Source of the DNA: an uncultured virus (IMG/VR IMGVR_UViG_3300027581_000001)
Lineage: Duplodnaviria > Heunggongvirae > Uroviricota > Caudoviricetes > Kyanoviridae
Strand: one strand, 5' to 3'
Virus record (IMG/VR): IMGVR_UViG_3300027581_000001
Length of the DNA stretch: 64,000 bases
In this document: one piece after another, positions 1 to 64,000 of the stretch
How the letters are laid out: every line of letters starts with the position of its first letter
Numbering within the stretch: the stretch's first letter is position 1
Position numbers and translations under genes: made by a program
The notes under the pieces: model-generated
Seen by the model: the letters and a program-made list of their open reading frames with translations, nothing else
Told to the model about the DNA's origin: nothing
The model's database searches: none

Positions 1-690
1 ACCTTTTGAACCTCCACCTTTTGAACCTCCACCAAATCCACCAGATCCAGCAAAAAGCATTCCTGCAATTATTACAGTGTTTAAAAATGTATTCAGAGTG
101 CTTGATAACTGATCAAACTGGTTTTCTCCTCTCTTACCAAAAAGATTTTTTACAAGTCCTCTTGTTGCATCATATGCTTTGTATCCTATATCAATAAAAG
201 TCACCAACCCATTTAAAAATTTTCCTCCAATATCAATAATAAAATCTGCAGCATTTCCTAAAAATTTAAGAATAGGCATTATTTTTGGAAGATGCTCAAT
301 CAATCTTACTGCAAAATACCCAAGAATAATATTACCAATAAAGTTTTTAATCCAATCCAAAATGCCCATTCTTGGGGCAGCAGGAAGTTTGACTTTACCA
401 CCACTCTCTACATTTGGTTTTGTTTCTAACTTTGTCTCTATATCTTCTTTTCTTTTTCTACTTGTTGCTTTCTTTTTATCATCAAGTTGTTTTTTGTCTA
501 GTGCAAGTGAACCCTTAAGAATATCTTCTATTTTAATAACGTTTATTTTAATACCCTCTATACTTTTAATTGATTTTTTTGATAAAACAATATTAGCAGA
601 CCCACCACCAATCATCCTTTCTTGCTGTGCCTTTTGCATTACAAGTCTTCCTGATGATTTATTTAAAAGTTTATCTGTGTTGATTGTCAT
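1..690 (-). CDS. Large tail-associated/tape-measure-like protein, N-terminal part (runs off the window)
   Basis: Hand-translated open frame from ATG at 690 (MTINTDKLLNKSSG...MGILDWIKNFIGNIILGYF...GGFGGGSKGGGSKG) with no stop seen to position 1; resembles the N-terminus of the adjacent 912-aa ORF. Confidence 0.6.
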   Translation of the reverse strand, partial: MTINTDKLLNKSSGRLVMQKAQQERMIGGGSANIVLSKKSIKSIEGIKINVIKIEDILKGSLALDKKQLDDKKKATSRKRKEDIETKLETKPNVESGGKVKLPAAPRMGILDWIKNFIGNIILGYFAVRLIEHLPKIMPILKFLGNAADFIIDIGGKFLNGLVTFIDIGYKAYDATRGLVKNLFGKRGENQFDQLSSTLNTFLNTVIIAGMLFAGSGGFGGGSKGGGSKG

Positions 691-695
691 CTATT

Positions 696-3434
696 TTATT
701 TCCTATGCACACCAAGAGTTGTTTGTTTTGCATTACCACCCGGACCTTGAGCACTGAAACTTGGAGTGCTTGTAGATGCACCACTTCCTGGTCTATTTCT
801 TTTTTGAGGTGCTGGTGGAGCATAAACTACTTTTGGTTTTGGATTTACTGGTGGTTTTATTACTCCCCCTCTTACATTTTTTGGTTTTGATCTTGGAATT
901 TGAGCTTTTGTATTTTCGTCTTTTGGTTTTCCAGACATTCCCAATAAACCACCAAGCAATGTTTTACTTCCAGCGAGACCCATTTCTTCTTCGGCAGTTC
1001 TTTTGCCACCAAGAATCATATCAACATCACCTTTTCCTTTAAAAGGATTTAATTGATGTGCAGCTTGAAGTCTTTCTTTAAATGGAACACTTCTTCCAAA
1101 CATTTTATCTCTAATTAGTTCTCCTGTATCAAGATCTTTATCAACTATTTTACCAGTCTTAGGATCTTTTACTTTTTTCTTAAGGGAATCAAAATTATAC
1201 TTATCTTCTACTCTATACCCACCACCCATTTCTTTACTTCTTTTATTAGCCCAAAATTGACCAAGAATGTTTTTAGCATTCTCAGCAGCAGGACTCATAT
1301 TTCCTTTTGAGTCTGCATAATCTGTATATTGAACTCTTACACCACCTGCATCTAATTTTTTTAAGAAACTTCGTTGAATTGCTAATGCCTCTCTACCCTT
1401 TGGAGTTTTTGATGCTCCAGAATCCTCAAGTTCTTTAATCTTTGTTTCTGCCTTTTCTTTCTCAACACCAGTTCTCAACTTTGCTCTTTCAATTGCTTTT
1501 TGTAATTCTGCTTTAGAATCTTTACCCAAATTCATTTCACTTACCGGTCCATCAAATCCACCTAACATTTGTTTAGCATATATTGAACCAGCATCTAGAT
1601 AAGTTGATGCTCCCGGTCCTGTTAATTTTTGTCCAATTTCTTCAAAAAATCCTGGAGTTCCTGGTTTTGATGATGATGGTTTTGAATCTTTTATTCCCAT
1701 TATTCTTTTTACAGCACCAAGTGGGTCAGTTAATAAAGATCCTGTTGATGTCGAACCTCTAGGTCTAGAAGAAGATGGTTTTGAATCTTTTATTCCCATT
1801 ATTCTTTTTGCAGCACCAAGTGGGTCAGTTAGTAAAGATCCTGTTGATGTCGAACCTCTAGGTCTAGAAGAAGATGGATCAGCACCACTTTGTCCTCCTC
1901 TACTGCCAGAAGATTGACCGTCACTGCCACCACCAAGAGTTAAGGATAAATTTTTAATAGCATTAAGTAAATCCCCGCCCTTTTCTTTACCCCCAGTTGT
2001 AATAGCACTGCCATAATTGTTCAAGGATGTTACTAATTTATCTCTTTTTTCTAAAATTGTATCCCTAACTTTTTCTTTTTCATCTCCAATCATTCCACCA
2101 CCCTTAGCATAAGTGGTTCCACTTATTATTTTTGGTTTATTTGTTCCTCCTCCAGCAGCATTCATTCCCTCAAGAGTATCCACACCATATTTTTGCACTG
2201 CTCCTGTAGACATCACAAACTCACCATCACTCAACATTGCAGGAACTTTATCTACACCTTTCTCACCACTCACAAACCCATTTACCATTTCTTGAGGTTT
2301 TCCAGAACCCAATGCACCACCAAGCAGCATACCAAGAGGTCCCAACATAGCACCCATTCCGGCACCACCCATCATACCTTTAAAGTTTAACCCACCACCA
2401 GAGAACCCATAAGATTTTGTTTGACCTGTTTTTAATGTTGAAAGTTGTTCGTCAATTTCTGACCCCTCACCCTGCATTTTTTGGAGGGGGTTGAGATTTG
2501 CTTTTTGTTGCTCTAACGATTTAATTTTATCTTCTGTTGAACCTGGTTTTGATTTAGTTTTTTTCTCTTGTTCGTCAACTGTTCCGGGGAACATAGCAGG
2601 TACTGTAGCTCCTGCAGTAAGTAATCCGACAGCAAGTGCTGCTTTTGGATTTCTTGCTATTAGTTTTAACAACTGAGGTATAAGAACCTTACCAATTTTG
2701 AAAATAAATCCTCCTATCATTTTAGTTAGACCTAAAGTAAGCCTACCAAAGGATGTGCCAAATAAAACAAAAGCAGTCAGTATAGCGGGTCCAAAATCTT
2801 TGAGAAATCTACTAATTGATTTTACTTTATCAGCATTTTTAGGATCACCAAACCATTCTAATAGTTTATAGACAACTCTTCCAAGAAAAACTGTTACGAA
2901 GAAATCAATTATTCTATCCAGAATACCTTTGACTGGTGCTATAACTTTTTCTGCAGCAGACTTTAATCCTTCAAATCTCTTTTCTAAATTACCTTCTGCA
3001 ACTCCTCTTTTTTCTTGCTCTGCTTTTCTTCTATCAAAAGCAGCACTATTATCAAGTGCTTTTTTTCTACCTGCTAATATTGCTGCAATAGAAGATACTG
3101 ATACAGAAATCTTTGTGATACTATCTTCTACATTTGAAGTAGAACTTCCTGGTAGTTTCGCACCAATATTTTCTCCACTTATTCTACTACTTTGACTCTT
3201 TAATATATTTTTAAGAATGGTTATTTTTCTAGAATTATTATTAACGATCTTTTCTATACTAACAACTGATGTAGCAAGTTGTCTTACATTACCAATAAGA
3301 CTTACAAATGTTTTTTGTACGTTGAGAATACTTTTAGAAACATCAACAGATCCCCCCTTCTTAAAACTTTCAGCAGAGATTAAAGTTTTTTTGAGTTGTG
3401 AATCTAGACTTTTTAAATCGTTAGAATCGGGCAT
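696..3434 (-). CDS. Putative tape-measure/baseplate hub-associated protein (912 aa)
   Basis: Coiled-coil N-terminus, amphipathic helices, GFVSGEKGVDKVPAMLSDGEFVM motif typical of tape-measure C-terminal regions; lies downstream of gp26/gp51. Confidence 0.55.
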   Translation of the reverse strand: MPDSNDLKSLDSQLKKTLISAESFKKGGSVDVSKSILNVQKTFVSLIGNVRQLATSVVSIEKIVNNNSRKITILKNILKSQSSRISGENIGAKLPGSSTSNVEDSITKISVSVSSIAAILAGRKKALDNSAAFDRRKAEQEKRGVAEGNLEKRFEGLKSAAEKVIAPVKGILDRIIDFFVTVFLGRVVYKLLEWFGDPKNADKVKSISRFLKDFGPAILTAFVLFGTSFGRLTLGLTKMIGGFIFKIGKVLIPQLLKLIARNPKAALAVGLLTAGATVPAMFPGTVDEQEKKTKSKPGSTEDKIKSLEQQKANLNPLQKMQGEGSEIDEQLSTLKTGQTKSYGFSGGGLNFKGMMGGAGMGAMLGPLGMLLGGALGSGKPQEMVNGFVSGEKGVDKVPAMLSDGEFVMSTGAVQKYGVDTLEGMNAAGGGTNKPKIISGTTYAKGGGMIGDEKEKVRDTILEKRDKLVTSLNNYGSAITTGGKEKGGDLLNAIKNLSLTLGGGSDGQSSGSRGGQSGADPSSSRPRGSTSTGSLLTDPLGAAKRIMGIKDSKPSSSRPRGSTSTGSLLTDPLGAVKRIMGIKDSKPSSSKPGTPGFFEEIGQKLTGPGASTYLDAGSIYAKQMLGGFDGPVSEMNLGKDSKAELQKAIERAKLRTGVEKEKAETKIKELEDSGASKTPKGREALAIQRSFLKKLDAGGVRVQYTDYADSKGNMSPAAENAKNILGQFWANKRSKEMGGGYRVEDKYNFDSLKKKVKDPKTGKIVDKDLDTGELIRDKMFGRSVPFKERLQAAHQLNPFKGKGDVDMILGGKRTAEEEMGLAGSKTLLGGLLGMSGKPKDENTKAQIPRSKPKNVRGGVIKPPVNPKPKVVYAPPAPQKRNRPGSGASTSTPSFSAQGPGGNAKQTTLGVHRK
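1675..1878. repeat. 99-bp in-frame tandem duplication (33-aa repeat) in the 912-aa protein
   Basis: SSSRPRGSTSTGSLLTDPLGA(A/V)KRIMGIKDSKP occurs twice; copies start near 1675 and 1774. Confidence 0.9.
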
Positions 3435-3476
3435 TGCTCATCTGTTGAGTATCTCAGTTTAATTATTTATGGGGGA

Positions 3477-3545
3477 TGGACAGAACAAGAAGTGGCCACT
3501 CCGAGTGATTTGTGGTGAATATGGTGTTATTATATAGAGGTAAAC
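3477..3545 (+). promoter_or_regulatory. Early-type promoter region of a small + strand cassette
   Basis: GGACAG-N-AAGTGGCCAC element, then TATTAT/TATATA -10-like hexamer and AGAGGT RBS before ATG 3556. Confidence 0.45.
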
Positions 3546-3555
3546 AAACAAATCT

Positions 3556-3833
3556 ATGAAAGGACTTCTTAATTTTTATCTTGCTTCATCTCTTTCAATA
3601 ACAACTGTAGCAACTGGTGCTTATCTCTTTCAATAACAACTGTAGCAACTGGTGCTTGTTTTGTTTGGTATGTGCAGGAATATAATGCTGCATACAAGTA
3701 TTATAAAATTGTACCAGAAACCTCTCAAATTCATCGCACTAACGCACTTTGGTTGGGTTTGTGGGGTGGGATCTATGGTCTTACTGGTGTAGTAAGTGCA
3801 ATTGGTTTATCTCAAGGAATTAAAAAAAACTAA
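3556..3833 (+). pseudogene. Small two-TM membrane protein (80 aa) frameshifted by a 35-bp tandem duplication
   Basis: Removing one copy of 3588-3622/3623-3657 restores MKGLLNFYLASSLSITTVATGACFVWYVQEY...LWLGLWGGIYGLTGVVSAIGLSQGIKKN*. Confidence 0.75.
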
Positions 3834-3946
3834 TGAAAACTTTTATTCTCTCCATACTTCTTGTTCCATTTCTTCTTTATGGTGGAACAATAGTTTTGTT
3901 TGCAACACTACAACACGTAAAAGTAGAATTACCAACACCAAATTGA
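3833..3946 (+). CDS. Small hydrophobic protein (37 aa)
   Basis: MKTFILSILLVPFLLYGGTIVLFATLQHVKVELPTPN; TAATG coupling with the upstream stop; followed by a terminator. Confidence 0.6.
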   Translation: MKTFILSILLVPFLLYGGTIVLFATLQHVKVELPTPN

Positions 3947-3970
3947 GGGTCATTAAGACCCTCTTTTTTT
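3945..3970 (+). terminator. Rho-independent terminator
   Basis: GAGGGTC-ATTAA-GACCCTC followed by a T-run. Confidence 0.8.
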
Positions 3971-3981
3971 ATGCGTCAATA

Positions 3982-4170
3982 TTAGAATCTGGTATTGCTT
4001 ATTTGTTGTTTTTGTTTTAACTCTTCCTCTTCAAGATGCTGCTGAAGTAATCCAACATAAACATCTCTTTCCCAGGGAATCATATTTTCAATTTCCCATA
4101 ATGAATATTTATGATACTGTATCAAAGAAAAATTTAAACGAAAATAATTCTCAAGGTCCATATGGACCAT
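3982..4170 (-). CDS. gp51: Baseplate hub assembly catalyst gp51
   Basis: LENYFRLNFSLIQYHKYSLWEIENMIPWERDVY motif; follows gp26. Confidence 0.85.
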   Translation of the reverse strand: MVHMDLENYFRLNFSLIQYHKYSLWEIENMIPWERDVYVGLLQQHLEEEELKQKQQISNTRF

Positions 4171-4172
4171 TC

Positions 4173-4892
4173 CTATGCGAAAAAACTTGCTAACCCTTCT
4201 AAAATAACTTCACTTTCAACTTCTGTTTTTGGATTTTTTATTTTAAGAGTATGAGAGAGTTTAGGCATAGTATCAAAGAACTTCTCAATGTCTTTGAATT
4301 GGGAAGAGTTCATTGAGTCTAAAAATTCAGTAACTTCTTTTTTTGTTACATCAGCAGTAGACCAAACTTCATTTGCAGTGTAAATCTTATCAATACAAGA
4401 TGCAATAAGATCAAAGGATTGATCCATAGCATTTCCACCCTCAAAATCAAAATTGTTCTTAATGAATTGGTCCAGTGATGGATACTTCATCTCCATCATA
4501 ACTGAATCATCAATCTTAATTTTTTTCTCGTGAGTTTCGTTTTTCTGAACCTTAATATCATCAAGGTTTATTTTTACAGGAACTTGAGTTTCCCCATCAT
4601 CAGGGCAAATAATATTAACTTCTATTTCTTCTCCAACAGACTTACCACGAATATTAAGAAACAAAAATTCAATATCAAAAGTAGGAAGTGCTTCTACTTT
4701 AATATTTTTAGTTATGATGCAATTTTTAATTACTGTTTTGATTGCAGTTGTAATTTGCTTTGTATCTTCACTCTCAAGAGCAATAACTAAAAGTTTTTCT
4801 TCTTTAACTAGAAATGGTCTGTATTGAATAGTCTCTTCAGTTGAGGGCAATTCAAGTTGATATGTTGGGGTAGCAATTTTTGGTAAAGGCAT
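4173..4892 (-). CDS. gp26: Baseplate hub subunit gp26
   Basis: MPLPKIATPTYQLELPS...YRPFLVKEEKLL...FLNIRGKSVGE. Confidence 0.9.
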   Translation of the reverse strand: MPLPKIATPTYQLELPSTEETIQYRPFLVKEEKLLVIALESEDTKQITTAIKTVIKNCIITKNIKVEALPTFDIEFLFLNIRGKSVGEEIEVNIICPDDGETQVPVKINLDDIKVQKNETHEKKIKIDDSVMMEMKYPSLDQFIKNNFDFEGGNAMDQSFDLIASCIDKIYTANEVWSTADVTKKEVTEFLDSMNSSQFKDIEKFFDTMPKLSHTLKIKNPKTEVESEVILEGLASFFA

Positions 4893-4928
4893 AATGTCCT
4901 ATAATAACTTCAGGTATTGTTATTTAGA

Positions 4929-5759
4929 TTAGAATATTGGAGGTATACTTGAACTTGTGCCGAATTGAGCATTCTGTAATGCCAGTGCTTCTGTAGTTAA
5001 AATATCTTGTGCTTCAATTGCATCCAATTGTGCTCCTGTAAGACCACCTGCTCCTACAAGTGCTTGTGGACTATCTGCTGCTCCTTTTGGAGATCCGGAT
5101 GAAGACTTTTGTGATGCCTCAGCAGATCCTTGCACCAAAACATATCTGATATAACTCATAGAAACCGTACATTTAAGTAGAGAAGAAGAATCATATGAAA
5201 CCGGCATTGAATTAATGCTAATTGGGAAGGCTCTTATAAACTTATATTCTAATGTTTGTGTGTAGTCTCTTTCAAATTTTGTAACAGTTAATCCATCTGC
5301 TGTGTATCCATTTTTTCCCTCAGGATACCTAACCCTATAAAAATATTCCCTATCTTCCGATCCAGCATTTTTATCTGCTTGTTTTCCCCTACTTTCGTCT
5401 ACAATATACTTCATCCAAGTTTCAAAATATCTAATTGGAAGATAATTACCAGCATCAACATAGAATGTTAAGTCAATACGATCATCATAAACTCTTCTAT
5501 ATGCATGTCGTTCTGTTACACCATGAAAATTATCATTAATCTCAAAGGTTGCTAAATTAGACCCAGGAAGAACTGCTTCTGAGCACATTAAATCCAACTT
5601 TCCTTGATTTAAATTAACACCATTATATTTCAAAAACGCACTAAAGTCACCACCAATTGGTTTTGGAATTGTAACAGCAAAATGAGAGGTAAGTGCAGGA
5701 CGAAGTAAGTTAAGTTTAATATCTGCTATATTTTTGGGAGTGGGAGTAACACCAGCCAT
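4929..5759 (-). CDS. Tail tube initiator-like protein (gp54/gp19-like fold)
   Basis: LMCSEAVLPG, IDLTFYVD and AFPISINSMPVSY..LKCTVSMSY motifs; lies between gp26 and gp4. Confidence 0.6.
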   Translation of the reverse strand: MAGVTPTPKNIADIKLNLLRPALTSHFAVTIPKPIGGDFSAFLKYNGVNLNQGKLDLMCSEAVLPGSNLATFEINDNFHGVTERHAYRRVYDDRIDLTFYVDAGNYLPIRYFETWMKYIVDESRGKQADKNAGSEDREYFYRVRYPEGKNGYTADGLTVTKFERDYTQTLEYKFIRAFPISINSMPVSYDSSSLLKCTVSMSYIRYVLVQGSAEASQKSSSGSPKGAADSPQALVGAGGLTGAQLDAIEAQDILTTEALALQNAQFGTSSSIPPIF

Positions 5760-5760
5760 T

Positions 5761-5768
5761 TATAAATA
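5761..5768 (+). promoter_or_regulatory. T4-type late promoter
   Basis: Exact TATAAATA upstream of gp4. Confidence 0.75.
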
Positions 5769-5801
5769 CTTTTTGATCGTATATATTATGTAGTAGAGAT
5801 A

Positions 5802-6245
5802 ATGGCTGAAAGTTTAAAGAGTGTTTATAAGCCATCCTACCCACAAAAATACATTGGCAACGTTAATAATATCATATGCAGAAGCAGTTGGGAAAGGAGA
5901 TTTTGTCGGTGGTGTGATCTAAATGAAAATATAATATCTTGGGGTTCAGAAGAGTTTTGTGTTCCATATAAATCTCCAATTGATAATAAAGTTCATAGAT
6001 ACTACCCAGATTTTATTATTAAAGTAAAGGAACAATCTGGTGAGATCAAAACTTATGTGATTGAGGTAAAACCTAAAAAGCAAACAATGGTTCCTCAGAG
6101 GAAATCAAGAGTTACAAAATCATATCTATATGAATGTAAGACTTATGCAGTCAATCAAGCAAAGTGGAATGCTGCAGAGGAATGGTGTAAAGACCGAATG
6201 ATTAACTTTATGATTATCACCGAAGATCATCTTGGTATCAAATAA
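5802..6245 (+). CDS. gp4: Head completion nuclease gp4
   Basis: RSSWERRFCRWCD..WGSEE..HRYYPDF..IEVKP (TnsA-like nuclease). Confidence 0.9.
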   Translation: MAESLKSVYKPSYPQKYIGNVNNIICRSSWERRFCRWCDLNENIISWGSEEFCVPYKSPIDNKVHRYYPDFIIKVKEQSGEIKTYVIEVKPKKQTMVPQRKSRVTKSYLYECKTYAVNQAKWNAAEEWCKDRMINFMIITEDHLGIK

Positions 6246-6640
6246 TGTCACAAAAAGGATTTGGTCAGTACATAGACAACTCATCCACAGCAAGAGTTAG
6301 AAAACTTAAAAAGGAAATTGCGAAGCAAGGGAGTAATGACCCAGAAGATTTAATGCTCATAATTATGGAACTTTTTACAGAAGAAGTTTTATATCCAGAA
6401 CCAGGAAAGTTTTATACTTTTTTCTACAATGCAAAAACACCAAAATTAGAATATGACCAACATCCATTAATTGCTTGCACTTCACTGGAAAGGTGGGGGT
6501 TTAGAGGAATTAATTTTCATTGGAGAAAGGCAAGGCAATATACTTGGGAAGAAGTCTCAGGAAAACTTCATATTGTTAAATATAATGAACTTGATGAACT
6601 ACTCACAATACCTTATGCAAAATTCCGTCTAAATAAATAA
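6245..6640 (+). CDS. DNA end protector gp2-like protein
   Basis: PGKFYTFFYNAKT..YDQHPLI..GINFHW resembles the T4 gp2 core. Confidence 0.6.
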   Translation: MSQKGFGQYIDNSSTARVRKLKKEIAKQGSNDPEDLMLIIMELFTEEVLYPEPGKFYTFFYNAKTPKLEYDQHPLIACTSLERWGFRGINFHWRKARQYTWEEVSGKLHIVKYNELDELLTIPYAKFRLNK

Positions 6641-6655
6641 AACCATTCGTGTCTA

Positions 6656-7942
6656 ATGGCAACTAGACTACCTCCAGGTCAAGGAGCACTTCAAAACTGG
6701 AACAATATAAATTTAAACAAACCAGAGCAATATTCATCAGAATTTATTGTTGGTGGAAATAAGTTTGCGAATGTAACTGATGTTTCCACAGGACAGAGAC
6801 AATTATATTTTGTGCAACCTGTATCTAATCAGAGAGGGTTACTCACAACAACAAATGCAGATGGAACAATAACAAAAGGTGGTAATTATGATAACTTTAA
6901 TCAAGGTAACCCAGGAAAATTAGCAGCAGCAGAAGCAGCAAGCAAACAGGCATCTGTTGTACTTTTATCAACTCCAAATATATCAACACCAGCAGAATCA
7001 GCAGCAATAAAAAATTCAAGTCAATTTAAATCAACTGCTGCTGGAAATAATGCAGCAACTGGTGGATCTGCTAGTGAGTCTGCTCCAGTTGTAAACCCAC
7101 CATTAGACAAAGATACAAAAAAAGGAGATGCAGGATCTTTTGTGTATCCTGCAAACTTGGCTCAAACGCATCAGGATATAATTAAATTTAATCTGATAAA
7201 ATACATCCCCGGTGGAATTCCAACCCCAGGTAGATCGGGAAGACCTGCTTCAGGTGAAATATTAGGAACTGTTGTTCTTCCAGTTCCTAATAACATTTCT
7301 GATGTCAATGCTGCCGAGTGGGGAGCAGATAAAATGAATGCTGTTGAAGCTGCAGCAGCAGCTGCTGCTTTTGCAAGTATTACGGATGGTTTTGGCGCAG
7401 GAATGGAAAGTGTTGGGGCATCTCTTAAACAATTTGGATCAGATCCAACAAGCAAAAAATTTGTAGCAGCTGGGTTTGCCGGTGCAGCCATGGGTGGTGA
7501 AGGTGCTAAAATATTATCAAGGGCAAGTGGTCAAATTGTAAATCCTAATGTGGAACTCTTGTTTAATGCACCAACATTAAGAGCTTTTAGTTTTACTTTT
7601 AAATTAGCAGCAAGAAATCCAGATGAAGGAAAAACAATTATTAAAATTATAAGATTTTTTAAGAGAGGGATGTCTCCAATTAGATCAGAATCAAATTTAT
7701 TTCTAAAATCACCTAATACATTTACAATTCAATATATGAAGGGGGACGCAGATAACCCCAACATAGGTAAAATAAAAGAATGTGCCCTACAAAGTATAAC
7801 TACTAACTACACTCCTGAAGGACAATATGCAACCTTTAGTGATGGTGTGATGGTTTCTTATCAAATTACAATGCAGTTTTCAGAACTTGAACCAATATTC
7901 ACTAAAGATTATGATAGTTCACCAGATGGAATAGGTTTCTAA
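6656..7942 (+). CDS. gp48: Baseplate tail-tube cap gp48
   Basis: NPNVELLFNAPTLRAFSFTFKL..CALQSITTNYTP..FSELEPI. Confidence 0.85.
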   Translation: MATRLPPGQGALQNWNNINLNKPEQYSSEFIVGGNKFANVTDVSTGQRQLYFVQPVSNQRGLLTTTNADGTITKGGNYDNFNQGNPGKLAAAEAASKQASVVLLSTPNISTPAESAAIKNSSQFKSTAAGNNAATGGSASESAPVVNPPLDKDTKKGDAGSFVYPANLAQTHQDIIKFNLIKYIPGGIPTPGRSGRPASGEILGTVVLPVPNNISDVNAAEWGADKMNAVEAAAAAAAFASITDGFGAGMESVGASLKQFGSDPTSKKFVAAGFAGAAMGGEGAKILSRASGQIVNPNVELLFNAPTLRAFSFTFKLAARNPDEGKTIIKIIRFFKRGMSPIRSESNLFLKSPNTFTIQYMKGDADNPNIGKIKECALQSITTNYTPEGQYATFSDGVMVSYQITMQFSELEPIFTKDYDSSPDGIGF

Positions 7943-7943
7943 A

Positions 7944-8612
7944 ATGTCAAGTTATTTTCAAAGAGTTCCAGATTTCAATTATGTTAGCAGACTTCCTGAT
8001 TCTAAAATAGGAGATTATATTCGTGTAAAGAATTTATTTAAAAAAGGAAAACTCAGAGAAGACATTTTTCAGAATCTTGCCTTTTTTGAGAAGTATAAAA
8101 TCATTGGAGATGCTCGTCCTGATAATGTTGCATTTGAAGTTTATGATGACTCCTCATTAGATTGGCTTATTCTTTTATCAAATAATGTTCTTAATGTCCA
8201 ATCAGAATGGCCATTACCTCAAACAGATTTTGATAGATTTGTATTAGATAAGTATGGTGATTATAATACTCTTTATAATGGTGTTCATCATTATGAAACT
8301 ATAGAAGTTAAAAATAGTCAAGGAGTTGTAATTGTTCCTAAAGAACTTCATGTAGATTCTTCTTATTCTGTAAGTTATTACGATAATCTTACAGGTGAAC
8401 AAGTTACTACAGGAAATATTGCAACTCCAATCACAAATTATCAATACGAAGAAGAAATAGACAATAATAAGAGAAATATTTTTTTACTTAAACCCAGATA
8501 CTTAAATATAGTTTTTGATGATATGGAAGAAATTATGGTATACAAAAAAGGATCCACTCAGTATGTGAGTGAATCCTTGAAGACTGGAGATAATATCAAA
8601 CTCTATAGTTGA
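7944..8612 (+). CDS. gp53: Baseplate wedge subunit gp53
   Basis: RPDNVA..YDDSSLDWLILLSNN..WP..HHYET. Confidence 0.9.
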   Translation: MSSYFQRVPDFNYVSRLPDSKIGDYIRVKNLFKKGKLREDIFQNLAFFEKYKIIGDARPDNVAFEVYDDSSLDWLILLSNNVLNVQSEWPLPQTDFDRFVLDKYGDYNTLYNGVHHYETIEVKNSQGVVIVPKELHVDSSYSVSYYDNLTGEQVTTGNIATPITNYQYEEEIDNNKRNIFLLKPRYLNIVFDDMEEIMVYKKGSTQYVSESLKTGDNIKLYS

Positions 8613-9563
8613 TTACTCTGCCAATTTTTGGAAATATGAGAGTGCATCATCCTCATCTTCATCAATAGCAGTGACTGTAGGAAGTGTAGGAGACTTAGAA
8701 CGAGTATAAGACTGCTCAATTTCTTCTAGAACTTTAGCCTCACGATTTACTGGTTGATTATAAGATTCATACTCCTCTTCTTGTTCAACCACAGCACGAG
8801 ATTGTGTAGGAGAAGAAGTATGAGTCAAACCAAGAACCATATTCATTCTACGCTCAAGATCCTCATAGGACTTAAATTGATCTGGTGCAGTGATTGCAAT
8901 TAGAGAATGCTCTTTCTTCCAGATTGTTTCCATAGCATCATCGTCATTCAGTAAGGGACTTACACGATCAAACTCTGACTTATCATAATTCCAATACCCA
9001 TCTTTCTTTACGATCTTCATCTTAAAGTTAGCACCTTGCCAGAAATCAAATGGATTGATTGGTGATTCATCTTCAAATTCTGGTTGCATTGCATTCAGAA
9101 TTTTATCAAAGATTTTCTTGCCGTACTTAAACAAGAAGACCTTACCTTCATTGGAAGGATTTGTAGGATCTTTTACTACATAGATGTTGCTGTAGTAAGA
9201 GAGTTTGCGTTTCTGCTTACGAACAGTATCCTTATCTTTCTCATTACCACTATTCCAGAGTTCACGATTATATTCTGAAACAGGATCTTTCTGACCTACA
9301 GTAGTCAGACTGTTCTCAATATACCATCCACCATTTCCTTGAAATGCATGAGTGTATAATTTTACCCATGGAACTTCCTCACCATCAACGGCAGGAAGGA
9401 AACGAATTATTGCAGAACCCACCCCTGTTTTATCCATCTCTGGTTTCCAGAGACGTTCATCGGCACCACTCGAAGTAGTGCTCATTTTTTCTACTTGCTT
9501 CACTAATTTTTCAGTGAGTGAACCAAGAGATGATTGCTTTTTAAGATTAGCAAAATTAGTCAT
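8613..9563 (-). CDS. gp32: Single-stranded DNA-binding protein gp32
   Basis: DERLWKP..IRFLPA..WYIENSLTT..GANFKMKI; acidic C-terminal tail. Confidence 0.95.
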   Translation of the reverse strand: MTNFANLKKQSSLGSLTEKLVKQVEKMSTTSSGADERLWKPEMDKTGVGSAIIRFLPAVDGEEVPWVKLYTHAFQGNGGWYIENSLTTVGQKDPVSEYNRELWNSGNEKDKDTVRKQKRKLSYYSNIYVVKDPTNPSNEGKVFLFKYGKKIFDKILNAMQPEFEDESPINPFDFWQGANFKMKIVKKDGYWNYDKSEFDRVSPLLNDDDAMETIWKKEHSLIAITAPDQFKSYEDLERRMNMVLGLTHTSSPTQSRAVVEQEEEYESYNQPVNREAKVLEEIEQSYTRSKSPTLPTVTAIDEDEDDALSYFQKLAE

Positions 9564-9610
9564 TGATTACCTTTTGTTAGTTGGATTTGGCTTTTGTGTA
9601 CTTCTTTATT

Positions 9611-9955
9611 CTACAGGTCGGAACCTGTTTTGTCAATTTGTTGTCTCATCACTCCAAGCATTTTTGTCATATTGCTAAAGATAACATTCATATCAACATT
9701 AATAGGAAGACCCATCATCTGAGCAGAGTCAGAAATTTTTTTCTTCATCTCTTTTGCTTCAGGATCATCAGATAAACTCAAACGTGTATAAAGAATTTGT
9801 TGTTTATTCAAAAGTTTTTCCAAGAGAATGACGTGCTCAATTTTTTCCTCTTTTGTCATCAGAGGAAATCGAAATACACTTACATAAATCTCTTCCTGCA
9901 TATTTGAGATTTCAATCATCTCTGCATGGACAAGTTCAGAATTAAAAAAACTCAT
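9611..9955 (-). CDS. Conserved cyanophage protein (DUF1825-like)
   Basis: MSFFNSELV..LYTRLSLSDDPEAKEM. Confidence 0.65.
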   Translation of the reverse strand: MSFFNSELVHAEMIEISNMQEEIYVSVFRFPLMTKEEKIEHVILLEKLLNKQQILYTRLSLSDDPEAKEMKKKISDSAQMMGLPINVDMNVIFSNMTKMLGVMRQQIDKTGSDL

Positions 9956-10548
9956 TGCTCTCCCAGAATAATTTCTTTCAAAATTTTACGAAAATGAAAT
10001 ATATCAATATTTATGAATGATCTATATTTTTTAATTCTACGACTGACTGTTTCCCACACAGGGTCATTTAATTTCTTATCAAACGTGTTCCCGAACAGGA
10101 ATATTCTATCATATATCACTAGGGTTTCTAGGCTAATATTCCCGCTCAGGAAATTCCTTAAAACGACTGGATGCCCCCTTTTGCAAGTAAATACATCTTC
10201 AAATTTGTGTTCTCCAAAGAGATATTCAGATTCTTCTTTAAAAAGATATGATAGTGATTGAATTTTTTTCTGCCAGTTCTTATACCTCTCTTCACCTTCT
10301 TTGATTATATCACCAATCCAAAGAGTTTCTGGGTCAGAGCAGGATGCAAAGTTTGCTACAAAGAAATCTATAACTTCTTGATCTGTTTTTTGTCTTGATA
10401 CTTTCTCAAACCACATTCTATCCTTTCGTTTGTAGAAAGATTGTACCGTTGCTCTTGATTTACCACAATACTTATGATAATCATAAGTGTCTTTCGTAAA
10501 GTGATTCTTCAGAGCAAGATATTGGCAATAGGCATCAAAGGGCATCAT
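9952..10548 (-). CDS. gp59: Helicase loader gp59
   Basis: YLALKNHFT..YDYHKYCGK..FYKRKD..ISLETL. Confidence 0.9.
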   Translation of the reverse strand: MMPFDAYCQYLALKNHFTKDTYDYHKYCGKSRATVQSFYKRKDRMWFEKVSRQKTDQEVIDFFVANFASCSDPETLWIGDIIKEGEERYKNWQKKIQSLSYLFKEESEYLFGEHKFEDVFTCKRGHPVVLRNFLSGNISLETLVIYDRIFLFGNTFDKKLNDPVWETVSRRIKKYRSFINIDIFHFRKILKEIILGEQ

Positions 10549-10604
10549 TCAAAAATGTAATATAGGTAATTTTTTGCCGGGAATTTTTGACCCCTAAAAT
10601 GGAA

Positions 10605-10862
10605 TTAGAAGACTAATTTGGCACGGGAAGTCTTCTTAAGAAAATTAAGTTCCGTTGCTTCATATTTAATTTTTTCTTTTAATGGTTTTGAAATAAGTTT
10701 AGGAACTGATTCTAAATCAATGCTATTCTTTTCACAAAAATAAACGATAGCATCAATGTAATTCATTTCAACATTAATTTTTACAAGGGTTTCAATCTCC
10801 TTAGCAAACTTAATTGGACAAAGGAATTTGCTTTCAAGTATCTTTTCTAGTTCATTCTCCAT
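10605..10862 (-). CDS. gp33: Late transcription coactivator gp33
   Basis: NYIDAIVYFCE..LISKPLKEKIKYEA..LNFL; start taken at MENELE. Confidence 0.9.
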   Translation of the reverse strand: MENELEKILESKFLCPIKFAKEIETLVKINVEMNYIDAIVYFCEKNSIDLESVPKLISKPLKEKIKYEATELNFLKKTSRAKLVF

Positions 10863-11535
10863 TCGTTGCCCCAGTATTGTGATGTACAAATTCTTTGATA
10901 TAACGAACTAATAACTTAATATAATCCCCTTTGTTTCTTTTGTCAAATACCTTCACTTCTCCACCAGGTGTAACCATAATAGTAATTAATTTAACAGGAA
11001 CAATCTCAGTTAATTCATAGTATGCAGCAGCATAGAATGTTTCCTGAACGAAGTAATTTTCAAGCCACTCTTCTGGTTTAATTTTTTCGGAAGTCTTAAA
11101 GTCTATAACAGCAAGTTCTCCATCATACTCTCCAATACAATCAACTCGTCCAGCAAGTCCAAAATACTCGGAGTAGAGTGTGCGTTCAATCGCATGAATA
11201 TTGCTTATCTTATCCAAATAAGGTTTCGCATGATAGAACATAAACTTTGATGTGGGTTTATAGTTCTCCCATACAAGTTCTTTATTTTCCAAATAGTCCT
11301 GACAGACTTGGTGGAAATCAGTTCCTCTTGCTGTTGCTTTTTTTGTAATCCGGTTTGCTTCTTCAAGACCTACACGTTTCCTCCACTTAACAAAAATCTC
11401 ACGATTATAAAATGAGGTCACAGTAGTGATTGAAGGAACCCACTTACCACTTGGTAAGTTATACAAACGAATGCTCTCTGTAGTCTTACAATTTAACTCA
11501 AGGTCACCCAAGTAATTATGATGAATAAATGTCAT
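10852..11535 (-). CDS. PD-(D/E)xK exonuclease (Cas4/RecB-like)
   Basis: PSITTV, RGTDFH, AGRVDC..IDFKTS, Q..Y motifs. Confidence 0.85.
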   Translation of the reverse strand: MTFIHHNYLGDLELNCKTTESIRLYNLPSGKWVPSITTVTSFYNREIFVKWRKRVGLEEANRITKKATARGTDFHQVCQDYLENKELVWENYKPTSKFMFYHAKPYLDKISNIHAIERTLYSEYFGLAGRVDCIGEYDGELAVIDFKTSEKIKPEEWLENYFVQETFYAAAYYELTEIVPVKLITIMVTPGGEVKVFDKRNKGDYIKLLVRYIKEFVHHNTGATNGE

Positions 11536-12284
11536 ACACCGATTTTCATTTTTGCAGTAATATATTCTTTAACAAATCCAGATCTTACAATATCCTCTAC
11601 ATCAAATTCAATAATATCAATTGATGGCATTACTCTTAGTATTTTCATAAAGTCAATGATACCATTCTTTTCATTAGTTCTTATCAAGTCAGATTGTGTA
11701 GCATCACCACAGAACATAATTTTAGAATCTTCACCAACACGAGTAATGATAGAATCAAGTTCGTGAAAGTTTAGGTTCTGAAACTCATCAACAATAATGA
11801 TTGATTTATCTAATGTAGTTCCACGAATAAATGAAGTACTCCAAAATTTAATAGTTTCTTGTGATTTTAAATTTCCATAAAGCATTTCGAAAGACGCTTC
11901 ATCAGGCAACTCAAACATATACTTTACCATATTCTTATAAGGAATTTGATAAATATCAGACTTATCTTCATGAGATCCTGGTAAAAACCCAATTTCTCTA
12001 GTGGCAACGAGTGAACGAACGATATAAATTTTTTCATATGGTGTTTTCTCATCTAAAACATCTCTAAGAGAATTATAGAGGGTAATAAAGGTTTTACCTG
12101 TACCAGCACATCCATATGCAACAAGATTTTGATTTTTCTTATAAGAATCAAAAAGTATTTCTTGATTCTTTGTAAGAGGTTCAATCACTCTCATTATATC
12201 TTGATTGATTGGTTTCTTGCGTTTAATTTGTTTGGCAGTCATTCCAACCTCAATTGGTTGTTCGCCTCTTCTTCTTCGTGACAT
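11532..12284 (-). CDS. phoH: PhoH-family ATPase
   Basis: GCAGTGKT Walker A; IGFLPG, RGTT, DEFQN, GD..QSD. Confidence 0.95.
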   Translation of the reverse strand: MSRRRRGEQPIEVGMTAKQIKRKKPINQDIMRVIEPLTKNQEILFDSYKKNQNLVAYGCAGTGKTFITLYNSLRDVLDEKTPYEKIYIVRSLVATREIGFLPGSHEDKSDIYQIPYKNMVKYMFELPDEASFEMLYGNLKSQETIKFWSTSFIRGTTLDKSIIIVDEFQNLNFHELDSIITRVGEDSKIMFCGDATQSDLIRTNEKNGIIDFMKILRVMPSIDIIEFDVEDIVRSGFVKEYITAKMKIGV

Positions 12285-12290
12285 ATGAGT

Positions 12291-12539
12291 TTAAACCGAT
12301 TTTACTTTTGATCCAGGAACTTTTGATACCTTGTGAAGTACATCATTCCACCCCGGATGAGATTTTTTAAGTTTATCATAAACCTCACCCAGTTCTCCAG
12401 ATCCAGGGCAAGTTGATGGATCGGACCAATCACGATCCCATTCAGAGTTATCATCTTTCCATTGATCCCAATCATGAACACTCAGAACAACTTCCTTCTG
12501 TTCACCTGTAACTTTATTATAAACGGGATAAGATGCCAA
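12291..12539 (-). CDS. Conserved hypothetical protein
   Basis: 82-aa ORF in the usual position upstream of phoH; GWNDVL.KV motif. Confidence 0.7.
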   Translation of the reverse strand: MASYPVYNKVTGEQKEVVLSVHDWDQWKDDNSEWDRDWSDPSTCPGSGELGEVYDKLKKSHPGWNDVLHKVSKVPGSKVKSV

Positions 12540-12568
12540 ATTTAATTCTCCATAGTATGTAAGAGTAT

Positions 12569-13270
12569 TTATTCTAAACTAATTGCACTCTGATACTCGC
12601 AAGGGTTACAATTATCACGAGTCCAGTTGAGAGCAAAAGAGATTGTTGGAAATTCACATGTAAAGATACAACGAATTGCTTCTGCGATTTCTTTGTGCTC
12701 TGCCTGGGTTCCGTGAGCACTGCGAAGATCTATGTAATGTATCCAAGACCTTATACTCCCACTCATATACATTCGTGTCTGAGTTGATTGTGGGAGTATG
12801 AAACGAGCACTTTCTTTTGCAACACCATTATCCAACATATGCTTATAGAGAGAAAGACCTTGCTCAAAATAAGTTTTAATTTTCTTTTGCATCAAATCAA
12901 CAAACACAGGATCTAAATCATCAGTTGAGTTCTGACGATTTTTAGTATCTTGCCTTCGCAATTCTGGAACTGGAAGTTTTACTTGTAGTTCTGTGCTGTC
13001 GGCATATCTCTGTGAGAACTGCTGAAAAGTGAAACTACGATGACGAAGAATTTGTGTCGCAATCGCAAGTGAAGTATTGATTTCTATTGTTAGAAATGCA
13101 TGTTCAAAAATACTCCAGTGTTGATTTTGAATACAATACTTTAGTAATCCAGCAGAAGAATTGTTGAATTGATTTTTTGGATTACTGACACGAGCACAAT
13201 ATGCAATGTGTCTTTCTGCATTTGGAGTTACAGAAACTAATTTAACAGATTCATTTTTAGTCGTCGTCAT
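12569..13270 (-). CDS. thyX: Flavin-dependent thymidylate synthase
   Basis: HWSIFEH and QILRHRSFTFQQFSQRY (RHRx7S motif); start approximate. Confidence 0.95.
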   Translation of the reverse strand: MTTTKNESVKLVSVTPNAERHIAYCARVSNPKNQFNNSSAGLLKYCIQNQHWSIFEHAFLTIEINTSLAIATQILRHRSFTFQQFSQRYADSTELQVKLPVPELRRQDTKNRQNSTDDLDPVFVDLMQKKIKTYFEQGLSLYKHMLDNGVAKESARFILPQSTQTRMYMSGSIRSWIHYIDLRSAHGTQAEHKEIAEAIRCIFTCEFPTISFALNWTRDNCNPCEYQSAISLE

Positions 13271-13424
13271 CTTCGAATACCTCATCGTAATCATCTATAT
13301 CTCCAATACGTGGAGCAACTGCTTCATATGCATAGGATTCTGGACTTGAATATACTTCTGTCTTTAAAGAATCGACCAGAAGTTCAAGATTTTTAATAAT
13401 CATTTTAAGTTTATCTTGATTCAT
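13257..13424 (-). CDS. Conserved small acidic cyanophage protein (55 aa)
   Basis: Hand-translated MNQDKLKMIIKNLELLVDSLKTEVYS...DDYDEVFEDDDD. Confidence 0.7.
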   Translation of the reverse strand: MNQDKLKMIIKNLELLVDSLKTEVYSSPESYAYEAVAPRIGDIDDYDEVFEDDDD

Positions 13425-13494
13425 AAGTTTAAATATCTCGTTATAATTATAGACAAAAAAAGAGAAAACGTCAAGTTTCTCTCTTTATAATTTT

Positions 13495-14199
13495 TTAGTA
13501 TTTTTGTAAGCAATATATTCCATTTTTTTCTAAAATTGCCGAACAAGTATCGCACCAGTCTCCACAACACATATAGGTAAGTTCATCAAAATTACGAATG
13601 TTTCCTGAGTGAATATGTCCACACACTACTCCAGAGTATTCTTGACTTTTTTGAGAGCAATAATATGCAATATCAGTTTCATATTGGTTAATATAATTTT
13701 TTCCACGAATACTATTCTTTAAAAAATAAACCAAAGAGAATCTAAAAAATCTTTCTAACCAAAAACTCAAAGGACTAATGATTTCATATCCTTTATTAAA
13801 CATCAATTGTTTCCATGAACCAGAAGAATATTCTGAATACTTGTCTCCGTGAACACAAAGAAACTTATTTCCTTTAGCATCTATATGAACATATTGGTCT
13901 ACAATACTAAAATTATGATGTGTAAATCCAGAATAACGACGAAGTTGTGATTCGTGATTTCCAAGTATATAAACTATTTCTGTTCCTTTTTTCGCAAGAT
14001 TAAAAATCTGATGAATACATTCAGTATGTTCTCTTCTCCATCTCGTCCCGTAATGTTCCATACAGGCAATATCAAATATATCTCCAACCATTACAAGTTT
14101 TTTTGTATCAAGTTTTTTTAGAAACTTTAAAAACTTTTCAGTATCACATCTAGTCGTTCCTAAATGAACATCAGAAATGAAAACAGTATCGAAATTCAT
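13495..14199 (-). CDS. Metallophosphoesterase, UDP-2,3-diacylglucosamine hydrolase (LpxH/YbbF)-like
   Basis: ISDVHLG, VGDIFD, GNHE, HGD, CGHIH, GDW motifs. Confidence 0.85.
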   Translation of the reverse strand: MNFDTVFISDVHLGTTRCDTEKFLKFLKKLDTKKLVMVGDIFDIACMEHYGTRWRREHTECIHQIFNLAKKGTEIVYILGNHESQLRRYSGFTHHNFSIVDQYVHIDAKGNKFLCVHGDKYSEYSSGSWKQLMFNKGYEIISPLSFWLERFFRFSLVYFLKNSIRGKNYINQYETDIAYYCSQKSQEYSGVVCGHIHSGNIRNFDELTYMCCGDWCDTCSAILEKNGIYCLQKY

Positions 14200-14522
14200 C
14201 GTTCTATGTAAGAAAGAGTGTGGTTTGTTGAACACAAATGATCGATAATCATATCACAACCCAATTTTGGATTTGAATCACCGCAAGTATATAAATCTGC
14301 GGCTGCCTTACCTTCTTCGGGCCAGGTATGAATGCTAATATGACTTTCTGCGAGTAAACAAATAACTGTAACTCCTTGCGGATCAAATTTCTTAAATATT
14401 GTTTGTATTACTGTTGCCCCAGATAATATTGCCGCACTTTCTAATAATTTTATTAAAAATTGTTCGTCATTCAAAAGAACAAAAGAGCAATCGTATAGAT
14501 TTAGTAGATAGTGCTTTCCCAT
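14196..14522 (-). CDS. speD: S-adenosylmethionine decarboxylase proenzyme
   Basis: LAESHISIHTWPE self-cleavage motif; DLYTCG. Confidence 0.92.
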   Translation of the reverse strand: MGKHYLLNLYDCSFVLLNDEQFLIKLLESAAILSGATVIQTIFKKFDPQGVTVICLLAESHISIHTWPEEGKAAADLYTCGDSNPKLGCDMIIDHLCSTNHTLSYIER

Positions 14523-14713
14523 TAGACTACTGGATCCTCCTGTGCTTCTTTGATTAGAGAAGTGATAATACTTTCAGTCCCGTCAATAGTTTTCACAGCA
14601 AAAAGAGCAGACTTTTTATATTTATTTAACTTTTTATATTTTTTGAGAATTATATCTATTTCATCAACATTTACATTGACCTTTACCTTTCCATCATTAA
14701 AACCTTCACTCAT
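14522..14713 (-). CDS. Hypothetical protein
   Basis: Coupled ORF in the operon. Confidence 0.6.
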   Translation of the reverse strand: MSEGFNDGKVKVNVNVDEIDIILKKYKKLNKYKKSALFAVKTIDGTESIITSLIKEAQEDPVV

Positions 14714-15069
14714 CTTTTTTTCTTTTTCTCTGGTTGTTTGTATCCCCATAACCTTGGACTGATTCTCCCATAACCAAAGTCAATTTTCTGAACTGCTCCT
14801 GGACCGTACGTATCATAATAAAAGTCAAACAAATCAGATCTTTTTCCAGATCTAGTCAAATCAATATGAGTTTCTCCCTCCACAACATACCAAATTAAGT
14901 ATGCATCATTTGGAAGGGACGAGTCTTTAGATTGTTCAATGGTTGTTTTTTCAAGAAGAATTTCGCATCCATATTGATTGGAAGAAATAGATTTCTCTTC
15001 CTTTTCTTTCTCTCTTTTGTTTTCTTCCATTTTCTTTTTCTGCGGTTTCTCTGGTGCGACGGCGGTCAT
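14710..15069 (-). CDS. Conserved hypothetical protein
   Basis: DLFDFYYD.YG..FGYGRISPRLWG. Confidence 0.65.
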   Translation of the reverse strand: MTAVAPEKPQKKKMEENKREKEKEEKSISSNQYGCEILLEKTTIEQSKDSSLPNDAYLIWYVVEGETHIDLTRSGKRSDLFDFYYDTYGPGAVQKIDFGYGRISPRLWGYKQPEKKKKR

Positions 15070-15641
15070 GAACGATTGCCCCACAGAATATCAGGAAAAG
15101 CTTCCTTTACATTTTCAAAAGTTACCTTGTATTTATCTGTAAGTTTCTTATCTTTTGTAAGAATTAATAGTTGTGCTTCTTTTGGATGAAGTCCTTGAAG
15201 GACATTAATAAACATCATCTCTCTGCGAATTGTTGAGAGTGTATCATTTCCACCCTTTACATAGTGATAAAGGTTTTTATACTCCCTGCGAAGAGATGTG
15301 CGTCCTCTACCTTGTAGATCTTGAACGGTTGCAGATTCTCCACCAGCAACTTCTTTTAAGAGATTATCTGAGAGGGTTCCAGAGTAAACATTTTGATCCT
15401 TTACATCTCCATAGGGAACTTCTCCTTGTGGAAGAAGTGAAATTACAGTTGGATCAAAGTTCCAAATCAAAACTGTTTTAAGTGAATCGTGTTCATAAGT
15501 TTTTAGAACTTCTACTGTTTTAGCATTATTTCTTTGTTTTGAAGCAAGTTCTAAAATTTCAAACACAAAAGGATTTGTTGGAAGAATTTCAATTGATTTT
15601 TGAGTCGATGTCTTCATCTTCGTTGTTGTCGTTGTCGTCAT
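15066..15641 (-). CDS. Conserved T4-like hypothetical protein
   Basis: IWNFD..LPQGEVPY, RREMMFINVLQGLHPKEA; start approximate. Confidence 0.7.
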   Translation of the reverse strand: MTTTTTTKMKTSTQKSIEILPTNPFVFEILELASKQRNNAKTVEVLKTYEHDSLKTVLIWNFDPTVISLLPQGEVPYGDVKDQNVYSGTLSDNLLKEVAGGESATVQDLQGRGRTSLRREYKNLYHYVKGGNDTLSTIRREMMFINVLQGLHPKEAQLLILTKDKKLTDKYKVTFENVKEAFPDILWGNRS

Positions 15642-15840
15642 AGTTATAATCGTTTTCAAAGTGTACAGCTACTATTTCGTCGGGAATTATATTACCATTT
15701 TCATCAAAGAATTCTGGATGTAGATAAGGAGGTTTGGATTCTAATGTGTGTCTGTAAGTTAACCAACCAATTATACTTCCTACCATAAAAAATAGCAAGA
15801 TGAACATTACGCTGAATGCTACTACGTATGCTGGTTCCAT
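15589..15840 (-). CDS. Small membrane protein
   Basis: N-terminal TM helix, HPEFFDENGN motif, acidic tail. Confidence 0.65.
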   Translation of the reverse strand: MEPAYVVAFSVMFILLFFMVGSIIGWLTYRHTLESKPPYLHPEFFDENGNIIPDEIVAVHFENDYNYDDNDNNEDEDIDSKIN

Positions 15841-16064
15841 TTTTTTTCTCCAAGAAGTTGATTTTTTTTAATATCAAAATGAAATTCTATAAAAAAATGA
15901 AACTCTCGTCGAAAAAGAGAAATCATTTTACCAAATTTAATCAAAAAAGTTTTTGGTTTAGAATCTCTTCTCCTTTTATTCCTAAGTAGTAATTCAATAC
16001 CCCGATTGATCTCGGGTTCAGAATTATTTAGGGTTTTTCTTTCGTCTTCCTGGTCGTTTATCAT
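15822..16064 (-). CDS. Conserved hypothetical protein
   Basis: INRGIELLLR..FRREFHFFIEF; start approximate. Confidence 0.55.
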   Translation of the reverse strand: MINDQEDERKTLNNSEPEINRGIELLLRNKRRRDSKPKTFLIKFGKMISLFRREFHFFIEFHFDIKKNQLLGEKKWNQHT

Positions 16065-16130
16065 AACTATACTTCCGTGCATCCTCTGCTTGCTTTACAT
16101 CATAATAAACTTGGTGAAAGTTTGATTCCA

Positions 16131-16370
16131 TTAGATTATGTTTTTTTCCTTTAGATACTGAACAGTGTCAGTACATCCACCAAGTTGTTGTTGATCATTT
16201 AGAACAACTTGAGGAAAAGTAGAACCTTGACCAAACTCGGCATAAAAATCTTGACGATTAAAATGTTCTCCAAGTGTGTAGATAACGTACTCTAGGTTTG
16301 ATAATTCTAACACATGTTTTACTTTGGTGCAATAAGGACAACCATTCTTAGAGTAAACTGTAAATTTCAT
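16131..16370 (-). CDS. nrdC: Glutaredoxin
   Basis: CPYC active site, TFPQV, GGCTD. Confidence 0.9.
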   Translation of the reverse strand: MKFTVYSKNGCPYCTKVKHVLELSNLEYVIYTLGEHFNRQDFYAEFGQGSTFPQVVLNDQQQLGGCTDTVQYLKEKNII

Positions 16371-16374
16371 AATG

Positions 16375-16746
16375 CTAACTTGCGTTGTTTCTTCGTGGTC
16401 TGTAAATGTATAAGTCTTGTGGTTTTTCTGGTTTCATCCACTCGTATAATTTATATAGTTTTTCTTCTGTAAAAAAGTCTTGTTGACCATACCATAGTTT
16501 CCAGTGCTCATGCCCTTTAGATTGATTACAAGAGTGACAACAAGCAACTACATTTATTTTAACATCAAGTCCACCTTTACACTGTGGAAGAATATGATCC
16601 AGTGTGATATTTTCTTCTGACCCACAATAAGCACACTTGTATTCCCAGTGGTCTTTTATATTTGCCCTCCACATTCGTTTCGCTTCTGATTTATTTGTTG
16701 CTTGAAGATTAAACAAATAGTCCTTGAAGGAGTGTGGAGGAACCAT
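16375..16746 (-). CDS. HNH endonuclease
   Basis: CAYCG..TLDHILP..GG..NVVACCHSCNQSKG. Confidence 0.9.
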   Translation of the reverse strand: MVPPHSFKDYLFNLQATNKSEAKRMWRANIKDHWEYKCAYCGSEENITLDHILPQCKGGLDVKINVVACCHSCNQSKGHEHWKLWYGQQDFFTEEKLYKLYEWMKPEKPQDLYIYRPRRNNAS

Positions 16747-16802
16747 AAGTGTTTGCGACTTATGAATATTTAGATTAACCTTCCGTTTTCAATTTGAGTA
16801 TT

Positions 16803-17864
16803 TTATAAGGCATTTCCGCGAGGCATCACTTCTTCAGGGAAGTTGAAGTTTTCGTGAGGTTGGTCTGCTGTTGATAACCATGCTCTAAGACCTTCATTAA
16901 GGAGGATATTTTTTGTGTAGAACGTCTCAAATTCAGGATCCTCAGCAGCACGAATTTCTTGAGATACAAAGTCATAAGCCCTCAAATTAAGAGCAAGACC
17001 GATGATACCAATAGAAGACACCCAGAGACCCATCACAGGCACAAACAACATAAAGAAGTGCAACCATCTCTTATTACTAAATGCAATACCAAAGATCTGA
17101 GACCAAAACCTATTGGCAGTAACCATTGAATATGTTTCTTCTTCTTGGGTTGGTTCAAATGCCTTAAAGGTGTTTGCACCATCTCCATCCTCAAACAGAG
17201 TATTCTCTACTGTGGCACCATGAATAGCACACAGTAATGCTCCACCAAGAATACCAGCAACACCCATCATATGGAAGGGGTTGAGTGTCCAGTTATGAAA
17301 ACCTTGTAGGAATAGGAGGAACCTAAAGATTGCTGCCACTCCAAAGGAGGGAGCAAAGAACCAACTGGATTGACCCAGTGGATAGATGAGAAATACTGAA
17401 ACGAATACTGCAATAGGACCAGAGAACGCAATAGCATTGTAAGGTCTAATGCCCACCAAACGACTGATTTCAAACTGACGTAGCATAAACCCGATCAGAC
17501 TGAAGGCACCGTGGAGAGCAACAAAGGGCCAAAGTCCACCAAGTTGGAACCACCTGACAATATCCCCCTGAGCTTCAGGACCCCAGAGAAGCATAAGAGA
17601 ATGACCCATAGAATCTGCTGGAGTAGAAACTGCCGAAGTAAGAAAGTTTGCACCCTCAAGATAGGAACTTGCCAACCCGTGAGTATACCAACTCGTAACG
17701 AAAGTTGTCCCAGTAAGCCAACCACCAATAGCAAGGTAAGCACAGGGAAAAAGAAGTAATCCAGACCATCCAACAAATATGAAACGATCCCGTTTAAGCC
17801 AGTCGTCGAGTACATCGAACCATCCTCGTTGTTGATTTGGAAATGAAAGTGTTGATGATGCCAT
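16803..17864 (-). CDS. psbD: Photosystem II D2 protein
   Basis: [14 protein letters not shown]...[10 protein letters not shown], 353 aa, uninterrupted. Confidence 0.99.
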
Positions 17865-18077
17865 TTACATAAATCCTTTTAATGTTTTTTGTTTTGTTTT
17901 TTTATCTAAGACTTCTGCATGACTTAGAAACATATTTGCAGTTTGAAACCAAGTTGCTTGAAATTCTTCGTGGGTATTAAATACCTTAAAGTGCCCATCA
18001 GTATAAACTATCTTATAGTCATGACGATCATAAGGTTTATCACAAGTTTGTTCAAAAAATTCAGGTAGTCCAGTCAT
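17865..18077 (-). CDS. Hypothetical protein
   Basis: 70-aa coupled ORF, KPYDRHDYK motif. Confidence 0.6.
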   Translation of the reverse strand: MTGLPEFFEQTCDKPYDRHDYKIVYTDGHFKVFNTHEEFQATWFQTANMFLSHAEVLDKKTKQKTLKGFM

Positions 18078-18391
18078 TTATCACCTAATACTGTTTGTGA
18101 ATGATGTTGTTTGAGAGTTGAGTCTGCCGTAAATTCAATTACAGGATTTCTTGACTTGTTTTTGATAACGATGAAGGCATCTTTCTGATAGGTGGTGGTT
18201 CCAAATGGTTTAGACCACTTTGGATTCACTCCTTCCTTTTGATGTATGGCACTTGTAAGAGCACCACCAACTTCAACTGCTATATTATCGTTCTCGTCCC
18301 ATCCAAGTTCTTTGATTACATTTGCAACTTGAGAATAAATCTCAGTTCTGTAGTCCATCACACGATCCTCTGGGGATAATTTACCTATCAT
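18074..18391 (-). CDS. Hypothetical protein
   Basis: 105-aa ORF between psbA and psbD. Confidence 0.6.
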   Translation of the reverse strand: MIGKLSPEDRVMDYRTEIYSQVANVIKELGWDENDNIAVEVGGALTSAIHQKEGVNPKWSKPFGTTTYQKDAFIVIKNKSRNPVIEFTADSTLKQHHSQTVLGDK

Positions 18392-18411
18392 AAAACTTTA
18401 CAATTCAGTGG

Positions 18412-18440
18412 AAAAAAATAGGGGGTCCTAAGACCCCTTT
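18412..18440 (-). terminator. Terminator after psbA
   Basis: GGGGTC-TTAG-GACCCC followed by a T-rich tract on the minus strand. Confidence 0.75.
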
Positions 18441-18459
18441 ATTATAACATGTTTTTAGA

Positions 18460-19542
18460 TCAACCGATTGCAGGTGCAGTAAGAGCAACAGGAGTTAACT
18501 CAGCAGCAGCAAGGTCAAGTGGGAAATTATGAGCATTTCTTTCGTGCATAACTTCCATTCCTAATCCAGCACGATTAAGAATATCAGCCCAGGTGTTTAC
18601 AACACGTCCCTGACTATCAATGATAGACTGGTTAAAGTTGAAACCATTTAGATTGAATGCCATCGTGGATACACCAAGAGCAGTGAACCAGATGCCTACA
18701 ACGGGCCAAGCAGCAAGGAAAAAGTGCAATGAACGTGAGTTGTTGAACGAAGCATATTGGAAAATAAGTCTTCCAAAGTATCCGTGAGCAGCAACAATAT
18801 TATAGGTCTCTTCTTCTTGACCAAACTTATATCCGTAGTTCTGACTTTCGGTTTCTGTGGTTTCACGAACCAATGATGAGGTTACCAAAGAACCATGCAT
18901 CGCAGAGAACAACGAACCACCGAAGACACCAGCAACTCCAAGCATATGGAAGGGGTGCATAAGGATGTTATGTTCTGCCTGGAATACAAGCATATAGTTA
19001 AAAGTGCCTGAGATACCCAAAGGCATCGCATCACTAAAAGAACCTTGACCAAAAGGATACACTAAGAATACAGCAGAGGCAGCAGCAACAGGAGCACTGT
19101 AAGCAATACAGATCCAAGGACGCATACCTAATCTATAACTAAGTTCCCATTCTCGTCCCATGTAAGCATAGATGCCAATGAGGAAGTGGAAGACCACAAG
19201 TTGGAACGGTCCACCATTGTAGAGCCATTCGTCAACAGAAGCAGCTTCCCAAATTGGGTAGAAATGTAGTCCGATTGCGTTGGAGCTTGGTACGACTGCT
19301 CCCGAGATAATGTTGTTTCCATAGAGTAAAGATCCAGCAACAGGTTCACGAATACCATCTATGTCCACAGGAGGAGCACCGATGAAGGCAACAATGAAAC
19401 ATACAGTAGCAGCAAGCAGTGTAGGAATCATTAATACACCAAACCAACCTACATACAGGCGGTTGTTAGTTGAGGTAACCCATTCACAGAATTGATTCCA
19501 TGGGTTAGATTGTCTTTGTAAGGCAATTGTAGCAGTAGTCAT
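18460..19542 (-). CDS. psbA: Photosystem II D1 protein (360 aa)
   Basis: Start [30 protein letters not shown] (Glu130), [17 protein letters not shown]-terminus ALTAPAIG; no intron. Confidence 0.99.
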
Positions 19543-19555
19543 TTTTAAAAAGGGT

Positions 19556-19660
19556 AGTAAATATGAGTTCAAGGGTAGAACTGAGAGTAAGTATTTCCAT
19601 GGCACCCTAAGCCTTGGATATAAGAGACGCTTTACTTCTGATGGTCTCGGTTGCAGAAGT
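19556..19660 (-). ncRNA. psbA leader structured RNA (PhotoRC-II-like)
   Basis: ACUUCUG/CAGAAGU crossing GAGAC/GUCUC (pseudoknot), then two hairpins with complementary loops AGGGU/ACCCU; position directly 5' of phage psbA. Confidence 0.7.
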
Positions 19661-19696
19661 GTGAGGAATCGTAAAGTTTTATCTTGGTTTCCTAAC

Positions 19697-19760
19697 TTAT
19701 TTAGTATAATACAATCTTAATAAAAGGTCAAGGGGTCTGTGCCAGATTATTAACTGTTCA
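19697..19760 (-). promoter_or_regulatory. psbA composite promoter (sigma70 -35/-10 plus late TAAATA)
   Basis: Minus strand: TGAACAGTTAATAATCTGGCACA..TTGACC..TATACT overlapping TAAATA. Confidence 0.65.
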
Positions 19761-20529
19761 ATTGGGGTTTTAAGTTTTCATATATGCGTTTAGCATTCTC
19801 AAAATTTTGAGATGGACCAATGTGTTGAAGATCTCTAGCAGAAGTACCAGAACTACAAGTGGCAGGATAAAATTGAGAAATAATTTTATTATCTAATCTA
19901 TCAATCAACGTCTTGATGTGGAAGTAGAACTGAGCTTCATGATAAATGGTTTTATTTTTCCATAAGTTTCTAATCATTTTAATATTCATGAGATTAAAAG
20001 GTATTAGATTTTCTTTTTTTGAAAATTTTTGATCTGGTAAGTAATTCCAGTCTCCAAAATTGAATGACGAATTATTTTGATACAATTGATATCTGCCCGC
20101 ATTTGGCCAGGCATTTATTACTGCCTTTGGTGTTGGATATTTTGAATCTGTAAAAATTATAGAATTGTGTAACATAGTTTGGATTGAAGCTCCCTGAATA
20201 CCCATATTGATAACAGGTCTTCCCGATAATTTTTCTAGAAAATAGGGTATGGTATGTTGATCGGTAACACCAATTCCAAAAGTCATTGAACACCCGAACA
20301 TTACTATAGACTCTTTCCAATCTATATCATCAAATTCTCTAGTTCTATATCCCAATGAATTTAAAGTATACTTTACTTCATGAGTTCTATAATACCAATA
20401 AGTAAATCCACCAGGAATTATATTTTCTTCGTTAAAAACAAAATTATTTTCCTTAAAATAAGCTTTTATAGAACCATAATTAGGTAAAAATGTATTATCC
20501 ATAATGCTTCTTACTACTGAATTTTTCAT
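19750..20529 (-). CDS. SGNH/GDSL hydrolase-like protein, paralog 3 (with 63-bp in-frame deletion)
   Basis: FGCS.TFG block I, INMG..G.S block II, RDLQH (DxxH) block V. Confidence 0.7.
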   Translation of the reverse strand: MKNSVVRSIMDNTFLPNYGSIKAYFKENNFVFNEENIIPGGFTYWYYRTHEVKYTLNSLGYRTREFDDIDWKESIVMFGCSMTFGIGVTDQHTIPYFLEKLSGRPVINMGIQGASIQTMLHNSIIFTDSKYPTPKAVINAWPNAGRYQLYQNNSSFNFGDWNYLPDQKFSKKENLIPFNLMNIKMIRNLWKNKTIYHEAQFYFHIKTLIDRLDNKIISQFYPATCSSGTSARDLQHIGPSQNFENAKRIYENLKPQLNS

Positions 20530-20533
20530 TTTA

Positions 20534-21439
20534 TTAATTTTTAAGTCGGAGTTTTAATTTTTTATGTATGCATTTAGCAATCTCAAGATTTTTTACTGGA
20601 CCCTTATGAATAAGGTCTCTAGCTAAACCCCTATCATTTTCAAAAGATTTGTTGTATATTTTAAATAAAAGGTCTCTATATAGACCCCAATGATTTTCGA
20701 AAGGTCTGTTGTGGATTTTCAAGAATTCACAATAAATTTTTTCATCTAATTTATTGATCAATTTTTCTTGAGGAAACATAGTACCTTCATAATAGATAGT
20801 TTTATTTTTCCACAAGTTTCTAATCATTTTAACATTCATGAGATTAAAAGGTATTATATTTTCTTTTTTTTCAAATTGCTGAGACGAGTAACTCCATTTT
20901 CCAATGTGGTGTACAAAATCATCTTTATATACTTGATACCTATGCAGTTCCGTTATCATATTCACTACTGCTTTTGGTGTTGGATATTTATAATCATTTA
21001 AAATTATAGAATTATGTAAGACTGTTTGAATTGAAGATCCCGCAACACCCATATTAATAACGGGTCTTCCGAATAATTGTTCTAGAAAATAAGGTACGGT
21101 ATGTTCATCAGAAACTCCAATACCAAAAATGTAAGAACAACCAAATACTACTATAGATTCTTTCCAATCTATATCATCAAATTCTTTGGTTCGGTATCCT
21201 AAAGAATTCAAAGTATACTTTACTTCATGAGTTCTATAATACCAATCTTCTGGTTGAGTTTGAAGATTTCGTTTAAATAATTTTTTACTATCAAAACCAC
21301 CAAAGTTTAAAGTAAATCCACCATCAATTTTATCCTCATTATTATAAGCAAAATTATTTTCTTGAAAGTAATTGAATATAGGCTCATAATTAGGTAAAAA
21401 TGTATTATCAATAATACTTCTTACTACTGAATTTTTCAT
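20534..21439 (-). CDS. SGNH/GDSL hydrolase-like protein, paralog 2
   Basis: FGCS, INMGVAGSS, RDLIH. Confidence 0.7.
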   Translation of the reverse strand: MKNSVVRSIIDNTFLPNYEPIFNYFQENNFAYNNEDKIDGGFTLNFGGFDSKKLFKRNLQTQPEDWYYRTHEVKYTLNSLGYRTKEFDDIDWKESIVVFGCSYIFGIGVSDEHTVPYFLEQLFGRPVINMGVAGSSIQTVLHNSIILNDYKYPTPKAVVNMITELHRYQVYKDDFVHHIGKWSYSSQQFEKKENIIPFNLMNVKMIRNLWKNKTIYYEGTMFPQEKLINKLDEKIYCEFLKIHNRPFENHWGLYRDLLFKIYNKSFENDRGLARDLIHKGPVKNLEIAKCIHKKLKLRLKN

Positions 21440-21443
21440 TTTA

Positions 21444-22307
21444 CTAATTTTTAAGTTGGAGTTTTATTTTTTCATATATTTTTTCAGCAATCTCAAGATT
21501 TTTTACTTGACTGTTATGCTTAAGATCTCTAGCTAGTTTATCACCTAACCAGGTGGAAAAGTCTCTATCTAGTTTATTATATTCAAAAGGTTCACAATAA
21601 ATTTCTTTATCTAATTTATTAATCAAGTTTCCTTGAGGAAACATAGTACCTTCATAATAGATAGTTTTATTTTTCCACAAGTCTCTAATCATTTTAACAT
21701 TCATGAGATTAAAAGGTATTATATTTTCTTCTTTTCCGAATGTCTCCTTTGGATAATTCCAGTCTTTAGACGTGTGGGTCACCATACCACTATCATACAT
21801 TTGAAATCTACGAAGATCAGTAAAAGAATACACTATTGCCTTTGGTGTTGGATATTTAGAATCATTTAAAATTATAGAATTATGTAAGACTGTTTGAATT
21901 GAAGATGCCGCAATACTCATATTAATTACTGGTCTTCCCAATAATTGTTCTAGAAAATGAGGTATGGTATGTTCATCAGTAACACCAGTTCCAAAAACAA
22001 GAGAACACCCGAACATTACTATAGACTCTTTCCAATCTATATCATCAAATTCTCTAGTTCTATATCCCAATGAATTTAAAGTATACTTTACTTCATGAGT
22101 TCTATAATACCAATCTTCTGGTTGAGTTTTAAGATTTTGTTCAAATAATTCTTTGCTATCATAACCACCAAAGTTTAAAGTAAATCCACCATCAATTTTA
22201 TCCTCATTATCATAAACAAGATTATTTTCATCAAAAAAATTTTGTATAACATAATAATTAGGTAAAAATGTATTATCAATAATGCTTCTTACTACTGAAT
22301 TTTTCAT
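21444..22307 (-). CDS. SGNH/GDSL hydrolase-like protein, paralog 1
   Basis: FGCS, INMSIAASS, RDLKH. Confidence 0.7.
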   Translation of the reverse strand: MKNSVVRSIIDNTFLPNYYVIQNFFDENNLVYDNEDKIDGGFTLNFGGYDSKELFEQNLKTQPEDWYYRTHEVKYTLNSLGYRTREFDDIDWKESIVMFGCSLVFGTGVTDEHTIPHFLEQLLGRPVINMSIAASSIQTVLHNSIILNDSKYPTPKAIVYSFTDLRRFQMYDSGMVTHTSKDWNYPKETFGKEENIIPFNLMNVKMIRDLWKNKTIYYEGTMFPQGNLINKLDKEIYCEPFEYNKLDRDFSTWLGDKLARDLKHNSQVKNLEIAEKIYEKIKLQLKN

Positions 22308-22426
22308 TTATATATGAATGGATCTTTAATTTTCTTAACTTCTTCGATGATTGAATCTAAGTCATCCGTCTCATCTATATTTTTTTTCTTTAAAAAATAA
22401 GAAATAAGTTTTTTAATAAATTTCAT
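22304..22426 (-). CDS. Small carbamoyltransferase-associated protein ending in DPFIYK (40 aa)
   Basis: MKFIKKLISYF...KKIKDPFIYK; starts 5 nt after the carbamoyltransferase stop and overlaps the next start. Confidence 0.65.
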   Translation of the reverse strand: MKFIKKLISYFLKKKNIDETDDLDSIIEEVKKIKDPFIYK

Positions 22427-22430
22427 AAAC

Positions 22431-23852
22431 CTAAGTAAACACTGGTATATTATATGTATGTTCCCATTTTTTGGATTGAATCTCATCATTAACCATAGGT
22501 TGGCCTTTGATATTTAAACTTGTATTTAAAAGTATTGGACATCCAGTAACATCATTCCATTGACTCAGAAGATCATAAAACTTTGGATTATCAGACTTTG
22601 ATAATACTTGAACCCTGCTGGTATTATCTGTGTGTAGTATGGATGGATATAATTGCGTTTTAGATTTTACAGCAAATTGCATATAGTTATTACCACCTTC
22701 ACAAAAATATTGATCGTAATACTCCTTCAATATCACAGGAGCAAAAGGTCTAAACTTTTGTCTTTGTTTTATTTCATTAACTCTATCCTTTATGCGAGGG
22801 TCTCTGGGATCTGCTATTAGACTACGATTTCCTAGAGCTCTTGGACCAAATTCTGCCTTACCTCTAGATAAACCACAGATTTTATTTTTCAAAAGATACT
22901 GAATTATCTCAGAGTTATCAGTCTTATATCCCATATCATATCCTAGATATGGATCTTTCCAATCAATATGTTTTTGTCGATGAGCAAGGGCAGATCCCAA
23001 ACTAGATCCACTATCTCCAGGAGAAGGCATTATCCATATATTTTCGTAGTGATTATATGAGATATGATTTGCTGCACAATTTAATGCACACCCACCCATT
23101 AATACTAAATTTTTACTTTTAACTTTAGTTGTAGATAGTTGTAATACTTTTTCGAACAGTTGTTCATAAACTCTTTGAGTTGCTGCAGCAATATCAAAGA
23201 TATCTTCCTGAGAGTTCAGATCTGGTCTCCAGTTTCTGCATCCCCTATGAAGATTTTTCTTAAATTTAAAGTTGCTGCCGATAAAGTCCTCATAGATATC
23301 AGAAATTAATCTATCTGGATTTCCATAAGCAGACATACCCATAAGAATATACTCTTCCTCATTGGGTTTCAATCCACACCTTTGAGTCATTGCAGAGTAC
23401 CAAAGTCCAATGCTATGGGGATATCTTAATTGAAATTTCAGATTTAATTTATTTCCTCGTGCTTCCCATATCGTGAGTGTTTGAAACTCACCTATAGCAT
23501 CGATAACCACCACACAACATTCATCAAACTTGCTGGTGAAATAACCAGCACAAGCATGAGTATAATGATGATCGTAATACTTAATCGGAACATCAATATA
23601 TTTCTTAACGTTTTGTACCAATCCCTGTCCAGAGAAAATTTGTCGTAGGGTTTTCTTATATGGATTTTCATACCAACAAATTAATTCAGGTTTTCCAAAC
23701 TGCAATGCATAATTAAGTATCTGATCATTTAAGTAGGGGTCATTTTTGATACCACTAAATCTTTCACTCTCACTTGCAAACAAAAAAGTATCGTCTGATA
23801 GCACAGACAATGAAGCATTATGGCTTTCCGAAGATATTCCCCAAGTGATCAT
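22431..23852 (-). CDS. O-carbamoyltransferase (NodU/CmcH/TobZ family)
   Basis: SERFSGIKND, DHHYTHA, DAIGE, EFGPRALGNRS, RPFAP, LLNTSLN. Confidence 0.95.
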   Translation of the reverse strand: MITWGISSESHNASLSVLSDDTFLFASESERFSGIKNDPYLNDQILNYALQFGKPELICWYENPYKKTLRQIFSGQGLVQNVKKYIDVPIKYYDHHYTHACAGYFTSKFDECCVVVIDAIGEFQTLTIWEARGNKLNLKFQLRYPHSIGLWYSAMTQRCGLKPNEEEYILMGMSAYGNPDRLISDIYEDFIGSNFKFKKNLHRGCRNWRPDLNSQEDIFDIAAATQRVYEQLFEKVLQLSTTKVKSKNLVLMGGCALNCAANHISYNHYENIWIMPSPGDSGSSLGSALAHRQKHIDWKDPYLGYDMGYKTDNSEIIQYLLKNKICGLSRGKAEFGPRALGNRSLIADPRDPRIKDRVNEIKQRQKFRPFAPVILKEYYDQYFCEGGNNYMQFAVKSKTQLYPSILHTDNTSRVQVLSKSDNPKFYDLLSQWNDVTGCPILLNTSLNIKGQPMVNDEIQSKKWEHTYNIPVFT

Positions 23853-23922
23853 AATATTATAATTTAATTTTATTTAGCAATTGTTCCTAAAGTATTGATG
23901 ATAAAATAGAGGGAGTTTTTTT

Positions 23923-23930
23923 ATAAATAA
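23923..23930 (+). promoter_or_regulatory. T4-type late promoter
   Basis: TATAAATA followed by GAGG RBS and ATG 23958. Confidence 0.65.
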
Positions 23931-23957
23931 AAACGAAACTCTTTATATGAGGTTATT

Positions 23958-24143
23958 ATGTCAGTCGCAATCGTATGGGCATGGGTATCATCTAATCAAG
24001 CACTTTTAGCAACTGTATTATTTGCAGTTTCGGAAGCACTTGGAGCAAATCCAAAAATCAAGGCTAATGGTATTCTTTCACTTATTCTTATTCAGGCACA
24101 AAATGCTCTGAAAGCAAAAGGCGCAAAAGACATTACTCCCTGA
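23958..24143 (+). CDS. Small hydrophobic late protein (possible holin-like)
   Basis: 61 aa, two hydrophobic segments, basic C-terminus, next to cell-wall hydrolases. Confidence 0.5.
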   Translation: MSVAIVWAWVSSNQALLATVLFAVSEALGANPKIKANGILSLILIQAQNALKAKGAKDITP

Positions 24144-24555
24144 GAGTAGTTTTAGAACAAGTATCCACCCAAGGAGCACATAACCGTATTTCACCACCAA
24201 GGGATTGACATTCTTTGGTGTGACATACGGTTTTATCTATATCTTTTTCTAAGAATATTTGAGCAGGTATCTCTACTGGTTTTTCTCCAGTTTGCCTCCA
24301 GTAATCATCAACTGCAATATCTACATCCCTTCCAATTCTTCTTTCAAGTTTCTTATCGTCATTAATAATAAAGTCATTAAGAATAGTTTGTGGAAAATAT
24401 TTTCGTTGTATCTCATCTAATAAATCCCACAAATTATCTGTGGATATTCCAGAACATTGAGAGAGTACTGCAATAGTGGATGACAATACAACTCCTATAA
24501 TTGCATATTGTTTAATATCAGATTTCTTCTTACCAAAATTAAAATTAAACTGCAT
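24133..24555 (-). CDS. Membrane-anchored hypothetical protein
   Basis: N-terminal TM helix, C-terminal Cys-rich motif. Confidence 0.6.
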   Translation of the reverse strand: MQFNFNFGKKKSDIKQYAIIGVVLSSTIAVLSQCSGISTDNLWDLLDEIQRKYFPQTILNDFIINDDKKLERRIGRDVDIAVDDYWRQTGEKPVEIPAQIFLEKDIDKTVCHTKECQSLGGEIRLCAPWVDTCSKTTLRE

Positions 24556-24667
24556 TCCGATCCTCTAGATATGATTACCATAGTACATAGTAAATGATAT
24601 ATGCTGTTCCTTCTTCTTCTTTATGTATCTTTATTTTTTTCTAAATAATTAAAATTGCTTCCCATCA

Positions 24668-24868
24668 ATGTCAAGGGAATGGAATAATCCTACCAGAGAA
24701 CCCTGGAATGGACCTATACACAGAATTCTAAAGGCAGTTGATAATCATACAAAATTATATCTTGAAACTGGTGATAAGTGGCACGAAGAGAAGGCACAGA
24801 TATTAAGAGAATATGTTTCAGAGCTTAAGGACTGGATACACAAAGAAGAAAAGGCAGAAAACTATTAA
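24668..24868 (+). CDS. Conserved hypothetical protein
   Basis: MSREWNNPTREPWN..WHEEKA..LKDWI. Confidence 0.6.
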   Translation: MSREWNNPTREPWNGPIHRILKAVDNHTKLYLETGDKWHEEKAQILREYVSELKDWIHKEEKAENY

Positions 24869-25314
24869 AGTTTGCCTTGCTGTTGATTCATTACCACAAT
24901 CAGTTTTTCGGGATAATCGGGTGCTGTGGCATAACCTTGTTCTTTAAGTTGCTTGGCAGCTTCATTCCTGTTTGGTGCGTTGTTAACACCTTTGTATCCT
25001 TTGTAGTCTTTGTACCACTGGTCAACGAGATAGGAAACACAAGTGAGTAGGTCAGCAAAATCAAGGAACCCATCAGTAATTGTAATCCAATTCCCGTTAA
25101 TAAATTCCTGCGTAGATGTATTAGTTCCTGATCCTTTAAGTCCAAAATAATTATGTTTTCCTGAAACGTGTTTTCCCCAACCTGATTCTACTGCCCACTG
25201 TGCTGCTACTAGTTCTGGGTATTTGGCACCAGAAGATTTAGCCGCTGCCATAACACCATTCCAAGTATTATCTTTAATTATCTCTACTCCTTTACTGGAA
25301 GCAGAGTTTTCTAC
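24865..25314 (-). CDS. Glucosaminidase (GH73) domain, probably made as a -1 frameshift extension of the upstream peptidase
   Basis: AAQWAVESGWG, HNYFGLKG, GYATAPDY motifs; frame open from 25314, first ATG at 25251. Confidence 0.85.
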   Translation of the reverse strand, partial: VENSASSKGVEIIKDNTWNGVMAAAKSSGAKYPELVAAQWAVESGWGKHVSGKHNYFGLKGSGTNTSTQEFINGNWITITDGFLDFADLLTCVSYLVDQWYKDYKGYKGVNNAPNRNEAAKQLKEQGYATAPDYPEKLIVVMNQQQGKL

Positions 25315-25339
25315 TTTTTTACATTAAAGATTCTTCCCC
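25282..25339 (-). promoter_or_regulatory. Programmed -1 ribosomal frameshift signal
   Basis: GGGGAAG, 12 nt, A_AAA_AAG (25320-25314), UAG, hairpin CUCUGCUUCC-AGUAAA-GGAGUAGAG starting 7 nt after the heptamer. Confidence 0.8.
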
Positions 25340-26006
25340 ATCCGTCATTACCATTTGGGCACCAACGAGCAGATAGATCTGATTTCTTATAGATAGCACC
25401 TTTGCCATTATAAACATCACCCGTATAACCATCGTTAAGTGATCCGTAAGGATCATTTATAACATAGTCACCACTCTGTGTCTTACCAATCACTACAACC
25501 ATGTGGCCGCCCGTAGGATAAGACAAAGAACCACGATGTAAGATGCCGATAACAACAGGTTTTTCAGTATTAAGACTTTTATCAAGATCAGCAAAAGAAA
25601 GATTATAACTAAAACTTGACTGAATTCCATAATTTGCAAGAACTTGTGTCTGCACTCCATGATCAGTTGTATCACCGATAGCAAAAACTTTCCGAATATA
25701 TGCATCATCTCCTTGTGCTCCTTTAAGAGTCCCAGGTTTGAAATACTCAAGACACATTGCACAGGCAGAAGAATTACAAGTGCGTTCTGCATTTGTATAG
25801 TTATCTGTCTGTGGATAGTAAGGAACTTCTAAACGAATATCAGATTTCGGTTTTTCAATTTTGGTTCTAAAAATTCTAACCCAGTTTGAGGTATCATCAC
25901 TTAATGGTGAATCAATCAAGTCTAATTCAAGTTGCTCTACTGCCGCAACGTGTTTTGGATTCTTCTCATCATAATATTGAAAGAATTTATGTAAGTCAAT
26001 TTTCAT
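25311..26006 (-). CDS. Peptidase C39-like protein (putative endolysin module)
   Basis: VPYYPQTDN..RTCNSSACAM (catalytic Cys), GGHMVVVIG (His), NDPYG (Asp). Confidence 0.85.
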   Translation of the reverse strand: MKIDLHKFFQYYDEKNPKHVAAVEQLELDLIDSPLSDDTSNWVRIFRTKIEKPKSDIRLEVPYYPQTDNYTNAERTCNSSACAMCLEYFKPGTLKGAQGDDAYIRKVFAIGDTTDHGVQTQVLANYGIQSSFSYNLSFADLDKSLNTEKPVVIGILHRGSLSYPTGGHMVVVIGKTQSGDYVINDPYGSLNDGYTGDVYNGKGAIYKKSDLSARWCPNGNDGWGRIFNVKK

Positions 26007-26094
26007 TTTTTGTCTCCATTAAAGTAACCAATTTTTATAATTATAAGGCAAATGCTCACACAAAAAAATAATAAAATTTCTGTGTAATACATAT

Positions 26095-26259
26095 TTAGTA
26101 TCTGAATTCGTTGATTTTTTCTAGAACTTTATCTAAATATACATTTGCTAATGTTTTTGGGTCTGATGAATACTGGGTTATTTTTTCTTCGTATAAACTT
26201 TGTTTTAATTTTAATACCCAGCACTTAATTTCGTCTTTGGTCAATTGATTTTTTGGCAT
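26095..26259 (-). CDS. Hypothetical protein (54 aa)
   Basis: Hand-translated MPKNQLTKDEIKCWVLKLKQSLYEE...YLDKVLEKINEFRY. Confidence 0.6.
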   Translation of the reverse strand: MPKNQLTKDEIKCWVLKLKQSLYEEKITQYSSDPKTLANVYLDKVLEKINEFRY

Positions 26260-26327
26260 AAAAAGAGGAAAGACTCCATTCTTATATAGAACAGAGTCTT
26301 TTTGTATAGAATAGTTAGGTTAGGATT

Positions 26328-26537
26328 TCAGAATACTCCAGGAAGTATTTGACCAGTTGTCAAATAACTGCCAACGGCAATTACAAATCCCAGCATTGCT
26401 AATCTCCCATTTAGTTTCTCAGCCCTTTGAGCATAAGTTTCTTCTTGATGTTCTGCCATGTCTTTCTCCGTAATGTACATTTTAGGTTCGACAGCAAACA
26501 GATTTTGTCTGTTACCGTCTTCTGTTGTAACTGTCAT
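26328..26537 (-). CDS. hli: High-light-inducible protein
   Basis: AEKLNGRLAMLGF..TGQILPGVF chlorophyll-binding motif. Confidence 0.95.
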   Translation of the reverse strand: MTVTTEDGNRQNLFAVEPKMYITEKDMAEHQEETYAQRAEKLNGRLAMLGFVIAVGSYLTTGQILPGVF

Positions 26538-26544
26538 ACCAAAA

Positions 26545-27429
26545 TTAGAACTTGATACCGACACCAACGGTTCCAGTTACATTGTAACCTTGACCACTGC
26601 TGTAGTTATAAGTAGCACGACCAGACCTTACAGAACCAAAGGTTTCTGCACCAGTTTCGGCAAAAGGAATTTTGGCATCAGCAAATAGAACGATGTTCTT
26701 TGCTACTGATACTTCAGCACCAACTACACCGACACCAGCACTCTGATTACCACCCACCTGACCACCAGCACCAACGTAGAGGTTAGCAGCAGACACTTTA
26801 GTTCCATCGGCAAGAGTCCTACGTGAGAGAGGAATATCCAGAGTAGCAAGACCACCACCGAATACACCACCACTTACATAGTTAGGAGTGGAAGTAAAGG
26901 TTACATAAGGACGAGCAGAGATAGCATACTGATTACCCAAATCAAGTGCCCTTAGACGACCTTGAAGTGTTACACCTGATTCATATACACGATTATCCAA
27001 TGGTGTTACACCTGGATAGTTAGCAGCATTACCAGAGAAGGCAATACCACCATAGTTACCAACACCTAACTGACGACGTTGTGTCGCAGTTACAGCAGCA
27101 ACTTCAAGAGTGGTTACACGCTTATTGGTGGCTCCAATCTGAGCACGTAGAGATGCAGCAAGTTGTGCGTCTGCTTGTGTGTAAAATTGAGTGATGTTAT
27201 CTAGACAATGATTTGTCAGAGCAAATACTTCACTGCGAGTTGCATCAGCAGCAGGCTTCACAGTGCCATTAGGATAACCAACAAGACATCCATAACGAGC
27301 ATTGAGATTTTGGATTGCTCCATATGCCCAGTCAGTTGGTTGTACATCTGTGAAGGATGCAGGAGCAGCAAATGCAGGTGCAACCGCAGTCAGAGCAACA
27401 GTACTAGCAATTAAAGAACGAATAAACAT
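26545..27429 (-). CDS. Secreted SLH-domain outer-membrane beta-barrel protein (cyanobacterial porin-like N-terminus)
   Basis: Signal peptide, FTDVQPTDWAYGAIQNL..YGCLVGYPNGT..TRSE SLH motif, coiled coil, amphipathic beta strands, terminal Phe. Confidence 0.8.
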   Translation of the reverse strand: MFIRSLIASTVALTAVAPAFAAPASFTDVQPTDWAYGAIQNLNARYGCLVGYPNGTVKPAADATRSEVFALTNHCLDNITQFYTQADAQLAASLRAQIGATNKRVTTLEVAAVTATQRRQLGVGNYGGIAFSGNAANYPGVTPLDNRVYESGVTLQGRLRALDLGNQYAISARPYVTFTSTPNYVSGGVFGGGLATLDIPLSRRTLADGTKVSAANLYVGAGGQVGGNQSAGVGVVGAEVSVAKNIVLFADAKIPFAETGAETFGSVRSGRATYNYSSGQGYNVTGTVGVGIKF

Positions 27430-27512
27430 AAATTTTTTATTGTGAAATGTTAATAGAGATTTTTCAGGAATCTCAAGAACCTATTTATTGTAGCATGGGG
27501 GTAAAACTTCTG

Positions 27513-28328
27513 TCAACCCTCAGGTGGGGGTTGTACGGAAGAATTTTCGGTTATCCGACCCAGATATGGATCATAGTTCATATAATCCTTAATGTCAATA
27601 TTGACACCATTCTGTTCCCAGAATTGAGATAGGGCATTGTAATTTGCTCTATGAAATGCATCAATATGCTCTGGATGAATTGAAGACCCAAGTTCTATTC
27701 TATAAAGTAAAAGTGGAATACTATATGTATTTCCAGAATTATAAATCAAATCATCAGCAACTGGACGTGGTTTACATCCATTATCAAGTTTATATTTTTC
27801 ACCTCTGGTATGATGCTTTAAAAGTTTTTCAGCATGATGACGATTAATTAAGTAGCAAGCAGTAGAGAAATCATTCACAAATCTCTTGTGAAGTTTAACA
27901 TGAATATCACCAGTGCAAATAATTGCGATTTGTATTACATCCCAATCATAAGGAACATGAGCATAAAAATCATTCCAATTAAAATTCCAGAAACGAACTA
28001 AATCCAAATTACAATCATCTTCCATAATGATTGCGTAGGAACTATTAGAAGTTTCATACCAATGTTTGATTGCTTTTAAGTGTGAAGTTGTACATCCAAT
28101 TTCACTTGATGACATCATTTCTGGATAACGACCAGTAACAATATCACTCAAATCATCTTCACGACCATCATACGCAGAGATACGAGTATAGTTTTCTATT
28201 TCCCAATATTTAAACTGCTCTTCCATATATTCTTTTCTTTCTGGTTGCCCATCAAGGTTTAAGTAATATATTGGACCAATTCCTTTAAGTTTATCTATAG
28301 ATTTATTTTTGTCCATTACTACATTCAT
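27513..28328 (-). CDS. Glycosyltransferase family 25
   Basis: YYLNLD..ER, EIGCTTSHLKAI, IMEDD. Confidence 0.85.
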   Translation of the reverse strand: MNVVMDKNKSIDKLKGIGPIYYLNLDGQPERKEYMEEQFKYWEIENYTRISAYDGREDDLSDIVTGRYPEMMSSSEIGCTTSHLKAIKHWYETSNSSYAIIMEDDCNLDLVRFWNFNWNDFYAHVPYDWDVIQIAIICTGDIHVKLHKRFVNDFSTACYLINRHHAEKLLKHHTRGEKYKLDNGCKPRPVADDLIYNSGNTYSIPLLLYRIELGSSIHPEHIDAFHRANYNALSQFWEQNGVNIDIKDYMNYDPYLGRITENSSVQPPPEG

Positions 28329-28329
28329 A

Positions 28330-29190
28330 TTACTTACTCCAATTTTGAATAATCCAACGATCAGGAACAATGTCTGAAATATCTAGGTGCGAACTAGCAG
28401 TTCCAAACCACTTCTTAGGATCTGGTGCAATTACTTTTCCCCGATTATTTTGCAACCATGCACCCCACCAAGAAAATGATGAATTTGCAATAATTGCACC
28501 AGAACACAGACTCATTAAACACAAGTCAACTTGTGGGAGAAGAGTATTCTGAGGTTTTCCAAGACCGTCTACAGTTTTATATGTGTACCTATCATTACTT
28601 TCATTAAACAAGAAACGATCTTGTTTAAAAAATTCTTGTTTCTTACACCACTCAATATCATCAGTGAAAACAAAACATTGCGTATCTTCAGGGAACTGAG
28701 TTAAAGATTTTTCAAAATATGAAATGGGAAGAATTGGGTGATATTGTTCCCTATCTATTGCATCAGTCCTTCTAACATGTAAAAAGATAGGATCACCATT
28801 TAAAGAGTCAATATACTCTTTACAAGGATCGAGGTAATCTTTTCTAAAAGTAAAGTCCTCACGGATTTTTTCTGAAATGTGACTGAAATATTTTTCAGTT
28901 TGAAAATATCCATCTAGGCTTACATCATCTGGACATTCTTCAAAAAAGTCTGGAATAAAGCAATGATTATTTTCTTGTATGTAATTACCTTCCACAAATC
29001 CAATATTATTTGGTTTAACATTTAATAATTTAAATGTTTCAAAGAGACCATAGTTATCTTTATGATCATAAGTATCTGGGGGAATCACCCAATCATATCC
29101 ACGTTTTGTAGCAATACCTCTAAGTGCTGCATATTGGAACATCTGGTTTCCCAGACGACCATTACTTCCTAGTCTATTATATCCAATCAT
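28330..29190 (-). CDS. Glycosyltransferase family 11 (alpha-1,2-fucosyltransferase-like)
   Basis: GRLGNQMFQYA, GYFQTEKYF, HVRRTD, NSSFSWWGAWL. Confidence 0.9.
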   Translation of the reverse strand: MIGYNRLGSNGRLGNQMFQYAALRGIATKRGYDWVIPPDTYDHKDNYGLFETFKLLNVKPNNIGFVEGNYIQENNHCFIPDFFEECPDDVSLDGYFQTEKYFSHISEKIREDFTFRKDYLDPCKEYIDSLNGDPIFLHVRRTDAIDREQYHPILPISYFEKSLTQFPEDTQCFVFTDDIEWCKKQEFFKQDRFLFNESNDRYTYKTVDGLGKPQNTLLPQVDLCLMSLCSGAIIANSSFSWWGAWLQNNRGKVIAPDPKKWFGTASSHLDISDIVPDRWIIQNWSK

Positions 29191-30375
29191 AAATCAATCC
29201 AAAAAACTTCTTCACAAGGAATTCCCCATATAATTCTATCATCACATTTAGATTTTACAAGATCGTCTACAACATAAACTTTATAATTAAGATTTAGTAA
29301 GTCACAACATAAACGATATTGTTGACTCTCTTCTATAATATCAGTGTCTTCCTTATATGAAACATAATGAAAACAAAATGGAAGATTTTGTTCGTTCTTA
29401 TTTACAAAACAATCAACTAAAAATTTAGAATGTTCTTGATTAAAACTATCAGTCGTCAATCCAAGATTATATTCTAATCCCAACTTCTTTGCATGTGCAG
29501 CAAAAGCACGATTATCTCTTGGAAGACAAGGACCACCATATCCATATCCAAATTTTAGATACTTAGAACCAACACGAGTATCATCACCAATTGCTTTAAG
29601 AACTTTAGAAATTTCACATTCTCTACCACTTAAAGCCATGACTTCTCCTACCATATTTGCATAAGTGATTTTAGTAGTAAGAAAACAATTAACTGCTAAT
29701 TTAACAAGTTCAGCAGCAGTTGTACTCATTACATGAACTTTTGGTTCAATCAATTGTATTTTAGTTAACTGCTAATTTAACAAGTTCAGCAGCAGTTGTA
29801 CTCATAGTATGAACTTTTGGTTCAATCAATTGTATTTTAGTATAGATTTCTTTAATAACATCAAGATACCTTCCTTCACCACCGATTAAGACCATATCAG
29901 CATATTGAAGGTCTTTAATGATAGATCCCTGTGCAATAAATTCTGGGTTATAATATACATCAATACCATAAGAACTTAATTGTTCTTGAAACATTTCACA
30001 ATCACCAGGATTTGTGGTACATCCAACGATAAATGTTTTACCATGAATTGGAAATTCACAATTTTTGAAATCTTCCACTACTTGCCAAACGGCACTCACA
30101 TCATAACTACCATCTAATAGTGATGGTGTTGGAACAAGTGTGTAAACAATATCACACTGTTTAATGACTTCCACATTATCAAGAGTTGCTATAAAGTTTT
30201 TAGCATCATCAAGCATTTCTACAACTTGTGGTTCGTTTGTGTTGATAATACGATTATTCAATCTAGTGACATAATCATCACGACAATCAGATACAATTAC
30301 TTCATATCCTGCTTTTTCAAGAAGAAGTGCAAGGCATATGCCAAGTCTTCCTGCACCAATAAGTCCTATTTTCAT
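29187..30375 (-). pseudogene. ugd: UDP-glucose/GDP-mannose 6-dehydrogenase split into two ORFs by a 76-bp duplication
   Basis: GAGRLG, VPTP, NPEFIAQG in 29761-30375; AELVKL..N and GYGGPCLPRD in 29187-29753; duplication 29689-29764/29765-29840. Confidence 0.85.
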
Positions 30376-31145
30376 TTTAATTTTGCTGTGATAAGTAAGT
30401 GCCAACCAAGGTTTTTCTCAAGAGTCTCAAACATTCCTGTGGGCATTGCATCAAACCAAGGTTGTTTGATATATTTACCTTTTTTATAAGGTTCTATTTG
30501 ATAGGGAAAGATATGATCTTGTTCAATAGAGAGAACCTCATATTCATCCAATAATTCTACAACATCTTGTTTTGTATATGTATTAGCAATCGGACAACCA
30601 TATTGTGCTTCTGGTTGATCCAATCCTGCATCAATCATATAATTTTTCCAAGAGTCTTTTGCATAAAGCATAATTTTAAGTACACTATTTTCATTCATAT
30701 ACTTTTTAATTTCAGAAACAATCTTTTCTGGATGTGGACTATGATGTATCACACCAAAAGAATAAATCAAATCATAGGTTTCAATGTGAACAAAAGAAGA
30801 AAGTTCTTCTGCATTACCCAGATAAAACTTACCAGATTGATTATACACCTCAAATCTTTTTTTTGCAATTTCAAGACTTTCTTTTGAGAGTTCTACTCCA
30901 GTATAATCTGCACCATTTAATGCAAAGTTAATTCCAACTGTACCAAGACCACAACCAACCTCTAAAACTTTTTTATTTTTCCATTGAGGAAATTCAGTAA
31001 ATTTTAGAATATGAGGTTCTACAAAAAACTTTTTTCTTTCTACTTCATTAAAGTATTCTTTAGTTCCAATCTCTTTACTGGAATGTTTAATATTACAAGG
31101 ACGGTCATTCCAAAATCTTTTTACTTCTTCTATAGTTGCTTTCAT
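30372..31145 (-). CDS. Class I SAM-dependent methyltransferase
   Basis: VLEVGCGLG, YDLIYSFGVIHH. Confidence 0.9.
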   Translation of the reverse strand: MKATIEEVKRFWNDRPCNIKHSSKEIGTKEYFNEVERKKFFVEPHILKFTEFPQWKNKKVLEVGCGLGTVGINFALNGADYTGVELSKESLEIAKKRFEVYNQSGKFYLGNAEELSSFVHIETYDLIYSFGVIHHSPHPEKIVSEIKKYMNENSVLKIMLYAKDSWKNYMIDAGLDQPEAQYGCPIANTYTKQDVVELLDEYEVLSIEQDHIFPYQIEPYKKGKYIKQPWFDAMPTGMFETLEKNLGWHLLITAKLK

Positions 31146-31795
31146 AGTTCTTTATAAAAATGTGTCCAATCATATCCTTTATTTTTTAAATGTGTCCAAG
31201 GATGAACCTCTACTCCATCTCTAGAATTTACCTGTTTAAGAATTTCATACTTATCCTCACTAATATATTTTGGATTAATCCAAAAATCTTCTATCCATTC
31301 ACATTGTCTAACAAGGATATATCCCTTTTCTTGCAAAAAATTTCTTTGTGGAATTTTTTCGGTTTCATCATAACCACAATATGCATCATGTTCTATTGTA
31401 ATAGATTTGAATTCATATTCAGTTTCAAAGACTTTTTTTAAAATATTAAATCTTTCTCCAGGAATTTCTAAATCAATTGAAAGAAGATCTATTGGAGATT
31501 CCAAATTTAAATTTTCAAATTCTTTCTGATAATTTACAGTAAACGCATCACGGTTTAAATATTTACTATTTGGTCTTTCATTTTCCCATTCTGGAGTAAA
31601 ATACTCCAAATCAACAGCAAAACCTCTCCACCCATATTGTTCCAAAAGGTATGTATTATTATGAAATATTGGATGACGGCAACCAATATCAACAAAAGTG
31701 CCGTGGTGCTGTTTACCAAAGACAATCATTGCATAGATATCTTGTAAACCACCTGCATACATATCGTTTACAGTTTGCAAATCATAGTTAATCAT
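31142..31795 (-). CDS. FkbM-like methyltransferase
   Basis: QD..GTFVDIG..NNTYLLE..GWRG, IDLLSIDLE, ITIEHD. Confidence 0.75.
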   Translation of the reverse strand: MINYDLQTVNDMYAGGLQDIYAMIVFGKQHHGTFVDIGCRHPIFHNNTYLLEQYGWRGFAVDLEYFTPEWENERPNSKYLNRDAFTVNYQKEFENLNLESPIDLLSIDLEIPGERFNILKKVFETEYEFKSITIEHDAYCGYDETEKIPQRNFLQEKGYILVRQCEWIEDFWINPKYISEDKYEILKQVNSRDGVEVHPWTHLKNKGYDWTHFYKEL

Positions 31796-32550
31796 ATCTT
31801 AAATGTGGGGATAGGGTTCATTTTGTGTCTATTCATAGTAGAAAATTTTAAAAGTGGTCCCAGTCCAGGACCTTCTCCAGTTTCCATTGCTTGTTCTAGT
31901 TCCGTATATGAGGCACCAATCTGGTCTTCATCAGTTCGTCCATCATCCCAAAGTCCATCTGTTGGTTTTGCATCAATAATTGATTGATTTACCCCAAGAT
32001 ATTTTCCAAGTTCCCATACTTCAGTTTTATAGAGATCTGCGATGGGAGCAATATCAACTCCACCGTCACCATATTTAGTATAGAATCCTATACCATAATC
32101 TTCAACTTTATTACCAGTACCAACAACAATACCACCAACAGTTCCGGCAATCTGATACAAAGTCACCATACGAAGACGAGACTTTGTATTTGCATTAGCA
32201 AGTTCATTATTAATGTATTCTAAGCTATCAGTCCATAGATTTAAACTATGAATAAATTTATTATAAACATCAGAAAGATCTACACGAATTCGAATAACAT
32301 TGTTATATTTTTTTTCTAATAATTTTGTATGCTCATCAGACAGTTTATCACTATCAATCTTTGACAAAAGTGGCATCGACAAAACATAAGTTTTTATTCC
32401 AGTTTCTGCACAGAGAGTAGATACTACAGCAGAATCAATACCACCAGATACTCCGATAACAAGTGCTTTAATATTATTATCAGAAACATAATTCTGAATC
32501 CAGGAGGTAATCCTCATTTTCAGGTTTTCGTAATTTTTAATCCGATTCAT
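31792..32550 (-). CDS. nadE: NH3-dependent NAD+ synthetase
   Basis: GVSGGIDS, NTKSRLRM, GTGNKVE..GFYTKYGDG, KPTDGLW..TDE. Confidence 0.93.
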   Translation of the reverse strand: MNRIKNYENLKMRITSWIQNYVSDNNIKALVIGVSGGIDSAVVSTLCAETGIKTYVLSMPLLSKIDSDKLSDEHTKLLEKKYNNVIRIRVDLSDVYNKFIHSLNLWTDSLEYINNELANANTKSRLRMVTLYQIAGTVGGIVVGTGNKVEDYGIGFYTKYGDGGVDIAPIADLYKTEVWELGKYLGVNQSIIDAKPTDGLWDDGRTDEDQIGASYTELEQAMETGEGPGLGPLLKFSTMNRHKMNPIPTFKI

Positions 32551-33404
32551 AACACAATCCAATCAGAACAATAAAGGTCTTTTGTATCTTTATCCGAATA
32601 TGCAGGACCAAACCACATACGAGGAGCAATTACTTTTTTATTAGGGTTTGAAATTAACCAAGCCCCCCACCATGAGAGAGTGGAGTTAGCAACAATACCA
32701 CCTTTACAATTAGCCATTATGCATAGGTCAACGTAAGGAGTATACGATCCATCTGGATACTTTTCATCTGGAGTTGAGACATAAAAACGATCCGGTTTAA
32801 AAATCTCCTGTTCCAACACCCATTCTGGGGAATCCGAAACAACTACAACTTCCTGATCCTCTGGGAAGAGTTTGAGAGCTTCTTCATAATACTCTATAGA
32901 TTGTGTCGGATGCATATCAGAACACTCAGTATAAGCCCACTTAAATCCTCTAGCGTCCACAAGATTGGGATTTCCACGGCGAACATGAAGGAAAATTGGG
33001 TCTTTCAATTCAGAAATAAATCCAACCACAGGTTTAGTTAAGTCTTCATGAAAAGTAAATTCATTTCTAATTTCAGATTCAATATGTTTGAAATACTTTT
33101 CAGTTTGGAAAAATCCGTGGAGAGATACATCATTTGGACAAAGGTCTAGAAGTTCTTTATCAAAATGAAAATGTTTTTCCATAACAACTGGAGCAACTCC
33201 ACAATCAAGAATGTATTGATTCGTAGATTTCACTCCATCAAGTGTAAAGCAATTTGCAAGACTATAATTATCTATTCTTTGAACACCGTAGGGGGGAATG
33301 CACCAATCATAACCTTTTGCTGCAGCAATACCTCTGAGTGCTGCATACTGAAACATCTGGTTACCTAGACGACCTATATTTCCTAGTTCATTAAACGCTA
33401 ACAT
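32547..33404 (-). CDS. Glycosyltransferase family 11
   Basis: GRLGNQMFQYA, HVRRG, NSTLSWWGAWL. Confidence 0.9.
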   Translation of the reverse strand: MLAFNELGNIGRLGNQMFQYAALRGIAAAKGYDWCIPPYGVQRIDNYSLANCFTLDGVKSTNQYILDCGVAPVVMEKHFHFDKELLDLCPNDVSLHGFFQTEKYFKHIESEIRNEFTFHEDLTKPVVGFISELKDPIFLHVRRGNPNLVDARGFKWAYTECSDMHPTQSIEYYEEALKLFPEDQEVVVVSDSPEWVLEQEIFKPDRFYVSTPDEKYPDGSYTPYVDLCIMANCKGGIVANSTLSWWGAWLISNPNKKVIAPRMWFGPAYSDKDTKDLYCSDWIVL

Positions 33405-34212
33405 TGAGTTGATTCCTCCTTTCTTGAATATAAGATTGTTGTTCGTAGTATTCCTTTAATTTAGGTGGACCCCAGGTTCTGATATTTTGCCATAGATTAT
33501 GATTGTCCTGGAACTTAGGATTATGATAATGAGAATTAAAAGTTCTACTGTGTTCAAAATGATATACATCGGAATTAACTCTCCCAACTCTACATCCAAA
33601 TGAATTGAGTCTGAAATAAAATTCACAATCCTCAGCTCCCCAAGAAAGAAAATTTTCATTCCAAAGTCCAATATCAATTTCTGTTTGACGTTTAATCATC
33701 TGTCCCCAACCAACAGAAGAAGCAACTCTAAACTTGCAATCATCTAATACTGAAAAATTAAATCCAGAATCTAAGAATTTATTAAATGCACTCTCAGAAT
33801 AATTTACTGCCCACTGGTAAACTCCACATCCAAATGGGTATACTACATCTACATTCCCACTTAATATATCTTGATATGCCGATTGATAACTCGATACTGG
33901 CAAAACAATATCAACATCATGATTATAAACAATTTCGGTGTCAGAAGCAACCAATAAATCGTTTAAAATACGAGTTTTATGAAAAAATTTCTCAGTACTA
34001 TCCTCAAATATGTGAGTTAAATTACTAGTATTGGCATAATTACTAATTGTAGGATAGGCTATAAACTTAAAATGTGAATATGTATCTACCTCTTTAATAA
34101 TTACTTTTGATTCTGGAAAATTCCTCAGGAGATAAGTTACAGAAGTAACTACATTTCGCAGTCTATCCTGAGATTCAATTCTGCATGGTAATAAAAATGT
34201 TAGATCTTTCAT
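33391..34212 (-). CDS. GT2/GT7-like glycosyltransferase
   Basis: HDVD (DxD), WNENFLSWGAED, HFEH. Confidence 0.8.
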   Translation of the reverse strand: MKDLTFLLPCRIESQDRLRNVVTSVTYLLRNFPESKVIIKEVDTYSHFKFIAYPTISNYANTSNLTHIFEDSTEKFFHKTRILNDLLVASDTEIVYNHDVDIVLPVSSYQSAYQDILSGNVDVVYPFGCGVYQWAVNYSESAFNKFLDSGFNFSVLDDCKFRVASSVGWGQMIKRQTEIDIGLWNENFLSWGAEDCEFYFRLNSFGCRVGRVNSDVYHFEHSRTFNSHYHNPKFQDNHNLWQNIRTWGPPKLKEYYEQQSYIQERRNQLNVSV

Positions 34213-34213
34213 A

Positions 34214-35107
34214 TCAATCCTCGGGGGGAACCTCTTTGGGATCATTATATTTTTCAACCCACTCATCTGGGATTAGATCATCCATATTATAATGAGAATA
34301 TGCAGATCCAAACCAAGGTTTTGGTACAATAACTTTCTTATTGGGATTGTTAATTAACCAAGCACCCCACCAAGAGAGTGTACTATTCGCAATAATAGCA
34401 TCAGAACAAAGAGACATTAAACAAAGATCGACATAAGGAACTGATGCTCCATCATGAAAAACATCTTTAGAATTATCAGACATTAAAAATTTATCCCCTT
34501 TAAAGAATGATTGCTCCTTACACCAATCAATAACATCAGAAAAAACTAAAACTTGATAAGAATCATCAAATTCTTTTAGTGCTTCTTCATAATATTCAAA
34601 CTTACACAAAGGATGATACTCTTGAATAAGTTGATATGACCACTTTTCACCCCTAACTCCTTGGAGATTTGGATTACCACGTCGGACATGAAGAAATACT
34701 AGTTTTTTATTTCCAATGCTATCAATATATTCTTTACAAGGTTCCAACCACTCATCCTTAAAAGTAAAATCTTCACGAATTTCATTTTCAATATTTTTAA
34801 AATATTTTTCCGATTGAAAATACCCATCAAGATTAATGTCATCATCAATTTTATCAAAGATGTTTTGATTAAAGTGAAACTCTCTCCAAGAAATAGTTTT
34901 TTTGAGTTGTTCTCCTTGATTTTTTTCTTTGCAATTAATCAGGTTAAATGCATCAAACAATCCGTAGTTATCACATCTTTCTACATTTGCTGATGGAATC
35001 ATCCAATCAAATCTACGATTATCTGATATACCACGAATAGCAGCATACTGGAACATTTGATTTCCTAGTCGTCCTTCATTTCCAAGACCATTAAAAGAAA
35101 TTGCCAT
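34214..35107 (-). CDS. Glycosyltransferase family 11
   Basis: GRLGNQMFQYA, HVRRG, NSTLSWWGAWL. Confidence 0.9.
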   Translation of the reverse strand: MAISFNGLGNEGRLGNQMFQYAAIRGISDNRRFDWMIPSANVERCDNYGLFDAFNLINCKEKNQGEQLKKTISWREFHFNQNIFDKIDDDINLDGYFQSEKYFKNIENEIREDFTFKDEWLEPCKEYIDSIGNKKLVFLHVRRGNPNLQGVRGEKWSYQLIQEYHPLCKFEYYEEALKEFDDSYQVLVFSDVIDWCKEQSFFKGDKFLMSDNSKDVFHDGASVPYVDLCLMSLCSDAIIANSTLSWWGAWLINNPNKKVIVPKPWFGSAYSHYNMDDLIPDEWVEKYNDPKEVPPED

Positions 35108-35118
35108 TTTACTCCTTT

Positions 35119-35895
35119 CTAGTTTTTAGCTTTTGCTAGAATTACAGTATTTTCGTAATCTTTATTAGTAGTAAACTCAAAAGATTCTTGCATACTTGTT
35201 GTAAATTTATTATAGTATGAATCATTAAAATTGACAAGGTTATAAATGATGTATGCATATTTGGAATTTGCAATCAATTTATCATAATAATTTACTTGAG
35301 TGTCATATTCACACTCCGATAAAGCATAATTACTAATGAAGAGATCGATGTCTTTTACTTCTACAACATCATCACAACTAACGAACTTACACTTGGAATA
35401 TAACTCAGGAAAATTACTAAGATATTTTTCTTGAACTTTAACTGCTTCTGGTAGATCGATTAGAATATACTCATCAAATTCACATACTACACTGAGAGTC
35501 TTACAAAGACCTCCATATCCGCCGCCCACTTCAACTACACGGTTGATTATATTATCTTCGATGAGAGTAGCCATCTCAAATACATTCTTAATATATCGAA
35601 TTGTGGTGGGAGAGATTTTACCAGTTTCTGGGTAGGAAAATCTATCCGGAGACCCAATAGTATCATTCTCCCTAAATGCTTCAATATTTTCAAGTAAAGC
35701 ATCTCCAGACATTTCCATGGCAAGTCGAAGATACTCTGCACCCTGGATAGGGCTAACATGTTCTAAAATATTTTTATATCCTTGAATAGATTTAAACTTT
35801 GCAAAAACTTCTTCATCTTCAACAAGAGAAATGCAAGTATCTATGTACTCATCTGCGTATTGTTTTTCAGCTGTCCAACCTTTGTAGTTATTCAT
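35119..35895 (-). CDS. Putative sugar O-methyltransferase
   Basis: VVEVGGGYGG, LIDLP, DLFISNYALSE. Confidence 0.75.
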   Translation of the reverse strand: MNNYKGWTAEKQYADEYIDTCISLVEDEEVFAKFKSIQGYKNILEHVSPIQGAEYLRLAMEMSGDALLENIEAFRENDTIGSPDRFSYPETGKISPTTIRYIKNVFEMATLIEDNIINRVVEVGGGYGGLCKTLSVVCEFDEYILIDLPEAVKVQEKYLSNFPELYSKCKFVSCDDVVEVKDIDLFISNYALSECEYDTQVNYYDKLIANSKYAYIIYNLVNFNDSYYNKFTTSMQESFEFTTNKDYENTVILAKAKN

Positions 35896-36686
35896 TTCCA
35901 GTATGTTTTGTAGAGGTAATCTTCTGCAATAAGCAGATTGTTTGCACGTTCAAAGTTATCCTTGATCGCATTCATTTTAGTATAGTAAAGTTCTTCTGTC
36001 AAGATAGAGACATCAAAACTATCGTCCAAGAATATAATGCCATCTTCATCAAAATACTCAGTGACTCCCTTGCAGCCATAGAAAACTGGAATAGTTCCTG
36101 TTACAAAACAATCGGTTAGTTTTTCTGTGAAGTATGTATCATACACGGCGTTCTCTACTGATATAGAGAACATATAATCTTTCATACCATCTTCTTTTCT
36201 AGATAGATCTTGAAATCCACGACCATATAAATCCACTTGATCTCGAAACTTATTCACAAATTCAAGTCTTTTACGATGACCAGAAACCATATTTTTGTTA
36301 GAAGAAATCATAGAGACTAACTTAGTCTTTTTATAAATTTCCCGTTCTTCAATCCAGGGAGCCGCATTACTTAATGCATATTGAAATTTTTGATACTTTT
36401 CACAAAGATGCTTATCACAAGTAAAAATGCCGTCTACTCTAGAGGCAACAAAATCATAATTTTCAATAATCCAATCATAAACACCCTGAATAATTTGTTT
36501 TGATTCTAGAAGCCAAATATACTTGGGGGTTGATGAAACATCCTGAAAAATATCTAAAGATTTTTGATTCACATAAAGACTCACTGCGCCTGAACCATCA
36601 TAAACCCACTGAGTATACTTGGAGGTGTTCTTATCCGATGTGGATGGAGTGAGAGAATCGTTAGAATGTAAATTGATTTTAAACAT
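35892..36686 (-). CDS. GT10-like (alpha-1,3-fucosyltransferase-like) glycosyltransferase
   Basis: YMFSISVEN..YFTEKL.DCF..GTIPVFYG. Confidence 0.75.
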   Translation of the reverse strand: MFKINLHSNDSLTPSTSDKNTSKYTQWVYDGSGAVSLYVNQKSLDIFQDVSSTPKYIWLLESKQIIQGVYDWIIENYDFVASRVDGIFTCDKHLCEKYQKFQYALSNAAPWIEEREIYKKTKLVSMISSNKNMVSGHRKRLEFVNKFRDQVDLYGRGFQDLSRKEDGMKDYMFSISVENAVYDTYFTEKLTDCFVTGTIPVFYGCKGVTEYFDEDGIIFLDDSFDVSILTEELYYTKMNAIKDNFERANNLLIAEDYLYKTYWK

Positions 36687-37530
36687 ATTTCTGTTTCATA
36701 TGATCAAATACTTTTGCAATACCTTTATCTATTCCAGTTTTTGGAATCCACCATTTAGATAAGTACATGTCTGGACGATTTTTTTTATCCATCTGAACAC
36801 TATCCTTTTCGGTAGATGGTTGCAATTTCACATCATACTTACCAATCAAATTAAATTGTCCCTTAATAGTATGAGCAATATCTAAAATACTAGTTGGATA
36901 ATAACTTGTAATATGAAGATTATCTTCTGATGTAAAATCATTATAATTATTCATAATTGCTTCAAGTGCTTCACAACAATCTTCGGCATACAGAAACTCA
37001 CGTTCTTCTTGTCCGTCAGTAAGCATATCAATCACACCGGTCTCAAATCCTTTACGAATAAAGTCTGTAATTACGTGGGCTTTCTCTTGATCTTTCTCAA
37101 TCCCATACACATTCCAGAACTTAACGATAAGTCCTTTGAGTGATTTAGTATAAAGTTCTCCAACATTTTTAAGTAGTCCATAAGGAGAATAACTCATGTT
37201 ACTCATCTGAGATGATGCAAAAATAAATCTTTTATTATATTTTCTAATAAGACCGAAGGCATTTGCCATCAAACGAGTGTTGTTATCAATGAATTGAAAA
37301 GTGTGTTGATATTTTTTAAGGTAACGAGAACCACCAACATCGAATGCAAGGAAAAAAACAAAATCTGCATTTTCAATTACATCTTCAAGATATTGATTAG
37401 GAATTGTGGTCATATCATGACTAGGATTTTTATTTTTATCAAATTCATAAACATTATGACCTTTATCTCTAAGATATTCTGTTAAGTAGGCTCCAATTTG
37501 TCCGCTAGATCCAAGAATAGTTATTTTCAT
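36679..37530 (-). CDS. NAD-dependent epimerase/dehydratase (extended SDR)
   Basis: GSSGQIG, YGLLK (YxxxK), NVYG. Confidence 0.85.
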   Translation of the reverse strand: MKITILGSSGQIGAYLTEYLRDKGHNVYEFDKNKNPSHDMTTIPNQYLEDVIENADFVFFLAFDVGGSRYLKKYQHTFQFIDNNTRLMANAFGLIRKYNKRFIFASSQMSNMSYSPYGLLKNVGELYTKSLKGLIVKFWNVYGIEKDQEKAHVITDFIRKGFETGVIDMLTDGQEEREFLYAEDCCEALEAIMNNYNDFTSEDNLHITSYYPTSILDIAHTIKGQFNLIGKYDVKLQPSTEKDSVQMDKKNRPDMYLSKWWIPKTGIDKGIAKVFDHMKQKYV

Positions 37531-37531
37531 G

Positions 37532-38362
37532 TTATAGATATGTTAAGTGTTTATCGTAAAATTCATAATTATAATGTTCAGAAAAGAATAATGATATGTG
37601 TGAAACATTACTATTCATAAGAAGCATTTTATCACATTTAGAAAGAATTAATATTTCTATAAACAAATTTTTAAGAGACTTAATTTTTTCTTCATCACTT
37701 TTTTGTAATGCATGAATTCCTATAGAATGATCATAATTATATTCAGATTTATTGTCATAAATCAATAATTTGTTTTGATATTTTTTAAAAAAATCTGTAT
37801 ATACAGAGTACTCATCGGAAGTTAAAAATATGTAATCATAATTATCAATTTCCTTATCTATAAAGAAAAAAATGTTTTCAGTTTTAAGTAAATGTGATTG
37901 ATTTGATGCATGTCCTATTGTTAAATGATCTCTTCCTCTTTTATGTACTCCCAATATTTTTTTATTTTTTAATTTTAAACAAAAGTTTTCAACTTCATTG
38001 AGAATATATGGGTTTATTTTAATATATTTTTTACATATAGTTTTATACTTTTCAACAAATTTAAAATCACAATACTTTTTTCGGTCTTTAGAATCGTATC
38101 CCAAATTCCAAAATTCTATAAAATCTATAAGTTCACTAAATTGGTCTGATATTATTGTTTTGGGAATTACATTTGAGAATGGTTGTTCAAATATAAGTTC
38201 CCAAGTATTTTGATTTTGATTAGAATAATTTAAATTTCTAATATCAATTTCACATTTAATGTTATTACTGAGACAATAATCAATTAAACAAAGAACTATT
38301 TGAAAGTGGGCCCCAAAACCAACTTCACGATGTTGGTATAATTTAAAGTCATTTTTTGTCAT
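37532..38362 (-). CDS. NodZ/GT23-like O-fucosyltransferase-fold protein
   Basis: GFGA near the N-terminus, LGVHKRGRD, IFLTSD, ILSKCD..SNVS; very AT-rich; start approximate. Confidence 0.65.
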   Translation of the reverse strand: MTKNDFKLYQHREVGFGAHFQIVLCLIDYCLSNNIKCEIDIRNLNYSNQNQNTWELIFEQPFSNVIPKTIISDQFSELIDFIEFWNLGYDSKDRKKYCDFKFVEKYKTICKKYIKINPYILNEVENFCLKLKNKKILGVHKRGRDHLTIGHASNQSHLLKTENIFFFIDKEIDNYDYIFLTSDEYSVYTDFFKKYQNKLLIYDNKSEYNYDHSIGIHALQKSDEEKIKSLKNLFIEILILSKCDKMLLMNSNVSHISLFFSEHYNYEFYDKHLTYL

Positions 38363-39398
38363 CAATTCTTTCACTAATCCAATTATAAGTCTTACGAATA
38401 CCTTCTTCAAGTGTCTGAGAATAATCCCAACCCAATTCTTTACGAATCAAATCATTATTGGAGTTACGTCCACGAACACCAAGAGGTCCATCAATATGAT
38501 TTTTTGATACTTTTTTACCAGCAACTTTTGCAGCAGTATCCACAAGTTGATTGATAGTTACCATTTCTTCTGAACCAATATTTACTGGACCAATAAAATC
38601 AGATTCCATCATACGACGAGTTGCCTCTATACACTCATCAATGTAGAGGAATGAACGAGTTTGTTTTCCATCACCCCATACTTCAACTGTTCCACCTTCT
38701 GCAGGAAGATATGCTACCTTACGACAGATTGCTGCTGGAGACTTTTCTCTACCACCTTCCCAGGTTCCTTCAGGACCAAAGATATTATGATACCTGCATA
38801 CACGCACAGGTATACCGTAATTCCGATGATACGCAAAATATAACCTTTCCGAGAATAGTTTTTCCCACCCATATTCAGAGTCTGGTGCTGCTGGATATGC
38901 TGATTCTTCACGACAATCAGGATTATCTGGATCTAATTGATTGTGTTCTGGGTACATACAAGCAGACCCAGAATAGAAAATCTTAGTAGTATTCCAACCA
39001 GTAATATCATTAAATTTGCGAACAGATTCAAGCACATTCAGATTTACTGTACAGGAGTTGTGCATAATATCTGCATCATTCTCTCCGGTAAAAACAAATC
39101 CTGCTCCACCCATATCAGCAGCAAACTGATAGATTTCGTCAAATGGTTGTAGATATCGTGAAGGAACATTATGATAATAATTTCCCTGATATCCTTTAAA
39201 CTGAATTACTCTCTCAACAAAACTCACATCTCTCAGGTCTCCCTGAATGAATTCGTGTGCTTCTGTTTCTGAGAACTCTGGATACTTAAGATCTACACCA
39301 CGAACCCAGTATCCTTCTGATCGCAATTTGCGAACCATATGACTTCCAATAAATCCACCAGCACCAAGAACAAGTGCTGTTTTTTTATACTCACTCAT
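38349..39398 (-). CDS. GDP-mannose 3,5-epimerase-like enzyme
   Basis: GAGGFIG, AADMGGAGF, SACMYP, YGWEK, GGREKSPAAICRK, GVRGRNSNN. Confidence 0.9.
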   Translation of the reverse strand: MSEYKKTALVLGAGGFIGSHMVRKLRSEGYWVRGVDLKYPEFSETEAHEFIQGDLRDVSFVERVIQFKGYQGNYYHNVPSRYLQPFDEIYQFAADMGGAGFVFTGENDADIMHNSCTVNLNVLESVRKFNDITGWNTTKIFYSGSACMYPEHNQLDPDNPDCREESAYPAAPDSEYGWEKLFSERLYFAYHRNYGIPVRVCRYHNIFGPEGTWEGGREKSPAAICRKVAYLPAEGGTVEVWGDGKQTRSFLYIDECIEATRRMMESDFIGPVNIGSEEMVTINQLVDTAAKVAGKKVSKNHIDGPLGVRGRNSNNDLIRKELGWDYSQTLEEGIRKTYNWISERIDDKK

Positions 39399-39419
39399 AA
39401 AAATTATCTTTGTTTTCTT

Positions 39420-39462
39420 TATTTATTATACCAAAAAATGAGAGTTTATGCAACTCTCATTT
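39420..39462 (-). promoter_or_regulatory. Sigma70 plus late promoter of the glycosylation operon, overlapping a terminator hairpin
   Basis: TTGCAT-17 nt-TATAAT overlapping TAAATA; AAATGAGAGTT/AACTCTCATTT inverted repeat. Confidence 0.7.
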
Positions 39463-39469
39463 GGGTTTT

Positions 39470-39590
39470 TTAGGCTCGCCACCTAGTTTTTACTGAACTA
39501 GGAAACAGTCGACAATATAGTCTCTGTGTGTGTTTGTGTGTAATAGGGTCAGATTGACTCTACCAGTTCTTTTAAAGTCTTTCCGTGACT
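39470..39590 (-). ncRNA. Cyanophage structured RNA, manA-like (or wcaG-like) motif
   Basis: AGUC-ACGGAAA-GACU hairpin, GAGUC/GACC stem, CCUAGUU/AACUAGG hairpin then UGGCG; lies 5' of an NDP-sugar epimerase and near tRNAs; family name from recall only. Confidence 0.55.
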
Positions 39591-39816
39591 AAGTGTAATG
39601 ACGATAGGCACCAACCTCAGGGTCTGGATCTAACCATTTAGTATATTCATAGTCATCCAGAGCAGTCACAAGTTGCATTTCATTATCAAGTAAATACATA
39701 TCCTTATAACGCTTGGTCAAACTATCTACTTTCTGAATACGATAGTCTGGTTTGCCGTTTTCTAGGACTCCAGTATCAACATAACGATAGGGAAATCGTT
39801 CAAAAATGATGCTCAT
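39589..39816 (-). CDS. Conserved hypothetical protein
   Basis: ERFPYRYV..NGKPDYRIQK..YKDMYL. Confidence 0.7.
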   Translation of the reverse strand: MSIIFERFPYRYVDTGVLENGKPDYRIQKVDSLTKRYKDMYLLDNEMQLVTALDDYEYTKWLDPDPEVGAYRHYT

Positions 39817-40025
39817 GCTTCTACAGATTCAAGGTCTTGAACGATACAGTCAATTAAAATATCATAATTATCAAGAGCATCATCGGTAAAAATTACTCCT
39901 TCGTTCTGATAATACTTACGAACTTTCTTGAAGAGTTTTGGATTCTTTACATCAAGATAGAAGTCTCCGTTTACGGCAGCACGAAGAACCTGAACATCTT
40001 TCTTAAACTTGTCTGTGAGAGTCAT
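39813..40025 (-). CDS. Conserved hypothetical protein
   Basis: LDVKNPKLFKKVRKYY. Confidence 0.7.
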   Translation of the reverse strand: MTLTDKFKKDVQVLRAAVNGDFYLDVKNPKLFKKVRKYYQNEGVIFTDDALDNYDILIDCIVQDLESVEA

Positions 40026-40078
40026 TTGACTGGTTTGTTTGCCTATGTATTATAGTGAATTGACTTTGATAAGTCAAG

Positions 40079-40151
40079 TGCTCCTTGTCAGGATCGAACT
40101 GACCTTAGCCGAATTATGAGTTCGGTGCATTCACCAGATTGCTAAAGGAGC
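40079..40151 (-). tRNA. tRNA with CAT anticodon (elongator Met or Ile2)
   Basis: GCTCCTT/AAGGAGC acceptor, CCGAA-CTCATAA-TTCGG, GTCAG-TTCGATC-CTGAC; paired 1:72 so not an initiator. Confidence 0.9.
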
Positions 40152-40179
40152 ATTCGGTATTAGAAAATAACGAATAAAA

Positions 40180-40407
40180 TTATGAACCTTCTTCGTGGTC
40201 GGTGTATATTTTCATTATATCTTTTTCATTAACACCAGCATCCTCAAAAACCTGTATAACTTCTTTGTAAGGAACTATAACGCAATTGCAGTTCTCGCTT
40301 TTGATAAGAAAGGATTCTCCCCTCTTAACCCTATCCAGAAGGACATCAAAATCTGCTTGAAACTCTTTGACAGTAAATGATTCTAATTCGTTAAGGTCTT
40401 TGTCCAT
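40180..40407 (-). CDS. Hypothetical protein (Phd/YefM-like N-terminus)
   Basis: FTVKEFQADFDVLLDRVKRGESFLI. Confidence 0.55.
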   Translation of the reverse strand: MDKDLNELESFTVKEFQADFDVLLDRVKRGESFLIKSENCNCVIVPYKEVIQVFEDAGVNEKDIMKIYTDHEEGS

Positions 40408-40428
40408 TTTTCATAATATGTTGTTTAA

Positions 40429-40513
40429 CGGAAGGGAGAGGATTCGAACCTCTGGATGCTTGCACATCTTCAGTTTTCAAGACTGACGCCATAAACCACT
40501 CGGCCACTCTTCC
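40429..40513 (-). tRNA. tRNA-Ser(TGA)
   Basis: TCAGT-CTTGAAA-ACTGA, long variable arm, AGAGG-TTCGAAT-CCTCT, G73; one A-C acceptor mismatch. Confidence 0.9.
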
Positions 40514-40521
40514 AAGAATCA

Positions 40522-40773
40522 TCAACGAACTTCAAAATCTAAACGACGAACTTTTCTTTGCCTCCTTTCTTCTTGCCACATAATATCTTTAGTTGAAAGA
40601 ACATTTGTTTTTTGTTCTTTCTGTGGTGAGTTTAACATTACAACACGCGACAAATCAACTGAGGATACCTTATCACAACAGATTGTTGCCATATTTGGAC
40701 ATCCACAACTAACTGTTTTTGTTGGATGTCCTATTAATTCTTTATTACAATCTTTGCACCGTATAGAAATCAT
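40522..40773 (-). CDS. Small zinc-finger-like hypothetical protein
   Basis: CKDC..CGCPN; C-terminal RKVRRLDFEVR. Confidence 0.65.
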   Translation of the reverse strand: MISIRCKDCNKELIGHPTKTVSCGCPNMATICCDKVSSVDLSRVVMLNSPQKEQKTNVLSTKDIMWQEERRQRKVRRLDFEVR

Positions 40774-40796
40774 TGTTTTTTTTTGAAATATTTATA

Positions 40797-40867
40797 AGCG
40801 GATACACGGATTTGAACCGAGGATAAAAGTTTGGAAAACTCTTGTGTTGCCACTACACCATATCCGC
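40797..40867 (-). tRNA. tRNA-Gly(TCC)
   Basis: GCGGATA/TATCCGC acceptor, U73, loop TTTCCAA; T-stem has a U-U mismatch. Confidence 0.85.
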
Positions 40868-40915
40868 AGATGAGGATTTACCCAACCTCAGAGTTTCCTC
40901 TAATGGAGAATAAGG

Positions 40916-40990
40916 CGTCTTGGGAGGGATTCGAACCCCCGACCAATTCATTAGAAGTGAATTGCTCTAATCCAACTGAGCTACCAAGAC
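40916..40990 (-). tRNA. tRNA-Arg(TCT)
   Basis: GTCTTGG/CCAAGAC acceptor, ATTCA-CTTCTAA-TGAAT, GGTTCGAATCC. Confidence 0.92.
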
Positions 40991-41023
40991 ATGATAGAAT
41001 TATAGAACAATTCTCCCCTTCGG

Positions 41024-41212
41024 TCAAGCAGATGCCTTACGGGCATTCTTCTCTTCGGTGATTTCGGTTCTTCTTTCCTTTACAGATTTAGCAACTTCTT
41101 GAAGTGCCTTACGAGCACGAGTTCCTGCAGCATTATTTCCTGCAACAAACTTATCATCCTCATCTTTCCATGCATCTACAGCATCCAAAAGTTTTTGTAT
41201 TGTTTCTGACAT
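41024..41212 (-). CDS. Histone H1-like (Hc1-family) small protein
   Basis: GNNAAGTRARKALQE motif. Confidence 0.65.
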   Translation of the reverse strand: MSETIQKLLDAVDAWKDEDDKFVAGNNAAGTRARKALQEVAKSVKERRTEITEEKNARKASA

Positions 41213-41281
41213 TTTTTATAAAAAGTGATTACATTTATATATAAAACAAAAAAGTGAGGAGGTTTCTCCCCACCAATAAAT

Positions 41282-41932
41282 TTAGGTATCAAGTACCATC
41301 TTGTTAGCATAACGATAGGCATAGTCGGTACGAGCACCGTGATGTCCCCAACGTATCCATCTTGATGCAAGACCCATATAACTGTCGATGGATCTTCCAG
41401 GGGTCTTCATTCCCCTCTCAATCATCTTCCAGTCACTCTCATTCAACATATAGTTGAGTTGAGTATCAAGTGAAGATGCACTACCACCAAGACGGGTAGC
41501 ATGATTTCCCAAACCATTATATCGTGAAGAATCTGTCCACTGAATTAATCCATATCCTCCACTTCCACAAGACTCATATTTTATTCTGGCACCACCTTCA
41601 CAAATATTAGGAACAAATCCAGATTCCTGTTTTATGTTTCCCATAATAGTGGCAAGAGCATTCTTATCTTTGATTCCTTGTTTTTGTAAGTAATCTAAAG
41701 CATAAGTTTCTGTTTGATTACACCCTTTACATTTCCAAATCTTTTCTTTATTTTCGACCTTCGTTTCTGTAATGTTTAGTTTTTCAGATTTGGTGTCTTT
41801 CTGATTTGAGAAGTCTTGAACAGTAAGTTCTAAACTTTCTTTCTCAGGAACTGGTGGAGCACTCACTGGTATCAAGAGTGGTGACTGAAACGCAGTTAAG
41901 ACTGAAAGGGTAGCAATTGTTGATAGTAGCAT
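41282..41932 (-). CDS. Secreted phage tail lysozyme-family protein (Phage_lysozyme2-like)
   Basis: N-terminal signal, IMGNIKQESGF, GYGLIQWT..R, QLNYM. Confidence 0.8.
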   Translation of the reverse strand: MLLSTIATLSVLTAFQSPLLIPVSAPPVPEKESLELTVQDFSNQKDTKSEKLNITETKVENKEKIWKCKGCNQTETYALDYLQKQGIKDKNALATIMGNIKQESGFVPNICEGGARIKYESCGSGGYGLIQWTDSSRYNGLGNHATRLGGSASSLDTQLNYMLNESDWKMIERGMKTPGRSIDSYMGLASRWIRWGHHGARTDYAYRYANKMVLDT

Positions 41933-41940
41933 TAAGTTTA

Positions 41941-42007
41941 ATAGAATTCGGCATCCGTATAGAAGAGGGGTTTACCTTCCTCTCGGGGGCATCTTCCACG
42001 GCTCTAG
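41941..42007 (-). ncRNA. Candidate structured cis-regulatory RNA in the lysozyme leader
   Basis: GC-rich island with nested pairings UAGAG/UUCUA, CCGU/ACGG, GGAAG/CUUCU, UGCC/GGUA, CC-GAGA-GG. Confidence 0.55.
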
Positions 42008-42065
42008 GTTGTCACGTCAAAATCTTATAATAAAAAAAAGCAGTCTTATTAAGAACTGCTTAAGC

Positions 42066-42094
42066 ATTATATGAAATTATTTAGGTTTTGTCAA
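42066..42094 (-). promoter_or_regulatory. Perfect sigma70 promoter with embedded late TAAATA
   Basis: TTGACA-17 nt-TATAAT. Confidence 0.85.
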
Positions 42095-42147
42095 GATTCT
42101 GGTTCAAGGGAGAGAATTTCCATTTCCTCATCTTCTGGATTTATCTA

Positions 42148-42894
42148 TTAATGTTTATATTTAAAAAATTTAAAGTCTTGATTAAATTTTAGATTAAACG
42201 GCCACATAAACTCTTTTATAGTAATATTATCAAATGCATTCATATTCTTTAGTCTATTCCAACATATGGTCTGGAATAAAGGTTCCGTAGCATTATATCT
42301 TGGTATATGTAGGAGATCTCTATTGTCAAGTCCTAATAGTTTCCAAACCTTTTGAAGTCCACTCTCCAAGTTTTCTAATTTAATGAACGTATTAAGTAAA
42401 AATTTATTATTTGAATCATCGAAAGTATATGAATATTGAGTAGACATATACTTATTCATGTACTCAACTATACTAATTTCTTTTTTATACAACTTAAGTT
42501 CTTTAGATATGAAATCTTCATTATACTGCACTTTCTTAATTTGTCTCAGACAATCTTCAGTAATATTAGTTTGATCATCACTAAAGTTATTTTTTACAGA
42601 GACTATACCGGATTTATAAGCTTGCTCTCCTGCTTTTAATGCATAAGCAATACTACTTTTTATTCTTGGAATTGGATGTCTAACAACAGTAAATTTAAAA
42701 TACTCATCCCAATTCCAACCTTTTATACCAAAATATGCCTTCATTTGTTTAGCATTTGGATGAATATAGTTTGAAGGCCAATCAGGATCATCAGAAGATA
42801 TATCAGAATACTTATCAAGCAAATACCTTACTGTACTGCTACCTGTTTTAGGAATTGAAATATAGACAAATTTATATTTGTGAGAAATTCTCAT
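42148..42894 (-). CDS. Sulfotransferase family 2 protein, paralog 2
   Basis: IPKTGSST PAPS-binding loop, FTVVRHP..R..S. Confidence 0.85.
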   Translation of the reverse strand: MRISHKYKFVYISIPKTGSSTVRYLLDKYSDISSDDPDWPSNYIHPNAKQMKAYFGIKGWNWDEYFKFTVVRHPIPRIKSSIAYALKAGEQAYKSGIVSVKNNFSDDQTNITEDCLRQIKKVQYNEDFISKELKLYKKEISIVEYMNKYMSTQYSYTFDDSNNKFLLNTFIKLENLESGLQKVWKLLGLDNRDLLHIPRYNATEPLFQTICWNRLKNMNAFDNITIKEFMWPFNLKFNQDFKFFKYKH

Positions 42895-42921
42895 GAGTTT
42901 TTTATTGGAAAAAATTTATAT

Positions 42922-43671
42922 TTAACACGGTGACAGAAAATCTTTTAAGTATTCATATTTAAAATGATAAAAGTCTTGTTGAAATTTTTCTTTAATAAAC
43001 TTTCGGTATTTTCCAAACACATCTATATCCATTAGTTTATTCGAACACATGGTCTGGAATAAAGGTTCCGTAACATTATATTTTGGTATACGTAGGAGAT
43101 CTCTATTGTCAAGTCCTAATCGTTTCCAAACCTTTTGAAGTCCACTCTCAAAGTATTCTAATTTAATGATTTCATTAACTAAACATTTCTTTGAATCATT
43201 GTAAACATATGAATATTGATTAGCCATATGCTTATACATGAAATCTATTACACTAATTTTTTCTTCATATAACATACGAGTTGAAAGTTCCCATTTAAGT
43301 TGATCACCTTTTAGTCCATTGTCAATATTAGCAGAACTTATCGCATCTGCATAGGCAGTCAAAACTTTCAGACTATAATTGCTAGATTTATAAGCTTGCT
43401 CTCCTGCTTTTAATGCATAAGCAATACTACTTTTTATTCTTGGAATTGGATGTCTAACAACAGTAAATTTAAAATACTCATCCCAATTCCAACCTTTTAT
43501 ATCAAAATATGTCTTTATTTGTTTAGCATTTGGGTGAGGGCCAATTGTTAATGACCAATAAGGATCATCAGAAGATATATCAGAATACTTATCAAGCAAA
43601 TACCTTACTGTACTGCTACCTGTTTTAGGAATTGCGATATAGACAAATTTATATTTGTGAGAAATTCTCAT
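42922..43671 (-). CDS. Sulfotransferase family 2 protein, paralog 1
   Basis: IPKTGSST, FTVVRHP..R..S; near-identical N-terminal half to its neighbour. Confidence 0.85.
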   Translation of the reverse strand: MRISHKYKFVYIAIPKTGSSTVRYLLDKYSDISSDDPYWSLTIGPHPNAKQIKTYFDIKGWNWDEYFKFTVVRHPIPRIKSSIAYALKAGEQAYKSSNYSLKVLTAYADAISSANIDNGLKGDQLKWELSTRMLYEEKISVIDFMYKHMANQYSYVYNDSKKCLVNEIIKLEYFESGLQKVWKRLGLDNRDLLRIPKYNVTEPLFQTMCSNKLMDIDVFGKYRKFIKEKFQQDFYHFKYEYLKDFLSPC

Positions 43672-43692
43672 GAGTTTTTTATTGGAAAAAAT

Positions 43693-43875
43693 TTAGATTT
43701 GAAAATCTTTTGATTCGAAGGAATAAATTTCGATTTCATCATCTTCTGGTTCTATCCACTCATAGAACTCAGCAAGAATTGATTTAGCATCATTTCTAGA
43801 TATGCTTTCATCTGCTGCTCGTTCGAGAGACCATTCTCTTAGATATCCAACAATTTCTTCAGTTGTTGTGTTCAT
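43693..43875 (-). CDS. Hypothetical protein (60 aa)
   Basis: MNTTTEEIV..AEFYEWIEP; start chosen at the ATG overlapping the upstream gene end. Confidence 0.6.
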   Translation of the reverse strand: MNTTTEEIVGYLREWSLERAADESISRNDAKSILAEFYEWIEPEDDEIEIYSFESKDFQI

Positions 43876-44305
43876 AGTAGTCTTTTCGGAAGTATCTGCT
43901 GAGGATATTGCTATTGTAATACCTTGGGACTCCGTTGTCAAGAGATTCTGTAAGGACTCCGTTGACAAAGAGTTGTCTAGTCTCTTCGAAGTTTGTTTTG
44001 CCACCTGTTTTATGTAATGATAAGATAGTTCGACTAAAATTCTCTCTGCCCAATTTGTCAATGTCTTCTTTAAGTTCTGGACAAGATCCATAATATTTTT
44101 TCCAATCAGATTCTGATTTTACTTTACGTTTTTTTCCCTTTGGTGTTCTAAATGACCAGAAGTATTTCCTGCCGATGTATTTTCGATTGTTTTGTATATT
44201 TGTAATAAGATAAACAAAACCGAAATTATCGTTAATATTCTTAGATAAAAAAGGGACTCCTTCAAAAAACCAGGGGTTTTCATAGTCAACATCTATACTC
44301 ATCAA
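43859..44305 (-). CDS. GIY-YIG-like nuclease family protein
   Basis: GFVYLITN..RKYIGRK..YYGS. Confidence 0.75.
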   Translation of the reverse strand: MMSIDVDYENPWFFEGVPFLSKNINDNFGFVYLITNIQNNRKYIGRKYFWSFRTPKGKKRKVKSESDWKKYYGSCPELKEDIDKLGRENFSRTILSLHKTGGKTNFEETRQLFVNGVLTESLDNGVPRYYNSNILSRYFRKDYYEHNN

Positions 44306-44439
44306 TTATATTAATGACTTCTTTTAAGTATTTATTAACAAGTTATTTAGAGTTAATACTTAATTAGTCATTATATAATTTTCTTTTAATTTTAGCACAC
44401 GAACTTTTAATTCGTCTTTAGTAATTTGATTCTTCGACA

Positions 44440-45621
44440 TTAAAGTTTGAATCCACTGAATGTGTCCTTTTTCACATCTTGCTTAATACCACCGACCATA
44501 TAAGATTCAACTTCTGTTTCTTGAGGTGCTACCTGAAGACCCTTGGAAGAAATCCAATGCTGAGTCCAAGGAAGTGGATTATTTTTAGCAGTAATGTCAT
44601 AAATTGGTTTTAATCCAATTGCTTTTATACGTCGATTTGCAATCCACTCCACATACTGTTGAAGAAGTTTATCATTAAGTCCAATCATACTACCATTTTT
44701 AAATAGGTGATCTGCCCACTTCTTTTCTTCGTTTACAGCACGATCAAACATCTTATAAACCCACTCTTCTTCTTCTTTTGCAATCTGCTGCATTTCTGGG
44801 TCATCACCCTCTCTCCATTTGTTTATAATGTTTTGAGTAAGTGCTAAATGTTGGTTTTCGTCTCTTGCGATAAGAGAGATGATCTTAGCTGATCCTTCCA
44901 TAAGCTTAAGTTCACCAAAGGCGAAACTGCAAGCAAAACTAACGTAGAAGCGAATACCTTCAAGAATATTAACGTTTGCGACTGCTCTGTAAAGTTTTCG
45001 TTTGACATCGGTAAGATTCTCCTTTGCGTAATGAACTCCTTCAAGTCTGTGCTTCCATGACTCGGAAGCACCATAGTTTTGTGCTGACTGAATAAAGTCA
45101 TCATAAGACTCTGTAACGCTCTCAGCACGTTCTAGAATACGTTGGTCACTAATAATAGTATCAAGGATCTCGGCAGGGTCTGAATATACGTTTTTAATAA
45201 TATAGGTATATGAACGACTATGGATCATCTCCATAAACTCCCATACAGTCATACATGCTTCCAATTCAGGAAGAGAACAATAAGGTAAGAATGCCATGCC
45301 AGGTCCACGACCCTGAACAGAGTCAAGCATAATTTGATACTTCAGGTTAGAAGTATAGATGTGCTTTTGTTCCGGACGAAGTGTTTGATAATCACCACGA
45401 TCTTTCTGTAGGGAAACCTCTTCGGGTCTCCAAAAATAACTTAATTGTTGGGTGGTGAGTTTCTCAAAAACTGGGTACTTATAAGAGTCATATCTTTGAA
45501 TGCCTAGGGGTTGTCCGAAAAACATTGGTTGTTTTTTAGTATCGACTTGTTTTGTATTAAAAACAGTCATTCCTTTAATTTTTTCCTTTTGTTCTTCTGA
45601 TTTTATGAACTCGTATCCCAT
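44440..45621 (-). CDS. nrdB: Class Ia ribonucleotide reductase beta subunit
   Basis: FWRPEEV, EMIHSRSY, LEGIRFYVSF, RDENQH, VAPQETE; start at MGYEF with an AGAGGA RBS. Confidence 0.97.
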   Translation of the reverse strand: MGYEFIKSEEQKEKIKGMTVFNTKQVDTKKQPMFFGQPLGIQRYDSYKYPVFEKLTTQQLSYFWRPEEVSLQKDRGDYQTLRPEQKHIYTSNLKYQIMLDSVQGRGPGMAFLPYCSLPELEACMTVWEFMEMIHSRSYTYIIKNVYSDPAEILDTIISDQRILERAESVTESYDDFIQSAQNYGASESWKHRLEGVHYAKENLTDVKRKLYRAVANVNILEGIRFYVSFACSFAFGELKLMEGSAKIISLIARDENQHLALTQNIINKWREGDDPEMQQIAKEEEEWVYKMFDRAVNEEKKWADHLFKNGSMIGLNDKLLQQYVEWIANRRIKAIGLKPIYDITAKNNPLPWTQHWISSKGLQVAPQETEVESYMVGGIKQDVKKDTFSGFKL

Positions 45622-45680
45622 GCGATTCCTCTTTACCGTTTGATTGACTCTTACATTACTATTTAAGTTTTTACGAATGT

Positions 45681-47981
45681 TCAGATTGTACAACTTTCAC
45701 ATGCCTCTTCATTCGACTTCATAATATCATTTAGGAGAGATTGAAGCTCCTGTTTTTGGTCATCAACTATCTCATCTGTTTTGATATCATAGGTGTTTTG
45801 ATAGTATGCTGTTTTATGTCCCATCTTAAAACAAGTAAGCATATCCTGTGCCATTACGCTAACAGGAACTTCATTATCAGCATAATTTTCTGGATTATAA
45901 GACCAGTTTCCAGAGATGGCTTGATCAAAAAATTTCTGCATCATCGCAACAATTTTAATATATCCATCATTACTTTTCATATCCCAGAGCAAAGTATAAT
46001 TATTTTTAAGTGTTGCATATTGGGGAACAATTTGTTTCAATGGACCTTTCTTTGACTTCTTGATGGATATAAATCCCCGAGGAGGTTCGATACCATTAGT
46101 TGCATTACATACCACAGAACTGCTCTCAGAAGGCATCTGTGCGGACAGTGTCGAGTGTCTAAGACCATGTTTCAGAATCAATGCCCTAAGAGATTTCCAG
46201 TCATGTTGAAGACCTACAGATGAAATTTGATCAACATCCTTTTTATATGTATCAATAGGAAGAATGCCATCAGAATACTTAGTGCGGCCAAAGTATTCAC
46301 AATATCCTTTCTCTTTGGCAAGTTGATTTGATGCTTTAAGAAGGTAATACTGGAAGGACTCAGACAGACCGTGAACGGCATCCCATGCCCCCTGTGAGTC
46401 GTAGTTGAACCCAAGTTTAGCAAGATAATGTGCTAGTCCAATATAACCAATTCCAAGAGATCTCCGTGCCTTTGTGGCAACTTCTGCTGCTAGTACAGGA
46501 TACTTTTGATAATCTATCAGTTCTTCGAGAGCACGAACAGAAAGATTACAAAGTTCTTCAAGTTCATCATCTGATTTCACTTTTCCGACATTAATCGCAG
46601 AAAGAATACACAGTGCGATTTCTCCTGTGGTCTCATCAATATGCTGAATTGGAAATGTTGGCAAAGTAATTTCTTGACAAAGATTACTCATCTCAATCTT
46701 ATCTTTAAAAGAACTATGGTTATTACAGTGATCTATATTCATAATATAGATTCTACCCGTTTCTGCTCTTTCTTTAAGAAGACTAAGAATAAGTTCCTGT
46801 GCCTTTATTGTTTTCTTTGGAACATTAGGGTTATTTTCGTATCCAATGTAAAGAGAATCAAACTCAATTGTTCCGAAAGAATCATAAAGTCCAGGTACAT
46901 CATGCGGGGAGAAAAGTGTAATCTCACGATCTTGAATAAATCTTTCATAAAATATTTTACTAAGTTGAATTGAATAGTCAAGTTTACGAACACGATTATC
47001 TTCTGTTCCTTTATTATTTTTGAGAACAAGAATATCTTCTATTTCTTGATGCCAGATTGGAAAGTGGACAGTAGCACTTCCACCACGAATCCCGTTTTGT
47101 GTACAGCATCTAACAGTTGCTTCAAACTTTTTGAGGAATGGGATAACCCCTGTATGCTGAACTTCTCCACCTCGGATTTTGCTGTTGATACCCCTGATTC
47201 TGCCTGCGTTAATACCGATACCAGCCCTTTGTGAGACATACCTGCCAATAGCCATATCACTGCTAAAGATACTATCGAGGGTGTCATCAACATCAACCAG
47301 AACACAAGATGCAAATTGACGAAGTGGGGTTCGCACTCCTGCCATAATTGGTGTGGGGATGTTGATTCGGTGTCTTGAGATTGCGTCATAATACTTCTTG
47401 ACGTATGATAGTCGTGTTTGTTTAGGGTATTCAGCAAATATTGTTAATGCGATCAGCATGTACATAAACTGCGGAGTTTCATATACTCCACCACTATTCC
47501 GGTCTTGCACAAGATACTTATCAACTACTTGACGTAATCCAGCATAAGTAAACAAATAATCACGATCATGACGAATGAAGGAATTGGCACTATCAATTTC
47601 TTCTTCTGAATATTTATTATAAATGTCACTATCGTACACTTCTGCTGAAACACAATCCATAATGTGTTGGTTCAGATGTGGAAATTCTTGCATTTTTCCA
47701 TAAAGTTGCTTACGAATCGCAAAAAGAAGCAAACGAGCAGCAACAAATTGGTAGTTTGGGTTGTCTAATGTTATTAAATCACTTGCACTACGAATAAGGA
47801 TTTCTTGAATTTCTTCAGTAGAAATACCATCATAGAATTGAATGCCTGAAGTAATTTCAACTTGACTTGCAGAGACTCCTGCGAGACCCTTACATGCTTC
47901 TTCAACCATTAAATGCATCTTATCTAGGTCAAGAGATTCAATTGCTCCATTTCTCTTGACTACCTTTGTTCCGTTACTCAT
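45681..47981 (-). CDS. nrdA: Class Ia ribonucleotide reductase alpha subunit
   Basis: ATP cone, PTPIMAG, SNLCQEI, C-terminal CESC. Confidence 0.98.
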   Translation of the reverse strand: MSNGTKVVKRNGAIESLDLDKMHLMVEEACKGLAGVSASQVEITSGIQFYDGISTEEIQEILIRSASDLITLDNPNYQFVAARLLLFAIRKQLYGKMQEFPHLNQHIMDCVSAEVYDSDIYNKYSEEEIDSANSFIRHDRDYLFTYAGLRQVVDKYLVQDRNSGGVYETPQFMYMLIALTIFAEYPKQTRLSYVKKYYDAISRHRINIPTPIMAGVRTPLRQFASCVLVDVDDTLDSIFSSDMAIGRYVSQRAGIGINAGRIRGINSKIRGGEVQHTGVIPFLKKFEATVRCCTQNGIRGGSATVHFPIWHQEIEDILVLKNNKGTEDNRVRKLDYSIQLSKIFYERFIQDREITLFSPHDVPGLYDSFGTIEFDSLYIGYENNPNVPKKTIKAQELILSLLKERAETGRIYIMNIDHCNNHSSFKDKIEMSNLCQEITLPTFPIQHIDETTGEIALCILSAINVGKVKSDDELEELCNLSVRALEELIDYQKYPVLAAEVATKARRSLGIGYIGLAHYLAKLGFNYDSQGAWDAVHGLSESFQYYLLKASNQLAKEKGYCEYFGRTKYSDGILPIDTYKKDVDQISSVGLQHDWKSLRALILKHGLRHSTLSAQMPSESSSVVCNATNGIEPPRGFISIKKSKKGPLKQIVPQYATLKNNYTLLWDMKSNDGYIKIVAMMQKFFDQAISGNWSYNPENYADNEVPVSVMAQDMLTCFKMGHKTAYYQNTYDIKTDEIVDDQKQELQSLLNDIMKSNEEACESCTI

Positions 47982-48946
47982 ATTTTTTTCCAGATGTTAA
48001 ATTTTAGTTTTGCTTCTAATCCTGAATATGTATTAGATTCTATCATGTGCTGAACATCATGTCCAGTCAAAATCATATCGTTTATATCTTTTTCTTCAGT
48101 ATTTGGGGGCCAAATAACAACTTTTTGTCCCAGTTCGATAACTCTGGAAATTCTTGATAAGATTTCTGTATTACGTGGTTCGTTATCATATATCCAAACA
48201 CGATCACCAATGCCCCACTTATCAACATCACCGTCAGCTCCACAAAGAGCAATTGAGTTTGAAATGAATGTTGAATCAAATGGTCCTTCAGTAATGTAAA
48301 CAGTTTTGTCTTTTTCAATTTCATCAAGTCCGTAAATTTTTGGAGCATCATCACTAATCATTATAGTAATGTATTTAATCTTATTAATCCCGATTGCTCT
48401 TCCCTGAAACCCAACAAGAGTATTTTGATAGAATAAAGGAATAATAATCCTTGGTTCTTCATATTTAGTATTTGGGAATGTTGGTTTGATTGAGTTTGTC
48501 CATTCCTTAAATTTTTCAGCATAGTAAAACTTATCTGGGTTTAACTTTCTACCGAGTAAGTATCCAAATGCACTTGGGTTTTCAGATGCCTTAGGTAAAT
48601 TTAATTTAGTTTTGAATACAGGAGCATCAAAGTTAAATTTAGGTTCTTCTACAATAAAATTCTTTCCAGTATTTCCTTCTTTAAACTTTTCAAAAATATA
48701 TTGTTTATGAATTTCAGTATCAATTTGTTTTAGGAAATTATTAAAGGATACATTTACTCCACAATTATGACACTTGTAGTTTGTGTTATTTTTTATTTGA
48801 TATAAATATCCTCTTGCCTTGTTCTTATTCGTTTGAGAGTCACCACAAATTGGACAACGAAAATTGTAGAGATTATTCTTTACCTTCTTAAATTTTTTAA
48901 ATCTAGAAGATATCAAATTGATGTATTTTACATCAACAAAATCCAT
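47978..48946 (-). CDS. gp61: DNA primase gp61
   Basis: CPICGDS..CHNC zinc finger, EGPFDS, YDNEPRN, KDIND TOPRIM motifs. Confidence 0.95.
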   Translation of the reverse strand: MDFVDVKYINLISSRFKKFKKVKNNLYNFRCPICGDSQTNKNKARGYLYQIKNNTNYKCHNCGVNVSFNNFLKQIDTEIHKQYIFEKFKEGNTGKNFIVEEPKFNFDAPVFKTKLNLPKASENPSAFGYLLGRKLNPDKFYYAEKFKEWTNSIKPTFPNTKYEEPRIIIPLFYQNTLVGFQGRAIGINKIKYITIMISDDAPKIYGLDEIEKDKTVYITEGPFDSTFISNSIALCGADGDVDKWGIGDRVWIYDNEPRNTEILSRISRVIELGQKVVIWPPNTEEKDINDMILTGHDVQHMIESNTYSGLEAKLKFNIWKKI

Positions 48947-49116
48947 AAGAAAAAATTAACCTGTTTAGATATTCTATCATATTACCTTACCTTGTCAAGA
49001 CAGAGTGAAGTGATTACTGCCGTCCATTTGATAATTGAATTAGTTATTTTATGCAGAGAGTATGTAGTAGGAGCATTTTTAGTTTTCATGGCATCCAAGT
49101 ACCAACACTCAACTAT

Positions 49117-49545
49117 TTATTTTATTAGTCTTTCTATTGAAATAGGAGTGGGAGATAATGTATTTGTAATGATATTACTACCAACAGTAGAGAAGATTAA
49201 AGAGACAATAGCAAGACCACCGGCAATCATCCACATCTTTTTTTCTAAATTAGTTAATCGATCACTAACTTTTATAATATCTCTTTCACATCCGTTTTTG
49301 ATAATATCAGTCTGACGAGTCATATCTCTGTGAAGACTGTCAATTTTCTCAAACAATACAGCATCTATTCGGTCTTGCTTATCTAACTTTTCATCGTGAA
49401 CGGCAAGCATCCGTGTTACATTTGAATTTGCCTCAATCAACTTATCAATCGCATTATCAATTTTCATTAACAATAGATCAGAAGAAGAAATTTTTTCTTC
49501 TAATATTGCGACTTTAGTTTCTAGTGTTTGGTATGAGGAGGTCAT
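49117..49545 (-). CDS. Coiled-coil protein with C-terminal TM helix
   Basis: MLAVHDEKL motif, hydrophobic C-terminal segment. Confidence 0.65.
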   Translation of the reverse strand: MTSSYQTLETKVAILEEKISSSDLLLMKIDNAIDKLIEANSNVTRMLAVHDEKLDKQDRIDAVLFEKIDSLHRDMTRQTDIIKNGCERDIIKVSDRLTNLEKKMWMIAGGLAIVSLIFSTVGSNIITNTLSPTPISIERLIK

Positions 49546-49546
49546 T

Positions 49547-49753
49547 TTACTTGGTTTTTAGGTATTGGATCCATAATTTACGAGAACCTGTACCACCACT
49601 CATATATTTTTTTCTCTTACGAACAGGGGGATCATCATCTGCTTCAACTGTTCCTGATATTTGTCCACCACCAACATTATTAGTTGGAGCATTCTCAGCA
49701 ATCATATGCTTTCTAATACTATTTATAATTTTATTAAGAGTCTTCTTTTCCAT
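49547..49753 (-). CDS. Hypothetical protein
   Basis: APTNNVGGG..DPPVRKRKK. Confidence 0.6.
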   Translation of the reverse strand: MEKKTLNKIINSIRKHMIAENAPTNNVGGGQISGTVEADDDPPVRKRKKYMSGGTGSRKLWIQYLKTK

Positions 49754-50126
49754 TATAGATCTTGTAAAGTTCCTTTAAACAATTAATATCAACCTGAATG
49801 TCATGAATACTTGATTGTGGGTATTCTGGAAGTCTATTAAGAAAGATAATAAATGATTTAGCAGCAGACCATAACTCTTGCTCAATTTTAAAAAACAACA
49901 TTGGTGTAGTTGCCTCTCCAAATATATTATAAAGAAGTATAAAATGATTCAAAATCAGATGAGTTTTTAATTCACCTGATTTTTTATATCTCTTCAATAA
50001 TCTTTTGATATACTTAAAATGATTTAAGTCTTTTTCAAAATCTTCTTTGATAACTGCTTTAGGATTTTCATAGTACCTAATAGCAAATAGGAGGAAGTTG
50101 TCCTCATTCAGTTCATTAAAGATCAT
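49734..50126 (-). CDS. Conserved T4-like hypothetical protein
   Basis: FAIRYYENP..DLNHFKYIKRL..LILNH. Confidence 0.75.
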   Translation of the reverse strand: MIFNELNEDNFLLFAIRYYENPKAVIKEDFEKDLNHFKYIKRLLKRYKKSGELKTHLILNHFILLYNIFGEATTPMLFFKIEQELWSAAKSFIIFLNRLPEYPQSSIHDIQVDINCLKELYKIYNGKEDS

Positions 50127-50133
50127 ATATTAA

Positions 50134-50697
50134 TCAACTAGCAGATACAATATTTGGGTAAGAAGGAGTATTACCAGTTTCAATTCCAGACATAGCAACT
50201 AAAACTTCCTTTCTAACTCTCAAAGTGCCTTCAGTTCCCATATACGTTTGAATTCCAACCCAACCAACACCCTCTTCATATTGAGTACCAGAAGATGCTC
50301 CCGACCCATCAGTGGAAATTCCATATACTTTACGTGGCGCGGCATTATTAACTGCCTGAGAACGACTGAAGGAAGAATCCTGAATTGTATATTTTGGAAG
50401 TTGTGATGCTTGGAATGAAGTAGATGCAATTGCAGCACCACTCAATCCTGCAGTAGATCCAATTGTCAGTGAGGTAGTGCTGGCAATACTGATAACAACT
50501 GCATCACCAAAATACACTCCATTTTTTACAGGAGAACCAAATCTAATAACATCTCCTACCTGAATACTACCAGTAAGTCCAAATGATGTTCCAGCACCGG
50601 GAGTTTCCAAGTTAGATCCTGTAGCAATACCGGTAGCATAGTCTAAAGTGACTCTGCCTGCAGCATTAATGTTATCTTTGTTTCCCCAGAGTGCCAT
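50134..50697 (-). CDS. Putative virion structural protein
   Basis: MALWG start, GWVG..RVRKEVLVAMS; late promoter TATAAATA at 50731-50738. Confidence 0.65.
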   Translation of the reverse strand: MALWGNKDNINAAGRVTLDYATGIATGSNLETPGAGTSFGLTGSIQVGDVIRFGSPVKNGVYFGDAVVISIASTTSLTIGSTAGLSGAAIASTSFQASQLPKYTIQDSSFSRSQAVNNAAPRKVYGISTDGSGASSGTQYEEGVGWVGIQTYMGTEGTLRVRKEVLVAMSGIETGNTPSYPNIVSAS

Positions 50698-50791
50698 TTT
50701 GTTATTCCCGTAAAGTTACTTGCTAAAAATTATTTATAAGAATATAGTATAACAATTCCTGTAGTTATTTATGTTTTAGTCAAATCTAGAT

Positions 50792-52672
50792 TCAATCTTT
50801 TTTTATCATCATATAATCTTCCAATACTTCACCTTCTGGTTGATAAGATGCCTCAAGAGGAAGTTTGTTAGATCTTTGCATTTGAAATTTCTGACGATCT
50901 ATTTGTTGCTTTTTTTGTTGAAGAATTTTTAGGTTAGCAAGTTTCTGCTTATCCATCATTTCTTTTTTCTTGTCAATAGCAGGAGCCGCGGTATCCGTAG
51001 TTGCTATTGCTGGTTCATCATCCATTTTTTCTACTATTTTCTTTGCCATTTTTGTGGCAGTAGCATACATCACTTCTTCACCCCGACCAGGATATCTCTT
51101 CTCAAAATCTTCTTTTTTATCCTTCATTGATTTTACAATTTCTTCTTTCTTTTCAGTTTCAGAATCAGTTAATGTCTTTTCATTAAGTTTAAATTCTTCG
51201 TTACGAACAGAATCAAGAAGTTTGTCTAGATTACCTTTCTTGGATGCTGGTTTTGCTTTGGGTTTTGCTTTGGGTTTTACTGCTGTTGCTGTTGGTGTAG
51301 GTGCTGGTGTTGATGTGGTAGTAGTAGTTTTACTTCCACCATCTTCCATTCTACGAGCAACATTTCTTGCTCCTCTTGATACTGTTCTTGCACCAGCACC
51401 AATTACTCTCTTCAGACCAGACTTGAGTGCTGATCCAATTCTTCCAAAAAGTCCGGATTTCTTAGATCCTGTTTCAGTTGAACTTGATGATGAAGAACTT
51501 GTTTGTGGTGCTGGTGTTGGTGAAGAAGAACTACTACTATCAGAAGAACCTCCTCTATCTTTCATTGCACGGGCAACATTTCTTGCTCCTCTTGATAATG
51601 CTCTTGCACCAGCACCAACTACTCTCTTCACAGCAGATTTTACTTTTGCAAGTCTATCAGTCTTAATATCAGTATCGTGTCCTAGAGTAACTTTTGCTTC
51701 TGTTAAAAGAGAAGCAGAAATATCTATTGATTCAATCAAAACATTTTCAACTTCTTTAATATCATATCCTTCTTGGATACACTCATTAAACAACTCTTCA
51801 ACAACTTCTTCAATTAGTTTGTCTGAAAGAAGGAAAACTTCAGATTCTGAAAGGTCATCAAGAACACAATCAATATCTTCAATCTCCACCATTTCAAGTA
51901 AAGTTCCACCAAGTTCTTTTACTGCTTCACCAAGACTTGGATTGATTTTAATTTTATTATCAATTTGCTTTTCAGTAATTTTTACATCTTCACTTTTGTT
52001 TTTTTTTACATCTCCAATGACTTCAGATAAGTCTTCTCTCCAATCAGAATAACCTTCTTTTATTTTCTTCTTTTTACTTTTATTATTAAATAATTCACCA
52101 GCTGCTACACCACCTTTAGGGTTATTTTTACCAGATACTCCCCTATTTTTTTCTGCCTCAATAGGATCAAAATCAGGGTCATCCATTGGGTCATAGAACT
52201 TACCTTCTTTTTGAATTGCCTTACTAACTACTTTACGACGATTATGAAGATACTTATCTGTCTTAGTATTCTTCTTACCATCATTATTAATATCAGCGTC
52301 TTCTTGCCCTACTGGGTCAAGTGCTTCTTTATTCATAGAACCATAAGTTTTTACATTATACTCTTTTCCACCAGGTCCAATATCAGCAACTCTATATCCA
52401 AGTTTTTCCGGTGGAACTTGAATCTTTATCATTGGTTTTTTCTTTGCTTCATTAACAAACTCTTCTTTCTTAACTCTTCTTCTTTCTTCGTGCTCTGCTC
52501 TACGGGTTGTTTGCTGCCCACCACCTAGCATTTCAGCACCAGAAGGATTATCATATCTTGCAAGTCTTGCAGCAGATCTTTTATATTCTGGAAGTTTTTT
52601 ATCTGCTTTACCTTCATCAACAACCTGGTCCAGATAAACCTTGGAAATATCGTTAAGAATATTCATTGACAT
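50792..52672 (-). CDS. Large charged low-complexity protein, putative internal head protein
   Basis: 626 aa, EALDPVGQEDADINNDG module, internal repeat GAGAR..SRGARNVAR, many (I/L/V)xE sites. Confidence 0.6.
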   Translation of the reverse strand: MSMNILNDISKVYLDQVVDEGKADKKLPEYKRSAARLARYDNPSGAEMLGGGQQTTRRAEHEERRRVKKEEFVNEAKKKPMIKIQVPPEKLGYRVADIGPGGKEYNVKTYGSMNKEALDPVGQEDADINNDGKKNTKTDKYLHNRRKVVSKAIQKEGKFYDPMDDPDFDPIEAEKNRGVSGKNNPKGGVAAGELFNNKSKKKKIKEGYSDWREDLSEVIGDVKKNKSEDVKITEKQIDNKIKINPSLGEAVKELGGTLLEMVEIEDIDCVLDDLSESEVFLLSDKLIEEVVEELFNECIQEGYDIKEVENVLIESIDISASLLTEAKVTLGHDTDIKTDRLAKVKSAVKRVVGAGARALSRGARNVARAMKDRGGSSDSSSSSSPTPAPQTSSSSSSSTETGSKKSGLFGRIGSALKSGLKRVIGAGARTVSRGARNVARRMEDGGSKTTTTTSTPAPTPTATAVKPKAKPKAKPASKKGNLDKLLDSVRNEEFKLNEKTLTDSETEKKEEIVKSMKDKKEDFEKRYPGRGEEVMYATATKMAKKIVEKMDDEPAIATTDTAAPAIDKKKEMMDKQKLANLKILQQKKQQIDRQKFQMQRSNKLPLEASYQPEGEVLEDYMMIKKD

Positions 52673-52673
52673 T

Positions 52674-53981
52674 TTAATAAGTGCTTTCTTTTATTTTCCT
52701 ATATTTATTTATGAATTCTTTTATATTACTGTAACCTTTATATGGTTTTGCTCCTTGTTGTAGATTCGTTTTATCACCCTTCTCAAATCCAGGAGTCATA
52801 TCCACAGCATACTTAAAATAATCAGAGGTTCCGACAAGAGTATTTGGTTTTCCAGGAAGTCTTTCCTTTTTATTCATTTTAGTTTCAGTATATTCCATTA
52901 CATCCTTTATCCAAGACTTAAACATATACTCTTCTTTTGTAAGACAAATCAAATGATTAGTGCCTCTACGAGTAATTTTACCAACAAGTCCTGTATTTAA
53001 ATTTTCTATAATATCTCCAATTCTAAAAATATTACCCTTTACATAGTTTTCACGAAGAGTTTGTTGGTCGTACTTTGGAGCAATCTGCCATAACTCAATA
53101 ACTTCTTTTTTCTTTTTCTTTGCTCCCATTCCTTGACGAACAGCATTAAAAAGTGCCTGAGCATCAGTATCATTAAGTTTCTTTGGAGTTCCTTTACGAA
53201 ATGACTCAAAATCATCATCTATAACTGCCTTTCTCATTTTAGAAGCAGACATTCCTTCCACACCATCAGCATCAGCATCTCTAACTCCTGCTGAAATCAC
53301 ACGAATTAAATCAAAGTTATAAAGGTCTCCATTATACTTCTGTGCAAGATTTTCAAATTCTGCCTGACGGTCAGAACCAACAATAATATTTACATTTTTA
53401 TATCCATCTCCATTCGCATTTGTAAGAACATCAAAAATAGATTTCATATTAGAATCACTAATAATATTATCCTCATAATTTGGAAACATCTTCTTCATAA
53501 AAGATATTTTCATATCAGGGTCAAGTGGATTTTTCTTGGGGTCTTGTGTTCTTGATGGGTAAATCTTAAGGTCTCCACCTACTGATGCTCTTTTTGCAGC
53601 ACTTAAAAGTTTTTCGTGGCCGACTGTTGGTGGATTAAAACGACCAAAGGCAATCGTTAATGTAGATCCTTCCTCATCTGGTTGCTCCTCTGGTTCCTGC
53701 TGTGGTGCTCCTGAGGGTTGTGGAGCAGGTTGTGCTTGTACCTTTGAAGTATCTTGTGCTTGAGGTGCTGCTGCTGGTTTCTTTTCATCTGCTGGTTCTT
53801 CATCACCCTTTGAAGATTTTTTACCAATAAGTTTAAGTTTTCCGTTTTCAGTTCTTGCTACTACTTTTCCAGTGCGGTCAACCCATCCACCATGACCATC
53901 TCCAGTATATCCAAGTTTCTTTGCCTGCATTGCTGCTTGAGATTCAGTTGCCTCAGATAAAAATTGGAAGAAACTCTTCAT
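52674..53981 (-). CDS. Nucleotidyltransferase (cytidylyltransferase/HxGH family)
   Basis: FGRFNPPTVGHEKL, VGSDR, SASKMR. Confidence 0.88.
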   Translation of the reverse strand: MKSFFQFLSEATESQAAMQAKKLGYTGDGHGGWVDRTGKVVARTENGKLKLIGKKSSKGDEEPADEKKPAAAPQAQDTSKVQAQPAPQPSGAPQQEPEEQPDEEGSTLTIAFGRFNPPTVGHEKLLSAAKRASVGGDLKIYPSRTQDPKKNPLDPDMKISFMKKMFPNYEDNIISDSNMKSIFDVLTNANGDGYKNVNIIVGSDRQAEFENLAQKYNGDLYNFDLIRVISAGVRDADADGVEGMSASKMRKAVIDDDFESFRKGTPKKLNDTDAQALFNAVRQGMGAKKKKKEVIELWQIAPKYDQQTLRENYVKGNIFRIGDIIENLNTGLVGKITRRGTNHLICLTKEEYMFKSWIKDVMEYTETKMNKKERLPGKPNTLVGTSDYFKYAVDMTPGFEKGDKTNLQQGAKPYKGYSNIKEFINKYRKIKESTY

Positions 53982-54012
53982 ACTACTTGTTTATATACCT
54001 TTATTTATTGAT

Positions 54013-55197
54013 TTAATATATTTTTAAAAATGGACCATTAGCAGAACCAAATTCTTTTTTTGCCCCATAGTATAAAATTCTACACCAATCTTTTGTTTTC
54101 TTTTTTATATCTATTTGTATCCAAGTATTACACCATTCTATAGCAATAAGTTTTGAAGAAAATCTTCCTGCAGAACTTCTATCATTAGTATTTGTTTCGT
54201 ATATAATTGCATTTTCTAAAATCTCTTCAAAAGTATTTCCTATTTTTTTACCATCTTGATATACAGCGATTTCACCAAAGTCAATCATAGAATTTCTTTT
54301 TAATTTATTAAACAAATCTATCCAATATTTTTTATCAGCTTCGTTCCATTTTCCCACAGCAGGAATATGTGGATGTTTAGTTGCAGAGGATGGTCTTGTC
54401 ATTCCAAGATCTGAAAAAAACTTATCCATCGCAACACTAGAAACTTTTCCAAGTTTTGCTCCAGCATCTTTTCCTTTTGGAGTTAAATCAGTTTGAACTA
54501 CATTTCTTGCCTGAGAATACTGAAAGTTTCTAGATTGTCCGTGTATCTGTCCTCCAGATTCTGTTTTTAAATCAAATCCAAGTTCTCCAGTATCAAATAA
54601 AAAATTTGCTTTTTTTCCTAAAGTAAGATTGCATTTTAATGAACCCGAAATAAGATCAATATTAATTGGCACAGTTTTATTGCCACCCATATTTGCCAGT
54701 TCAGCATTGGCAATTTTTTTATTTTTTGATATTGCCTTTAAAGAAACACCAATTAATATTTTTTCTTGTAGCACCTCTTTCATATAAGTATTCAAAAGTG
54801 AAAGATTTGCCTGTTTACTCATTCCATCAATATTAGTAAGTTCTCTTATAGTTCCCTCAACAGTTTTTTTCATATTCTTTTTTACCATAACAATGTCCAT
54901 AGGGTTCCATCTATCTTTGACAGAAACTCCACAATCTTTTTTAGCAATATCTTCAATATAAGGCATTATTCCAGAGTCTCTAGAGTATTCATACCCTTTA
55001 TTTGATCCTAAAAAATTTTTTAATGCTGTTGCCTGTTTTCTATATGTCTCTTTCCATTCAGCATTATAACCACCATAAACTTTTAACATAACCGCATCTG
55101 ACGGTTCTTTTCCAGTTTCAATTACTGAGTCAAAAAAAACTCTAGATCCATTTTCTTGCTTAGCAGTTTCCGTAGCATTAGTTGCCATAACACTCAA
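54013..55197 (-). CDS. Hypothetical protein, possible PD-(D/E)xK nuclease
   Basis: DRWNPMDIV...IGVSLK motif pair. Confidence 0.5.
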   Translation of the reverse strand: MSVMATNATETAKQENGSRVFFDSVIETGKEPSDAVMLKVYGGYNAEWKETYRKQATALKNFLGSNKGYEYSRDSGIMPYIEDIAKKDCGVSVKDRWNPMDIVMVKKNMKKTVEGTIRELTNIDGMSKQANLSLLNTYMKEVLQEKILIGVSLKAISKNKKIANAELANMGGNKTVPINIDLISGSLKCNLTLGKKANFLFDTGELGFDLKTESGGQIHGQSRNFQYSQARNVVQTDLTPKGKDAGAKLGKVSSVAMDKFFSDLGMTRPSSATKHPHIPAVGKWNEADKKYWIDLFNKLKRNSMIDFGEIAVYQDGKKIGNTFEEILENAIIYETNTNDRSSAGRFSSKLIAIEWCNTWIQIDIKKKTKDWCRILYYGAKKEFGSANGPFLKIY

Positions 55198-55210
55198 ACA
55201 CTTTAAAGTT

Positions 55211-56245
55211 TTAGTTATATCCTGCTGCTGGAAGTCCTCTTGATGCTCTGGGTGATGAATATTCTGAAGACTTTCTAATATTTGCTGATGTGTCTGGTGT
55301 AGGATTTACTACTCCTTTAGGTATCTTTATTTTAGACCTTTCTTCTTTTGACCCAAAAAGTTCTTCTCTAGATGGTGTACGAACATCTGAAGGCATTTTT
55401 GCTGCTGCTTTCATCATACCAGCACGAAACTCATCCTGACTTACTTCTGTAAGAATATTCTCTCTCCACTCTTCACTCATATTTGCCATAATCACTAATG
55501 CATTTTCTTTAGTATCAGCATAACCTTCATCAAGTAAGTGTGATAGAACAAGATCGTAGAAATCAAACTCCATATTCAGTTGCTTTCTCTCATTAGGAGT
55601 TAGAGCAGCCCTTCCTCTTTGTGCTCCTCTTGCATCTTGCTTTGCTTTTACAGCAGGATCACTTGATTTATGACCATATCCACGAAGACCAGGACTTGAA
55701 GAAGTCGTATTACGGAAATTGCCTCTTTGAGTTCTTGCAAGTTTCTCTCTACCTTCTTTCTTTTTATTATCACCATAAGTTTCACGATCTGCTAGTGAAG
55801 TTGCTTTGTCTGCAAACGCACCAGCACCACTAGCACCAGTTTTCTTAGCAATTGTATTACGAATTTCAGTCTCATCCTTGCCTCTCTTTGCCATGGCAGT
55901 TGCTTCATCAACAGATTTTTCTTTCTTATATTCAGGATGGTCATCAAGTTTCATTCCACGCTTCTTCTCAAGACGTGCTTTTCTCTCTGCAGTTCCTTTC
56001 TTGGATTCAAGGTCACGCACACCTTCTCCTAAATGATCGGCAGATTTATAACCCTTAACACCTGCTTTAAAGTTTTGATATGCTTTAGTATTTGCTTTCT
56101 TATCTGCGTTGGTAACAACCATTCTATCGTCTTTAGGTGCTTCTGGTTTCTTTGGCTCTCCACCATACACTGCCTCATCAAGAACTTCCTCTTGATAAAC
56201 ATTTAAATATGCTTCTTGTAAATTGCAAAAGTCTTGGGAATTCAT
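55211..56245 (-). CDS. Charged hypothetical protein, putative internal head protein
   Basis: LQEAY..VY N-terminus, HLLDEGYA..IMANMSEEW module; late promoter at 56265-56272. Confidence 0.6.
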   Translation of the reverse strand: MNSQDFCNLQEAYLNVYQEEVLDEAVYGGEPKKPEAPKDDRMVVTNADKKANTKAYQNFKAGVKGYKSADHLGEGVRDLESKKGTAERKARLEKKRGMKLDDHPEYKKEKSVDEATAMAKRGKDETEIRNTIAKKTGASGAGAFADKATSLADRETYGDNKKKEGREKLARTQRGNFRNTTSSSPGLRGYGHKSSDPAVKAKQDARGAQRGRAALTPNERKQLNMEFDFYDLVLSHLLDEGYADTKENALVIMANMSEEWRENILTEVSQDEFRAGMMKAAAKMPSDVRTPSREELFGSKEERSKIKIPKGVVNPTPDTSANIRKSSEYSSPRASRGLPAAGYN

Positions 56246-56307
56246 TTATATAACACTTTCTAATTATTTATATAAAAAAATCCCCAGAAGAGGAGAGAGT
56301 GTATATT

Positions 56308-56781
56308 TTATAAGTCTCCTTCTACACGATTTTCACTTCGGAACACATCAAAAGTCCCTTCTGGATACCTTGATGATAGTTTCTCAAAGTTCATTTGTAA
56401 GACTTCCTCAAAGTTAGTATCAAGTGCCATACAGGCTTGAGCAATATACCAACAGATATCACCGAGTTCTCTCTTTAAGTGAAATACATTTTCTTCATTA
56501 TAAGGTTTTCCCTGAAGAATAATCTTCTTTACAACTTCGGTGAACTCACCTGCCTCGGCACTCATACCAAATGCGGCAGTCATAAGACGAGGAATGTCAG
56601 CATCATTCTGAACTTCAAGTTCGGTCATACGGGCAAGAAGTGCTGCGAAATCACTACTTGCAGGACTTGTGGTCTCACGGACGAATTCAATATATTTTTT
56701 TGTATCTATAATATTATTTTCAGTCATAGTATACTCGGTGCTTCCATCAGAGATGTTTTCTTTTTTAATTGAAATAGTCAT
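56308..56781 (-). CDS. mazG: MazG-family pyrophosphatase
   Basis: AEAGEFTEVVKK..RELGDICWY..KL..RYP. Confidence 0.92.
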   Translation of the reverse strand: MTISIKKENISDGSTEYTMTENNIIDTKKYIEFVRETTSPASSDFAALLARMTELEVQNDADIPRLMTAAFGMSAEAGEFTEVVKKIILQGKPYNEENVFHLKRELGDICWYIAQACMALDTNFEEVLQMNFEKLSSRYPEGTFDVFRSENRVEGDL

Positions 56782-57005
56782 ACAATAAAAGGTTCTAGAT
56801 CACATTGGTTTAGGATTTTTTGTTCAGAAAGTCTTAAATCATCTGGCAACTTAATGTAAGGAACATTAACAGTCTGTGGATTTATATGTTTCATTTGACG
56901 ATATGTTCTGGTGTTATCAAATTCAACAAGCATTATTGCATCTTTAATATTATTACAATCAACGATTTTTTTACCGTCTCTATCAAATACTGAATAATAA
57001 ATCAA
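56778..57005 (-). CDS. Hypothetical protein
   Basis: Coupled 75-aa ORF. Confidence 0.6.
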   Translation of the reverse strand: MIYYSVFDRDGKKIVDCNNIKDAIMLVEFDNTRTYRQMKHINPQTVNVPYIKLPDDLRLSEQKILNQCDLEPFIV

Positions 57006-58375
57006 AACTTAAATCCCTCAAATGATTTTTTAGGTTTCTTTTCTTCATTATCATACTCCTCTTCTTTACCATTGTCAAGTATGTCGTTTTGAGCACTCTG
57101 CTCTACATCATAAAGTCTCATCTTCGCACGATCAATACCAACCACAAATCTCTTATGAATGGTGGGATCATTGTATCGGTTCTTAAGTTGCTTGACTAAT
57201 ATCTGTCCAAGATTCTCAAGTTCTTCTGTAGATATGAGAGCAAACATTAAATCAGCAGTTGCAGGAAGACCGAAAGATTCTGAAGTATCGGTTAGTTCTA
57301 CATCAGAAGAACCAAAACCACTTCTTGTAGTTTGTGTCGCACTCATAATAGGAACATTAAACTCTACAGCAAGACCACGAAGTTCTTCTGCAATAGACTT
57401 AACAAGTGTATAAGAGTTGATATTACTTCCACCTTTAAATCTTGAGGAAGCACAAATGTTCAAGTAATCAATAAAGATGATATCAGGTTTAAAAGATTTC
57501 TTAAGTGCAAGTTCAGTAATCAATCCCTTAAAGTGCCCAGAGTGTGCAGATGCAGTTGGATACTCTTTAATGATTAAAGTTCCTTGAGTTTTCTTAGCAA
57601 TATTATTAACCTTATTTTCAAATATGTTCTTAGGAAGTTCTATAATATCTTGAATAGGAACATTTAGAAGGTTAGCATCAATTCTTTCAGCAATTCGTTC
57701 TTCTGCCATCTCAAGAGTGATGTAAAGAACATTTCTACCTTGAAGAAGAACAGAAGATGCTACATGGCACATAAACAAACTTTTGCCAACACCAGTACCA
57801 GCAAGAGCAATATTAAGAGTCTTGTTAGGCAATCCACCTTTGGTGATTTTGTTAAAGTATTCTAGGTCAAACTCAATCTTCTCTTCCTTTCGGTGATAAG
57901 ATTCATATCGTTTTTCATAGTCTTGTAGGTAATCGTGACCAACGTGATTATCAAAACTTACTGCAAGGGCATCAGAAAGTATTGATGGAATTGAGTCACG
58001 ATTTTTCTTGTCATCACCATCAGCAATGTGAATAGACTCTACAAGTGCAAGATAGATTGCTCTATCACGACACCATTTTTCTGTGGTATCAACAACCCAA
58101 TCCTTTTCTACAGGAACATCATCAAGACAAGAAACAATCTTTGAAGTTTGCTTAAAGGTCTCTTCGTTTAGATCGTTTCTTTTTCCCAGTTCAATATAAA
58201 GTACTTCTTTAGTGGCAAGTTTATTATACTCTGTAATGAATGAATATATTTCTTCAAATATAATCTTTTGATTCGAATCTTCAAAGTATTCTGCTTTGAT
58301 AAATGGTAAGACTTTTCTTGTGTATTCCTCATTGTAAAGTAGGTTTCTTAAAATTAAGAACTCAATTTTTTCCAT
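57002..58375 (-). CDS. gp41: Replicative helicase gp41
   Basis: AGTGVGKS, IDYLNI, SESFGLPATAD, KQLKNRY. Confidence 0.97.
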   Translation of the reverse strand: MEKIEFLILRNLLYNEEYTRKVLPFIKAEYFEDSNQKIIFEEIYSFITEYNKLATKEVLYIELGKRNDLNEETFKQTSKIVSCLDDVPVEKDWVVDTTEKWCRDRAIYLALVESIHIADGDDKKNRDSIPSILSDALAVSFDNHVGHDYLQDYEKRYESYHRKEEKIEFDLEYFNKITKGGLPNKTLNIALAGTGVGKSLFMCHVASSVLLQGRNVLYITLEMAEERIAERIDANLLNVPIQDIIELPKNIFENKVNNIAKKTQGTLIIKEYPTASAHSGHFKGLITELALKKSFKPDIIFIDYLNICASSRFKGGSNINSYTLVKSIAEELRGLAVEFNVPIMSATQTTRSGFGSSDVELTDTSESFGLPATADLMFALISTEELENLGQILVKQLKNRYNDPTIHKRFVVGIDRAKMRLYDVEQSAQNDILDNGKEEEYDNEEKKPKKSFEGFKF

Positions 58376-58938
58376 TAAATTAGTTTATGGTGAGGATTAT
58401 CTGGGGAATGTAAAATATCAAATACGAATGTTATTCTTGTTTCATCAGCAATATTTACTGTTCCGTGTGGTAACTTATTATTAAACCAAAGAAGAGTTCC
58501 TGGTTCAACAATTACAGTATCAGTTCCACAAAAGTATTGATATCTTCCCGATATTGAAAGATGATATCTGTCTCTTGTTACGTAATAAGTTCCTTTATCA
58601 ATATGTGCTCCTACAATCTCATCAATTGGTAAGGACAAAAATCCACAACGTTGTAGTTCTTTACTTCCAAACTCTTTACGAATAATCTTTCGTATTTCGT
58701 TATGATGTTCATATGCAGGAGTTTTGATATTGATTTCAGAATCTCCAACAAAATCTTCTTTCTTCTTAACTGCACCTATTATAAGTTGTAATGCACTCGT
58801 TGGCAAATCTGCAAATCCCCTATCAACTAGAGAATGAGAGTTTTCCAGATGTTTCTGGTGATCCCAATCTTGAGGATATTTTTTTAATTGCTCAGTAACT
58901 TTAGCAACATTAATTTTAGTTTTTAATACTTTGATCAT
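58375..58938 (-). CDS. 2OG-Fe(II) oxygenase (Asp/Asn beta-hydroxylase-like)
   Basis: HIDKG (HxD), RYHL, WFNNKLPH, R.TFVFD. Confidence 0.85.
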   Translation of the reverse strand: MIKVLKTKINVAKVTEQLKKYPQDWDHQKHLENSHSLVDRGFADLPTSALQLIIGAVKKKEDFVGDSEINIKTPAYEHHNEIRKIIRKEFGSKELQRCGFLSLPIDEIVGAHIDKGTYYVTRDRYHLSISGRYQYFCGTDTVIVEPGTLLWFNNKLPHGTVNIADETRITFVFDILHSPDNPHHKLI

Positions 58939-59939
58939 GACCCATAACTAAACTCCTGACCAGCAATTTCATCAAGTTTTTGCATCACCTCTTCAGTGAA
59001 ATACTTTTCAGGATCTTTTAGTATGTCCTTACCATAGATTTTTTTACCATTCATTTCATAACGTCCTGCTACATTTTTCCACAATCCACCAATCTCACCA
59101 AGTTCCAAAAGACCATAGTAACGATCAAGTCCTCGTTCATCATAATACAAACGGATAGTAACTTCTTTGTTCTCCTTACTTATACGCGACTTGTGAGTCT
59201 TAGCTTTGATAAGATTTCCAATAACTTCTGTTCCATCTTTTTCTTTCTTTTTGCTGAGATAGATGATCGAAGATGCTGCATATTTGAGTCCAGAACCTCC
59301 CCCCATTTCCTTCGTTGGTACATAAGCTCCGATGACATCGTATGTATGATTTGTGACAATGAGTGGAACATTTGCCTGCCCTAGTTTAAGAGTTAACATT
59401 CGAAATGTTCCTTTGATAAGTTGGGATTTAGTCATGTCCCGAACTTCCTTATCATTTAGAACATCATTAATTTCTTTAGTTGTGGATAACATACCCAAAG
59501 AGTCTAATACAAACATACAAGGTTTGCGTTCTTCTACTGGGGATTTAGAATATATATCAATTGCTTTAAGTGCCTTATTACGAAAATCTTCAATCGTAAC
59601 AACATTAACAACTACAAAACGAGTTAAATCAACACCACGACTCTCTAAGAGTGGTTTATTGACAGCTGCTTCAGTATCAAAATACAAACAGTATCCATCA
59701 GGATGACTATCAAGAAAATTCTTAACGACGGCAAGACTGAAGAAAGTTTTTCCAGTAGAAGTTTCCCCTGCAATTGCAGTAATCTTGTTACCAGAAACAC
59801 CACCAAAGATGCTACCAGATACAAGAGCGTTAAAAATGTAGCTGCCAGTATCCACATATGTTTCAGTTTCGTCAATATCACATGCAAGTTTTGTGAATTC
59901 ATCTCCAATCTCTTTTACTATATCTTTCAAAAAATCCAT
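58935..59939 (-). CDS. uvsX: RecA-like recombinase UvsX
   Basis: GETSTGKT, FDTE, LDSLG, MGGGSG. Confidence 0.95.
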   Translation of the reverse strand: MDFLKDIVKEIGDEFTKLACDIDETETYVDTGSYIFNALVSGSIFGGVSGNKITAIAGETSTGKTFFSLAVVKNFLDSHPDGYCLYFDTEAAVNKPLLESRGVDLTRFVVVNVVTIEDFRNKALKAIDIYSKSPVEERKPCMFVLDSLGMLSTTKEINDVLNDKEVRDMTKSQLIKGTFRMLTLKLGQANVPLIVTNHTYDVIGAYVPTKEMGGGSGLKYAASSIIYLSKKKEKDGTEVIGNLIKAKTHKSRISKENKEVTIRLYYDERGLDRYYGLLELGEIGGLWKNVAGRYEMNGKKIYGKDILKDPEKYFTEEVMQKLDEIAGQEFSYGS

Positions 59940-59942
59940 GAT

Positions 59943-60083
59943 TTACTTACTCTCTTCAACGTAAACATAATTGCGGTGTTTTGCTTTATAAGACTCAACT
60001 TGTTCCTGTGTCTTAAAGAATACAGAAAGAGTTGTATCGGGATGCTCCCTAAAATAATACTTAACTCTGATTAGATTTTTCAT
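59943..60083 (-). CDS. Hypothetical protein (46 aa)
   Basis: Hand-translated MKNLIRVKYYFREHPDTT...; coupled to the upstream stop. Confidence 0.5.
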   Translation of the reverse strand: MKNLIRVKYYFREHPDTTLSVFFKTQEQVESYKAKHRNYVYVEESK

Positions 60084-60253
60084 TAGATTGTCATCCCATA
60101 TTGTTCACGTAAAGTTTTTTTGTAAGGTCCATCAGGAACAGAATTCCGAACCTGTCTGACTGTATTCATTTTTTGATAAAGAGCAACGTCTCCACCAAGT
60201 CTTAGACAACTTACGATTGTTGCAAGTTCTTTATCGTTAATAGGTAAATCCAT
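60083..60253 (-). CDS. Hypothetical protein (56 aa)
   Basis: Hand-translated MDLPINDKEL..LGGDVALYQK; TAATG overlap with the gp43 stop. Confidence 0.6.
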   Translation of the reverse strand: MDLPINDKELATIVSCLRLGGDVALYQKMNTVRQVRNSVPDGPYKKTLREQYGMTI

Positions 60254-62754
60254 TAGGAAAAAAATAACTCCAGATTAATAGTCTTTTCAATATTCCACCC
60301 AATTGAATCAAGAATAATTTTGAGTGGTTCTAAAAATGCCTTCTCAAATTGTAGTTCATAGTCTATGTATTTGTCAAGGTTTAACTCCTTAGGAAATTCT
60401 TGAATAAATGAAATAATATTCTCGTGAATTATATTTGGTTTCTTTAGATAAACAAACTTAATTTTTTCACCGTTTTGTATAAGTGAATATTTGTTGGTTA
60501 GTTTTGCCTCTTTTATGTAATGATTAAACAACAGTGCTCCACGAACATGAATTGGTGTTCCCTTGGAATAAATTGTAGAAGAAGACTTGTATTTGTTCAC
60601 ATCAGACGCAGAACGAGGGAATGAGATTTGTTCTGGAGGAAGTTGTCTAAACTCTTTGCGAGCATTGTCAATAAAGGCAATTACATCTTCTTCCGTTCCA
60701 TTCATCATTAACTTAAGAGCATCCTTGATCATTTTGCGGCAAGGAGCAGGTGTGGAGGATTTAACTGCCTCAATACCCATCATTTTCAGTTTAGGTTCTT
60801 CATAACGGACACCTTCACTATCCCATACATTGAGAATATAACGTTTCTTTGCAGTCCAGATCCCACGATCAGCGATGTTCTCTCGCTTCATTTGCATCTT
60901 CTGATCATATGCATTCATGTATTCCGCCAACTCTTTGTAGCAACTTTCAATATACTTTTCAAGTTCCATCCGACAGATCTTATCAAGGAAAGAAACAACG
61001 CCCTCAGTAGTTTTCTCTCTTCCTTTGTATACAGTTTCAACCAAAGGACCCATATGCAAATAAATGGAGTCAGTGTCAGAAGCAATAACATAATCAACAT
61101 CTTGTGTTTTTAGAAGTTTATTGAGATAAATATTCATCTTACTCTCAATCCAACGAATCGCGACCTGCCCAGAAAGAGTGATTGCCTCTGCGTTTGCTAG
61201 TTTGTAATAACGGAAATACTGATTGCCGATAGCGCCATAAGCAGAGTTAAGAGAAATCTTCTTTGCCATTTGGATGTTATTACACCTGGCAATTTCCTTT
61301 TCCAAATTTTTTGTTTTTGTTTTCTCATACTGCTTCTTTGCAACAATCATCTTATCCTTGAATATAACACGGTCGTTATACATCTTCTCCATTAACTCAG
61401 GAAGAAATCCACGAACATCCTTACGAAACATAGCACCATTAGGACAGACCGCATAATCCTTATACATCTCAAAAGTAAGTTCTTGATTCAGAATCTTATC
61501 TACGGTTACAGTAGGGTGTCTTTCATCAACAAGAGTTTCTGGGCTCACATTAAACTGCATAATCAAGTGTGGGTATAGACTATTCAAGTCAAAATTAACG
61601 ACCCAATCATACTTACCAGGAATAGGTTCTTTTACATAAGCACCAGCATACTTTTCATCTTTCTGGGATCTGTTTTTAGGAGGAATTACAACATTTCTTT
61701 TCTTAAGGTAATTGTAGATAATCGTGTCCCAAACACGAACTTGATAGAATACATCAGCATAATTTACCTTTGCGTCATATGCCATCGTAAGAGCAAGTTC
61801 AATCAACTTCATCTTGTCTTCCAGACGATCAACAAGTTCTACGTCAACGATGTTGTACTCAATAAACTTTTGCCAACCTTTAGTATAAAAATCTTTAAAG
61901 GTATTAAACTCTGAGTGATCCAGTTTCTTCTGTCCGAGTTCAACCTCAGCAATATAATCCAGACGATAAGATTCCTGTGCCTTATAAGTGAACTTCTTAT
62001 ATAACTCAAGGTAATCCAACTGAGTCAAACCACCGACATCAAATGTAGTATGCTTACGACCAGTAATGTAAAGTTCTTTCTCAGTAACCAATCCCCAATT
62101 AGAGAATCTTTTCATTAACTTTTCACCAAGAACACGATTTAATCGTTTGCAGATGTATGGGATATCATAAAGTTGAATATTCCATCCTGTGACTACATCA
62201 GGAACATCAGTCATCCAATAGTTAATAAAATGATTGAGAAGTTCATATTCACTCGGACAATGATGATAAGTTACATCAGCACGAATATTGTTAAATGGTT
62301 TAACTCCCCAAGTAATAATCTTTTTAGTTGTATAATCCTGAATAGAGATTGCAAGAATTTCTTCAATACAAGATTCTACGTCAGGAAATCCAGACTCGGA
62401 CCCAACCTCAATGTCCAAAGTTACAAGTTTGATTTTTCTGATATCAAACTTAATCTCATCTTCAGGATACTTCTCTGAAATATATTGATAAACATACCGA
62501 TCATTCCCGTAGATATCAAACCCATCTACATTCTCATACTTTTTATAAAACTCACGACAATCTCGAACTGTTCCTGGTCTTATTGGTTCTACATTTTCAC
62601 CACTTAAGTTTTTATACTTTGATTCCTTTTTACTATTTACATATAGTGTTGGAAAAAACTCATCTCTGTTTTCAAATCTTTTACCATTCTCTACACCACG
62701 AATCAGAAACTGATTCCCTATCAATTGAACATTAGTATAAAAGGTTTGACTCAT
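60253..62754 (-). CDS. gp43: Family B DNA polymerase gp43
   Basis: DIE exonuclease motif, FDLNSLYPH, KISLNSAYG, SDTDS, KKRY. Confidence 0.98.
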   Translation of the reverse strand: MSQTFYTNVQLIGNQFLIRGVENGKRFENRDEFFPTLYVNSKKESKYKNLSGENVEPIRPGTVRDCREFYKKYENVDGFDIYGNDRYVYQYISEKYPEDEIKFDIRKIKLVTLDIEVGSESGFPDVESCIEEILAISIQDYTTKKIITWGVKPFNNIRADVTYHHCPSEYELLNHFINYWMTDVPDVVTGWNIQLYDIPYICKRLNRVLGEKLMKRFSNWGLVTEKELYITGRKHTTFDVGGLTQLDYLELYKKFTYKAQESYRLDYIAEVELGQKKLDHSEFNTFKDFYTKGWQKFIEYNIVDVELVDRLEDKMKLIELALTMAYDAKVNYADVFYQVRVWDTIIYNYLKKRNVVIPPKNRSQKDEKYAGAYVKEPIPGKYDWVVNFDLNSLYPHLIMQFNVSPETLVDERHPTVTVDKILNQELTFEMYKDYAVCPNGAMFRKDVRGFLPELMEKMYNDRVIFKDKMIVAKKQYEKTKTKNLEKEIARCNNIQMAKKISLNSAYGAIGNQYFRYYKLANAEAITLSGQVAIRWIESKMNIYLNKLLKTQDVDYVIASDTDSIYLHMGPLVETVYKGREKTTEGVVSFLDKICRMELEKYIESCYKELAEYMNAYDQKMQMKRENIADRGIWTAKKRYILNVWDSEGVRYEEPKLKMMGIEAVKSSTPAPCRKMIKDALKLMMNGTEEDVIAFIDNARKEFRQLPPEQISFPRSASDVNKYKSSSTIYSKGTPIHVRGALLFNHYIKEAKLTNKYSLIQNGEKIKFVYLKKPNIIHENIISFIQEFPKELNLDKYIDYELQFEKAFLEPLKIILDSIGWNIEKTINLELFFS

Positions 62755-63011
62755 TCTTTGGTAAGGTCCTGGTATTTTTCAAGAAGTGTTGGCGTGGGAT
62801 TTACAAGTGTTAGAATTTTTTCAGAACTCATCATACAAGTATCCTCTTTTGTGTATCCAATTAAAAATGGTTCTAAAGTTTGATCTTTGGAGACTACAAA
62901 TGGTTTTACTAACTTACAATCTGGTTCTCCAATATCGGCACCAACCTCCTCAATCTGTGAGACCAATATCTGGTTGTTCGTCAGAACTAACACTTTGATT
63001 ATCTTTTCCAT
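62751..63011 (-). CDS. Conserved hypothetical protein
   Basis: IGEPDCKLVKPF. Confidence 0.7.
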   Translation of the reverse strand: MEKIIKVLVLTNNQILVSQIEEVGADIGEPDCKLVKPFVVSKDQTLEPFLIGYTKEDTCMMSSEKILTLVNPTPTLLEKYQDLTKE

Positions 63012-63333
63012 AGTTTACAACATCATCAATGTACATTTGTTTTAATTTTTGTGTTGGAGTTACAATCGTAACAACCCAATCAGCAGGAACAGGTATTTCT
63101 TCATCAGTAGTCAAAGGCATCCAAGGATGAAGTTGAACTTGATATCCCACTTTTTGAGGACCTTTATCTTTATTCTCTTCTGTGACAAGATTTGGAGATT
63201 GCATCTTTACAATACAAGGTCGGTTTAAATAATATCCAACGACTCGTTTTTCCTCATCTTCTCCAAAAACCATTTCCTTAATATCTGAAATTAAGTCTTC
63301 TCCTGACTTAAGAAGCATCAGTTTAATCGTCAT
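62950..63333 (-). CDS. Conserved hypothetical protein (Sm-like fold candidate)
   Basis: MTIKLMLLKSGEDLI..PWMPL..DWVVTIV. Confidence 0.7.
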   Translation of the reverse strand: MTIKLMLLKSGEDLISDIKEMVFGEDEEKRVVGYYLNRPCIVKMQSPNLVTEENKDKGPQKVGYQVQLHPWMPLTTDEEIPVPADWVVTIVTPTQKLKQMYIDDVVNYGKDNQSVSSDEQPDIGLTD

Positions 63334-63364
63334 AGTTCTCCCATACCTCAGTGAATTATAGCAC

Positions 63365-63407
63365 AAAAAAAGGGGAGGTGCAACTGGATTTTACCAGTTA
63401 CCTCCCT
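63365..63407 (-). terminator. Terminator after hsp20
   Basis: GGGAGGTAACTGG/CCAGTTGCACCTCCC hairpin followed by a T-run. Confidence 0.7.
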
Positions 63408-63436
63408 GCAGCAACGATAGTTTAGCTCATTGTTAT

Positions 63437-63871
63437 TTAGAGATAATCTTTTCTCTTATGTGATTCTGGAACGATTCTTCCCAAAATTACTGTAAGTAAT
63501 CCGTCTTCAAAATTTACAGAAGAGACTTCTGTATCATCAGCAAGAGTCCAGGTTCTGGTAAAACTTCTTTGTGCTAAACCTTTATGTAAATAATTTGTGT
63601 CAGTTTCTTTATCTTCTTTTTGACCTTCAATAAAAAGTTTTCCATCTTGTGTATAAACAAGAACTTCTTTTTTAGAAAATCCAGCAAGTGCGAGTTCTAA
63701 CCTTGACTCTACACTACTGATTTGAACTAGATTATATGGAGGATAATTTGAAGTTGTTTCGTGAAGGTTAAATAGACGATCAAAATATTCGTCCATTCCA
63801 ATACTATTACGAGTAATCCTATCCATCAGGGCAGGAAGGTCAGCAGATGTGTACCTAGAAAGATTAGTCAT
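63437..63871 (-). CDS. hsp20: Small heat-shock protein (Hsp20/IbpA family)
   Basis: NYPPYNL, ALAGF, HKGLAQRSF, DGLL. Confidence 0.95.
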   Translation of the reverse strand: MTNLSRYTSADLPALMDRITRNSIGMDEYFDRLFNLHETTSNYPPYNLVQISSVESRLELALAGFSKKEVLVYTQDGKLFIEGQKEDKETDTNYLHKGLAQRSFTRTWTLADDTEVSSVNFEDGLLTVILGRIVPESHKRKDYL

Positions 63872-63926
63872 GTTTTGCTCCTTAGAAAGCGAGATTTGAT
63901 AGTGCGAACCCTTACGGCATTCACAA
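63872..63926 (-). promoter_or_regulatory. ROSE-like RNA thermometer candidate in the hsp20 5' UTR
   Basis: GUAA-capped 5' hairpin, then CUCGCU pairing with AGGAG SD with a bulged G; TATAAT at 63932-63937. Confidence 0.55.
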
Positions 63927-64000
63927 TACTAATTATAACAGAAAGCATAAAAAAGGGAGTGTGGAACTCCCTACTTTATTATTCGGTTTCTGCTGCTTTT

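What the first reader, a model, noticed from the sequence alone, without database searches (positions are those of the whole stretch)
24865..26006. Programmed -1 frameshift would fuse a C39-like peptidase to a glucosaminidase, giving two lysins from one gene
Seen: the peptidase ORF ends GTA AAA AAG TAG, so A_AAA_AAG (25320-25314) is in the correct X_XXY_YYZ phase immediately before the stop. The -1 frame is open from there (VENSASSKGVEIIKDNTWNGV-MAAAKSSGAKYPELVAAQW...) into the GH73 domain. A 9-bp hairpin (CUCUGCUUCC/GGAGUAGAG, 25306-25282) starts 7 nt downstream, and an SD-like GGGGAAG lies 12 nt upstream. Established: internal SD, A_AAA_AAG and a 3' stem-loop is the architecture of E. coli dnaX and IS3-family frameshifts. 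Inference: the phage makes a 231-aa peptidase and an approx. 380-aa peptidase-glucosaminidase fusion at a set ratio. Phage frameshifts I know of are mostly in tail chaperones and capsid/tail proteins; I do not know of one described for a cyanomyovirus lysin.
Basis: partly seen in the sequence, partly recalled or inferred. Interest (0 to 1): 0.9.

Follow-up and report, generated by a model that had tools for sequence, protein, structure and literature searches.

The report
Frameshift-joined cyanophage peptidase-glucosaminidase lysin
A lake-water T4-like cyanophage most likely makes a cell-wall peptidase alone and, when ribosomes slip back one base at the end of that gene, a peptidase-glucosaminidase fusion; related phages keep the same slip signal but carry a different cell-wall enzyme behind it.

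Summary
On the minus strand a 231-aa C39-like peptidase ORF ends GTA AAA AAG TAG. The -1 frame is open from there into a GH73 glucosaminidase, and a 9-bp hairpin starts 7 nt after the heptamer.

Comparison supports a programmed -1 shift.
- 46 of 87 related loci carry an in-phase slippery heptamer at the peptidase stop. In 40 of them the -1 enzyme domain has no ATG before its catalytic motif. S-PM2 and S-CAM7 are among these.
- At least four unrelated stem sequences occupy the same place after the heptamer.
- Eight metagenome loci share the window's GH73 layout. Two have no start codon at all for the GH73 domain, and one is an A7 in-frame fusion that gives exactly the predicted product.
- The window's own ATG lies inside helix 1 of the domain, after a conserved Trp.
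- Contigs from four sequencing runs confirm A6.

The SD-like element is not supported. Transcriptional slippage is not excluded, and no protein has been observed.

This scan found the GH24-lysozyme version eight times before on other DNA. New here is the exact replacement of GH24 by GH73 behind an unchanged frameshift cassette. I found no paper describing this.

The parts
25311..26006 (-). Zero-frame ORF: 231-aa C39-like cysteine peptidase, the short product. It ends GTA AAA AAG TAG.
   Evidence: Pfam PF13529 E 5.7e-14
25333..25339 (-). It forms part of the codons for the conserved GWGR motif.
   Evidence: The wobble base varies among heptamer loci (TGGGGAAGA 20, TGGGGTAGA 17, and other forms), much as in non-heptamer loci. 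There is no independent support for a stimulator role.
25314..25320 (-). Slippery heptamer A_AAA_AAG in X_XXY_YYZ phase: the proposed -1 shift site.
   Evidence: Present in 44 of the 87 loci, the window counted, and in 7 of 8 GH73-type metagenome loci. A6 confirmed by contigs of 4 runs.
25311..25313 (-). Zero-frame TAG stop directly 3' of the heptamer.
   Evidence: The stop directly follows the heptamer in 37 of 44 A_AAA_AAG loci (my count from the listing).
25282..25306 (-). 3' stem-loop: 9 pairs, 7-nt spacer after the heptamer, 7-nt loop. Proposed frameshift stimulator.
   Evidence: -11.3 kcal/mol, z -3.34; synonymous-codon shuffle z -2.4, p 0.01; covariation in relatives
24865..25323 (-). 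-1 frame ORF, stop to stop (152 codons plus stop). Residues 1-14 are a disordered linker that overlaps the hairpin. Residues from about 18 to 152 are the GH73 glucosaminidase domain.
   Evidence: AlphaFold2 mean pLDDT 87.4; residues 1-14 below 50; helix 1 spans residues 21-31.
25249..25251 (-). First ATG of the -1 frame (Met25), a possible independent start that would give a 128-aa product. It lies inside helix 1, four residues after the conserved Trp21.
   Evidence: (Trp column 43 of 55 homologs; Met25 column variable). The codon is ATA in L169 and L170.
24852..25270 (-). Swapped cassette: the GH73 catalytic domain here replaces the GH24 lysozyme domain of the closest relative. The flanks are collinear.
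   Evidence: window against L009 is 93% identical over 27000..25271 and 97% over 24851..24636, with no match between.

Best explanation
Programmed -1 ribosomal frameshifting.

How it would work: ribosomes translating the peptidase ORF reach A_AAA_AAG with lysine tRNAs in the P and A sites. A stem-loop 7 nt downstream, and possibly the stop codon that comes next, hold them there. A fraction re-pair one base back (AAA AAA) and carry on in the -1 frame through a 14-residue flexible linker into a GH73 glucosaminidase.

What it would give: one mRNA yields a 231-aa peptidase (termination at TAG) and a 380-aa peptidase-glucosaminidase. These are two peptidoglycan hydrolases with different bond specificities, probably acting in host lysis.

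Origin: the cassette (heptamer, stop, hairpin, linker) is inherited from relatives in which it joins the same peptidase to a GH24 lysozyme. In this lineage the catalytic domain behind it was exchanged.

Shown: the sequence elements, their conservation, the start-less state of the downstream domain in relatives, and the domain swap.
Inferred: that ribosomes shift, at what rate, and that both products are needed. Extra initiation at the window's own ATG is possible but is not the conserved route.
For: 1. Anatomy is exact.

2. The layout is widespread. Of 87 loci with a complete peptidase ORF (88 loci plus the window; 2 ran off their contig), 46 have an in-phase XXXYYYZ within 5 codons of the stop: 44 A_AAA_AAG, 1 A_AAA_AAA and 1 U_UUU_UUU. 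All 46 have a muralytic ORF of 140 aa or more in the -1 frame. 40 of these have no ATG before the catalytic motif, and 26 have no ATG, GTG or TTG there. S-PM2, in three GenBank records (one read), has a 169-codon start-less Phage_lysozyme ORF (E 1.2e-21) that is annotated only as a 72-aa 'putative lysin'.

3. A second heptamer does the same job. S-CAM7 (3 isolates) and 2 IMG/VR contigs, 5 of 5, keep GTT TTT TTT CCA CAG TAG with a start-less lysozyme in the -1 frame.

4. Hairpins. Four or more unrelated stem sequences sit 2-8 nt after the heptamer. Six representatives give z -3.3 to -6.7. Against synonymous-codon shuffles, all 35 junctions without a start at the peptidase stop have z below 0 (mean -1.61), while the 5 with an ATG or GTG overlapping that stop have a mean of +0.08 (Mann-Whitney p 0.0018). 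In the type-1 helix 86.9% of cells are paired against 39-55% in slid controls, and 3 pairs change on both sides. One example is CUCUAC/GUAGAG becoming CUCCAC/GUGGAG in L175 and L176.

5. Window-type loci. Eight metagenome loci have peptidase, heptamer, hairpin and GH73. L169 and L170 (96-97% identical) have ATA in place of the ATG, and no ATG, GTG or TTG before residue 143.

6. The window's ATG is internal to the domain. Trp21 is conserved in 43 of 55 homologs and the Met25 column is variable. Helix 1 spans residues 21-31 with pLDDT of about 96.

7. The predicted product exists as natural in-frame fusions: L174 (A7, same linker), L124 (C39-GH73), and L012-L015 and L049 (A7, C39-GH24).

8. A6 is real.
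Against: - No protein, ribosome-profiling or reporter data exist.
- The window does have an ATG (25251), so a 128-aa GH73 could be made separately. 6 of 8 window-type loci keep that ATG, and L175 and L176 also have a GTG at codon 13. Gene callers use a start there (P0001, P0002).
- The sequences compared are related, so the counts are not independent events. Within-type covariation is modest (17 of 500 and 6 of 500 shuffles reach the observed values).
- The 3' arm also encodes a conserved Gly-Val/Ile-Glu/Asp motif, so part of its conservation is protein-driven.
- The host's lysine-tRNA set is unknown. According to passages of PMC5009743, a second tRNA-Lys that reads AAG would make A_AAA_AAG less shift-prone.
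- Five loci with the heptamer also have an ATG or GTG overlapping the stop and only weak hairpins. The heptamer alone therefore does not prove shifting.
- The A-run could support transcriptional slippage instead.
Confidence: 0.72

Rival explanations
1. Transcriptional slippage. RNA polymerase adds one A in the A6 run (or one U in the U8 run of S-CAM7). A share of mRNAs then carry the two domains in one frame, and the same fusion protein is made without any ribosomal shift.
For: The shift site is a homopolymer run. A one-base insertion gives exactly the -1 frame product. Genomic A7 variants exist in three lineages (L012-L015, L049, L174), which shows that the run is length-labile. According to passages of PMC5009743, Thermus dnaX uses transcriptional slippage where two lysine tRNAs exist.
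Against: A6 is short for efficient polymerase slippage (recalled, not tested). A conserved, covarying hairpin 5-8 nt downstream and the strict X_XXY_YYZ phase are features of ribosomal shifting and are not needed for polymerase slippage. RNA-library contigs of 2 runs show A6, but contigs drop minority variants, so this is weak evidence.
Confidence: 0.12
2. Two separate genes in this window. The GH73 protein starts at its own ATG (25251), and the heptamer, hairpin and open -1 stretch are relics of the ancestral GH24 cassette that no longer act.
For: An ATG exists and 6 of 8 window-type loci keep it. Pfam scores are the same with or without the extension. Some relatives clearly use their own starts that overlap the stop (ATGA or GTGA: L001, L038, L040, L058, L082, L039, L046).
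Against: L169 and L170 lack this ATG and any other start. The cluster representative P0001 (79 member sequences) has Val at that position. The ATG lies in the middle of helix 1, after the conserved NTW motif. Window-type loci keep the hairpin through compensatory changes. No Shine-Dalgarno sequence is apparent before the ATG (read by eye). The promoter scan lists no minus-strand site between 25968 and 24674 (6 sites found against 6.1 expected).
Confidence: 0.13
3. Artefact: the true sequence is A7 and the gene is a plain in-frame fusion.
For: Homopolymer runs are error-prone. A7 contigs exist.
Against: Contigs of 4 runs from 4 studies show A6 with no indel. 44 of the 87 loci (the window counted) and 7 more metagenome loci have A6. 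S-PM2 matches with the same identity in three GenBank records, one of which I read. S-CAM7 shows its U8 run in 3 separately deposited isolates.
Confidence: 0.02

Closest known systems
E. coli dnaX tau/gamma -1 frameshift cassette, and the 'reversed' dnaX variants of some bacteria (review PMC5009743; passages read)
   Same: The A_AAA_AAG heptamer, a 3' stem-loop and two products that share an N-terminus. In the reversed variants the long product comes from the shift and the zero-frame stop sits directly after the site, as it does here.
   Different: The gene class differs: a phage cell-wall hydrolase, not a polymerase subunit. The 5' SD stimulator is not supported here. No Rfam family matches. 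The downstream domain is interchangeable (GH24 or GH73). Efficiency is unknown.
Tail assembly chaperone G/GT-type frameshifts of tailed phages (PMC5009743 passage; PMC5506516 passages)
   Same: A conserved -1 shift near the end of a phage ORF gives a C-terminally extended second product.
   Different: Those join two chaperone segments. Here an entire second catalytic domain is appended to an enzyme.
Frameshift-joined C39 peptidase-GH24 lysozyme of S-PM2, S-CAM7 and many uncultured cyanomyoviruses. Not found in the papers I searched, but noted eight times earlier in this scan.
   Same: The same peptidase, heptamer, stop, type-1 hairpin and linker. The window is 93% identical to L009 up to the end of the hairpin.
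   Different: The window and 8 metagenome loci carry a GH73 glucosaminidase in place of GH24, and most of them have an internal ATG.
Natural in-frame two-domain lysins: ACG-2014f (405 aa annotated), L012 (C39-GH24), L124 and L174 (C39-GH73), L090 (GH73-C39), S-CREM1 (GH24-C39)
   Same: The same domain pairs in one polypeptide (Pfam). L174 has the same linker as the window's predicted fusion.
   Different: They make one product only and need no recoding.
Endolysin genes that give two products from an internal in-frame start
   Same: One lysin gene yields a long and a short product.
   Different: There the short product is the C-terminal part and arises by initiation. Here the short product is the N-terminal enzyme and the long one arises by a frame change.

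Membership tests
-1 programmed ribosomal frameshift cassette (dnaX/IS3 type) | Slippery heptamer X_XXY_YYZ in the zero-frame phase | tested here: met
   GTA AAA AAG, 25320..25314. The same is seen in 44 of the 87 loci, the window counted.
-1 programmed ribosomal frameshift cassette (dnaX/IS3 type) | The -1 frame is open from the site and encodes a conserved, functional-looking protein that lacks its own conserved start | tested here: met
   152-codon ORF matching PF01832. It is start-less in L169 and L170, and 40 of 46 heptamer loci have no ATG before the catalytic motif. The window itself has an internal ATG.
-1 programmed ribosomal frameshift cassette (dnaX/IS3 type) | 3' RNA structure 5-9 nt downstream, conserved with covariation | tested here: met
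   Spacer of 7 nt, z -3.34. Four or more unrelated stems at the same place. 86.9% of cells paired against 39-55% in slid controls, and 3 pairs changed on both sides. Synonymous-shuffle z is below 0 in 35 of 35 junctions without a start at the peptidase stop.
-1 programmed ribosomal frameshift cassette (dnaX/IS3 type) | 5' internal Shine-Dalgarno stimulator 10-14 nt upstream | tested here: inconclusive
   GGGGAAG lies 12 nt upstream but encodes the conserved GWGR motif. Its wobble base varies freely, as in loci without a heptamer.
-1 programmed ribosomal frameshift cassette (dnaX/IS3 type) | Trans-frame protein actually made | not testable with these tools
   No proteomic or reporter data. RNA-library contigs bridge the junction, but they prove neither transcription nor shifting.
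Curated Rfam frameshift elements | Covariance-model match | tested here: not met
   Over 24800..26100 only two chance snoRNA hits appear, at E 1.7 and 5.3.
Peptidase_C39_2 (PF13529) | Profile match above the gathering score | tested here: met
   53.3 bits against 24, residues 59-187, full profile. Catalytic Cys/His not examined.
GH73 / Glucosaminidase (PF01832) | Profile match above the gathering score, and the conserved Glu of the ESGWG motif | tested here: met
   69.1 bits against 30.2. E46 is invariant in 56 aligned sequences. Calling it the catalytic residue is from recall.
Phage endolysin (acts from within at lysis, with a holin) | Role in lysis; partner holin or spanin; timing | not tested
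   Only annotation labels of relatives ('endolysin', 'lysin'). A virion-associated or other role is not excluded.
Transcriptional slippage site | Heterogeneous run length in RNA but not in DNA | tested here: inconclusive
   Contigs of 2 RNA libraries and 2 DNA runs all show A6, but contigs hide minority forms.

The most novel reading that the evidence does not exclude
The heptamer-stop-hairpin-linker unit is a portable recoding junction in cyanomyovirus lysin genes. Behind it, whole catalytic domains are exchanged by recombination at the hairpin: GH24 for GH73 here, and both forms co-occur in one lake sample. One-base changes in the run (A6 to A7) switch which product is the default, the peptidase or the fusion. 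Phage populations could thereby tune both the chemistry and the ratio of their two cell-wall enzymes.
Probability: 0.35. Interest if true: 0.75.

Novelty: new member of a known kind. Interest (0 to 1): 0.66.

Why it matters
If true, a textbook recoding mechanism operates in a gene class where I found no published record of it, namely phage cell-wall hydrolases (searches).

It would also correct annotations. The 'putative lysin' of S-PM2 and the 'lysin' of S-CAM7 are annotated from internal ATGs beyond the catalytic motif. Metagenome gene callers likewise truncate or misstart the window-type GH73.

The window adds evidence that the cassette outlives the enzyme behind it, which argues that selection acts on making two products. 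This is directly testable in cultured S-PM2 and S-CAM7.

It also bears on how abundant aquatic phages lyse picocyanobacteria, and it offers a natural example of a ratio-setting device for bifunctional lysins.

Tried and rejected
- **SD-like stimulator.** Counting the GWGR codons showed no preference for the SD-like form in heptamer loci. Not supported.
- **Rfam.** No frameshift-element family matched.
- **Assembly error (A7).** Rejected at contig level. Those contigs cannot show transcription, minority A7 RNA or expression level.
- **Window's own assembly.** It is not held. The nearest record, G001, is a 44.9-kb fragment without the locus, so it says nothing.
- **Internal promoter for the GH73 ORF.** The consensus scan gave 6 sites against 6.1 expected, none between the two ORFs on the minus strand. 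The scan does not cover phage late promoters, so this is weak.
- **One consensus structure for all stem types.** This failed because the three main types pair in registers shifted by 3 columns in alignment A1 (i+j = 120, 117, 114 by my reading). I therefore tested type 1 alone and treated the types as separate solutions.
- **ACG-2014f.** This in-frame fusion also has an in-phase GCA AAA AAG and a GGAGGG/CCCUCC stem, and its -1 frame stops after one codon. That would be a dnaX-like reversed layout. However, 8 other in-frame fusions of that clade lack a heptamer, so I treat it as possibly chance.
- **The 224-aa protein after the peptidase in 15 loci.** For example L018; it has no Pfam match.
- **Earlier notes of this scan by place and by sequence.** Nothing was returned.
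- **Host lysine-tRNA repertoire.** It could not be examined. The window's 4 tRNA genes include no tRNA-Lys.
Full report
**1. Observation**

On the minus strand, ORF 26006..25311 encodes a 231-aa protein. It matches Pfam Peptidase_C39_2 at E 5.7e-14. The ORF ends GTA AAA AAG TAG, so AAAAAAG (25320..25314) is in X_XXY_YYZ phase directly before the stop.

The -1 frame is open from 25323 to 24865 (152 codons), with a TAA two codons upstream of the heptamer. The other two frames are closed by several stops. The -1 product matches Pfam Glucosaminidase (GH73) at E 7e-19.

A 9-pair stem (25306..25298 with 25290..25282) starts 7 nt after the heptamer. It folds at -11.3 kcal/mol with z -3.34. GGGGAAG lies 12 nt upstream.

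**2. Is A6 real?**

Twenty of the 22 public runs listed, all freshwater or lake metagenomes, hold the stretch or part of it. I laid four runs from four studies: two RNA libraries and two DNA. In each a contig spans the heptamer with 0 gaps, and no inserted or deleted letter is listed. These are contigs, so minority forms would not show.

**3. Relatives with a GH24 lysozyme**

A blastn search of phage records found 61 records, all Synechococcus phages; every record I opened belongs to Kyanoviridae.
- In S-PM2 the peptidase ORF ends GCA AAA AAG TAA. The -1 frame is a 169-codon ORF matching Pfam Phage_lysozyme at E 1.2e-21. It has no ATG until a position beyond the catalytic motif. GenBank annotates only a 72-aa 'putative lysin' there.
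- IMG/VR gave 387 relatives of the peptidase, of which the best 80 were kept.

Together with 8 phage loci and the window, 87 loci have a complete peptidase ORF; 2 ran off their contig. They divide as follows:
- 46 have an in-phase XXXYYYZ within 5 codons of the stop (44 A_AAA_AAG, 1 A_AAA_AAA, 1 U_UUU_UUU). Each also has a muralytic ORF of 140 aa or more in the -1 frame.
  - In 40 of these there is no ATG before the catalytic motif.
  - In 26 there is no ATG, GTG or TTG before it.
- 7 are in-frame fusions.
- 2 have no heptamer but have their own start overlapping the stop.
- 15 have a different -1 ORF.
- 17 have the peptidase only, or some other layout.

Where the heptamer is lost in a lysozyme locus (L046, GCA GCA AAG), a GTG overlaps the stop. 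The stop follows the heptamer directly in 37 of the 44 A_AAA_AAG loci (my count).

**4. A second heptamer and the in-frame state**

Three S-CAM7 isolates and two IMG/VR contigs (one only 88% identical) all keep GTT TTT TTT CCA CAG TAG. All five have a 175-codon start-less lysozyme ORF in the -1 frame.

Their marine sister clade (ACG-2014f and 8 contigs) has plain in-frame fusions. So the one-polypeptide state exists, and the shifted layout is found with two different slippery sequences.

Five contigs (L012-L015, from four samples, and L049) have A7 in place of A6. They read straight through as ...VKKVENS..., which is the product predicted for the shift. L012 carries both Pfam domains.

**5. 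Hairpins**

RNAfold places a stem 2-8 nt after the heptamer in the start-less loci, but with unrelated sequences:
- Type 1: CUCUACUCC/GGAGUAGAG. This is the type in the window and in S-PM2.
- Type 2: a 14-pair GAGUCAACACCACA/UGUGGUGUUGACUU.
- Type 3: GCCAACUAAC/GUUAGUUGGC. L083 carries the compensatory form CCAACC/GGUUGG.
- S-CAM7: GUAGAACC/GGUUCUAC.

Tests of these stems:
- Six representatives give z -3.3 to -6.7 against dinucleotide shuffles.
- I also used shuffles that keep the -1 frame protein but redraw synonymous codons. Across 40 distinct junctions the mean z is -1.40, and 14 of 40 reach p of 0.05 or less.
- All 35 junctions without a start at the peptidase stop have z below 0 (mean -1.61). 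The 5 with an ATG or GTG overlapping that stop average +0.08 (Mann-Whitney p 0.0018).
- On a type-1 alignment of 16 sequences, 86.9% of cells are paired against 39-55% when the partner is slid. Three pairs change on both sides. 17 of 500 shuffles reach the paired percentage and 6 of 500 reach the count of double changes.

Caveats: the sequences are related, and the 3' arm also encodes a conserved Gly-Val/Ile-Glu/Asp motif.

**6. The window-specific question: is the GH73 domain made by the shift or from its own ATG?**

The window has an ATG at 25251 (Met25 of the -1 ORF). Four lines of evidence bear on it.

(a) A metagenome scan found eight loci with the window's layout, at 89-97% identity over the whole -1 ORF including the part before the ATG.
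- In L169 and L170 the ATG is ATA, and there is no ATG, GTG or TTG before residue 143.
- The cluster representative P0001 (79 member sequences) has Val at that position.
- L174 has A7 and is an in-frame peptidase-GH73 fusion with the same linker.
- L175 and L176 keep the stem through a change on both sides. They also have a GTG at codon 13.

(b) In an alignment with 55 homologs, Trp21 is conserved in 43 of 55 while the Met25 column is variable. Stand-alone homologs mostly begin 3-8 residues before the Trp.

(c) AlphaFold2 with that alignment gives a mean pLDDT of 87.4. Residues 1-14 are disordered, and helix 1 spans residues 21-31, so Met25 is in the middle of the helix.

(d) In-frame C39-GH73 proteins exist (L124, both Pfam domains), as does the reverse order (L090).

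A separate 128-aa product is not excluded, but it is not the conserved route.

**7. Domain swap**

Against its closest GH24-type relative (L009, whose peptidase is 94% identical), the window is collinear at 93% from 27000 to 25271. That stretch runs through the peptidase, heptamer, hairpin and linker. It is collinear again at 97% from 24851 to 24636. The 419 nt in between are unrelated.

The catalytic domain was therefore replaced exactly, and the cassette was kept. In run X6 a contig leaves the window's sequence at 25303 and continues with the L009-type sequence. Both forms seem to live in the same lake.

**8. What is not supported or stays open**

- The SD-like element is simply the GWGR codons with a free wobble base.
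- No Rfam family matches.
- Transcriptional slippage would give the same protein and is not excluded. The hairpin and the phase favour the ribosome.
- According to passages of the review PMC5009743, A_AAA_AAG is especially shift-prone where a single tRNA-Lys reads both codons. Thermus, which has two, uses polymerase slippage. The host tRNA set is unknown here.
- The lysis role rests only on annotation labels.

**9. Known or new?**

Seven full-text searches found no paper describing a frameshift in a cyanophage or other phage lysin gene. The two candidate papers I opened concern a tail-gene frameshift (PMC5506516, passages) and an unrelated C39 ORF (PMC8790148, passages). Papers outside the held library were not searched.

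This scan itself noted the GH24 version eight times on other genomes, one note being marked 'part of it fell'. Look-ups by the window's sequence and by the word glucosaminidase found no note of the GH73 version.

**10. Verdict**

The mechanism is a known kind (a dnaX-like -1 cassette, in the 'reversed' layout) in a new gene class. The window adds a modular twist.

| Reading | Confidence |
|---|---|
| Ribosomal frameshift makes the fusion in this window | about 0.72 |
| Transcriptional slippage | about 0.12 |
| Separate initiation only | about 0.13 |
| Artefact | about 0.02 |

Noticed in passing
L002 (S-PM2, NC_006820) 2185-2694; L008, L274, L275 (S-CAM7) about 1701-2225: GenBank annotates the downstream enzyme as a 72-aa (S-PM2) or 72-90-aa (S-CAM7) 'putative lysin' or 'lysin', starting from internal ATGs beyond the catalytic motif. 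The full 169- and 175-codon Phage_lysozyme ORFs have no start codon.
   Followed up: yes
L007 (ACG-2014f, NC_026927) about 1686-1760: This in-frame 405-aa fusion still has an in-phase GCA AAA AAG followed by a GGAGGG/CCCUCC stem. A -1 shift there would stop after one codon and give the peptidase alone, a dnaX-like polarity. Eight sister contigs lack the heptamer, so it may be chance.
   Followed up: partly
window 25303 (run X6, table 7): A contig in one lake metagenome follows the window up to the hairpin and then continues with the GH24-type sequence of L009. The GH24 and GH73 variants seem to co-occur, with a junction at the hairpin.
   Followed up: partly
window 25870-26003 (peptidase N-terminus); P0003-P0022; L018 2184-2855: The first 45 or so residues of the peptidase ORF (KIDLHKFFQYYDEKNPKHVAAVEQLELDL) resemble the N-terminal module of many GH73 proteins (IKLTDAAKFF..PHQI.AW.WLQ) and of the 224-aa protein that follows the peptidase in 15 loci. 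That protein has no Pfam match. This may be a shared targeting or wall-binding module, seen by eye only.
   Followed up: no
L170 about 195-254: The peptidase C-terminus of L170 is divergent (..LKYRWLEGGKDNTGWGRTFNVKK), yet the heptamer, hairpin and GH73 are 97% like the window's. There is mosaicism on the 5' side of the cassette too.
   Followed up: no
L017 2670-3092: A second stretch, 80% identical to window 25739..25324 (the peptidase core), lies downstream of the lysozyme ORF in this 172-kb contig. It may be a duplicated peptidase segment.
   Followed up: no
window 40078-40990: Four tRNA genes on the minus strand (Met-CAT, Ser-TGA, Gly-TCC, Arg-TCT). None is a tRNA-Lys.
   Followed up: no
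window 26328-26567 and 26545-27429, minus strand: Upstream neighbours look, by eye, like a high-light-inducible protein (..EKLNGRLAMLGFV..) and a 294-aa protein with a signal peptide and an SLH/porin-like N-terminus. Neither was run through any profile search.
   Followed up: no
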